Under the pieces are notes generated by a model. It worked only from the letters and a program-made list of their open reading frames with translations, ran no database searches and had not been told where the DNA came from. A stretch of 63,412 bases of DNA, the filler included, from Reticulomyxa filosa (taxonomy: Eukaryota > Protista > Foraminifera), in assembly GCA_000512085.1 (NCBI GenBank). It is 17 parts of 17 records of this genome, joined end to end, with 100 filler letters (N's around TTAATTAATTAA, not from the genome) between each part and the next. Parts side by side here need not be neighbours in the genome. Positions count along the whole stretch, not along the records: positions 30,805 to 40,034 come from ASPP01005421.1; 16 more parts are not named here. One strand, 5' to 3'. Below, one piece after another: positions 1 to 63,412 of this stretch (position 1 is its first letter; each line of letters begins with the position of its first letter). A program made the position numbers and the translations under genes.

Positions 1-191
1 TGTGTGATTACTCTGATTTTCTATGAGCAAGCAAATACAATATTTTTTCTAAGATAGAAAAATGAGTTAATAAGTGTTGATTTTTTGAAAAAGGTAAACA
101 GAATGCAAAAGTAAGAAACTCCAAGCACAACATTTTCTGCTAATCATGAAAATTGGAAAGAAAGTTTTCGGATATAAACATAGCAATAAGA

Positions 192-1707
192 TTAATTTTT
201 GTGAAATGGATCAAGTGGGTCACGTTCAGTCTTTCCACTATTTCTGTCAGTGAGTTGAGTCCGTTTGCCCCAAACAATAATGGAAAAGCGTTGTTTAATC
301 GAAGACTGATTTGTTTTTGCTTTGGGTACTCCATGTTGAAATTTGTCATTGACAATGGTAGTAAAAGCAAAGACATCGTTATTGTATTGTGGAATGTTAA
401 ATATTTCTTGTGATTTGACATGTTTGAACTCCAGCTCTCTTTTCATTCCAAAAGATGCCCCTAAAAATCAAGTGACAACAAACACAACACATAACTGAGA
501 AAAGATAGTTTTTATATGATTGTAACAGAGAGCAAGTCAAACCGATAGTAAGATCTTCCTTATCGTTGTTATGAGGGCAATAGGCATGACTATCGTGATG
601 AAAAGGTTTCCAATCATTGCCATTTCGATAATAATTTAACCTCGATGCATAGATTTTGCAACTAAAGTAATCAGACAATTGTTGGATAACATCATTGAAT
701 GTTTTGCTAAATGTCGGATTTTCATGTTTCAAATGTTGACTCCAATCTACCATTCCGTATGATATGTCTTTACATTTTCGAGTGTTGTTCCGTTCGACTC
801 CATTGTTGCAAGACAAGGGATCACTTGTAACTTGGATACTCTTTGTTTTCAAACACAACATATTCGTTACAAGGTATTCACACGTTTTTTGATATTTCTC
901 TTTTCGGACTTAACAACATACAAAAAAATATTATTATTTTTTTGCTTACTTTTTGAGGGACTTCAGATTCCTTATTTTTTGGATATTGCATTGAATATTT
1001 AATTAAATCTTGTTTTAAACCATCAAATATGGTATACTCGTTTCTCGACGCAAAGAAAGATGGAATGTACATGCAATTGCCTTCAAACACATACTTCATG
1101 TCATTGATCAATGCCGAGTTGAGTTGATTTTCTTGCAATTTCAGCAATTGGTTTGCATAAAATGACGCTACGTTCATTGGCGGACGCAACAGTGCCGGTT
1201 TGGCTTGCGGGTTTTTTGGCGGCAATTTTGCTGTGCTCACATTTTTTTCCTTGTCGTTCTCGGTCTCTTCGTTCTCAGAAAAAGGGTGCAAATTGCAAGG
1301 TTTAATCGATGCGTATTCTTTTGGATTGTTTACCAATTGCACTGGGTAACGTTCTGTGGTCTTGTTGAACTCTCCGCAGATACGCACCATTTGGCCGTTT
1401 TTGCTTTTTTGAGATCCGAGTCCGTGCAGAACAAGGATTTGTCCTTTTTTTTATTTCCCCGAAATGGTTTTAATTTTCAATTTTAAGTATTGCGTGGATG
1501 TTTATTTTTTCTGCTGAGAACAGAGAAGGTCCTCAAAGCATCAGAATATCTGCACCACCGCAAAAAAGGGAATAAAGAAAGAGATTAAAAAGTTGTTCAC
1601 TTGCTATATCACATAGAAGAATCATCTCAACCGGTATGATAGTCAGGAACAGTGCATTCAGTTTGTTGTTCCACTTCTTCTGATTTACTTTCTGTAGTCT
1701 TTTTCAT
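192..1707 (-). CDS. AlkB-like 2OG-Fe(II) oxygenase domain protein (multi-exon)
   Basis: Spliced ORFs give RLNYYRNGNDWKPFHHDSHAY (HxD), IGASFGMKRELEF, FQHGVPK (distal His) and QRFSIIVWG (2OG-binding Arg). Putative ATG at 1707, stop at 192. Confidence 0.8.
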
Positions 1708-2119
1708 ATTGCCTCCCCAAACATTTCGTGTTAAGTGGGATTTAGATTGGCTGTCTAGGGGTACAAATTGGGTCATTCTAGTGCTGTGCATGAAATATTT
1801 TCTTAAAACAAAAAAACTCTGAAAACAACTTAAAATCCAAATAAATTAATTAAGATCGGTAATATGTAGCTACTCTTTATTGACTGATTCCAATTGTTAA
1901 TTGCTGAGTTTTCTTCTTTCTCGAGGATAAACATTTTTAAATGTTTTTAAAATTGCACCGCTCAAAAGAAATATATATCAATAAGTTGGGAATAATGGCT
2001 CTAAAATATGATTCACTGCTCGTGTAATGTTATTTAGGCCGAAAGGTATACCTGGCCACGGCTATAAAAAAAAAATTTAATATGAAGACTCATTTCGAGC
2101 GTCAAAAAGGGGCGCAATC

Positions 2120-5100
2120 ATGTCCCTGCAACAGTGGAGCAAGAAGCCAACCGAAAAAGATAAAGATGCCAAGCCCAATGGAGAAGACAACGAGGATGAC
2201 GAGCACTTAGTTTCGAAGAAAAAACAGAACAGCCTCAAGCCAATAAAAAAAAACAACAAAAAATTGCGGATAGGCAACAGTAACGCGTTTAAAAGCGGAA
2301 AAACAGCAAGCTCAAATAAAAGAGATAAAAGATTTGAAAAAGCAACTAAAAAATTCAGTTCCAAAAGAGGAATATGACAAAGTAAAGAATGAAACAGATC
2401 AATTAAAACTCGATTTGTTGGATGCATCTTCTCAGATACAAGCGTTGACACACGACCTAAGTTTCACTTTTAAAAAAAAAATATATACCATATAAATTCA
2501 CTCCCCTTTATACGTATACAATGATTTGTTATCGTGATGTGACAGCAAAAGCGAGAAAAGAATGCAAAGAAAAAGAAGAGAAGATAGCAAAAATGGAAGA
2601 GCAAATGTCGACGTTGAAGGGATCGAATAACAGTGAGATGTTAAAATTGCAAAAGGATTTGGTAAGCGCTCAAACGAAATTGGCGACGCAGCAATTGGAA
2701 ATGGAGGAAATGACGAAGGAAAAAACGAAAAACGCAAGTAAAATTGAAGAATACGCCAATGAGATAAAGGAATTGCAAAAAAGGTTAAATGAAAGTATGC
2801 AAATCTTTCAAAAAGCGCAATTATCGTCAACCAATGCCTTGACTAATTCAAACCAAAATGAAGCCTCGATTCATCCGCGTGACGCCAATAGCAGTGATTC
2901 CGAATGGAAAAAGCGAGTTTTGTTTGTTGTCTTTGCATTGTTCCCTTCTCTTTTCCCTCTGTTCTCTCGTAATTCTCTGTTTGACGTGGACAGTTGGAGG
3001 AAGTCCAATTGCGACATCACTTGGAATTGCAACGTCTGCAAAAGGGGTACGAATTGGAAATAACAGCATTGAGTGTGGAGATTAGACGATTGAAGGGCAA
3101 CAAAGCAGACACGTATAAGTTGGGCACTCCATTGCAAGGCCAGTCGCATCAATCGATGACGGATAAAACAGATGGCTTGCGTGAGTTGGCCCAAGAGACA
3201 AACGAACAATGGATAAGTTACAAGGCCATTGTGGAAAACGAAATTGCCGTTCTCAAGCAGTTGCGTTTTGTGATGTTTCACACATATTTGTATTCTGATC
3301 AATTTGATTCGATCATTTTTTTTATTTTTTGATGTATATTACATCCCAATAGGTACATATAACATATAACATATAACATATAAAATAAGACGTTTGATGG
3401 CATTTGAAGAAGGAAATGTCGAAGTGATATTGCGCATCGACTTGGAAGAGGCTGTGAAAAATCGCATCGGCGCACCCAGGAGACCCGCTCCTCTTCGTCC
3501 GGACGATGCATCTCCGCCCCATAGCAGAGCCAGCAGTCACGAGTCCCTGGGCATATCGCCAGAGAACAACGTGTCGCAACATTTGACGTCCGAGGCATTG
3601 GCACGACACGCCCAAATGAATAATGACAATGACGAATTAGACGAAGACAAAGCCGCTCATTCTTATGCTCGAATCAACGGTATTTTGTCTGGACAGTCAG
3701 TTGTCAAAGAAAATAGTCCCACTCCTGTTTTTGAACAAATGTCAGATGCAGCGAAAGAGGCATTGTCTCGCAAACTTCAAATGCGAAACCAAACCAGTAT
3801 GTAACGACCATGTATTCAATGGAATACAAGTGGAGATTGAGGACATATATGTGCATACGCATATCATATGCTATACGTCAATATCTATATACATATACAT
3901 ATATATATTTTATGTGTGTTAAATAAATAAAACAAAAAAAAGGTAAAACAAAACAAAAATACCATTGTCCCAAGGTAAAACTCGTTCGGCAGCTGGTCCA
4001 AATGGAACACATAGCAATATGATGGAGCACAATGGCAATGAGTTGCAAAAGTCCAACTCCAATCAGCCCCCTCGACCTGTGCATAAACCGACCTCCAGTG
4101 CCTCGAATATTCTCGATCCATACAAACGCAGATCACACACTAATGCCAATCGAGCTTCTCAAACTCCCACTCAATTCAGACCGAGTGTCGCTGGTGGAGG
4201 AATCGCAGCCCAAGAGTGGGTCAGTTTGTTGCGACGCAAAGTCATTGAAAACTTTGGCTCCAATCCAAGTGTACCCAGAAGTCCGAATGAGCATGCGTTA
4301 CCACAATATGTTGGTGACACAAATCCTCAAGCCTTTTCGGTATATACATTCATTTACATATTCTTGTGTTCGTGTACCACGACATAACACCTCTTTGTTG
4401 AATATTCAGCCCCATGGTCACGTTTCCCAATTGTCCTCCTCGTCTTTCAAAAGTCTATCTCATGCATCATCACATGAGGGATCAATAATATCCATCTCTG
4501 AAATTGACAAGTATCTAGACGTTGATGAAAATGGAAATTCTAAAATTCCAGAGGAATTAAAATCGTCACAAGAACAACTTAAAAATCTGCAACGTACATT
4601 GCTTTTTTTGTCTTTTTTATTCATTTCAAAACATAATTTGTGTGTACTTCTAAAAAAAATATCATAATACCAATCAAGAAAACGAAGTTCACAAACACAA
4701 GCAATTGCACATAAGATATGCTACTGAAAAAAAGCAATGGCAGGAAAAAATTAAAGAGCTACAAGACCAGGTCGCGCAAATGGAACAAACACTCAAAAAT
4801 ACACAACGCAAACTTCGCGAAAAAGTAGAACAAAATACATTGCTTCGGGATCAATTCCAAATGCTACAACAGCAATTCAGTGAATTGCCTGCTCAAACAC
4901 AAGCGGAGGCACAAGAACGTGTCAAATTTCGACAGCAAGAACAAATGAAACTTCAGCAATCTCAACAAGCATTGTACAATCAGATTGACGTTCAACGACA
5001 ACAAATGGTACAATTGCAAGGCGCTCTTGAACAGCAAAGGTTTACAATTGAAGCGTTGCAAAAAGAATTAGACCAAAGCAAAGAAAAAATCAAAAACTTA

Positions 5101-5447
5101 GAAAAAAAGTTGGAAGAAGCCCAATCCAATCTTGCAAAACAAGGCAAGTCAAGATTTTCTTTGTGTTTGAAATAAACGCGCAATTGTAATAATTTTTGTT
5201 TTATGTTGTACAGTACCATCCACAAGTAAAGAGCTCCTGCAACAGCAAGTCAAAGTATTGAAAACTCAGCGTAAAGTGTTGGTGAAAGAGGTATTATTTT
5301 ACTTTTGTTTTCACTGTCTACTTTTTGTCTGTTTGATTTAGAGAACAATAGTAGATTTGTTTCTGTTTGTAATAGATCAAAGATCTTCGTTCACAAAATG
5401 AGATGTTAAAAAATATGGTAGTTTCAAGTGGCAAAACTCCAGAGTAG
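2120..5447 (+). CDS. Large multi-exon coiled-coil/low-complexity hypothetical protein (possibly two genes)
   Basis: Consecutive Q/E/K-rich heptad ORFs (2521-3063, 2994-3332, 3394-3804, 3965-4387, 4705-5175) separated by AT-rich introns; last exon ends ...SGKTPE* at TAG 5445-5447. Confidence 0.6.
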
Positions 5448-5665
5448 AAATTGATTTTGTTGCATTTATTGCATTTTTGTTTTTTTTCCCACAATGTAAA
5501 TTTTTTAATTCTTAATTCTTTGATCCAAAGCAATATTTTTTCTATGAAGAGTGAACACATTTTCGCTTCTGAACAAAATTCTGCAATAAATGTCATACGA
5601 ACACTTTTACGTTTCTTTTCATCCAGTGTTTTACTCTATGTTTCCCAGTTTTGCATTTGCTATAT

Positions 5666-7058
5666 TCAATTGTAACTCTCATCGTCGGATGTAGTCTTTC
5701 TTGGGAGTTCCTTTTCAAAACTTGTATATCCTTGTGTTTCATCCCCGTCAAGCATTTCCCTTTTTTCATCTTCTGAATCTACGGCCTCACTCTGATAAAC
5801 ATCTTTTTCTTGTTGTGGAGATCTTTCAGCATGATTCTGATTCGAATTTGCATGAGGTATTCTTTTTCTAAATCATTATCTTCTGTTGCGTCTGCTGTTT
5901 GCAAGCATTCGGGACCATGAGACTTTTTCTGTTTTTGCGAGTTTCTTGAGTTGTGATTGGCAGGAACATTTGCCGAATTAACATTTTCAAAATAATGAGC
6001 TGACGCTGCAACAAACCTGACATGTTATGGTCAGACAAAATAAAGAGAGGGATTGTTCCATGTCAATGTAACACAAACAAAACTCTGAGAAAGGTTTCCA
6101 TCCCTCTTGGTAGCTTGAACCAACAATATCAATATACAAGCGGACAGCAAAAAGTTTATTGAGATCGGAGGAAAAATCTGTTTGCTGAAAAATGTCACAC
6201 CATTTTTGTACAAAATTTGAAACATCACCAAGCGTTTTGTAAAATTTCACAGGTTCAATTGCAGATCTGTTATTCAATACAATTAGTCTACTTTGTTTCG
6301 CTCTATGATATCTTTCGAACATAATTGCTAATTTATTGTCTCTCATAATAGACTTGTATTCATTCGTCATTGTGCGCAATAGGTCAATGAGTCCAAGGTT
6401 TTGAGTTTTTTTTTTTTCTTGTTTCCTTTACGCGTGTCAACATTGGTGTAAAACATAGGTGTTGCAGTAGCCTGAACTATCGTTTCACTCAAAAAACTCT
6501 GTAATTCATTGTAATTGGATTCTGTCTTTTTTTCATGTAAAGAAACAAGTTCAGTGTGTATGTTTGAGTAAATATAATTTCTTTTTTTTTGGAGTTAGTT
6601 TTTTTGGACGTGGTACATGCCATTTTTAACATGGGTTGGGCTTGTTCGACCTCAAAAAATATTTCCAATAATTTGTCCCCACAGTGCATTTTTACACTCC
6701 AAACATTTGATTTATCTTCAAACACCAACCAACAACCGATAATAATAAGTTGCTTGTAACGTTGATTTAAGATGGAACACACTTTCGGCATAAAGTATGC
6801 AATACCAGACTCCAATGTTAGACTTTTTCTATCATCCTCAATCTCAATAATTTGTTGCTTTTGATTTTGTATTTGTGCCGGCTTATTTTGTCCATATGCG
6901 TCTTTATCACTTTGTTGGAAAGGTGGATTGGTTTTCTTGCTCGTCTTTTTATGATTATCTTTGTTGTTTTGAGGGTGGTCAACAGATGTATTGTGCTCGT
7001 CGGCGTTGTTGCTTCTCTTTTGTATGATACTGGACGGCGTACTATTTGAGATACCCAT
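5666..7058 (-). CDS. Hypothetical protein with possible N-myristoylation start (MGISNS)
   Basis: ORFs 6489-7058 and 5987-6379 plus an acidic terminal exon ending at TGA 5666; no family recognised. Confidence 0.5.
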
Positions 7059-7898
7059 CAGATTGCAACTGATTTTGTTTTAATTTGTAACTATTAAAAG
7101 TTAAACTTATTTTGAAATTTGAAATAATTTCTACCTTTCTCGTACAAAAACAACACCTGCACACTGAACACGTACCTAACGATAAATATTTCTATATGCA
7201 ATAGATTATAGGTAAACACAAACTATTACGTGCTTTTTACTTTCATCACTATACTGTTATGAAATTTGTTTTATTTTTTTTGATGACGAAATGGAATATT
7301 AGATCTATCAAAAAGATAGAAATTTAGATAAGTTTTTGAAATTTGGTTTTTATGCTCGTTGAAAAATTTTTTGATATAACTTATTTCAAAAACAAAGGTA
7401 TGTCAATGAGGGATGCAGTTTTTGGCCAAATAGTCGTTTGAACTTCTTATCTTTTTATCTTCTTCTATAAGTCATGGATATCATGGCCATTCTTAAAGAG
7501 ACTTTATTAAAATGAAAATCACTTACTTGTATCAATCTAGCATTTTACACTTTCTGATCCAAACATTTCTTTTTGATAATATTCTTGGGCTAGTCTAGTG
7601 GTAGCTTAACTGCCCAAATTAATTTTGTGGAATGGTATTTACTGACTAATAAATGTCAAAAACATTTATGCTTACTGAAGAATCGTTTAACACATTAAAA
7701 ATTTAAACAATAACAGTTTTTGGATCAACTGTGATCTGTTAATTTTAAACTTTCTATATTTTTTCATTTGAATTTTTTTCTAAACGCTATTTTACAATTT
7801 ATATTATTTTTATCAAGCGCCACAATTTTATATTTTTTGCCGCAAGTCGTGTTTTAAATTTAGAAATGGCCATACAATTGTGGGATGTCCACTGTAAA

Positions 7899-7998
7899 NN
7901 NNNNNNNNNNNNNNNNNNNNNNNNNNNNNNNNNNNNNNNNNNTTAATTAATTAANNNNNNNNNNNNNNNNNNNNNNNNNNNNNNNNNNNNNNNNNNNN
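7899..7998. other. Artificial contig linker (N44-TTAATTAATTAA-N44). Identical linkers start at 17186, 23215, 25128, 26541, 29487, 30705, 40035, 45653, 47825, 49118, 54806, 55999, 58629, 59825 and 61754
   Basis: Same 100-bp structure each time, with a 12-mer carrying stops in all six frames. Confidence 0.98.
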
Positions 7999-10900
7999 GG
8001 CGAAGAAAATGATGACAATGATAACGATGATGATAATAATAAAGAACAACGACAACAACAACAACAACAACAACAACAATATTATGCTCATTTTGACAGA
8101 CAATCGTTAATGCAAGATATCGATGGTGACATGTGCATGCAGGACACAATCAATGCTGACACAATTGCAACTGCAAATGCGACAACGACAACAGCAGTTG
8201 CAATGGCGGGCAATGAAACAGCGTTGGCGAAACAGTCAAAGGGACAGCGCGAGTGCAAGGAGGAACTGCAGATGTTGCTAGAGAAAGAACGACAAGAACA
8301 CAGTGACGAGAAAGTGATGTTTGAACAGACGGTCGAACAGCTGCGCGGACAAATGGACGTGTTGCATCAGGAAAAAGAAGCGTGGAATAATCGATATCAC
8401 GAACTCGAAAGCGCCAAGGCGGAATTGCAAAGCAGACTTCAGCTGGAAATGATCAAGTTTGAAAAAGAAAAAGAAAACCTATCCAAAGGCTTTGAGCAGC
8501 AATTGCTACAGGTTCAAAATGGCGCCGTTCAGGCCATTGACTCGACGACAGAGGAAAATATGAAACTGAAGTTACACATTGCGCAGCTGAAGGGACACAA
8601 CGAGGCCTTGGAATTGGAATTGCAAAAGGCCTTTGAACTCATCAAATCCAAAGACAATCAATTGACCGACTTGCAAGGTCAGCTGACTCTGTTCCAACAA
8701 CGTGTTGGCGATACCAATGCACATCTGCGCACCGCCCAAGACGCGCTGCAACTGGCACATGCCGACAATGCCAAACTCGCTCAGCAGCTCATCGAATACA
8801 AAGACCATCGCACACAGGCGACGCGAGACTTGGACGCTGCCAGGCTTGAAGCCACCGATCTGCAAACTCAAATGGCCAAACTAAAGGAAACACTCACACA
8901 TAAAAATACCAAATTGGAGCGCTTGGAAAATCAAGTCGACCAGTTGGATAATGACTTTAACAAATTAAAATTAAATTTTGATTCTTTGACTGATGATCAC
9001 CAGATTCTTACCGATGCATACGAGTTATATATACATATATGTATATATGTATATATGTATATGTGTATATACGTGTGTGCTTATTTGTAACTTATGTACG
9101 TATATAATGTGTACTACGTACTTTATCACAACAAAAGGACATTAAAAGATGAAAATAGTCAAACAACCAAGGCTTTAGAAGAGTCTAAAAATGAAGTACA
9201 ATTGCTGCGCGTATGCTTTTTTTTTTTTTGTCATTTGTTGTAAACTTGGATTTATTTGTGTGCACTGCCTTTTGTTCGGATAAATACAAATTAGATTCAA
9301 ATAAAAGAAAAAGAAGAAAGCATCGAAGAAAACAAAGACTCGATAAAGGAACTCACCTCACAACTTTCCGACACTGTCTCGAACAGTGACGAAGCAATGA
9401 ACAAATTGTTACACAAAAATGAAGAAGTAATAAATAAACATGTTTTTTTTTTTAAAAAAAAAATAAGTATACGTCAATAAATAAAAAAAAACGTATATTG
9501 ATTATACAAACATAAAGTTGCAGCACTCGTTAAACGAATTAAAGATAAACTTGGAAAGCACAAAGTCGGAATGGACGAAAATGGGCGAAGAGTGCAAAAG
9601 CAATGAACATAAGCTGAGCGCATTGGAAAGTGCGAAAAAAGCGACAGAACAAAGTTTGCGTGATTTCCAAAGCGTGTATGAAACATTGGAAAGCAAACAT
9701 CAAGAGCAATGTCGTATTTATGAACAATGCTTGCAAGAATTGGAAGATTACAAAAGTCGTTGTGACGAGTACAATCACGAGATTGTCTCGTACAACGTCA
9801 AAGTGTCGCAATTGACTCACGAAAATCAAAGCTTGCATGAAAGGGCCAAAGAGTTTGAAAAAGAGGCCAAACACCAAATTCAAAACTTGGGCAAGAATTT
9901 AGTGCAATTGGAGCAAGAGTCAGCCACTCTTAAGCATGAGTCCCAGAAAATGCAAGCAGCCCATGAACAGGCAATGCTACACAATCAAACGCTGCTGCAA
10001 GCCAAAGAAGTTGAAATTACTGAATTAAAACAATCTTCCGAAAAAGCGCTTCAAGACATTACCAATCAAAAACGTGACCAACAATCGCTCTTCAAACAGC
10101 AAATTGATACCATTCAACAAGCGCACGCCCAAAAAATTGAACAGCTGAATGCCACATTAGCCCAACAATCCAATCAATTTACCCAAGAGCAAACCAAGGT
10201 TTGAACTCACACAACGCTGAACAATATACGTATCACTGACATGTATATACATATGTATATACATTTTGTGTGTGTATGTGTAGTGGACGAGCGAAAAAGA
10301 AGAACTAGCGCAAAGATGTGTGACATTAGAAAAGGAATTGGAAGACAGCAAAGGACAAACAAGTGAAAAGAGTAAGTTGTTGGAACTCTATCATAAAAAC
10401 TTGTCCGAATTCCAAAAAGCAGTGCTTAATGTACCAATGTCACCAAACAAGATGATGGAGGGACAACGAGAGGCCTTTGAAAACGAGCAAAAGGTAGGTA
10501 ACTCGTTGAGAAAGTAAATTATAACCAAAAAATTCATATACGACATATATATATATACGTAATTTGTATACGTATATGTATATGTGTATATAGAATCAAC
10601 TGGAAAGACAAATAATATCCGTGTTCAAAAACGCAGAATCACAATTTGAGACAAACGAGCGCCTACATCGCGAAGCGTTGCAAATGATGCAAAAGCAAAC
10701 GGGGAAACTGGAAGCCGAGTTGAGCGCGCAAAAGGAGTTATATGCGACGTGTTCGACACAACTGCAAGACATGACCGTACGGTATGGAGAACTGACGGAA
10801 GAGTTTGAAAAAAAGAAACAACAATTTAATCGAAAGATGGACGAAGCACATGAACAAGTAAAGGCAAGCAAAGATCGTCGAGATCGATTAATCGAAGCAT

Positions 10901-12464
10901 ATGAAGAACGATTACGTATACTGAAAGAAGAACTGGAAGAACACAAGAAAAAAAAAGACATGTTAACACAAGAGCTAGTGAGCCAGAAAGAAATATTCAA
11001 AACCAACACAAACGAATTGGCGGAACATAAAAACGAACTCAAAAATAATAAAGAAACGATTGGCAATTTGCAGAAGCTAGTGAAATCATTGAAAACGGAA
11101 AAAGAAAGTGTTGAAAAAAAATTGGACCAAAGTCAAACACAATGGCTTGGAGTTCAACAGATTCAATCCAAAATGGAAAGCGATTTGACCAAATCCATTC
11201 AAGAGCGTATGGATGCTATCAAAACGAGCAAACAAATGCGGATTTCAGAAGAAAAAGTGTACAAAGAAATGATGGAGTGGAAATGTAAATACAATGAGTT
11301 GAAAGAAATCACGTTTCGAAATGATTCGAATGTGAATGAATTAAAAGCAAAGATTTCGGAATTAGAAGCTGAAAATGTCCGATTGGCTGGACATCATAAT
11401 GCCCAACAACGTATAAATCATTTGTTGGATTTGAAGAAGGAAATTAATCAATTAAAACAAACGAATAGGCTGTTGATCAACAAACTCAATAAATATGAAA
11501 GGTAACTCAATACGCATACGTACTTATATATCGTATATACCGTATGCATATAATACTTATTTTTTTAATGGGATAACGTTGGCAACAGAAATTCGCTATC
11601 CTCGTCCGTTGCTTCTTTCGACCATGCGTCTACGCTAATGACTGATCCTGTTGAAGATGACGCGCTCAAAAAAAAGTTGGAAGAGATGCAATTTGAAAAA
11701 ATTAAATATGATAAACTAATGGAACAACTTGGCCGTGCCATTTGCAAAGCAGCACAGAAGAGGTTACATGTATAAAATATACACATATACATATAAATTA
11801 CATTTTTGTCCGTTCTCTTCGTTATTTTGGTTCTTGTTTTTGTTTTAACTTTTCAATACAAAACATGTGCATACATATCTATAGTGTCGGAACCATTGCC
11901 ATCGACGAGAACAATCGTAAAGATATTGAAGATCAAATAATGCTAGTGAACACCATGGAAACGGCAATTGTTAACAGAGATGACGAGATTGTGCGATTAA
12001 AACGTGAAAATGACAAATTGGCGCATGATATCAAAATTCGTGACGAACATGTAAAATTGCTGCAAGATCAAATTGGCTTGTCGAATATGTGGAAAGTTGA
12101 TTCCAATGAAAAGAAGCTACAAGACGATGGGATAGGGTCACTCAATATGCCACAGTCCTATCGGATTCCTCGACAAAAGTCAAGACTAAGCAAAAATTCT
12201 CCAGTTGAACCTCAATCTCTTGGCACTCCCAATACTCCACTTTCCAAAACAAGTGATCCCGGCGATAACAAGCCTCTCCAACCACACACTGCGCATCCAA
12301 ATTCTCGACATCACACAAAATTGAAACCTAGACAATCAAATAGTGGCAAGCTCTTGGAAATTGAAATGGAACGCAAAAAACAATTATCTTTCAATAATGA
12401 AAATTTTGAGGATGATATCAGTCAAAGTGGTGATGTTGATGCTGAAATGACTGACATGGCATAA
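7999..12464 (+). CDS. Very long coiled-coil protein with HMMR/RHAMM or kinesin-12 (KIF15)-type C-terminal motif, 5' truncated
   Basis: Exons in ORFs 8110-9090, 9518-10204, 10320-10517, 10621-11505 and 11742-12464 are heptad-rich. LEAENVRLAGHHNAQQRINHLLDLKKEINQLK resembles the LxGHQNxxQKIxxxxxLKxEN motif of HMMR/KIF15. Confidence 0.7.
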
Positions 12465-13095
12465 CCTTTATCAAGCGTTGTCGTTTGTTACATACTTGAT
12501 CCATAGGTTCATATTAAATTTCTTTTATTCTTGTTTGTTTGTGTTTCTTGGTCTAATCACATTTAATTTTGTTTTTTTTAACTTTTATTTAACAACATTA
12601 TTTAAATCTCTAAACTAAATTTTGTAGCAACTCTCATTAGTTTTATCGAAAACAGGAGCATTTTACAACAAATACGTATGCCATCGTACATTTTATACGA
12701 TATTTCTGAACAGTTCATTCTGTGCTTGTTTGTGAGTCCTGGCATTATTTTAATTTAAAACAAGCAATTCTGTATTTTGTCAATATTTCTAATTTGTGGA
12801 GTGAGGAACGTTAGATTAATCGTGATAAACAGTATATTAATTTATAATCAGTTTTGACAAATGAAATATTAAATACTTTCTACTTAGGCAGATTTAGTTA
12901 GTTAGAATAAAGTTGTGGTAAAACAGTGATGAAAAAAAGTTTTGAGTGATTCCAAGAAATAACTCGAAATGACATAATTAGGATTATTAATGAAAAGTTG
13001 ATTAAAGACACACTCCGAATGTAACACTGTCAAAAGAGGAGGAAACAGAGGAAAAAGGGGTCTTACATAAAAGGAAAAAAAAAAGTGTGTATATG

Positions 13096-13815
13096 TCACC
13101 AGAAAATTAAGACAATGATGGCAATGAACAGAACCAACATTAGGCAACAGCAGCTTATGTCCTTTGATTTGCGGAGCAAAAATTCAACTCTTTTGTTGTT
13201 ATTTTCTATTTTTGAGCTTGCCTTACCCATTTCATTGTCAATGTCATCTAAAACAACATTTTGTCTTTCTAATTCTGAATTGATGTCATGTCCAATTTCT
13301 CGAACTTTTTTTGTTCCCTGGAGAATCTCATCCAAATGTTCATCTTGTTGACGAATTTTATCTTCGTGCAGTTGCTTTATTTCCTGATTGCTTAGGCTTT
13401 GGGTCGTATCTGTTTCACTTGGATTCAGTCCATCTCTTCCACCAAATTTTTTAACTTTGCTTTCAAGTTGATCGCGGTATGCGTTGTAATCTTGGCCTAT
13501 TTGCCCACATACCATCAAGTAAAAAAAATGGATTTTTGTTTTCTGTCGGTAACACATACTAAGATTTTTTAGTTTTTGGGATCTTCGTTTACGTTCCTCG
13601 GGGCTCAGCTGAGGATCATCAGCCAGGTCCGCTTTCAACTGTGGCAATCTTTCCGCAACTTGTTTTAGCTGTGTCTTGGCGTTGCGCTTGAACTGGAGCA
13701 TAGCTTCTCTTTGATTTTTGCGTTCAGCCAGTTGCATGCTGATAATATCATTTTTTGCAGCCTCAGTTAAACGATTCAGCTCTTCATATTCTCGCATCCA
13801 ATCTTGGGCAGACAT
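13096..13815 (-). CDS. Qc-SNARE, syntaxin-6/8 (SYP5/6)-like
   Basis: N-terminal helical bundle, SNARE motif QDEHLDEILQGTKKVREIGHDINSELERQNVVLDDI, and Cys-rich C-terminal TM anchor; one 63-nt intron at 13497-13559. Confidence 0.88.
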   Translation of the reverse strand: MSAQDWMREYEELNRLTEAAKNDIISMQLAERKNQREAMLQFKRNAKTQLKQVAERLPQLKADLADDPQLSPEERKRRSQKLKNLSMCYRQKTKIHFFYLMVCGQIGQDYNAYRDQLESKVKKFGGRDGLNPSETDTTQSLSNQEIKQLHEDKIRQQDEHLDEILQGTKKVREIGHDINSELERQNVVLDDIDNEMGKASSKIENNNKRVEFLLRKSKDISCCCLMLVLFIAIIVLIFW

Positions 13816-14051
13816 TGTTTTTGTATAAGACAATATAAATTTGAATAGTGCTGCAAAGTTTTTAATATAAAGATTCACTTAACAAGACCCGGTCTCGCAC
13901 ACATTAATGTTATTCACAAAAATAATGCAAAAGCACATCGTCGGAAAGATCAAGTCGTTTTTGTTGTCATTGCACAGTTTTAGCAACTCTTAAAAGATAT
14001 TTTATTTTTTTCTTTTTAAGAAAACTTTGGAATTTTGACCGTAAAATCAAA

Positions 14052-16760
14052 ATGAAAACCTCGTCTACGTCAAAAAATGGTGCAATTGAAGCACCTGTTG
14101 AGAAGATAATTGACGATGAGCTCTTGGAGGCCGTTTGGGACTTAGATGCGGGAGACGTACACTACAATTATGGGGCACCTCAAACACAAAGTGAAGCCGC
14201 AAAAAGCAAAGAAATAGAGGAGCATCGACAAAGATATTTACAACGAGAACACGAAAGAGAAAAACAATTGGACGAAAGCATTTTCCTAAACTTTCACTCA
14301 TTGGATAGTATGAAAGGTGCAAAGGTGAGTAATTGTGATGAAAAATCGGCATCACTGCGTTGGGGGAGCATGGTAAACACGATCGACGAAGAAGAGTCGC
14401 AATCGAAAAACGACAACAGCCATGTTAAAAGCGAGTCAACAGTGGGGATAAAAAATGCACGAAACGAGAAATTAAAGCAAGGGATGGCAGGAAGAAAGCC
14501 TCCTCCGATGTTAGGTGGAACCGTAGGACAAAAGCCGGACATCATTCACCAAACATCCAACATTTACAAATCCACATTTCATATGGCATCATTGGCAAAA
14601 CAACAAAGACAAATTGTGCGATCACCTGAGCAATTGGATAATGTAAACATAAATAAATAAATAAATAAATATATGCATATATGTATATGTATATGATAAT
14701 AGTGCAATGTACAACAGATATGTTTTTGTTAATATAAATAAATATACAAGCCATTGTTAAGTGTGTCACACGATGACAAAAGTAATGGGAAAAAGTTTCC
14801 AGAAATGTGTCATTATCGAGTGGTTCACCAAGGGTACCTAAAAAAAAAAGGATATTACAACAAGTCTTGGAAACAACGCTATTGTCTATTGCTAGCTCAG
14901 CAAATCGATATTAACTCGGACAATGACCATGGTCCAATAATCGAGTATGACAACGAACAAGACCAAAACTATGTCAACCAGAAAATGTTACAACATTACC
15001 ATATTTTGTATCGCTTTCGATTGTTATATTTCAAGGACGACACCTTCCAAAACCTCAAAGGCAAATATCCTCATTGCACACAAATTGTATATTGTGTGTT
15101 GGTTTTTTAAAAAAATCAAACTGAGAAGAGATATGTTATATTTATGTTGTGAAATAATGGTAGGATGCATTTCATTCACTAGTGGCAGTAAGTATGGCAT
15201 TGTGTCATCAGCCAAAAAAAATGAACTGCCAAAGTGTGTGAACGTCGATGACTTGATATCAAAGTATGGAATTTATATTGTGACAGTGGATAGGATTTGG
15301 GTTTTCGATTGTTCAAACATTCAAACTGCTTGTGAATGGGTCGATGTCATTGCCAATGTCAAAGTTTAAACACAATGAAACATGCACTTTTTTTATTTAT
15401 TTATTTATTTATTTTGTTTTGTGATATATGAAACAAAATAAAACAAAAAAAGAACTTTTTTCGTGGATTTACATTTCGTGATTGGAATCTTATTCCAGAA
15501 CATGAAGATGACACGAAAGACGAAAATGTAAAAGCGAGCATGACGCAATGGGCTAAAAAAGTGGAAGAGATGGGTATGCGTCGAATGGGGATAAACAACG
15601 GCTTTGGCGACTGGTGTTTTGTGCAGCCCTTGTCCACAGCATCAAAATCGTTTCGTCATCCCAATGCCAAAGTTACGCCCGTCAAACAGTCTAAAAAATT
15701 GAAATATGTCCTTTTCATCAGCAATCCGCATGTCAGTCAATCATTTCAAGGATTGTTGTTGTTTGATGTTGATTATGGTCATTTCAAACGGAAAGAACAA
15801 AGAGATGATTTATATTTGCACATTCACGCTATTCTTCATCCTTTGCTGTCTCATCAAGGAGACAAGTTTGGTTTGATTCACTTCTTTTTTTTTCAATGTC
15901 TTTTTGTACAATACAAATTGCGCTTATAGAAGTGATATTTCCAAATGCCACACGAGTATGTCGTCGATCCAACAAATATCCCATTACGGGATCAAAAATC
16001 CTCAAATTTTGCCCTTGCCCAATCACACGTACGCTCGCCGATCCATCACCCCTCACAATACACGGCAAAGTGCATTGCAACATCGTCCTACTCATTGCGA
16101 GATTGACTCGTTCCATCTCGCTTCCTGTGAGCCCAACTTCACCGAACAGCCCTTGCTTATATCCATGGCCCACTGTTGTACATTTCAGTTCTGCCTCCAC
16201 TTCATGCGATTCAACTTGTCTTTTCTTAATGTTCACACAAACACATGTTTAGATCCAATTCATACAAATTAACTTTTTTTCCTTTGTTATCTTTCTTTTT
16301 CTTTTTCTCTCTTCCTCCTTTTACCTCCAAAAAGAGATATGACTATTCCAGAGGACGTACCCCTGACAGACAATAGCGTGGATACGTCTATCCAAAGAGC
16401 ATTTCAAGATGACGACAACGACATAGACACACACACAAAACAGACAAGGTCTTATGACAGTCTTATGACTTTGTCGTCCTCCACAAAAAAAGCTCAGACA
16501 CCAACTTCAAGTTCTTACTCAACCGTGGAGTTCCAAATCACCGGTGACAAATGGAAGATCAATCTTGAAACCAGGAGCGCCAAATACAAACACTTGTGGA
16601 AATTGGTGTTTCAAAATGTCAAAGTTATGTATATTGCCTTTGCCTGAAATTATAATTTAAAAAAATTTGTGTGATTACATGTTCAAAGTGTGGACAGCAG
16701 TCAACAATGATGGTCAGAGATGCCAATCCTCAATAATCTTGGCCAATATCTACTTCTAAT
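14052..16760 (+). CDS. Pleckstrin-homology (PH) domain protein, multi-exon
   Basis: VHQGYLKKKGYYNKSWKQRYCLL...LLYFKD...GCISF...RIWVFDCSNIQTACEWVDVI is a PH signature; further exons to ~16760 (3' end approximate). Confidence 0.78.
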
Positions 16761-17285
16761 AATATTCATATATTGCCATTTTGTTCAACATACTTTTACT
16801 ACTGCACAGTTTGTGCAAAGCATCACGAAGATAAAAATAGGATATCATAAAATAAAAAACTCACATAATCTAGCTTGGTATACTTTTTCGTGCTGAACAT
16901 TCAGAAACAACTAAACAAAATGTGAACATGTCAAAATGATCTCCTTTTATGTCTTGTATGCACTATTGATAAGATTTGATGACTTTTTGCAGTTTGCCAT
17001 TTTTAAGAAAATTTTGGGGATCTTTTCCTGCATAATTGGGATTTTATAAATGTTTTATTGTGTGCATTCGAACCGATTTGCAGTGTGTTTATTTTAAAAA
17101 TATTATTTGTAGAAGTTTGTGATTCATTCTTTGTCAAAAAATCGATAATGTTCTGAATTTGAATAGCATACTATTTTTACATATCNNNNNNNNNNNNNNN
17201 NNNNNNNNNNNNNNNNNNNNNNNNNNNNNTTAATTAATTAANNNNNNNNNNNNNNNNNNNNNNNNNNNNNNNNNNNNNNNNNNNN

Positions 17286-17631
17286 TTTCTCTCTTCCTCT
17301 TCCCCTCCCTCCCCTTCCTCCTCCTTCCTCCCCCCCTTTTTTTTTTGTTTGTTTGTCTGACAAATACTATCGGGATTGGTGCTGTAAAAAAAGGCTTGCT
17401 ATCGTCGCTTTCACTTGAAAACAGAGACTGGACCAAACAAGAGGAGGAAAAGCTGGCAATAGTGATAACGAAGTTCGGAGAAAAAGACTTGTTCACATGT
17501 ATCAAACTCAAAGAAGTGGGAAAGGGGAGGAGGGGGGGATACAAGGACAGGAAAAGGAAAGGAGAGATAGAAGGAAGGAGGGATGAACAGAACAAATCTT
17601 TTTTTTAAAAAAAAAAAAAATTAAACAATAC

Positions 17632-17673
<42 letters not shown>

Positions 17674-18023
17674 TATGTCAACATTCACATTTGAGAGTTG
17701 TAAAAACAAACAAATAAAATATATCAAGTGTCATCAGAAATGGATGGCCGAACCCCTTACCAATGCCTACAACGTGCTCGTCGCGCAGTTACAAAAGACG
17801 GAAGAGAGCATCACGATCGGACGGAGTGGAAGCAAACTGACGACTTGGTGCTTTTGCTAAGTGACAAAGTGTACGAATCGATTCGCGACATTGTCGTCCA
17901 AATGGACACGAAATTGGATCACCAATGTCGTGATGAGCTCAGACGACTTAAAGCTCGACTCAAGTCCATTGATTCTATACCTTGGACTCCGTTGGATTTT
18001 GTTACTCTTTTAACCGAGTTATT

Positions 18024-18063
<40 letters not shown>

Positions 18064-18971
18064 TGTATATGTATATGTGTATATGTATATGTATATATGT
18101 GTGTATATACTTGTTTGAAACATCATACACTGATGGCACAGAACCAAAAAACATGGCTGGGGCAATTGGCTTTATGTGTCGTTTTCGCTCAAGCATACTC
18201 GCGACATTGCTTCCATAGGTGGATTGATGCACAGTCTGTTTGGTGATATTTCGAATTTTCAAAGTTATCGATATGCGGAAATTTTGAACGCGCTTCAACA
18301 GTTGTATCAAATGTCCGAAGCACTTTGGAATTTGCGCAAACAACAGGCAAGCACCAATGACAATCAAATCCAATGTGATAAGGAAGCTGCCGACGTTCTC
18401 GCACAAAAGCAACTCATTGAAACGCTTTGTTATAACTTTAAATTCGATAGCTGTCAATTCAAGTTTATATTATATAAGTACATATATACAATACATATAT
18501 TATATATATATATATATATATATAATATCAATTTCAAATCGATCGAAGCTAAACTGATATATATATATATATATATATATGTGTTGTTTTGAAATATTGT
18601 AATGTGGACGCAAAAGGTCGTTTGAAGCAGAAAGGGAAAGCATGGTGAACGTAATGAGTGCAACATACCGACGAAACCGCAAAAGAAAAATGCGAGATGA
18701 AGAGGGAAATACAAATTCGAAACAGGATGATTCTGTCCCATCACCTCCGTCCAAACGCTCTCGCAAGCAGCCATCACAAAATACACTGCGTGATGGCACG
18801 GCCACTTCGAAGAGCTCTCGAAGAAAAAAAAAGTCAAACAAACTACGAACCCCTGTGAAAAAGAGATCGTCTTCGCGCAAAAAACAGCGCACCCAAAATA
18901 AAAATGATGTGGATGCGTCGAGACACGATCCGCATTTTCAACACTCTCCTACTATCTTTTCTTGTCACTAA
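17286..18971 (+). CDS. Myb/SANT-repeat protein (SNAPC4/SNAP190-like), 5' truncated
   Basis: DWTKQEEEKLAIVITKFG...SSEMDGRTPYQCLQR and EWKQTDDLVL Myb-like repeats; basic NLS-like C-terminus. Confidence 0.6.
17632..18582. repeat. Intronic (TA)n and (TATATG)n microsatellites; similar tracts in many other introns (e.g. 9025-9080, 23170-23214, 32262-32325)
   Basis: Direct inspection. Confidence 0.85.
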
Positions 18972-19577
18972 TGCAATAAAAGTCCATCAGTCAGTCCCAT
19001 GTCAAATTACAAACTTATTCATCTCTTTTGGCCATCCTCCTCCTCCTTCCTCCCTCTGCTTTACCTTTCGGATTCTAATAATCATTATAATACTATACTG
19101 CTACTCATATTACTAACGAAAACTAAACTGTGCTAAACCACTGATAACAATTATAATAAATCGAATATTACCTTTTTTTTTTTTTTTTTTCTCCCACTTC
19201 TCAGAAGTAAGCTTGGCCTCCATGAATTCCTCCTCTCCTTATCTTAAATCTCGCATCAGACTGATCGTATCTTTCTCTTGTAAGAACATTTTTACCTTTT
19301 TTTCTCCAACATTTCTACAAAATTCGTTTTCCAAAATCATCCTTTGTGAAAAAAAATGTAAAATTCGCGACGTTTGTATATTAAAGGACTTCAAATGGAA
19401 ATGTTGTGTTTTTTTTAAAAAAAATTTGAAGCATTTCGTGTTGCTTTAGGATCAATTTCAAGAGATATTTCAACAAGAGAAATCAAAAATGCTCAAATAA
19501 TTTTTTGTAATTGAATTAACTTTGATAAAGTGAAAGAGTTTTCGCTTCAAACATGTTGATGCAATTTAGTGAACTGT

Positions 19578-21502
19578 TTAGTTGTTGGTGTTGAAAGTAT
19601 AGTGTTTTGTGTCTGTCGTGTTTTTTACAGAAGTGGAAATTTTTGACAACGAAGTGCTAGACATCTCTGAAAATTGGCAGAATTGTGACCTAAAAACTTG
19701 AGACGAAGGTTTGTACTTTTCAGGACCGTTCAAAACCGAAGTTTTGGTTTTTAACGACACCCCCGGGGACAACTGTTCGGTCATTATTTTTTTTGTATTT
19801 GTGTAGTGAAGGGGAACCAAGTCGCTATACAAATTTTCAAATAAAATCAAACCTTAATCACAGTCTCTAAAGGAGGTTGCAAAAATAACGCACGCTTTTT
19901 GAAGCTGACGCCCTTTTCTAGATTTTTTTGGCTGGACTGGGCAGCTTTGTTTTGTTTGGAAGTCATCGTTTTTTTGGTTCCTTTATCGCGGCGTCTCTTA
20001 TTTGTAATTTCCGCTAATGGTTTATCATTGATAACATTAATTATCGGGACGATTCTTTTCATTCATTTATTTTATTTTATTGTTACATTTATTTTAAAAA
20101 AAAAATAGAGTTCAGAGGGAATAAAAAAAAATCTTATGGCGAACACATTATGTGGCATTTTGTCAAAGTCAATAATGGGAGTCGGATCAACAATAATTCT
20201 TTTGACTGAATTAGCTTTACTTTTGTTTATTTTGGGCTTTGAGTTGATAGTTTTATCCTTTTCTTTGACTTGTGTTGGTTTATGGCTCTCCCGTGTTAGT
20301 TTATGGCTCTCTCGTGTTAGTTGGATTGGCTTTTTGTTAGTAGCAGACTTTATATTTTCCTTTGTATTTATTATTCATTTTACTTTTTGCTATAATTCGA
20401 TAAGTAGGCCCAAAAGAAAAAATAGAGTGCGATCAACTTTTTGAATTGGTTTGACTTTGGTATCACTAAAAACGTTATTTTTTTTGTCTTTTAGTGAAGT
20501 TAAGACAGGCTTATTTTGTAATTCTGGTTTTTTTTTCGTTGTGGGAGCAACTTTTTTGAGCGACTCCGTTTTTGTTGGTGGTTTCTTTGGCAGAGTGCTA
20601 TTTCGATAAACTACTTTCTCAGAGTCTTTGAAGTGCAGAAACAAAGATAGCATAAGAATCAAACAATTGCAAACAAAAACCTGCTTTTGTTGGCAATAGC
20701 ACTTGGCGGAAGGTTCTCCTTCTCCAATTTTTTCTTGGAGACTTGTGGCTCCGTTTTTTCTTGTCTTTCCATTTTTTAATAATTTGCGCCACTTTTTTTT
20801 TTGAAAGAGAGGACTATGTAAAGAGGTTTAAATATAACTGTGGTTTTGGTTCCTCACTCTTCTGCTGACGTTTTGCCCGATCCTTTATTGCAGAGTCAGG
20901 TTTTAGTTGCAGACTTCTTTTGCTGGCTCGATGCAAGTTTTTTAGGCTTGCAAAATCTTGTTCCATTTTTTGCTCACTCAGTAAAGCTGCTCCAATAAAA
21001 GGAAATACATTGCTCCATGCATCTTTGGCGATCAAAGGAGGCTCTATGGTATTACATATTGGATCAATTAGATATCATAAATGCATTTTTTTTTTATATG
21101 GATTCACCTGCGCCAATGTCCCAGTTTTTCCCGGGGCCAACAGGTATCGAATTATCCTGTTGAGAGATGTGAGGTTCTCCGGTATCTTTTGGCATAAAGC
21201 ACCACTTACAATAGTGCTGAAAATCACTTTTTTAAAAATCAAAATCACTGTTTGCGGTGAGTTTCACATTTGTTGAATGAAAGAGACCAGAACTGAAGAA
21301 ATTGTTTTGCGACAATACGTCGTTCAACTTGATCACGAAAGTTTTTTTCGTGTTGTTCCATTGCATTAAATACGCAGCCGGTTACAACGTTTCTGCATAT
21401 TTCATTTGCTTCTTGCAAATGTTCTGTTAATGCAAGTAGCTCTTCAATTGAAACACTGTTTTTTTTAATTTTTTTGTTGAGAGATGAAACATTCGAGGGC
21501 AT
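19578..21502 (-). CDS. Lys-rich hypothetical protein, multi-exon
   Basis: Chain of minus-strand exon ORFs (21245-21502, 20814-21035, 20390-20662, 19847-20062, 19578-19850) separated by AT-rich introns. Confidence 0.55.
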
Positions 21503-22329
21503 TTAGTTATTGATGTTTATTTTGCTTTTAATATCTCTGTCAAGAGAAAAAAGAACACAAGATATTTGCTCATAATGTGTAGCAAGATTAAATACTTTAT
21601 TGAATCAACAGCAATTTTTTTTAATATTATGTATTTACAGGCAAGCCAAAAAAATTTGATATCCATGAAATACAAGTGTTAGTGCTACTTTTTATTTCAA
21701 TTTTAAAGAAAACAGGATATTAGTTGACTAATAAATGTTGTTTCTTTTAAGACACAAACTTGCGTTAAAAATTGAACAAGGACCGTTTTTATCAAATAAG
21801 ATGAATAATCACTTATATTGCTGCTTGTGGCATTTTTTTTGTAGCAAGTCAATGCAAAACCTCTCCATTTTTGATTTCTTTTTTATTTGCACACGCAAGC
21901 GCTTGCAAAATTTGATGAAGGAATAAAGGAAGAAAAATAGACCTGATATATAAAAAAAAGATTATGTACTCCTCGATTTATAATCCATTTCAAAACGGTT
22001 TCATAATGCCGGAATCGACGAGGAGGGAGAGGGGGGGAGGGAAAAAGGGACATGGATAAAGTTGAAGATAGAATTTTACCGCGGCGATTTCATTTGCTTC
22101 TCAGTGCTTCTTTTTCAAAGTAAAAAAATCTAACGTTTTTTTTTTTTGGAGTGTTATAAATCAGAACAAAATAAAAATATGAAAGAAGGAAAAATAAAAA
22201 CAAAAACAAAAAAAAAAAAAACATACACCATTACGTCAACCCATTTTTTTTTTTGATATGTGTATTGATGCGTGTAATGGGAAAAAAAACCTTTGCATTT
22301 GTTTGAATGTTATGTTGTATATGTGTGTA

Positions 22330-22775
22330 TGTGTGAGTGAAGTGAATTATACAAGCGAAGAGATAAAAAGCATGGACAAAGAGACGAGAAACGAAGGAGA
22401 GAAACGAGTGAATGGACATGGGGTAATGATGGAAGAAGTGAAAGCAAGCGAAAGACAAGAAGAGAAGGAGAAAGGGAATGAAGACAAGCATGGCAATGGC
22501 AATGGACCAACGAACGAAGCAGGGACAAGGACAGGGATAGCATTAAAAAAAGAAGCCATGACCGAAGTGCCGATAAACGAACGAAGGTCTTTTTCATCTC
22601 TTTCGCATTGTCAGCAAACCAGTGATCACACTATTGTTCGACCCACTTCTATGTCCACGTCCGCGTCCGCGTCCGCGTCAGTGTCAACAACGTTCATCTC
22701 CACATCGACAGCGACGTCAACTTTAACTTCAAAGTCCGAATCAGCGGGTCTTGTCCATGTGCAGGAAGCAGGAGC

Positions 22776-22818
<43 letters not shown>

Positions 22819-23100
22819 CGAGCAGAAGCAGAAGAAGAAGATAATGCTGTTAATGATCATGATCATGACGATGATGGAAATGAGGAAGAGGAAGAGGATC
22901 ATCTGCAACGGATAGGCGAAGAGTCAGAAGGAGATGATTCTTTACCCATTCGACATATTAATGGTAATAACAGCAGTGGCAATGGCAATGGCAATGGCAA
23001 TGGCAATGGTAATGGTACCAATCACCAACTCAATTTCCATTTGGGAAGAGAAAGAGGCGCAGAGCTCCATCAAGACGGCAGCTTATATGCTGTCAATTTC
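22330..23100 (+). CDS. Low-complexity protein N-terminal part (poly-Q, poly-NG, acidic), 3' truncated
   Basis: ORF 22258-23262 with (CAA)n = polyQ at ~22776-22817 and (GGCAAT)n = GN repeat at ~22978-23015. Confidence 0.55.
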
Positions 23101-23659
23101 CCTACGTTTTGTTTGTCTTTTCCTTTTTATTTGGGGAAAAAAAGTTGGAGCGAGGTTTTTTTTTTTATTTTATATACATATACATATACATATATATATG
23201 TATATGTATATATANNNNNNNNNNNNNNNNNNNNNNNNNNNNNNNNNNNNNNNNNNNNTTAATTAATTAANNNNNNNNNNNNNNNNNNNNNNNNNNNNNN
23301 NNNNNNNNNNNNNNATGTGACAGTTATCCATACATTGAAGAGAAACAATAATTCATATGATATGATTTTAAAAAAATTGGTCATTTAGAAGAAACTTTAT
23401 GTCCACTTTGTCTTTAAAAATTCAAAAATCCTTGCATTTTGTCCATATTTTATTATTTTCAATAAATGGCATTTTTTTTTGTCGATGAAATAAAAATTTC
23501 TTAAGTTTAGTTTTATATGAATGGAATAATTGGTTTAAAAGCAGGACGCTTTTCATTTGGTGCCAATGAGAACTACTAATTTTAATGCATAAAACAAGTT
23601 AAAAAAATGGTTATTTGTTTGCGAATATAAATTATAATAGTTTCTTTTTTTTAACGCTT

Positions 23660-24503
23660 TCATAGTGGTCTCCACAACCGAATTGTTCCATCTTCAGAAT
23701 TGGATAATCACAGATTGGCTTATATTAATCTTTGGCTATGTGATATGAATAACATTGTCGATTTTCAAAACCACAACAAATTACGAGTTCGTAATCTCCA
23801 AATCATTATCGACATTGAGGAATCCCATACACACACTCCAGTCTTCATGTTGTTTCTTCATCATTTCTTCCTCCAATAATGTGTACATGATTCACTCAAT
23901 ATTACAATAGAATATCTTAATCGGCTGGGTAAAGCATTTTGAAATACCGTCCACTCGTTTTCTCTGATTGAATACTTGTGTACTGATTTTGAAACAACAA
24001 CATCAACAAATTTATTATCTTATCCACATATGCATATGAATAAAATGGTGCAATATCATCACAAACAGGTAGTTGATGAAATTGAAAAGTATTGTTATTT
24101 TCCTGTCTTCTTTTTAAACAACAGCATTTGATAATTTTGTTTATTTGTTTGAAGCAATGATGATTATCAGTTGGTAAAATATGATAATTGGGTGATTGTA
24201 ATTATTGAATTTCAAGAAGATTCAAAAAATAATAAAATGATTTGTTTGGTGTATCTATCAGTTTCACTACACGGTGTCCCCATAATGTAACATTACTTGG
24301 ATACTAACAAATAAACTTGTATTCGTTTTTGATTGTATGATAAGAATAACAAGCTCTTTTATATACACCTCCACAAATGAAGAGTTCGTGTTTGTGTAGC
24401 ATACATTGAGAGTCAGAAAGTAGAGCGGGCAAAGCCTTCAAATTTTTAAAGAGAGTAATAAGATGTTGAGATTCTTGTGTTGTTAATGCTGAAGTTTTTT
24501 CAT
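23660..24503 (-). pseudogene. Decayed Kelch-motif family gene
   Basis: Minus strand reads FKNLKALPALLSDSQCMLHKHELFICGG...RACYSYHTIKNEYKFIC*YP with in-frame stops and frameshifts. Confidence 0.7.
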
Positions 24504-26675
24504 ATTTGGAAAAAAAATAACAAGTGGTTTTTAATCCTGATGCAAATGTAATGTAATTGATTGTCTTAAGTTAAAAAATAGAGAATTATTTCAGAAATTG
24601 ATTCAAATAACGCATAAAAACATTTATAATAAGTCATATCTTGAATAAATGGAACTAAAATAACTAAGGATCATATATATGAAAAAAAGTAATCTCTTCA
24701 AAAAAAGGTAAAAAAGAAAACCTTTGGCCTTCAATTTGACGGAAATTTCTTTCATCCTTTTTTGAAGTTAAAAATCAAACATCATAGAATGCTAAATTCA
24801 AATGTACTTTTTTGTTTTGTTTGGATCTGTTCTTTCAATGCAACAATAGTTTTTTAAAATAGAAAAGTTTTTTTGAATTACAAAAGAAAAGGAGTAGAAC
24901 AAGTTTTTTTTGTTTCATTTAATTACTAACTAATTAGATAAAAGAATGTCTTTCAAAACTTTTGCTTTGAGCTGACATTTGCTCTCTGAGCGTAAAAAGA
25001 CCAAAAAAAAAATCTGAAACTGTCAACGCAGGCAATGATAAAAAACAAGGAATTTTACATTCAAAAGAGATAGTTTCAAAATAACGTCAATGATAGCAAG
25101 ACTATCAACAAACAAAACATATTCATANNNNNNNNNNNNNNNNNNNNNNNNNNNNNNNNNNNNNNNNNNNNTTAATTAATTAANNNNNNNNNNNNNNNNN
25201 NNNNNNNNNNNNNNNNNNNNNNNNNNNTTTTTTTTACTATGAAATTTACATGTTATATAAATATAGAAATCTATTGAACAATTACAAATGAAATTGAATA
25301 AATCGAAATTACAACGATATTAAATTAATCTAAATTTAGTATTATTTATATATTGCAAGATATTAATATTAAATATAATATATTGAAATATTGCAAGTCC
25401 AAAAAGTTACATAAACATAAGCAACACTAGTCTGTATATTATAAATAATATATACTTATTATTTGATGACTACGATACATTGTTATACGACAACTCAAAA
25501 CAAATTTATGATCATTATTCAATTACAAATGAAGTGAGTAATGAGTGATGTAACTGAAAGAAGATGTCTATAACATCAATTTTAAAAGTCTAAAGATTGT
25601 TTGATATTTATTTATTAGTTAGTAAGCTAGAATCCAGTCAATCAAAAGACCTAGTTAACCAGTTTTTGTTCATCTATCTTTATATAATCTATTAAGACTA
25701 TGTTTAATATGAAGTTGTGTCTATCAATGATAATAATGTTTGAAAAAAGATGCAATTCTGATTTTATAAAGTTATAGTCACATATTATATATTGTACTAT
25801 ATATCAAAGATGATCAATTAGATTCATTGCGATCACATAAAAATTATTGAAAGCTTTATAATGCATATACAATATAATCTTTTATACTAGATACTTGTTA
25901 ATTTTGCTGATAAAGATGATGAATCAACAAATTATATTATTTATAAATTATTATATTCCTTTTGAAATAACACCAATTCGAGAATTCCTTCCAGCTTTTT
26001 GTACACATGAAATGATATATCTTCAACGTATTAACTATTCTTTTTTGAAAAACATAAATTACAAATTCAACATTATTTTGTGTTCAATATAGCAAGTCGC
26101 ACCAATTATATTGGAGAAGAAATAATCTAAGTGTACAATTAATTTAAAAACAAAACTATACTTATTAAAGAATATAAAAAAATTTGAGTTATTTTTTAAA
26201 GATCTATTATCCATATATTTGGATAAAAACAAAGAATAAGTCTGTGATGATGTATACTTGATGTTAGTAGCAAGCTATCACATAATATATTTTTCACACG
26301 CAGATATATTTTTGTTTACTCAGCACATCGATTTCGAGTTCCGTTGTCCCTGTTGTGTTTTTTTTAAAAAAAAAGACATTGATGAATATAATTTGCTTAT
26401 TAGATCAGTTCATTGAAGAAACTCTTTGATTTTTGTGAACTACAAATAATAATAATTGTCCTTTTGCAACATTGTAAATGCTTGCTTTTAAGTAATTTGT
26501 TAGAACTGATGTATTTTTGCGTTTGTGACTAATATATTTGNNNNNNNNNNNNNNNNNNNNNNNNNNNNNNNNNNNNNNNNNNNNTTAATTAATTAANNNN
26601 NNNNNNNNNNNNNNNNNNNNNNNNNNNNNNNNNNNNNNNNTTTTTTTTTTTTTGGGTGAAAAAAAAAAAAAAAAG

Positions 26676-28029
26676 GAAATTGATGGACTGTTGGAATCAT
26701 CATTGGAGCAAAAAAAAAAAGACTCAGGAAAAACGACAGGCGGGAGTATTGGAACCACTCGCAAAGGTATTGGTCCGACGTATGCTTCGAAAATGTATAG
26801 AAATGGTATAAGGATGGGCGATTTGAAAGACTTTGACTCGTTCAAAGAACGATATTTACAAGTCGGTTAACTTGCACATTTCGTCTACAATCCCTCTCGA
26901 ATATCAAACAAAAGGGAGGAGTGGACATGACGACACTATTTTTTTGTTTTCTTTTGTTTGTTTCTCCGTTTTGGATCATACGACATCCCTTTTTTATTTT
27001 TTAAAAAAAAAAATTTGTTGTTGGTTTTTTTTTTTGTACGTACTTCGATTTGGATAAAAATGTAAAATTGAAAAAAGCTCGTCGAGAGAAACCAAAAATC
27101 ATTCGGCTTTGAATACAATCCCAAAGAAGAATTGGCAAGGTTTGAATCTTATCGCAATGTGTTATTGCCAATGATTGATGACACAATTTTGTATGTGAAT
27201 GAATCATTGAAAGACGGGAAACGCGTCTTGCTAGAAGGGGCAAATGCTGCTCTATTAGACATCGATTTTGGAACTTATCCTATGGTTACTGCTTCTACGA
27301 CGACGCATGGTGGAGTTAGCACTGGCATGGGATTGTTAGTTATTTGTTTTGTGTTGACGTTTGTACATTTATTTATTCCCACTGTTTGAGGATGGCTTCT
27401 CACACAAAAATAGGGCTTCTCCGCATGTAAACACGCGCATTGGAGTTGTAAAGGCTTATACCACGAGAGTAGGACATGGACCATTTCCAACAGAACTGAA
27501 AGATGCAATTGGGGAGCACTTATGTAGTGTTGGACACGAGTACGGAACAACCACCGGCCGTAAACGAAGAACTGGATGGATTGATATTCCGCTTTTGCAT
27601 TACTCTCATTTAATTAATTGCTATTCATCCATTAACATCACCAAATTGGATGTGTTGACAGGATTGAATGAAATTAAAATTGGCAAAGCTTATATTTTGG
27701 ACGGCAAGAGATTACGTCCAGGCGCAATGCCCTCTTTGATGACTGATTTGGCCAAAGTTGAAGTGGGAACCGAAAGGGTTTGAATTCCGGGTTTTTAAAA
27801 ACCCGGCCTTTCGGTTCCAACTCTTGACTCCAAATGAAATTTTTTATTAAATGAAAATACAACAGCAATGCCCGGATGGAAAGATGACATCAGTGGCTGC
27901 AAAAACTATGACGAATTGCCAACAAATGCTAAGAAATATATGGAGCGCATAGAAGAACTTGTAAAAGTGCCAGTGTCTTGGATCGGAGTAGGACCTGGAC
28001 GTCTAGATATGTTGTTGAAAAACAAGTAG
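26676..28029 (+). CDS. ADSS: Adenylosuccinate synthetase, C-terminal part
   Basis: [78 protein letters not shown]. Confidence 0.96.
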
Positions 28030-28658
28030 AAAGTTGCACTGAATATTCTTGAATATTCTGTCCTTTTTTTTTTGTTACGTGCAAAAAATTAACATAGAAA
28101 CATAGAAATAATGGTTTCCCCCTTTTTGAAATTTACTATGCTCTATTTGCTAGGGCATATTCGAGTAACCCTTTCTCTTGAGTTCTCATACAATAGTATA
28201 AAAAATATGCCTAACTCTCAAACGATATCACAAAACCGTTCTTTTAATCAGTTCCTTAGGAGATATTTTAGTGCAATCAAAATACAAACACCCACTGCAC
28301 TTTTTTGTGGAGAAAATTTATCGACCGTTAAGCTATTTCTGAAATTGCCTTAAAAAATCAAAGCTGGAAGTATACTTTTTATTTCTAATGTATTTGGTTT
28401 TAGCTTTTTTCTTTAGTATAATATATATATAGTTATAACATACTATATTTTCAAATTCTAGGAGTAATATCTGTCAATGGTGACGGAATGAAAGTACTTG
28501 TGATTACAAGAGCAAAAATATCAATAAATACAATGATGAAATATGAACGTATATTTCACATAATGTTATTGAAATAATATTATAAATCGTTACAAAATTT
28601 TGAAAAACTGATCATTGAAGTGTGTTTTATCCAGCCTGTTGATTTAGTTTTTCAACTA

Positions 28659-29452
28659 TCAGGGTTTGCATCGCCCCCAAAATCGAGGATATAAGCAAAC
28701 ATCTCGAATATGATGAATATCCAACATCCAGCTATTCAAAAAATATGTGCACAATTTTTAAAATCCTTAAACAAGAAATAAGAAAACGAAGGACTAAGTT
28801 ACTAGAATAGCATACCATAGAAAACGCTCCAGTCCCAGGCCAAATCCACCATGCGGAAAGGTACCATATTTCCTCAAATCATTGTACCAATAGTAAGGAA
28901 GCGAATCGATATTATGCTTATCAAATCCTTGCAAAAGATTTTCCAAGTTCCATTCTCTCATGCTCCCTCCAATAATCTCTCCAACATTTGGCATTAACAA
29001 ATCCACAGATTCGGTTAAATCTGGTCTATTTTTGTCACGAGACATATAGAACGATTTAATATGTGCTGGAAAGCGTGTCAACAGTATTGGTTTTCCAATT
29101 TGGTCTGTCATTTGACGTTCGGGTTTCTCAGTGATATCATCACCAAGTTGAAATTTCTCTTTTGTGTCATCATTTTTGTAAATGTTATTGTCATTGCAAT
29201 AACGGATAGCATCTTCATAGCTGAGCCGTAGGAATGGCTTTTGTGGGATTTGCTGTTCATATTGTTATATTCATTGGCTTTATTCTCAGCTTCACATCAG
29301 AACAATAGCATCAAAACACTTAACAAAGTTTGAGTTCAATTGTTTGAGCAAAGTGCCGTGATCTCTGACCACACGTGTACACACATCAACAACCATATCT
29401 TCCAAACAATCGAGCAAATCATCATAAGTGATAAATGGCAACTCACCTTCGA
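28659..29452 (-). CDS. NARS: Asparaginyl-tRNA synthetase, C-terminal part
   Basis: [76 protein letters not shown]. Confidence 0.95.
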
Positions 29453-29739
29453 CTTTGTGTAATCACGCAAAAAAAAAAAAAAAAAANNNNNNNNNNNNNN
29501 NNNNNNNNNNNNNNNNNNNNNNNNNNNNNNTTAATTAATTAANNNNNNNNNNNNNNNNNNNNNNNNNNNNNNNNNNNNNNNNNNNNAATAATGGTAAATA
29601 TGTATGTAAGATTTGTCGTATTTTCGATAAGCTGTATGTGTACGTATATATTAGTGATTCTATCTTGCTTTCCTTCCTCCCCCCCCCCCCTTCGCTTTTT
29701 TTTTTTTTATTATTAATAAAAAACAGAAATAATACTAAC

Positions 29740-30289
29740 CAGGGGCATGGACAATTTCACCTAAAATCATATTACAACTGCCAATGAAATCATGATCTTT
29801 CAAACTTGTTGACTTTTTTTTATCTTCATCGTATACGTCAAATCTTAATTCTTGTACTTCTTCGAAGAAATAGTTCAATACAAATTCTTTTTCGAATTTT
29901 GGGTAGTGATTGTCTCTGTCGTTTTTTTTTTTAAAGGGTTTAATTGATCCTCAATGCAAAAAAAAAAAAAAAAAATCATCCTTACAACACAACAGACTTT
30001 TTTCTCAACTTTATTGCTTCTGTTCGTCCTATCTCCTCAAACTTGCCGCTTTTATGTGCTTTCATGTACACTAAGAACATTTTTTATATAATTGGGCATA
30101 TAAAAGATGGTGCCTTCTGACAACATTTGTTCAAATATAAACGAAAACAAAAAATACAATTTTTTTACCAACAACAAAGGGATCACTTTTGCCTATCAAA
30201 TCCATGCTGATAAGGTCTTGACAAGACAAAAACATCTCTACTTGTTCTACCATATTCTCAGATTCTGGTTTAAAAGTCGCTTGCGACAT
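29740..30289 (-). CDS. Copine, N-terminal C2A domain (3' truncated)
   Basis: Spliced translation: VEMFLSCQDLISMDLIGKSDPFVV...EIGRTEAIK-DNHYPKFEKELVLNYFFEEVQELRFDVYDED...DHDFIGSCNMILGEIV. Confidence 0.88.
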
Positions 30290-30804
30290 TTGATTTTATT
30301 TCGCTGTCTGACGAAGATTAAAATCAATGTGATTTTTTTGTTAGACAGTTACAACTTTAGACTTTAAGAAAACGAGTAAATCACGAGTGGTTCGTGAAAT
30401 TGATTTAAAACGCATGTCGAATAATACTCAAAAAATACAACTTGCGAATATGATCATCCTGATTTTAGTGCGACCAACAGTTTATTGATATAACTCAAAT
30501 TTTCTGACAACTATTTTGATATCGCCTGTCCGATAAACATCTCACTAAGCAGTATATTGTCTGGTTGTGCTAACGATATTTTTTTAATGATATCAATTTT
30601 TCACAACAGCCAATATGAACATTTTTCGATTTGGAGTTCGAAGTATAGAACAGAGGTGCACATGAGAGGGACTGACTGAAAAGGTTGAGTGCAAGCGTGT
30701 AGTANNNNNNNNNNNNNNNNNNNNNNNNNNNNNNNNNNNNNNNNNNNNTTAATTAATTAANNNNNNNNNNNNNNNNNNNNNNNNNNNNNNNNNNNNNNNN
30801 NNNN

Positions 30805-31190
30805 CCAATGTCGGGGTTTTCAGTTCTGGCTGACTCGTTTGTGGTTGAAGATTGGTTGTCAGCAAATAGGGTGAGGACATACTCACCAAGTTCACGTCTT
30901 TCACTCCTGTTGAAAGATTTGTACCTAATCCAAACAGAATACATACACATCATGTGTTGGAGGGTAACGTCTCTTCTTCCAAAAAAAAAAAAATCAGCTT
31001 TTTTTTTTAGTTTTCTAATATCCATAATTTATAAGACTTTTTTTAAAAGTTGCTCCACCGTCTTTGACCAGGCTTTTTTGTTTTTTGCTGAAGAAAAAGA
31101 CTAACTTGTCATCGATTTCAACAATTTCTTTCAAGATACCTTGTTGTATTGTTTTTTTGTTTGGAAAATGTTTGAACCAGTACAAAGAGA
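30805..31190 (-). CDS. Fragment of hypothetical gene (truncated by contig end)
   Basis: Coding-like ORF 30753-31025 preceded by an intron-like tract; no family recognised. Confidence 0.3.
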
Positions 31191-31637
31191 TTGTTTAAAA
31201 ATTATCCTTGAGCGAACACGCGAGGGGGGGAAAGGGGGAAAAAAAACGGTCAGGCACGACTTAATCAATTATTCGAAATCGCACCAACAAATAATATTTA
31301 AGTAAAAATCTTAATTTTCGTTGAGTCCAAATTTATTCCTTTTTTTTTTTGCATAGATGCAGCACGTGTTATTGTCATGAAACTGAAAGCGAGTGTTTTT
31401 GAACACTTTGACAAAACTATTTATTTGGTGCGATTTGCAAACAACATTATGTACTTTTGGAACAAAGAGATTGAGCTTACAAGAGAATTTTTTTTTTTAA
31501 GTGGACCATTTCAGCAAAAAGACAAAACAAAGTTGATTATAAGAAGTACGATTTAAATGAAATAGATGGAACGAAGATGCTGGTAATGGGGCTGAAGATA
31601 GAAAAAAAAAAAAAAAAAATAAAGGAAAAAAACAAAA

Positions 31638-33143
31638 TTAAGCAGAAGAAGATGTATTTACAACAGAAGAGTGGAAGATGTAGGAATAATTATTGAGTTC
31701 TTTAATCGCAACATCAAAAACAGCATCATCAAACTTGCGGCATTGTGTGAAAGGACGACACAGCCCGACTTGGTGTCCAAGCTGAGGGTCAGGAAAGGAC
31801 ACATATTTATACCTTGAGCGAAGAGCCTTAAGACGTTTGGGATGAGCAGAGAGAATATTTTCAATGCCGAGGCCATTGACATAGAGAATATTAGTTCCTT
31901 TGAATTGGCCAGTGCTCAAGTACTGGACCAAGACAAAGTACTCTTGGCACATTTCTTCATTTCGTTTCAGTCCGAGGATCTGCATGCCAAAAGGACTGAA
32001 GAAGGGAGTATGTCCTGACAAGACAACGGAAAGCCAAAAGGTTTCTTTGTCCCCCCAAGACTTGGAATAGATTTGATTGCGAATATTGGGTTTGTGAATG
32101 TGCTGTAGAATTTTCAGTGCCTCTTCAAGTTTCCGAGCATTCATTAGCACTAGCGCTGACTCACCCACCCAATCAGTTTCATTTATTTGTTGGATGTTAT
32201 TCAATATGTGTTGTCTTAATTCAATACTTTTACGAACATAATATGGATCTTTATCTATAAGCATATATGTACATATATGTACATATATGTACGTATACAT
32301 ATATATATACATATATGTATATATTTTAACTGTGAATATATTTGACAACAAATTCTGGTATAAATACTTGATAGATAAAAGGAACGAACTCATTGCCATA
32401 CTCGACTCGATCTCGGAACAACACGTTTCCATATTCCTTATACTCATCGGACAACAACAGTTCCAAAGGGTTGGCCAAAAAACATAAGTCGTCGTCCACC
32501 AACATGACGTGATCTGTATGTGTCATTGTGGACAAACACATTGGCTTGCAAGGATAACCTTGGAAAAATGGAATGTCGGACCAGCCCGAAAAAAAACGCC
32601 CTACTCGCTTGCTCCATTCCGACCCAAACGACATCTCGTTTTTTATCAATGCGCTCAGATCTCGCACTTTTGTGTTTACAAGCCACGATTCCAATTGCTG
32701 TATCGTCTCGCTCGTCAACTCGCCGACATGGCAGATTTCATATTTCACTTGGAATTTTTTTTTTATCGCTGGTGTCACAAAGTTCTTTTCAATGTACCGC
32801 AATTGTGTAAACGCTAACGCGGCATTTTCTTTTTTTTTTTTTTTTTTTTAACCAAAACTTTTCATAACACAATGCAACATGCCCACTCCACTCTTCGTAA
32901 CTTTTCGTAGGAGCAAATACCTATTGTCACGTTCTCGATTCTATTACTATCTTTAGGACTGTGCTGTGCAAAGCTGACATGGTCACTTCCGTTCACAACC
33001 ACCGGGTTGGCAATAACAAAAGGGGTGGACGAATAATTACCTAAAAACCAATACACTAATCCTGAAATTTCCAAAATCAAAATAGATGCAAGAAGGATTG
33101 ATCTTATATTGCTATTTTTATTTTTACTGGGGTTTGATTTCAT
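31638..33143 (-). CDS. Alpha-mannosyltransferase, GT71 (MNN1/MNN2-like), type II membrane protein
   Basis: N-terminal TM; HVMLVDDDLCFLANPLELL...EYGNVLFRDR (DxD), GESALVLMN, WGDKETFWLS. Confidence 0.85.
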
Positions 33144-34380
33144 TGATGTTCATCCATTGTTCTGCCAGGCTTTTGCCCGCCCCTGGCTCTGCTAGACTGG
33201 CTTTCGTGCAAAGAAAATCACATTCAATTTTGTCTTACTATAAAAAAGCGCTCTATTTTTGGCCTTACATTTTTCTCTGAAAATTTTCAAATAAAATGTT
33301 TGAATCGAACTTTTTGTTATGCCCACTAAATGCTCTTTTTTACGAAAGCATTTGCACACTTAAAAGGTTATAATTTTATATATTCTAAAATTTATATTAC
33401 ACTTATGTAGCAAATTCTTGAAAAAATTATTATAAAAGAAATTTTAAAAAACTTCAGGAAAACACTTCCAAAATTTTATAAATTTTTTAAAAAAGACAAA
33501 AAAAATTCTTTACTTTTACCTTTTCGATGTTTTTAAAAACATTTCAAGATATCGAAACACTAGCACTAAAAAGATCCATTTAAATGGACACGTCATTATA
33601 TTGAAGTTGTGAGTTTTCTACTGCTGAAAGATGTTCACAAAATGTAACACGAAAATTTCGCTAATATGAGCAATTTAAAATAAAAGAATAATTAATTAAA
33701 TAAAAGAAAAACAAATAACAAGATTCAACCAAGTGAAAGAGTAAAGAAAGCCGTGAAAGTTAGTAATGTGTTATTGAATAAAGGAGTTCTAAAGCTAACT
33801 TGGATTTGCAATAATTGTTTATTACGACGTATCATGAACACTACAAAGTATATTAAGGTATCCAACTACGTAATGGTGACTACGCAACTGACAGATATTT
33901 TTGCATTACATTAAATTTTATTTAAAATTCGAAAACAAAATTTACATTCGACGTCGTTTAACTTTAATTTATACTTCAAGAAAGATAAGTTCATTATGGA
34001 AGTATCGTTAGGTGACATTAAATATGATCTTTGTAAGAGTAAAAAGGTATAATCATTTTCATATGTGTTGAATATAAGTTATATTTGTACAATAAATAAT
34101 TTTCAAAAAATGAAAAAACATTAACAATTTTTTAATGGCTTTCTACACTTTTATTAAAAGATAAATATATTTTTTAATTCTCAACTGATAATACATACTA
34201 TTAAAAAAATTTTGAATAAATATTGATTTTTCATAAATAAGTATATAAATGTTAGTATATGTTCATTTTATAGTGATCTTTTTTTAGCTTTCGATTGTAT
34301 GTTCTACTTTAAATAAAATTTTAGTGTGTATCAGAAGCTTATGAGTATTGTTTGTTGTACGACTGTAATGTCTTTGTTGA

Positions 34381-37240
34381 TTAGTGATTTCCTTGTTTCA
34401 AAATATTTTTTTTACAAATGAAGTGGTCGTGAACATATTGTTTAAAGCTTTCCTTTTTCATTTTCAAGACTTTCTTGTTTTGCTTTTGCATTTTGTAGTA
34501 TTTTCTTATTTTATTTGTTGAAAATTTGTTGTTAGAATAAAATTCGTTCATATACACTTCGACTAAAATTGTCAAAATCTTAAGAAAGAAAAGAAAAAGA
34601 TAACAGACTTCAATGTTATCAATTTTTTTCTTAATGACTTTGACACTAATTCTTGCTGTTCTTCAACGAGCTTCTTTGCCCATAGAACTACCAGTTTCTT
34701 TCATGTATTGCTGTTGAATTGTATGATGATTGCCATAAGTAATAACAATGACATTCAAAAATGGAAAAAAAGATAATTGGAAAATAATACCTCCAATGCC
34801 TTCCACTGTTCTTCATTTTTTTTCCTTAATTTTGCAGTATCGGATGAAAAGACGTTCAAAGTGGATGAAGAAGACTGCTGATCCTCGGCTTTAATTTTAC
34901 ATTGAGTTTGACCATACAATTCATTATTATCCTTGTTGCTCCTACCTTCGAGAGGACGGCTTTGACTTTGAAAATGTGGAGTGGTATTGTGCCCTTGGAG
35001 TTGTTCTTTCTTATTCGAAATTGAATTGTTCTGTTGAAAAAATTTAATGGATTTGAGCATATCTTGTGATAGCTGTCGCAATTTGAGATTTTCATCTTTC
35101 AACTTTTTGTTACCAGTTTCTAAATTACTGCATTGTGAGGTAAGTTTAGAAAGTTGATTCGTGGATTCTTTTTGTTTGTTTTATAGAATGAGAGACGTTA
35201 AATCTATGCATAAAAAAAACACACAAAAAATAAATAAAACAAACTGATGAGTTCTTGTCGAGAAACATCCAGTTCTTGTCTCATCGCATTGACTTGTGTT
35301 TGTCGCTGTGTCAAACTTTGTTTGTATTGTTCAATCGTTTGGGTGTGACATCGCTTTTCATCTTCAAATGTCTGGGACACATTTTTGTTGGCTTGTGTAA
35401 TTTGCCTTTTCAAAGCAAGATTTTCATTTTGCAACAATTGGATTTGATTACCAGAGCGAGCTGTTTGCGACTTCAACTGTTCAATCTCTTTTAAATATAT
35501 TTGTGTATTCGACAATTGGGTATGGTATTGTCTTTGATAATTTTCCAATGACTGTTTGCATTCATTGATACGTTGGTACATTTTTTCAATTATGCCGTGG
35601 TAGTTTTTATTTTGCGTATTCATTTGACTTTTGACCTTCTCAATTTCCGATACCAAGGTATTCAGCTGCATGTTGTATTGTTGTACCAATGACTCGCAGC
35701 GACTCTTTTTTTTTTCAAAAAAGCAAGAAAACACAGTTTGGACATATTTTGTATCAATTTATATCAAGTAAACTTAACTTGCTCATTTTGCAATTGTAAC
35801 TGGAGCGACTGGACTTTTTGCTCATACTCATATTTTACTTGTTCCGTGCTAACATGATATTTCTAACAAAAAAAAAAAAAAAAAAAGCAAAAAATATGGA
35901 TCATCTTCTTGAAAAAATCATTTGTCTGTTCTTGTTGTTGTCGAACACAAAACTTGAATGGATTCTTGTGACAGTTCCAGCTGTTGCTTCAGTACTGACA
36001 TATCACCCTCTGATGATTGACTTTTTTGCTGCGATAACACCAATTCTTTGGCCAATTTGTCAACTTCCTCTTTTTTTTGAATTGTCATCTCTCGTATAGC
36101 CTTTCATTTATTGTTGCAACATCAGACCAATCAAATACTTTGTTTGTTTTTTTGGCTATCATTTGTTGCCGTTTGGAGGGAGGAAAAAAAAGATACGTTT
36201 TGTTTGGTTGTTGGTTCACTTTGTTATGATCAATTTGCATCAATTCAATTTTTTGCTGGACAGACAACAGTTCTGTAGAAATCTGTTTTTTTTCTTCGTC
36301 CAAATGATTTATTTGCTTTTCCATTAGCTGTTTCGATTGCTTCATCTAGTACAAGTTGCGTGTCATTGATACGTATGCACTTGTGCGTTATATATTGTAT
36401 AACTGTTTTCCCTCTTAAAAAACAAATGGTAATAACCTCTTTTTCTATTGCTTGGTTTTGTTTTTTGAGAAGTTGCATCTGATTTTCTTGGTTTTGTTCA
36501 TTGATTTTGTATTCTTCAATTGCAATCGATAGCCTTTTGATTTCCTTTTCTTTTATCAGCAATGCCTATGTTTGTTTCAGCAACATCACCAAAACGAATT
36601 TGCGTTGATCGTTTCGACGTCTGTTCCCTCTTTTTTTTTTTTTTACTTCACTTCATTGTACTCTTGAACAACTTTTTCATATCTCTGTAGTCAACCAATC
36701 AAATTGTTCTTTCGTTTTACACTTAAAAAATTTTTTTTTTTTTTCGAAAACCGATTGTTTGTTTCATAACTTCTAGCTGCTCGCGTCGTTGTTCAGCCAA
36801 ATCGAAGTTGAACTGAATATTTTGCTTTGATGTCCGATATTTTAATTTCAACATACCATACTTCTGTATCCCATTAGCAACATATGCCCTTATGCACACC
36901 TTTTCCTCCATGCTATTCTAGATAAAAAATAAGGAAAATACACAACACCATTGACCTGTTCTTGAAACTTGAGCTTCTCTGTCAATTGACGCATGTTTTG
37001 GTCATGCATTTGCCCCAACTCGTAGGGTCTTTGTCTATTCAAAGGATCGAGAGGCAAAGGATGGTGTGTCATATGTGGTGTTCACCAAGTATGAATCTGA
37101 TGAAATAGAAATAGCTCCATCTATGATATAACTCATGTTACAGATTATAATATGTGGCAAACCAACGAGGAAGGGGAGCACCCGAACCGTTTCAACTCAG
37201 CTTGGTACATATGGGGATGATCGATTTTCTCATGAAGAAA
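34381..37240 (-). CDS. Multi-exon coiled-coil hypothetical protein (ends approximate)
   Basis: Q/E/K-rich exon ORFs 36890-37072, 36245-36562, 36085-36345, 35204-35734 and 34755-35102. Confidence 0.6.
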
Positions 37241-37289
37241 CAACATTTAGATCATTTTTTTAAAAATATGTAGTTTTTAAATATGATTT

Positions 37290-37811
37290 TGGTTATCAAA
37301 TGCGCGGATATTTCACCATTGCAAAGCAACAATAACAAAGACGATAATAATAAAAGAAGTGCTATTGGTGTGATTGGTGGTAATGGATATACAATTTGTC
37401 CTGAATCATTTGATAATTCTATTCGTATACGGGATATTGAATAAACTAAACAGTTGATTGAATTCAAAGGACATCAAGATTGGATTAAAAGCGTAAAATA
37501 TGTGCAAAATGAATTATGAATTAATGGTAGCGCAAATACAATATTATCTGGATCAAATGATTAAAGTGTTCATTTATTTGATATCAGATCTGGTCAATAA
37601 ATTCAAATATTCAGAAGACATAAAAATATTGTATGACGTTGAATATTCACCATTTGTAGTAAATAATATCGAAGTTGGATGTAATTCAAATATAATATGT
37701 CCTGGATCCAGTGATAATAAGAAGGAATTATATTTAATCAAAGAGAATGGAATATGTTGTATTGAATTTATATCAATGAAAAAGAAAAAAATGATTAAAG
37801 AAAAAAAATGA
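37290..37811 (+). pseudogene. Decayed WD40-repeat family fragment
   Basis: ADISPLQSNNN...IGVIGGNGYTICPESFDNSIRIRDIE*TKQLIEFKGHQDWIKSVKY and VEYSPFVVNNIEVGCNSNIICPGSSDN, with stops and frameshifts. Confidence 0.8.
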
Positions 37812-38619
37812 CGGTTGTGGCATTTATTTATATTATGGTTTATTTATTCGTGTTTGGGATAAAAAACACATAAATTACTTTTCTGGTTTTGTAATTCGTG
37901 ACAAAAAACAAACATGAAATAGTCTAATTCATTGATATATTTTTTATTCTTAGAATCACTAAATCTATTTCATATGTTTTCTTTTCGCTTACTTTCAACT
38001 GACATGTTGTGACAGTATAATTTTTTCTTTTATGGTTACAAGTCTTACTTTAATGTATTTTGTACTTCCATTAATTTTTTCATATCAAACATTTTGTGTT
38101 GAAAAACAATACTATCCACAAAAGCGAATGTGATCTTCGTTTTAACTATAACATAAACTAAAATACATCCATAATTATATTGGCTTTTTCATTCCTTTTT
38201 AAGTATATTGTTTATTACATCTTTCACAAAATACAGTTCATTCTTATTTGATCAATATATCAAAAACAAATTGCATTGCAAAAATGATTTAAAGCAAAAC
38301 ATTTTTTATTACAAATGATAAATGCCAAATATTAATAAAATCTGCATCTATTGAACAATTGTAATAAAACAAAAAATAACTACTACTTCATTTAGATATA
38401 ATCATAATATAACTGTTAACAAGTTAACAAATAAATTAATGTTAAAAATATTAAAAACTACAAATTAATATATATATACATTTTATCAATTAAATATTCG
38501 AAAAAAAATAAAGCTTTTAAAAAAATGTAATAACGGCAAACACAAAAAAAAAATAAAAAAATAAAAATAATTATTTTTTTTTATTTAAAATATTATTAAA
38601 AAAGAAAAAAACATAATAT

Positions 38620-40034
38620 TATTTTTGTTTAAGGGTTGGGTACCCGTTGGAGGCAATACGGATTGTGTGGAGCGTTGGTGACCTATAATACAAATCAAAT
38701 ATTATTTAAAAAATAAAAAAACTTACATATTATTTTTTTTTTGTTCAAGGGTTTGGATACCCGTTGGAGCAGCGGCGGGAGTGTGTGGGGCCTTGGTGGC
38801 CTATAAAACATCAAACATCATTAAAAAAATTAAAAAAACATAAAACAAAAACATAACTTTTTTTTAAAATTGACAAGGGTCGAGAACCCGTTGGAGGATG
38901 AGCGGTGGGCATTGGGGCCTCGGTGGCCTATAAAACAAATCAAACGTCATTAAAAAAATAAAAAAATAAAAAAAAAAACTCAACATCATTATTTTTTTTT
39001 GTTCACGGTTGGGTACCCGTTGGAGGCGATGCGGAGTGCGTGGGGTCTTGGTGGCATATAATACACATCAAATATTATTTAAAAAAATAAAAAAACATAA
39101 AAAAAACTTAACATATTATTTTTTTTTGTTCACGGGTTTAGGTACCCGTTGGAGGCGAGGCGAGGTCGTTGGGGCCTTGGTGGCCTATAAAACACATCTA
39201 ACGTCATAAAAAAAATAAAAAAAAGAAAACAAAGACTTAACAATTTTTTAATTTTTAGTTCACGGGTTAGGTACCCGTTGGAGCATTGGCTGGAGTGTGA
39301 GTGGCCTTGTTAGCCTATAAAACATGACACCATTAATTAGTAATACAAATAATATGAAACAAAACATACTTTTTTTTATTATTGGACACGGATTTGGACC
39401 CGTTGGATATTGAGAGGTGGGTATTGTGACCTTGGTGGCCTATAGAACAAATTAACATCATTAAGAAAAATAAAAACATTTGAAGTAATTTAACTTATTT
39501 TTTATTTTGGTCCACGGGCTTTGGTACCAGTTGTAGCAGCGGCAGTAGCGGGGTAGGCCTTGGTGGCCTATGAAACACAAAAATTATTAAATGAAAAAAA
39601 ATATAAAACAAAAACATACTTTTTTTCTATTGTGTACACGGGTTGGGTACCCGTTGGAAGAGTTTCGTTGGTCGTTGGTAGCCTATAAAACATAACAAAC
39701 GTCGTTAAAAAAAAAAATTATAAAACATAAACATACCTTTTTTTTTTAATGGATACAGGTTGGTGCACCCGTTGGAAATGGAACGGTTGGAGTGGGACCT
39801 GCTTTGGTTACCTATAAAACATAACAACCTTAATTAAATATTTAAAAACATATAACAAAACATACTTTTTATTATTATTATTGACACGGGTTTGGTCCCC
39901 GTTGGATGAGGAGCGGTGGTCATTGTGAATTCATTGGCCTATAGGACAAATAAACATCATTAATAAAAGAAAGAAACTTAAAAAAAAACTTAACATTATT
40001 ATTTTTTTTGTTCACGGGTTGGGTACCCGTTGGA
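38620..40034 (-). repeat. Tandem array of at least 12 units (~117-133 bp): GC-rich core with conserved ends and variable middle, AT-rich intron-like spacer; candidate micro-exon array
   Basis: Plus-strand consensus cacgggttgggtacccgttgga-[variable]-ggccttggtggcctataaaac. Cores at 38644, 38761, 38888, 39017, 39146, 39275, 39400, 39528, 39651, 39769, 39899 and 40027 (last truncated). Confidence 0.93.
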
Positions 40035-40134
40035 NNNNNNNNNNNNNNNNNNNNNNNNNNNNNNNNNNNNNNNNNNNNTTAATTAATTAANNNNNNNNNN
40101 NNNNNNNNNNNNNNNNNNNNNNNNNNNNNNNNNN

Positions 40135-42720
40135 TGGTGTTTCAGTTCCGAACGCCCAAGCCTCGCGAGCTGGAGAGTGGTGGTGGAGAAGGGTCTAAAT
40201 TGGGCAAGAATATAAAAGAGGAGAAGCAGTTGGCAAAGATTGAGTTTATCCCATCGAAGCGATCACAGAATGTACAAATAGCATTGCGAATGTTGAAGAA
40301 GACGAATGAAGAGATCCGAAAGGCGATTGTGGAAATGGATGAAACAGTGTTCATGGCAGAGACATTGGAAAAGTTTTTGGAAACAGCGCCGACCGAAGAC
40401 GAGCAACGACAAACAGAAAAGGAGGCGAACAAAGATGATATCAATCCGTTGAAGCAATTTGGCAAATGCGAATTGTTTTTTTATGTGTTGATCGACTTGC
40501 CTGACTTGCAAATGCGATTGCAATTGTGGCATTTCAAACTGTCGTTTAAAGGCAATCTATTTGAAAAGCATCAACAACTCAAGTCATTGGAAGACGCTTG
40601 TCAGGTGATCCGCAAATCCGAAGCGCTTCGCGAAATCTTGCAGATTGTGTTGGCGTGGGGGAATCATATGAACGGTGATACTCCTGCAGGACAGGCCTAT
40701 GGCTTTGACTTGGAGTCGCTGCACTTGCTCACCGGCGTCAAGACCTTTGACAACTCTTTGAATATGATGATGTTTCTGTACAAGTTCATTTATGAAAAAC
40801 AACCCAAGTTACTCAAGGTGTTTGACGAGCTGGCCGTTGTTCACATTGCATGCAAGATTGAAAGCGAAATGATCGAAAAATCGGTCAAGAAGGTCAAAGA
40901 CGATATGGACTTGCTCGATGCCACTCTCACTCGCTTTGAAGGCGACTACGAAGACGTCTTGCCCGTCAATGACAAGTTCATCCCTGTCATGAAAGAGTTC
41001 CAATCCAAATCCAATCCTGAAGTCAAAAAACTCTTGCAAAGGGCCAAAGATGTCAAAGACGCTTGCAACAAACTGGGGCTCTACTTTGCCTATGATCTCG
41101 AAAATCATCGCATTGAACAGCTCTTCACTATACTTAGCGATTTCATTCGAAATTTAGAAAAAGGAAGAGATGACCTGCACAAATTGGAAAAAGACCGTTA
41201 CTTATCTTCCTCTTTTTTTTTTTAAAAAAAAATTATACTACCCCCCCCCCCCCTTGTGTTCTCCCCCTTTTTTTTTTTTTGAAGTATGATGTACATAAAA
41301 TAGGTGAACGCAAACGCCAAAAAAAAAATGGAAAAAAATCAAAAAAGAAGAAAGAAAAAGCTACAGGTGAGAAAATACAAGAGATCAAAGAAAATGGAAT
41401 CCAAAAAAGAGAGGTGAAAGAAGAGAGAAGCATTTTGGATGATATCAAAACTCGAGTTTAAAATATACGTATACATTTTTTTTCTCCTTTCCCTCCCCTC
41501 ACTTCTCCACTGTTGATTTTATTGTTTGAATGCAATGGAAAGAGGGCCACTCGTGACATGATTCTGGCTCAAGTCGGAAGCAAACTGACCGCTTCGCTCC
41601 GCGAAAAATCAGAGCTGATTGAAGCAGTGAATAATGATACACTGATGCCGCAGCAATTTAAAGAAAATAATTTAAGGCGTAAATTGTCTGTTCAATATCA
41701 AGAATCAGTTGCGCAAGTAAAGAAAGTACCATTAGGGAGGATGAGACTGCCCACCATTGTTTCAAAAAAAGGATTGCCAATGCTACCCCCTGGCAATAAA
41801 AGCCAGAAAGGCGTATTTGGTCGCAGTGTTATGCAAAACTCTGCCATTGCTGCTCATGGAGCATATCATCCCCAGCCCTTCAAAAGCACTGCCAATACCG
41901 ATTCCTCACTTTCCTATCAACAACAAAAACAAGCCGCACAAGAGGCAGCCAAAGCTGTCAATATGGGACTCATAAGTTGATACATTCTTTTTTTTTTTAT
42001 ATTAATAATACATATTTTTCTCTCTTTTCTTTTTTTGGCCACTCTAGTCTTGCACTTATAAATCTAATTTGCAATTCCTATACAGGAAATGATAGCGCTG
42101 CGTCAGCACGCCAACGGTCGGATACCCCTGCGCGAGGCATTCCAACGATTATTTTACGAGCTTCCATGACGAGTGATGCGGATCAACACTCAGTCACCTC
42201 CAGCATGAGTGATCCATTAGAAGATGAAAGTGGAAGCTCCAAAAATAAACATGAAATCTCTATCACAAGCCCTGTCTCACAAAAAAATCGCAGCAAATCT
42301 CCCCCTTCGGATCGTAAAAAAAATAGCAAAAAAGATAACAAAACTCAAGCCTCCAATACGAAGAACAAACAGCTTGATCCTGTTATAGGTGTATCCAATG
42401 ATCAAAATTCCAATGACCCAACCAAAAGGTCCTCCAAAACAACGGCGCAATTATCCTTGGCTCCTCAAGAAGATCTGATCGTACCAGTAGTACCAGAAAA
42501 AAGCTTAGAAGTTGTCGATCTTACACCACAAGAATGGGAGGCACTGGAACGGAAAATTGGAGAAAGAGATCGTAGCACAGCCACGGCTTCGACTGATATC
42601 AGCTTTGCAAACGCTTTAGGTTCACCGAACCGAAGAGGTGCTGCCAGTAGAGACTCCAATATGTCAGAGAAAATTGATTCCACTCGGTTCAACACCACAG
42701 AGGAACGTTCATGGGATTGA
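40135..42720 (+). CDS. Formin (FH2 domain plus C-terminal tail), 5' truncated
   Basis: KRSQNVQIAL, APTEDE, LREILQIVLAWGNHMNG...AYGFDLESLHLLTGVK, LFTILSDFIRNL. Confidence 0.93.
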
Positions 42721-43589
42721 ATACCTATAATTTGTCTTGCTTGTTTGTCTTGTTTTTTTTCTTTTGTAAAGTTTTTTATATACAAAATTTTGCTGTGTTC
42801 TTATGTTGTTGTATGAAGAGTGCCAACAAACAAAGTATCAACGTTATTGCTTCTGTCATCACTTTGCATTAATTTTTCATCTCATTTGCACAAAAGAAGC
42901 AGAAATTGTTTTTTTTGTGAAAAAAATAGCCGCCAAAATGAATGTTGGTAATAATTTTAAATTAGTTTGTGATTAGGTGATGAAGTTGTTGCACATACAA
43001 TTATGATGAAATGGTTCATCTTCTAATTCAACAATGGAACGAAGCCTAAAATTGTTATAAAATCTCCCTTTTTTTTTATTGAATAATTTTATCAAAACAA
43101 TTTATGCCACAAAATGCACAAAAAAAATGCAATGTGTCTGCAAATAATCGCATCCAACATATTTCTTCATATTTCCCATCAACAAACCCCACTTCAAGGC
43201 AAAACTAGGTACTATTCTGCAAAAACTCAATATGTCATATCGACAACACAAACCAAAAAAACTCTTCCAAAACTCTTTAATTTATACATTTTGCAAAGAA
43301 CGCCCAAGTTTGCAATTTTTGGTTTTATTTTATTATTTCTTGTCGACATTGTGCATTGTTGGACCCAACAAAAGCCAAGGTGACAACCAAAAGAAAAAAG
43401 ATAGGGAAAAAAAAAGAGAAAAAACTTGCCGAGCACTTTTGTCTTTCTTTTTTTGAGTAAATCACTTTTTTTTTCTGCTCTTTTTTCCTTCTCTCAACTG
43501 CTTCTTTAGCAAAAGAAAAGTGAGAAACAAGGGATAAGAGTGAAGCGAAAGAAAAAAAGATTTACAATTCTTCTTCTTTTTATCATCTC

Positions 43590-45652
43590 ATCTTGTTAAT
43601 CGATCTGTACAAAGAAATTTGGTTTGTATGTATTTGACTTCAAATACAAAATATCTCATGGATGCTAATGTATTATTTATTTCATAAGTGTTTGAAGAAA
43701 AAAGTAAATTGTTAACAGCATCTTCGACTTCTTCATCTTCTGGAATCAACTATGTTCAAAATTCATAAAAACTTATACATGCACATAAAGAAGAGAGAAA
43801 AGCAAAATGTAGATAATACCTCATTTGCGCCATTATTCTGTTGCTTGGATTTTCTTTGTGTTTCTATTGTAACAACAGAAGAGTTTATTTTTTTTCCTCC
43901 CAAATGTGTAATGTTCATATATGCAAGCAAAAAAACAAACAAACTTGAAGGCCTTTTGTTATTGGTGTCTTCGTCAGAGTCAGCATCATCTTCATCCAAT
44001 GTTTGTGAGTGTGAACGATAAACATTCTTTTGTCGACTTGAAGCAGTCGAAGGAATATTGACCGAAGTAGAAGAAGTAAGAGGAGGAGGTACAGTAGCGT
44101 TTTCGTCATTTTTGTCGTCGTCGACCAAGGACGGTGGTGCATTAAGTATGACGCCCAAGTCCATGACGCCAGTTCCTTTGCGAGGGAACGAAGGCGCCGG
44201 AGGCTTTTTGCGATGTGTGGGTTGAGACTGACTCTTCACAAGCAAGTCGGGAATATCTGCCCGCGAGCCAGATCGAACTTTTTTGAAATTGGACACAAAT
44301 CCACTGACATTTTCCATTTTCCCGACATTGGTTTTCCCCATAGTCAAAGGCAAAGTAAATGATTCCTTGTCTTTGTCTTGTTCGTCCCCTGAGTTTGTTG
44401 GGCTTGATGTTAATTTTGTTTGTGATTGTTGAGGTTTGACTGTCAACCCGTTTATTTCTATTTTTTGGGGCGTTATTTCGGATTTTTTAAAATCTTTTTC
44501 TTTTTCCTTTTCCTTGGGAGATACTTTTGCTTTTGTAATTTCATTACTTTTGTTCTCATCTCCTTTTTTTTGACCATTCTCTTCTGTTTTAGCTTCAGCA
44601 TCAGCATTAGTATCATCTTCGTCTTCTTCATCATCATCGTCCTCCTCCTCCTCTTCATTGTCATTCTCGTTGTCATCATCATTATCATCATCATCATCAT
44701 CATCATCATCATCGTCAGCATCATTGTTATTGCCGTTGGCACTGTCACCGACGCCGTTGAACGCGGAGAGCATGGTTCTCTCTCGAATGAGGACAGGAGT
44801 GGATTTGGCAGAGGACGAAACGTCATCGGCGGGACGCAAGGGCCGTTTTTGCGGAACTCGATCCTCCAGCGGATCACCGCCTCGGTGAACTTGAGCAGCG
44901 ACTGACTGATCACGATGGCCTGTGCGCTGGAAATGTGCGAAGTGTCGTACAGATTGGGGGACAGCACTACGGCCATATTTTTGGCGTCCATGCGATTGAT
45001 ATCTTTGTGCTCGTACACTTCGACGACAAGATCGAGTAGCCATTCCAAAATGCTTTTGTAAGGCTCTCGAACAAACTTGTCCAAAATATCGACAATTTGT
45101 TGACTTGTCGTCGTCGTGGCGGATATTTTTTCCATTTGATCCATGGGCATCGAATGCAAGACTTTGATAGGCAGCTCTCGAAACCAAACTTTGATAGCAT
45201 TGGCGACGCAGTTGTGGTCCATGTCATTGTCAAACACATTAGCGTCGAGCCGTTTCCTGGCGATATCAAATTTCTTGCCGTCAGGTTGCAATCGAAAGAT
45301 GCCTTCTTGTCGGAGCCCATCTTTGGCCTTCAGACAGTCCTTGAGACGAACCAACAGCTGCGGGATGCGACTCGAGTAGTCGGGGAATTTGATTGTTCCG
45401 CGAATGCGCTCAATTGGAACGCCAAATTGGCATCCGACCTGTCTGCGCAACTCACGTTCGATGCGCAGTTCCATGGACAGTGAATGAAGCATACGTTGGT
45501 CCATTTTGAATTGAACGCGATTTTCCTTAAACTGTTTTTTTACTTGTTCGATCAACTGTTCAATCGGTTGTTGTTCTGCTTTAGGAATATTCTCTTCTTC
45601 TTTTTCTTTTTCTTCTTTTTTTCCTTCTTCTTTTTCTTCTTCTTCTTCTTCT
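43590..45652 (-). CDS. RhoGAP domain protein with acidic low-complexity tail, 5' truncated; frameshift near 44848
   Basis: QFGVPIE, IPQLL, GLRQEGIFRL (arginine finger), VANAIKVWFRELP, INRMDAKNMAVVLSPNL. Confidence 0.92.
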
Positions 45653-46786
45653 NNNNNNNNNNNNNNNNNNNNNNNNNNNNNNNNNNNNNNNNNNNNTTAA
45701 TTAATTAANNNNNNNNNNNNNNNNNNNNNNNNNNNNNNNNNNNNNNNNNNNNTCAACGTTAACACATGATAAAATCCAATTTAAAAGCAAAAACCTACTG
45801 AATCACAACAGTATTGAGTGTAAAATATTATTATAAACTATTCTTTATTTATTTTCTTTTTTTCACATTAATTAAAATTATAATTTTGTATATAATATTT
45901 GTGAAAAATAAAATTCAGGATCCAGTTATTCTATTATTTGTAGGATCCTTAAAATCAATTTTCTCTATAATTAAATTTTTTCTTCATTATTTGCAAAAAA
46001 CCAAATTTTAACATTTAAAAATATAATTTTTTAATTATTAAGTTATTTTTTTCTTAAGCTTTATGAATAATTTATTTCACTTTTATAAAATCATGCAAAT
46101 TATATATGAAAATGATTTAAAGTATTCTACAAATTATACAATATAAATAACTATTTTTCTAAATATTACTAAAAGAAAAAAACTATATGTATACATTATC
46201 TGAATCCTGAGTTTTTATCTATAGTAAAATCTGTAACAGAAAAGTATTTTTAAGGATCTGTATACAACTTGTTAAATGATATATACTTGGTTTTCTACGA
46301 CAAAGACAAGATAATGCTTGAATGCAATCGAAAGACATTTATTTAATTGTATATTTTGAATAATGCCGAATGGGAAAGATATGGAAAGAGAAAATGAACA
46401 AATTTTTTCTCTTGTGTCAAATTAGTATATATTCGTATTACAATTGTCACTTTTATTAGTTCGATCTTGTTCCGTTTACATCATCAAATAAAATATAATT
46501 CAATATCATTTTTATATCATTGTCATGCATGTATTTGTATAATAAAAAATAAATCTTTTTTTTACTTTTTTTGTGATTTGCTTCAATCTTAGTGATACTT
46601 TTGGAAAGGGAAGAAATGACTATAAACAAAGTGAAGTACAAGTATCGTACAAAGTGATTTACAAAGCGACAAACAAGACGACGTACTAAGTGACATACAA
46701 AGCGACTAACAATGTAAATCACAAACGGACAAAATGATAAACAAATTGATTATCAACAAAATAAAAAAAAACGAAATTTGAGCGTA

Positions 46787-47515
46787 ATGAAACAAGAAGA
46801 TCTATCAAGCAACAATGAATATATTGACAATAATGAAAGATATATACCAAGTGATGAAGAGCATGTTGACAATGATGAAAGTGATAATGAACAGATTGAC
46901 GAACAAATTGAAAAAAAGTTAAAAAATAAAATTTTCGACTGCAAGCAAAAAATTTGTTTTTAACATATCCACAATGTACGTTACAACATGAAGAATCGCT
47001 TGAAATATTGGAAAAAAAACTTCCAATCAATGAATATTTGATCGCTATGGAAAATCATATAAAAAGGACTACACCTGCATTGCTATATTAATTGTAAAAC
47101 GTTCAGCACATAGACTATGTTTGAATAGATTTCAAGTAAATTATCAAAGTTGCAGCAACTTATCAGCAGTTAAAAAATACTGTAGTAAGTAAAAAAACTA
47201 CATAACAAACATAACTGATTTTGCTATAACGAAACAATCATTAAAATTAGCTATATAATGAGATGTAGATATTGCAATTAATATAGTAATAAATGATCTG
47301 GTATTAGCTATAGATTACTTAAGAGATAGCTTACGTATATGGCAAAGTATAAAAAAATTGTCAAAAAGTAATAGTAAAATAACTAGAAATTATAAATTCA
47401 AACTGTAAATGGAATACCAAATTGTAACAGATCAAAACATGTGTTATGGTTACATGGAAAAACTAACAATGTCAAAACACAATTTGCAATACCCTTTTTG
47501 AAAAACGATTCATTA
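46787..47515 (+). mobile_element. rep: Endogenous, decayed CRESS-DNA virus/geminivirus-like Rep (HUH endonuclease plus SF3 helicase start)
   Basis: FRLQAKNLFLTYPQC (motif I, 46957-46977), GLHLHCYI (motif II, HLH 47072-47080, after a frameshift), NYQSCSNLSAVKKYCSK* (motif III, 47178-47189), VLWLHGKTNNVKTQFA (degenerate Walker A, 47441-47488), in canonical order. Confidence 0.88.
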
Positions 47516-49217
47516 AGAACAAAGTAAACAATTTTATGGTCTCCCGGAGCATTGAAAAAGAAAAAGAATCACAATCAGACTCTGACGAAAACTCCGTTCT
47601 CAATCAAAGTCTTTATATAAATAAAGAAGAAAGTGGTATGTGGTGTAACAATATCGGTAAACCAAAAGCGACCGAGAAACATCAGTCCAAAACAATCAAC
47701 TAGCAACAACGTATTGCTGAAGAGATCAAAAACTCATTAGCATAAGCACCAGCAAAATATCAGCACACGACAAAGTTCAACTATCAGCAACAAGAAAAAC
47801 AAAACCACAATTGACAACTCCAGANNNNNNNNNNNNNNNNNNNNNNNNNNNNNNNNNNNNNNNNNNNNTTAATTAATTAANNNNNNNNNNNNNNNNNNNN
47901 NNNNNNNNNNNNNNNNNNNNNNNNAACAAATAGAACAAAAAAAAAGAAACAAACTTTCTAAAAGCTTGAATAAAGGTTACCAACGCTAGTGGAGTTAAAG
48001 TTTGCTTCCCATTGCTAAGAGTTGTCATTTTTCAATTTCTTTGTTTTTTTGATTAAGATAGTATTTGATGACGTAAAATGGAAAATGATTGAGCTTTTTT
48101 CATCAAGAACAATGAAAGGGGCTCAACACGAAAGACTGAGTTTAACAGATTTCATAATTATGAAATAAAACCAAAATCAAAACCTTATTTAAAGATAGCA
48201 TAGTAAACAGATTCATAATTGTGCTTCTTACTATATTTTATAATGATTTTATCAAAATCATCGATCCATCCTAATTTCGTCTTTAAAGCTCAAGTCAATA
48301 TTGAACAATAAATTTATTTCATTTTTTGACTGTATTATTTATTATTTATTATTTTCAATCAGTTTCATACAATACAATTTATTTGTGTTTTATTAATAAA
48401 TAAATAAATCATTACCAACAGTGAAGATCCCATACACGCACTTTTGTCTTCATGTGAGTTGATAATGTGGTATATTTATCATCAATGATGTGTATATGAT
48501 TGACGCAATGTACTGGGTAAAATGTTTTGAAATGCCATCCATTTGCTTTCTCGAATTGAATATTTGTGCACTGACTTTGAAACAACAATACCAGTAATAC
48601 AATCCAAATTACATCCACCAAAGAATAAGATGATATCATTTATACACAGCAATTACAGAGAATATGTTAGATCGTTTGATCGTTACTTTGAAAGTTGAGA
48701 GGCAGCAATATTGTCAATTTTTACATTGGATGTTTGATATTGTTTGAGTCAGCTACCGCGACAGACAATATATTAACGCAGTTAGCTATTATTTTGGAGA
48801 ATGAGGAGGCTAAGGACATTCGCAGAAAAACGATGATAGTATTGAGCTCAATGGACCATGGGAATTCTGTTTGTATCTGTGCAAGACCGGAATTACAGGG
48901 AAGCTCTCTGGGAGACAAAGAAAGAAGACAACGTTTGGAAATGTTCTGAAATTGTCCCCTTAACCGCATCGTTGTGAAAATACAAGCATGGAAACATTTA
49001 CACACAAAACGTGTTCAATGAATCCGAAGAAGAAAAAGAAGAATTGAGCAAACAAAAAAAGCACTAAAATTGTTGAAAGCTTGATGCATACACCATACTA
49101 TCATAACTTTCAAAGTTNNNNNNNNNNNNNNNNNNNNNNNNNNNNNNNNNNNNNNNNNNNNTTAATTAATTAANNNNNNNNNNNNNNNNNNNNNNNNNNN
49201 NNNNNNNNNNNNNNNNN

Positions 49218-51054
49218 GGAAGAGATAAAAAATTCTCTGTCGTAATCGCAACCTGTAGCAAAATAGAAACCAACAACCAAAATAAGTGACATAATTGTAT
49301 CGATAATTGTTTCCAATCCTTTTTGCTTCTTGGTTTGCCCTTGTGGAGACCACTTGAAATGATTCAAGTTGATTTCATTGGGTCCGTCCTTTGAGTTGCC
49401 TTTATTTGCTTTTTTGTTGGCCTTATTACCTTGTTTTATCTGATCGACAAATTTGCTATAGTATTGCTGTGAGACATCAGTTTGCCCACATTGATAATAA
49501 ATATAGCTCGCGGCATAGTTTAAAATGACTGACAAGGGTTCTAATTGAACGGCTTCATGGACGTGGTCACGCACCAGAGTCCATTTTTCGTCATCCAATT
49601 TCTTCTGTGCCAATCCATTTTTCCATCTATGCCAACTGTCAGTTAGCCAATTTTTTAATTCTACAGAAATATTGCTCCAAGGATAGTTTTTGTCCAACAT
49701 AAGTACTGCACAACATCCGACGTGCGATATCAATTTATAACTGATGAGTTTTCTTTCGTATGTGTTGCAATGTTTGTATGGATATTGAAAAGGGAACAGA
49801 TCACGTTCTGGTGCGTTCTCTTCATTGATTCTTTTTTTATCTTTTTCTTCTTCATCATCTTCCGCTGCTGCATTGCTGTCCTCGGTACTGAAAATGGAAT
49901 TACCGGCCAATGAATTTTGTTTTTTCTTGCCACTGTTGTTGTTGCGATCATGACCACTTTCGGACTTTTTCGATTTTTTTTTTTTTTGTGATTGTCTTTC
50001 AGCTTTTTTGCGGTCCCATTTACACGATGAAATTCGACACGTTCGGCGATATACTTGTCCGAAGTCTCAATTAATTCCACAAACGTGTTGAATCCACTTT
50101 CATAATTGCCCATCATCGCATCCACACAAGCATGTTGCACTCGTAACAATCGATCCATTGGGCATTGTTTGGCAGCTGTGTTATCCAAAATACAGCCACA
50201 AACTTGCATCAAAAGCAAAAAACAAAAATTTTTTTTTTTTTTTTTTTTGTTAAGAATGACCTCTTTGAAACCACAAAAATGCTGTCTTAATATCATTGTG
50301 AACAAAAAATAAATGTCCAATGTAAAATGTATATAATGCTTGCCAACGAATCCATATCAATCTCCATTGAGCTTTTTCTTTCGCACTTTTGCCCTTTTTT
50401 TGTGGTTCTTGTTGCTCGTCCATGTCTCCTCCTCCTCCTCCTTTTGCTTCTTCTTGTTCTTCTTTTCCTCTTTCCTCTTTTGAGTCTTCCGTGTTCTTTT
50501 TCTTTTCTTCTTCCATCCATTGCAGTCCCATTTCATAATATTTTGTAACTTCTTCTTTCACTTCCTTGTCCCTATTTTTCAAAGCTATGAGCACTTTCAA
50601 ATAGTGCACCACAATATATATGTGTGGCAGACTGGCTGAAGAAGAAGAAGAAGTCGATGAAGGTGTCTCTGAAGTTACAAATGAAGAAAATGCGTCTCGT
50701 GCTGCTTTCAAATTGGAATACGGAGCGTAGCTTTCTTCCGAACTTGTCTTGGTAATGTTCGCATGCTTGTTTAAACAGAGGTTTTTTAATTGATTCTTTG
50801 TTTTATTTGGAAGCGACAAGTTTGACAAAAATGAGTCAAATTCTTCAATCAGGTTTAACGCATAACTTTGCCGATAATTGTTAAATAAAAAAAGTAACAA
50901 TTGCACTGGGTGTCCTGGACGATATTTCTGTTATTTGTTTTTGCTGCCCCTAGATCTCTTCATGTTTTAACAGCTTAGCCCAAAAAGACATTTTCACAAC
51001 ATATTCTTCTTAAAGATATAGCTGAGGAATAAAGAGTACCCACCTCTTCACCAT
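49218..51054 (-). CDS. Helical/TPR-like hypothetical protein, 3' truncated
   Basis: Exon ORFs 50250-50906, 49730-50320 and 49170-49910; EAVQLEPLSVILNYAASYIYYQCGQTDVSQQYYSK resembles a TPR. Confidence 0.55.
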
Positions 51055-51501
51055 GGAGAAAAAAACGGAAGACGTTTAACATGATATGTGATGAATATTT
51101 TCAATTCCTCAACAATTTCGAACTTATACTTTTAAAAAGACGTTCTGATTTGTATCACTAAAATTGTTACTTTGATAACTGCCGTGCCATCTGAAATTTT
51201 TCATAAAGTTAACTTTTCTCAAAATTAAAATTATGCATTTCAAAAATAAAACACGAGTACAAAGAGTAATACGAATCAATTTCTTTCTTTTCACTCAAAA
51301 GTGATACAATAAACTGGAAGTATTGCATAAACAGAATGAAAAGTTTTCAAAAATGAATTTTAATGTTGTTGTTATTAGTCGATGTTATACTCGTATTTTA
51401 TGTTCTCCGCGATTGGAACGAATAAATTCGAATTGTAACTTGTAATATACAATTTTGAAAGAAAAAAAAAGCAATAATAGTGTGCATTTCTCTACAAGCG
51501 T

Positions 51502-54500
51502 TTATTGTTTTGTGTCACCTTTTGTCGGTTCGTCTGGTGTCGATCCACCTACAGAAAACGGTTTTTCACCGGGATGATCTTGTGTATCGTTTGGTCTCGT
51601 GAGAAGAGAAGAGCTCTCCTCAGTATCATCTCCAGTGGCATGAACACCCTCAGGCTCCGCACCTTCCGTCTCATCTTTTTGCGAATATTCTCTTGTGTCT
51701 GCACAGGCATTTTTTGTTTTTTTGTTTACCCGAAGAAAAGCGAAGAGAAAAAGAAAAAAAGTAAAGTACCAGGAGTTGATCGCGTCTGTCCAGGAAAATC
51801 CACAGAACCGGGGCCCTGGAGTGTGCTGTTGGTGGCAACATTTGGCGTTGGAGCAAGATCGACATGTTCGGTGAGATTTTTTCGAGAATTAGGGGTTTGT
51901 AATCTGACGGCGTTTGTAGGTCCGTATACATCTGCGGAAGGATTCAGCTCAATTTCATTGGTCTTGTTCGGCAATGAGTTTGATGTAATGTTCGACGCCA
52001 TATTCACATTGATTTGGGTACTCTCTTTCGATCCAATCTCAATGCTCAAGCCACAGCATTGCAATCGGAAGTTCTTCATGCAAACGCAGTAGCCCAAGCA
52101 ACAGAGGGCCAAGACTGCCACAGTTCCTACTATAATTACCACCAAATCCGTTGCTTGTGACCCAGTAAAGTAGCTTTTGTTGCTATTTGAAAGCGCTATT
52201 CAATTGTGACATATATATAATCATCACTCCATTTTTTTTTTTAATTTTAAAAAGATGGACTTAAACAAACAAACAAACAAAAAAAAAGAGTCTTTTTCTT
52301 CCCCTTCTCCTCGTGTTTGACAAATAAGTACGCATAACAATCGTTGTTGCCAGTAGTCTGTGGGGTACTCGTTGGTGTTGATGTCGATTTTGGCGGCTTT
52401 GTCGTTGGTGGTTTTGTTGAAGTGGACGGGGGGACTATTACGATAACAACAACAATGTGTTCACAATGCATTTACTTTTATTTTATTTTTTTTTTTTTTT
52501 TTTTTTTTTAGGTGTGAGTGGTAACATCAAAAAAGATCGACAGAAGGCATGCGAAACAGCGAAAAGTGGCAGGGATGGAGTGACTGCAACCGGTTTGATT
52601 GTGAAAGACGTTGTACGGACAATGCACGAAATCGGTAATGACAACCTCTTGGTTACTTGCCACCGCGGCCGATGTCCGGTTCTTGTTCCAAAATATCACA
52701 TATGGCGATGCGTAGTTTGGCAATGGAATTTTCGAACTGTCTGTCAATGCGAAGTCGTAATACCATCGCAACGACTGTACTCACACAACATACATACACA
52801 TATATGCATATATTGTATATACAATGCAATATTCTTGCGTCAGTTTGCAATTTGCTTTGTCCCCCTTTTCCTAGAATCGTGTCGTCGACAAAACTTTCGA
52901 ATCCAAAGCACCAATCCAAGTGGAAAAATATAAATACGACGAATTCCACACCATAGCAAATGTCATGAAATATTTGTTGCCTAATGAAGAAGATCCATAC
53001 ACGTCGCTTAATTTTGGCAACGTATACAGCTCTTGTGTATATACGTTGTTGTTACTCGTCACGTCATATCCGGACGACATGTTGATATTGTCGTATCCCC
53101 AGTTCGTCGCTGTTATGTCCACCGCTGAGTTCCCGTTCAGTGCATCGCTGGTTCCATCAAACACACTCAACGAAAGCACTGCGTTGTTATCCTAGCATCA
53201 GTTCATCCAAACCACATACAAGGCATACTTTCAAACTAAAAATAAAAATAAAAGATAAATATATGTATGTGTATGTAACTAATAAGTCAATTCGACTTGC
53301 TGTTGTCCACAAATACGATCCTGTCACAAACAAAAGATTCATGTTTGTACAGTAACCTAAACTTGAGCCACATTTCATTACAATAACTAACAAAGTCTCA
53401 AAGTGTACAAACCGTATCCAAGGTAGTCAAAGTTTTTGAATTGGGTGCAATAAGGGATTCCAGTGTTAGTGTCATATGTAATTGTAACGTGCAACGAGTC
53501 ATTCGAATCCACATAAACATAGTCACTTTTGCCGGAAAAGTAATTATCACCTTTTTACGTTTATTTTGTGTTGTTATTTTGGATTATGTTGTTTTTTGTT
53601 TTTTTTTTTTTTTAGGAAAGAAAAATTTGAATGATTGGATACTTTGTCGTACATTGACATCACTTTTCTATGTGATGTTTGTAACATAACCTGGTGAGAC
53701 ACTGTTATCTAAATATTCCTTCCACCATTGATATCCTTTCCACGTAATGACCTCTCGATTAAATACATTGTAATAGACAATGGCCGATTGCGGTATCAAG
53801 TCTCCAAAAATATATCTGTTAATGTATCCTTTTCCTAGGTATTCAAAGTCTTGCGCGGTGGTAAAGTAGGTCGCATTAATTATGAAGCATGCAATCTTTG
53901 CAGCATACTTGTCATTCGCTATAGAACACACGCACAAAAAAAAAGTAATAATAATAATTGGAATAACAACAATCAAGATTTTTTTTTTTTTGAAAATGAA
54001 ACCGGAATTGCCGAGTGTTCCTATAAAGGTGCCATTCGATTGTACATGTGCAACAGTTTTTGTACCCCACCAGGCCGTAATGAATGAAAACGTAACAGCC
54101 TATACAATGTTGCATCCTCTCACTTTTTGTTCACATTGTTTTGACAAGCATTTGGAAAAGAGATTGTGTACACACAAGGCAGACTAACAATGTAATTCTG
54201 TGGCGAATTCAATTTACTGACAGTCCCATTTATCCATTTGCCGTTTGAGCCATATTTTGCCCAGGTCAAATTCACAGCAGCTGGGGACGGGGTTGGGCCT
54301 GTGTATTTGTGTTTATATTATCAAGTGATAACAACATCCATTACAAGAAAGATAGGAAGAAAGAGAGAGAGAAAGAAGAGAATAAGATACGAAAAACACA
54401 ATACTTTGAGTTGGTTTGCGTGTCGACCATTGAGTTGGGACTGTAACAATATATATTGAAGCACATTGCAAAAAAAAAAAAATAAAAATTAGAATTGTTA

Positions 54501-54763
54501 AGTAAATGTGCCAAGATGAAACAAAACAAACAAACAAAAAATGCAAAACTTATAAAGGAAGCAGTGATGTCATGACTGCAACCAGTTTGGTTCTTAAACA
54601 AGTCGTACGGGCAATACACAAAATCAGAGATCACGACTTCTTGGTTACTTTTCACCGCCGCCGATGTTCGATTCTTGTTCCAAATCAGTGCCATAGGGGT
54701 TGCATAATTCGGAAGTGGAATCATTGAGCTGTCCGTTAGGTCGTAGCCATAATACCATTTCAA
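51502..54763 (-). CDS. Type I membrane protein with tandem GH16-like (concanavalin-fold) domains, Pro/Thr stalk and TM; 5' truncated
   Basis: WKGYQWW...SPGDNYFS...VYVDSNDSLHVTI...LGYGLYT...VDITATNWG...WYY...IPLP...EVVITDFVHCP. The domain C-terminus is duplicated (52560-52770 vs 54555-54763). TM is VVIIVGTVAVLALCCLGYCVCM. Confidence 0.7.
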
Positions 54764-54764
54764 T

Positions 54765-54805
<41 letters not shown>

Positions 54806-54905
54806 NNNNNNNNNNNNNNNNNNNNNNNNNNNNNNNNNNNNNNNNNNNNTTAATTAATTAANNNNNNNNNNNNNNNNNNNNNNNNNNNNNNNNNNNNNNN
54901 NNNNN

Positions 54906-55998
54906 ACAATTTTTTCTTGGTTCGCTAAATAATGAAGCGATCTTTGAATGATCGATCCAATTATAGATTGTTACTTTTTTTGATAAATGTGCAACAACAT
55001 CAGCTTTTCCGTGCGCACCAAATTAAATCGTTGAATGCAGCAGTTGTACCAAAATATTGGCGAGCACAATATCGGTTCAATGTGTTAAACAATTGACAAA
55101 AGAGTAAAAGGGAACCCGGACTGCGTTTCATCGTTGCCATCACAAGCATTACTGGTGCTGCGTTTGACAGTCAAGAAGCTTCCTTTGGGGGCGTAATATG
55201 TGAAATTAGTTCATGCATAAGATTGCGCAAGGCCGCCACTCGTGGGTGTGAAGAGCTATTTCATAACGAAAGTAAAGTTGACATAGTGTCTTTTTTTACT
55301 TTCTAAAAAAAATCCGACATCATCCCCACTCATCATATCTTCATTCTATTGTTTGCTTGTTATATCGGCTTGGAGTTTCGCAAAAATCATTCACCAAATT
55401 GAGTCACAATATCGGAAGAATAGTCCCATGTAAAAGTGTGTTCACTCGACCGCCATGTGTGATTATGTATTTCCTATAACGTCCACTTCTTCTTTGTCTT
55501 GTATTTCTTCGGCCAATCTAGTCGCTGCTGTCATTGCGACACTGTAATATCGATATCACTTCGTCTTCATTTTGAGCGATATTATTACGCCTTTTTTCTT
55601 CTTGATAAATTTGTCTTCGTAGTCGAACAGCACCAAGATCCAAATCGTCGGCGATTCAACTGTGAGAATTTTTTTGCAACGATTCCAATTGCATACCAAA
55701 TTCATTCGTTCTCATCGCCATGGTGATAGGAGACATACTTTGGCCTTGGCTAATGGTCGTGATTGGAAATTCTCGCGCCCATTCAATAATTTTTGTGTTG
55801 GAGATACGGTGATTGAAGATACCATTTGTATTTTCTTTTTTTTTTTTTTTGACGTATTCGCTGTTATTCTGGTTTCTTGTTTTCTTGAGTGTTATCCAAC
55901 ACGTCGCCTGTGGTCAATGGTCGCTCCAGGAGGCAGTTCGGTCAAGATAGAATACGTTTGTTCCACAAATGCAAGACAAACAACTCTTGCAGTGATGG
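54906..55998 (-). CDS. Internal fragment of hypothetical gene
   Basis: Alternating GC-richer coding-like blocks and AT-rich introns; no family recognised. Confidence 0.3.
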
Positions 55999-56170
55999 NN
56001 NNNNNNNNNNNNNNNNNNNNNNNNNNNNNNNNNNNNNNNNNNTTAATTAATTAANNNNNNNNNNNNNNNNNNNNNNNNNNNNNNNNNNNNNNNNNNNNAA
56101 AAAAAAAAAAAAGAGGGAAAAGTATGAACATTCTTTAAGTATTGAACATGCATTCAACCGGTTTTGACAG

Positions 56171-57328
56171 GTAAAATCGAATGTGAGAGGGTCGAATCCA
56201 AATGCAAAACCCTATTTGGAATGGAAATATATCGTGGTCTATGGATTACGATGGTTGGGTATGCTTTTGCTGCTTGAATGGCTACTGCATTACATGTACG
56301 CGTTTTATGCAGGCCGATTTATCTTTGGAAGATTGCACGAAATGCAAACGATAGAGAATATCCCGTTGTTCTTTTCCAAGTTGGAATGGTGTGAAAAGTT
56401 CACCATGGTGACCTTTCCTGTTTGGTATGTTTCATATTTTTTATGGAGTAAATTTGTGGTCATTTGGCGCTTCTATCGTCTGTGGGCATTAATTGATGGA
56501 ATTTATACTATTGAAAATATGCAAAGATGTGGACATCATGGTGACAGCGTTGTCGACTTTTGGAAATATTGGCATGCCAGTTTTAATTATTGGAATCTGC
56601 GATACCTCTTTCTTCCTTTAGGTATGACTTTCAAAGTTTAACAAAACCCAATCACACAAGTCAGCCTAACATTTGAAAGAATTGACTGACGAGAGAAAGA
56701 CACATATGAAAATGGGATGTTGTAGATCCGAACTTTTGTTGTTTGTTTATTTGTTAAAAAATGGCAACGCAAAATAGGTGGCTCCAAACATAAATATTGG
56801 AGCCGTCGGGTATTTAATATTATCTTTGTATTCGCGTTCACTACATTATGGCATGGAGACTTTACAACCTCTTTGGTCGCATGGGGTGCACTTATGATGG
56901 GTTGGGTGATTATTGAGCTCGTTTTTAAACAATTGTATTTCTTCGTTTGCAAAAAACTTAGAGCAGCAAATGGCCAAGAAGATAAAAATGCGTCCACTGT
57001 TACTGGAAACGTGTGGGTTGATCAAATTCTTGGAAGCTTAGGAGGGGTTGTATGTGTCAATGCTCTGACTCACGCAAATGTTGTGGGATTTGGTCCTGGA
57101 TTCAAAGCCACAAACTTTTTATATTATCTAATTGGATATGGATTTATTTTAGACAACGAGTTCAAGCTCAGTGTTTTTCTTTTGCTTATCTGTTGCTGGG
57201 TATGTGTTATGGGTTCCAGGAATTTTATTTATTCAAAAGCAGAGCATGGTCAGCTAAATAATTGGAAATGGTTTTGGTTGTGGAAATATTTTGAAGAAGA
57301 ATCTTCCAAAAAAGTGTCAGTGGAATGA
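56171..57328 (+). CDS. MBOAT O-acyltransferase, GUP1/HHAT-like, C-terminal part
   Basis: WSKFVVIWRFYRLWALIDGI..ENMQRC, FWKYWHASFNYWNLRYLFLPLGG, FTTLWHGD (catalytic His), ANVVGFG. Confidence 0.9.
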
Positions 57329-57717
57329 CTTTATATGATGTTTTATATCTTGTCGCATTACAAAAGTTCTCTTATTGTTTTTTATTTTGATTTTGTCCTT
57401 TTAAATTTAATCGACAGATTGCACAAACCATCTACACTATTTTAATAAGCAAAATTATCAATATTTTTGAATATTTTATGTTTGTACTTACTGCAAAACT
57501 TTTAAACGAGAACTCTTGCCGCAATTATTCCATTTTAACAAAAAATCCAATATTGCGAAATTTAAAAAGCAGGACCGAGGTTTTTGTTTCACAGGCAAAT
57601 TATGTAAAAAAGTGAAACGGAAGGTAAATCACCTTACAAACACATACAAATGTGAAAAACCACACAACCACTTTTAAACTAATTTGAAAACGAAAATTAC
57701 TGGTTTGTCCAGCAAGC

Positions 57718-58570
57718 TTAAGTGCATTTTCTGTGCACAATGGATGGCCCAGCTTCATCGTATTCGGATTTGGAGATCCACATTTCCTCAAAGGTGCTCA
57801 ATGAGGACAAGATACTTCCTCCGATCCAGACAGAGTATTTACGTTCAGGGGGGGCAATGATTTTGATTGTCATGGAATCAGGAGCCAAAGCCTTGATTTC
57901 CTTTTGCATTCTTTCGGCAACACCGTTGAACATGGTTGTGCCACCGCTCATAACAATGTTGTTGTACAAATCTTTTCTGATATCAACATCGCATTTCATG
58001 ATGGATTGGAAGGTCAATTTGTGTACACCTTCTTGTTCCAATCCAATGAAGTTTGGTTTAAACAAAACTTCTGGGCATCGGAATCGTTCAGCACCAACAG
58101 TGATGACTTGGCCATCAGGCAATTCGTAGTTTTGTTCCAATTCGCTGGAGGTCTCAGCTTTCTTCAATTCGTCATCATAGTCCAAAGCAACATAGGACAA
58201 TTTTTCCTTGATGTCACGTACAATTTCCTTCTCGGCGGTGGTGGTGAAGGAATATCCTCTTTCCGTCAAGATTTTTTGCAAGTATTCAGTCAAATCTCGT
58301 CCAGCCAAATCCAATCGCAAGACTGCATGAGGCAAGCAATATCCCTCGTAGATTGGGACTGTGTGGGTAACTCCATCACCACTGTCACACACAATACCAG
58401 TGGTTCGTCCACTTGCGTACAATGACAACACGGCTTGAATGGCAACATAGAATGTTGGGGTGTTGAAGGTCTCGAACATGATTTGGGTCATTTTTTCTCT
58501 GTTGGCTTTTGGGTTCAATGGAGCCTCAGTCAACAACATTCCGTGTTCCTCAGGGGCAATTCGCAATTCA
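57718..58570 (-). CDS. ACT: Actin (foraminiferal type-2-like), last exon
   Basis: [67 protein letters not shown]. Confidence 0.98.
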
Positions 58571-60299
58571 CTAAAACACAATTCAAAACAAAAAAACGTA
58601 TACAATAATGTTAAGCAATTTCGCATTANNNNNNNNNNNNNNNNNNNNNNNNNNNNNNNNNNNNNNNNNNNNTTAATTAATTAANNNNNNNNNNNNNNNN
58701 NNNNNNNNNNNNNNNNNNNNNNNNNNNNTTCTAATTACTCTTAAAAGAAAAATGATTTAAACAAATAATGCACCTCTTTTTTGCTTATAATAAAGTTCAT
58801 CTTTTAGATTCCTCAAAAGACTTTGATGTGTTTCACTCAACAAAAAAAAGCAATATCAACAAACAGTAATCTAATATCTATTTTACCGTTCGCCGATTCT
58901 AAAGTATTGAAAATAGAAGGCCGACAATCTATAAAGAAATTATGGCACACGCACAATTTTTTAAAATTTTTTCACTATTTACAGTAGATTGAAGAAACTG
59001 AGCACTAAAATATTATACTATTAAGATGATTTTCTCTGAAAAAAAACTTATCATAATTTTTTTGACAATAAAAAAAATTTGTTTTTTGCAAACTTTTACT
59101 TAATTTTCATTGCTTTTTTCCATTATATTTGCTTTTAATGTATTACACTAAATTATTTTTTATTGCTTTTTAAAGATCGGACTTTACATTGTAATTTTTA
59201 ATGTAATTATGTTGATTTATCACTTAAGCCCACTTGATGTGAGTGTACATCTGCGTAATCAAAAAGAAAAAAAACAAACAATTTCATATACTTTTTTGTG
59301 CAGTATTTTTGATTATACTTAAGATTTTATGGTACAAATACAAGTAATGTTTATAGTTAATATGACACAAACATTAATTGTTAATTTAATACTTCTTGTT
59401 ATTATTTGTGTTGTGATAGGTGATTGTTGTTTTGTAAATGCTGCACTATGTGTAACAAGAAAGGTTACTAAATTATCGATATTTATGTATAAAACAAGTA
59501 ATGTTAATTCAATAGTTATTATATATAAAAAGTTAAATTTAATGTTCACTTAAATTTAATCAACAATAAATATGTAATCAAAATGTAGCAAATATTGCAT
59601 TTGTAACAGTAATTACAACGTCATTGCATCAACAAAGTTAATGATTGGCTAAATCACTTTATAAGTGAATATTCTTTTGATGTAATGCTTGCGGATTGCG
59701 TTTTTACTAAAAAATAACATGTTTTAGATATTTGTTCACAAATTATTGTTATTTTGTTAAAAGGTATCAAAATTCTATACAGTTAGATGCTATTTTTTTG
59801 TCTACATACTTGGAACTTCGTTTCNNNNNNNNNNNNNNNNNNNNNNNNNNNNNNNNNNNNNNNNNNNNTTAATTAATTAANNNNNNNNNNNNNNNNNNNN
59901 NNNNNNNNNNNNNNNNNNNNNNNNAATAAATGAAAAGTGTTTTTGTTTGAAAAATTTGATTAAAGAAAGTATATATTAAATTCAAACGTTTAATTATTAT
60001 TTTTTTTTTACTTTGTTTAAAAAATTTTAAAAAAGCTGCTTATTTTATTTTTTTTTGAGAATTTTCAGATAGCGTTTTGAGGTAGAGCGGAAAAAAAACA
60101 AAGTTTTTTTTCATTTATTAAATAATCTTTTAAAAAAATTTAATTTGTATGTACTTCTTGCAGTCTGATGTTACAACTGCCGCAAGATCAGTTATAGAAT
60201 GTTGAGAGAACAAGTTTGTAAGTAAAATAATGATAAGCCCGGCGGACTTTTGTTTTTTTATCATTTTGGCTTTGTTGACAATTTTTTTTGTCACAGTAT

Positions 60300-61582
60300 T
60301 CAAAGTCAAATTAAAATTACTTTTTTTGAAAATGTAGAATCTCAATTTTGTGTTGGCCCAAAAAAAATGTTTGCGTGGATCCACGTTGTGATGAACTATA
60401 ACTATTTTCTTGTAAATTCTGCATTACTTTTTGTTTATTGATATCACGACCATCATATCCAAATATACGCAATAACATCCACAATAGAAAGATCTGTTGA
60501 CGTAATTACACAAAAAAAAAAGATAACACTTCACTTGACATAACCTCACATACTCATACATAAACACAAGCAAGAGGTGAAAAACGAACAACGGGGACAC
60601 TAAGCGACATAATCAAATTTCAACGTATGAATAGTCAGCAAAGCAAAATTATTAGTTTTTCAATGAACATAAGGTATTGCTATTTTATCGATATACCACT
60701 GTTTTTTTGGTAGAATAACATATATTTTTGTTTTTTTTCTAGATAACTTCCTACTTATTTCTGTAACGTGTTTGCAAGTGCATACATACACGTCACCAAG
60801 GAAATACTCTAAGTCACACAAAGATACTAAGAAATCTTTGAAAAAGCGTATTGTCGTGATAGTACCCAATCATCAAAGCCAGACACGTCATCGACATCGT
60901 ATGTCCACTGTAAAACACATCCGTTCGAGTGATCTTGTATCGCAAGTTCACTAGCAACGCTTCGTACAAGATATTGTCGCTCCATTGATGCACTGGATAC
61001 CCCTGGTATGGATTCGACAATTGCGTCCCCAATAAACACGACGCCCGATATAAAAATAAAAAACTATGAATAATCAAAAATCGACTCAACACAATAAACA
61101 GTTGTTTACAACACGTTATCAGCCACACGATGCTGATTCTCACTATTATGTATTGGCCCACGTCGGGCGAGGACTTGTATTCGCTTTCTTTTTTAGTTGG
61201 AATTTTTTTCGTTTTTTTTAAAAAAATAATAACAATCAATGCTGTGACATTTCGCAAAAGAGACACTTTTTCTATTTTTGCCTATTTAAAACAAAAAAAA
61301 TACCTGCAAAATCGAAAACAAAGTCTGGAAGTGCTATCATTGGAAACTTCTTTTCTGTTGACCTTTTTTCGGTCAACACGTTCGCAATACACATTAAATA
61401 CGTCGAGGCCAAAAAAAAGATGATGGCCATTATCAATCTTCGCTTGAGAAGGACGTTGTGTAAAGATTAACAATAAAAACAGCAGCTTCTCCACACAAAC
61501 TCGCGATTCGGATTTGAATCATCACGTTTTCATCTACAATCTCGATATCTTTGCTTTTTACTCTGTGCAACAGTGCTGACAT
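60300..61582 (-). pseudogene. Sphingomyelin/IPC-synthase-like (PAP2_C) gene, apparently degenerate; ends approximate
   Basis: TQLSNP...ITRTDVFYSGHTMSMT resembles the SMS D3 motif (CGDxxFSGHT); the 5' part has no clean reading frame. Confidence 0.5.
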
Positions 61583-63412
61583 TAGAAAGATTTTACCCTT
61601 TTTTTGTTTGTGTTTTTTAACTTTTTCTCGTGTTTTTTTTAATCATACGCTTAACTTTTTTTCAAAAAAGTACTGTTCACAACAAATTCGAATTCGTTTG
61701 TACATTCAAATGGCAGTTAAAATTTTGTTTTTCATAATAAAAAAATTTAAGTGNNNNNNNNNNNNNNNNNNNNNNNNNNNNNNNNNNNNNNNNNNNNTTA
61801 ATTAATTAANNNNNNNNNNNNNNNNNNNNNNNNNNNNNNNNNNNNNNNNNNNNGTCCTTTATTTTGTTTTCAGAGCTGACAGAAAACGCGCAGTTCAATA
61901 AATTTTTCCTCCTTGTAATAACATGCAATGTAAACTGCGTTTTATTGCATGAATTTAAGAAAAAAAACTACCAAAAGAGAATAAGAAGGCACAAACTAAC
62001 AATTTTCTGACTATTGTATCTTCGTTGTTCATTACTTGCACGAAATGATAACTGAACCAAAAACGTAACTGTGTTTGCAGATTATTGTTTCATAAAATAT
62101 TGTAATGTATTATTATAATGAGAACAGTAATATTTCCTTTTAAATATGCAGTGTGTAAAAAAAAAAACTTGGAGTTTTTTCTGACCAGAACAAAGATAAA
62201 TCCGAGCTCTTTCAATGTGCGACAGGTTGGCAACTCTAGTAAATAATTTATACAAGGTTCAAAGTATTTATCGCAAAGGTATTGACGATCAGTCGTAGGG
62301 TACATTTGGAAAACACCGTTTTGAACAAACAATATCAATTGAATATTGTTTCAAAATGACATATAACATTAAAAAATACATTTTTAACACATTCATATAT
62401 TAGCATTATGTCATCCAATTGAAGCTATGAGTATGATGGTAGTAGATGCTATACTTTGGTTGCAGCAGGCTAGCTTCGAGGAATAATCTTCGGTGTTCAT
62501 ACAAATTTTTTTTAGAATAATCCTATTCGTACTATTTTTTTGTTTGTACTATTGAACGAATTTTTTGAATAATCGCACCAGTTGAATTTTATCAAGATTA
62601 TTTGCTAGCATGAACATGACTATTGTTCTGGATAGCATGTGTGATGAGTCAATGAAACAATGCATTTGAAAATAAGCTATAACTGACGCAATCGCAATCA
62701 AATACGATATGGCTTTACCACAACATAGTTGTGTTTTTTTATTTTTTAAAGGTTAAATAAAAATAATAACAAAGTCATATTGCTATCGAAATGGGATAAG
62801 ACTATACAATAGTAAAAGTCGATAATATATTTGATTGTTACAGTTGCTGTCTTTAGAAAGATATTTTCAAGAGTTAAAGCGATAAATTTTCTTTTCAACT
62901 TTCTTATTTTCAGACTTTCTTCTTAGTCGCTATTGTACGTTTTCTTAGACTTCTTTGTCTATATAATAAAAAACACAAACAAATACAGGCAAACAGCTCC
63001 ATCAGAAGATGTTGTGAATATGGAAATATAAATATCTCTATATGTTGATTGAGGAAATACAGTAGAGTGCAAAGTAAAGTTGGAGCATAAAATTGCACCT
63101 TATATAGATTATTAATTTTCTTCCTGAAAAAACAACATTAAAACATAATTTTTTAAAAACTATATACGAATAGTGTAGTTTTTAAATATCGTTTTGGTTT
63201 TTTATTAAATCTTTCATAATTATTTAAATATTTTTTCTTTTTTTTTTTTAACTAAGTATAGTTCGATATTTGTGTTTTAAATTATTTTTTTTTAAATGAT
63301 TACTCATTAATAACTTTCTGAAAATGCTTAAAAAGTTGGCAAATTTCATAGTTACGACACATGCAAGGTTGTCAACTTTTTCTCGAAAATTTTCAAAAAT
63401 CAATAAAATATT

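Follow-up and report, generated by a model that had tools for sequence, protein, structure and literature searches.

A candidate cluster of mutually exclusive micro-exons encoding Thr/Pro/Ala-rich peptides in the foraminiferan Reticulomyxa filosa

Arthropod Dscam is the best-known case of a large array of exons from which one of many is chosen. Alternatively spliced exons also encode the Ser/Thr/Pro stalks of CD45, CD46 and CD44, where they are few, additive, in-frame cassette exons. Mutually exclusive exon clusters include exons 4, 6, 9 and 17 of arthropod Dscam (PMC6071210, PMC5740500, PMC1397879), and exon lengths are not divisible by three in 60% of the human clusters (PMC5740500). The MEG genes of Schistosoma contain series of very short exons, mostly multiples of 3 and separated by introns of 0.1-5 kb, which are thought to diversify a secreted protein (bioRxiv 10.1101/2023.06.21.545858). 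The LRR exons of brown-algal ROCO genes are symmetric, 72 nt long and chained in frame, and encode folded repeats (PMC11378527). A precedent of another kind comes from SMN2 exon 7 and tau exon 10, in which a stem holding the 5' splice site represses the cassette exon (PMC9311317). In a literature search that covered few subscription journals and did not extend to the genome paper of R. filosa, we found no one-of-many exon array reported in Rhizaria.

Reticulomyxa filosa is a giant freshwater amoeba belonging to the foraminiferans. We analysed a 63,412-nt stretch of its DNA (the window, to which all positions refer), in which a first-pass annotation had proposed an array of at least 12 variable micro-exon units. 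We found 11 complete units and a fragment of a twelfth, arranged in tandem on the minus strand with a period of 115-130 nt, at the end of contig ASPP01005421.1 (9230 bp in all). Each unit consists of an acceptor-like site, a short Thr/Pro/Ala-coding core and a donor-like site. On the minus strand, where every core starts at its higher coordinate, the full cores are U1 (39899-39938), U2 (39769-39811), U3 (39651-39682), U4 (39528-39567), U5 (39400-39439), U6 (39275-39314), U7 (39146-39184), U8 (39017-39055), U9 (38888-38927), U10 (38761-38800) and U11 (38644-38682); U0 (40027-40034) is what the contig end leaves of a twelfth core, namely its 3' end. Re-measurement returned the lengths first reported, namely 40 nt in U1, U4, U5, U6, U9 and U10, 43 nt in U2 owing to one additional codon, 39 nt in U7, U8 and U11 and 32 nt in U3, all of them taken from a draft assembly in which homopolymer errors could alter them. 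The reading frame is intact in seven of the 11 units and shifted in the other four: U3 carries an 8-nt deletion, U7 has lost 1 nt from its middle, and U11 is a decaying sister of U8. We also verified that U8 has lost its acceptor AG (TAT replaces TAG) and that U1 has GG instead of the first GT. Base composition changes sharply along each unit, GC being 61% in the cores, 55% in the following 14 nt and 13-15% in the remaining spacer. A 9-mer spanning the donor occurs in 11 in-register copies, with 13 matches across the contig versus 0.75 expected. The single insertion among intact cores is of 3 nt; length-changing indels affect 6 of 12 units over the 12 nt that follow the first GT and are rarer within cores.

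Phase enumeration over all AG acceptors and all GT or GC donors gave, in 7/7 intact units, an open exon entered at phase 0 and left at phase 1, including U2 and U4. The predicted product of an intact copy has 13-14 Thr/Pro/Ala-rich residues, or 23-24 with a more distal donor, and the seven single-frame core translations of the first-pass annotation were reproduced. The enumeration likewise upheld its proposal that such 3n+1 exons cannot be chained in frame: no open 3n option exists in U10 or in U6, which has a stop right past its first donor, and canonical sites therefore exclude any in-frame chain running through the array. If the units were instead constitutive repeat exons, a single mucin would have to be assembled from them, either as 39-nt exons through non-canonical GG-AG splicing or by reading in shifting frames. 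GG does stand at the end of every unit, and joining all 11 cores happens to leave one open frame. However, non-canonical sites would be required despite a canonical-position GT in 11/12 units, and shifting frames would not preserve the single codon pattern of the seven intact cores. A version with 51-nt exons, raised earlier as an alternative, is ruled out because the GT in question lies at 49-55 nt, is absent from U9-U11 and in U6 is preceded by the stop. We consider constitutive joining the least probable of the readings weighed here.

The variable middle of the cores has a 3-nt periodicity in one frame (chi2 52.6, reached in 0/5000 shuffles), and Thr, Pro, Ala or Ser occupies 36 of its 49 codons versus 23.7 in shuffled sequence. 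Periodicity of this strength argues against a non-coding array, whether of small structured RNAs or of satellite, without a protein product. The units do stand out as GC-rich islands of 55 nt amid AT-rich spacers, and each has one or two small hairpins, but an Rfam search of the units returned no match near threshold, folding z-scores ranged from -1.0 to +0.9 and covariation was absent. We judge a non-coding origin, entertained earlier as a structured ncRNA or satellite array, very improbable. A snoRNA or spliced-leader array was ruled out by the Rfam result together with the variable cores. Scans of viral and prokaryote genomes were blank and so lend no support to a CRISPR-like or viral repeat. 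Metagenome searches, which like these scans have low sensitivity for units so short, gave zero matches to a strict unit pattern, and to a loose one just bacterial-like loci with GC of at least 41% and zero profile matches. A word-index protein search of the unit peptides, of low sensitivity for 13 residues, found zero matches, and a protein profile of these peptides, in a search insensitive to 13-residue matches, found a single one, in an unrelated translated satellite. The latter lies at 3001-12918 of an unrelated metagenome contig (L124), where a long tandem satellite has been called as a 3305-aa protein, and the match is due to chance.

Strongly variable middle codons had been noted from the start, and the divergence estimates agree: F81 distance among the seven intact cores rises from 0.11 (acceptor) through 0.39 (first 12 nt) to 0.91 (middle) and drops to 0.09 over the last 7 nt, which makes conservation at the exon edges roughly ten times that of the middle. 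Edge conservation is no proof of function, since the 39-nt copies keep splice-like edges through ~20% divergence. A variable middle between conserved ends would also suit a cassette store operating at the DNA level, in which silent copies would give variable middles to an expressed exon via gene conversion or exon shuffling. Frameshifted copies could still serve there as donors of pieces, the core tree differs from the flank tree (with low support), and exon shuffling has precedent in brown-algal ROCO genes (PMC11378527). Each unit, however, keeps a full intron-length spacer and acceptor features, and no expression site is known for such a store, which we regard as improbable.

The spacers, counted from the first GT up to the following AG, measure 78-90 nt (mean 86.3), and the mean intron length in the R. 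filosa genome is 87 (PMC13746701). The cores are preceded by a T-rich tract, a branch-point-like motif at a distance of 22-25 nt from the acceptor, and TAG. The 87-nt spacer between U9 and U10 (38801-38887, minus strand), for example, runs from GT and a hairpin arm through an A-run and the second GT to a T-rich tract, a branch-point-like motif and TATAG. Complementarity of the first donors to U1 snRNA is poor beyond +2. The donor consensus for R. filosa draws on two annotated introns. A second GT follows 30-34 nt downstream of the first donor, past the A-run, in every spacer. Units U1, U5 and U9 have a degenerate first donor or none, and in them the distal donor (GTATGT in U1 and U5, GTTATG in U9) yields open exons of 73 nt (39866-39938), 70 nt (39370-39439) and 70 nt (38858-38927), all 3n+1. 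The corresponding extension contains a stop in U2, U4 and U6, so only the nearer donor could work there. Arrival at the same phase by two donor routes accounts for unit U1, which has no first GT. Beyond the first donor (39866-39898 in U1, 39749-39768 in U2; minus strand), four consecutive codons (Pro-Val-Ser-Ile) carry four synonymous differences between these two units, although U2 has one additional base ahead of them; the differences hint at past selection on a longer exon. A hidden compensating micro-exon within the spacer was ruled out, its AG-GT pair not being consistent across units.

A short stem of 6 bp (4-8 bp from unit to unit) is predicted to span the first donor in 12/12 units, with -5 to -9 kcal/mol, a loop of variable length and the GT in the 5' arm (for example 40014-40030 in U0, minus strand, from predicted fold and alignment). 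In the alignment, 89% of cells are paired and some changes preserve G-U pairs. The 12-unit alignment contains zero compensatory changes and its pairing is not above that of shuffles, for which reason we treat the donor hairpin as a predicted, inherited structure. A second small stem is predicted over the acceptor in U4, U5, U6, U7, U9 and U10, with a 5-nt loop resembling that of the donor hairpin.

Substitutions among the cores give modest support to selection still acting at the protein level. Second codon positions differ least (0.31 versus 0.63 and 0.50; column permutation p 0.025), and a neutral-drift simulation assuming a star tree gave p 0.005-0.025. The codon-position bias anticipated for these exons is thus upheld by permutation and simulation but not by parsimony counts on trees (21/14/21 or 18/16/19 changes per codon position, not significant). 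Frameshifted U11 served as an internal control: of the 8 sites at which it differs from its sister U8, 5 are second codon positions. Synonymous change at conserved residues, another early claim, holds for single codons but only weakly overall, pN/pS being 0.91 in the coding frame and also in frame 1. With pN/pS at 0.9 and tree counts short of significance, the codon pattern could be largely inherited, and the substitutions fit a free exchange of Thr, Pro and Ala rather than residue conservation.

These measurements also bear on the main rival to a cassette spliced one copy per transcript, an array of dead or mostly dead duplicates. Here the exon-intron unit of a mucin-like gene would have been amplified by unequal crossing-over, with at most one copy used and the others decaying as pseudo-exons in a genome rich in broken genes. 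The pN/pS value and the tree test, the frameshifts in 4/11 units, the loss of one AG, the lack of a gene model over the units and a broken gene nearby all favor decay. A ten-fold contrast between edges and middle, however, would be unexpected if decay were uniform; the intact copies keep their second positions, whereas U11 loses such conservation; and two different donors keep the same phase. On balance a dead array seems unlikely to us, if well within reason.

The surroundings of the array were read on the whole contig, for which the NCBI annotation lists four genes and none over the micro-exons. The array runs past the contig end (40034) with its 5' side off the contig; as first described, no flanking constitutive exon is visible, and ASPP01005421.1 holds no upstream exon. 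The broken gene, 0.8 kb from the array, is a WD-repeat gene on the plus strand (37280-37810) with stops and frameshifts, recognized by eye in translation; its pieces gave zero Pfam matches, and NCBI puts a 100-aa gene on part of it. Farther on are two annotated coiled-coil-like genes (34381-37009, minus strand; 220 and 355 aa) with weak coiled-coil Pfam matches only, which may be a single split gene. We rejected the coiled-coil gene as host because the broken opposite-strand WD-repeat gene sits between, nesting being possible all the same. Another annotated neighbor is RFI_06548 (31638-33143, minus strand), a putative mannosyltransferase (PF11051), whose intron 1 (119 nt) starts in GC-richer sequence and may be mis-called and whose intron 2 contains an AT/AC microsatellite. 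A weak candidate for the last exon of the host gene lies at 38289-38347 on the minus strand (GC 20%), with a T-rich acceptor, 18 phase-1 codons and a hydrophobic, GPI-signal-like end. Acceptors resembling the one at 38347 make up 3/58 of the T-rich acceptors in three R. filosa contigs, and we treat this exon as a lead that may have arisen by chance.

Judged from its sequence, the locus is a real array of duplicated, putative phase-0/phase-1 micro-exons whose copies are gained and lost. That it functions as a birth-and-death cassette of alternative exons, with one copy per transcript, is the likeliest of the readings weighed here, though a proposition that we hold in even balance. One exon and its intron would have been duplicated repeatedly, as the observed tandem structure suggests, with copies born and dying, four of them now frameshifted. 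The 5' part of the host gene would lie past the contig end. Since the exons are entered at phase 0 and left at phase 1, a productive mRNA would most simply hold one copy, spliced to a phase-0 donor on its upstream side and to a phase-1 acceptor on its downstream side. With weak first donors that hairpins conceal, skipping would be the default, and an mRNA holding zero, two or three copies would lose the frame and be eliminated. Because the frame returns with four exons, it would be unable by itself to enforce exclusion in so large a cluster (PMC6071210). Composition suggests that the products would be variants of a short segment, mucin-like and probably O-glycosylated, and it is from composition, too, that a surface or recognition role is suggested. 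Our fullest proposal, which we advance tentatively and think more doubtful than not, is that at least 12 micro-exons, spliced one per transcript with skipping set by the donor hairpin rather than by a docking site, diversify a segment of a surface glycoprotein, possibly for recognition between fusing pseudopodia. If splicing follows this scheme, the array would represent a protist case of exon-array diversification that arose independently, possibly with hairpin control of each exon, and one that escapes gene annotation; if the units are unspliced, it would be a tandem duplication of the ordinary sort in a draft genome rich in repeats.

Like known mutually exclusive clusters, the array has homologous exons in tandem that agree in phase and nearly in length, the length not being divisible by three. 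Similar length and canonical splice sites are found in 7/11 units, and the seven intact units share frame and phase without an in-frame stop. These are sequence features by which mutually exclusive exons are predicted (PMC5740500), and they make the array a candidate cluster known here from DNA alone. The initial likening to Dscam is borne out in part, the units being exon-like and sharing one coding frame. The array exons are 40 nt long and specify low-complexity Thr/Pro/Ala peptides, whereas those of Dscam specify parts of Ig domains. The array further differs in its single-celled rhizarian host, in the predicted hairpin over each donor and in its two donor classes. Our search of 37800-38610 for a docking site found none, pairing with the repeated elements being no better than in shuffles, and the upstream intron lies off the contig. 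It shares very short exons in series with the Schistosoma MEG genes, but its exons are 3n+1 and homologous, with spacers of 78-90 nt. Brown-algal ROCO genes offer a non-animal likeness in tandem homologous exons with variable positions, but the array exons are neither symmetric nor chained in frame. The array is therefore not a member of the Dscam, MEG or ROCO type. Its putative 5' splice sites would lie within a stem as in SMN2 and tau, where single cassette exons are concerned, whereas here the hairpin is predicted and repeated in every unit. Exon choice in the array would vary a glycosylated stalk, as it does in CD45, CD46 and CD44, by selecting one of many exons rather than by adding in-frame ones.
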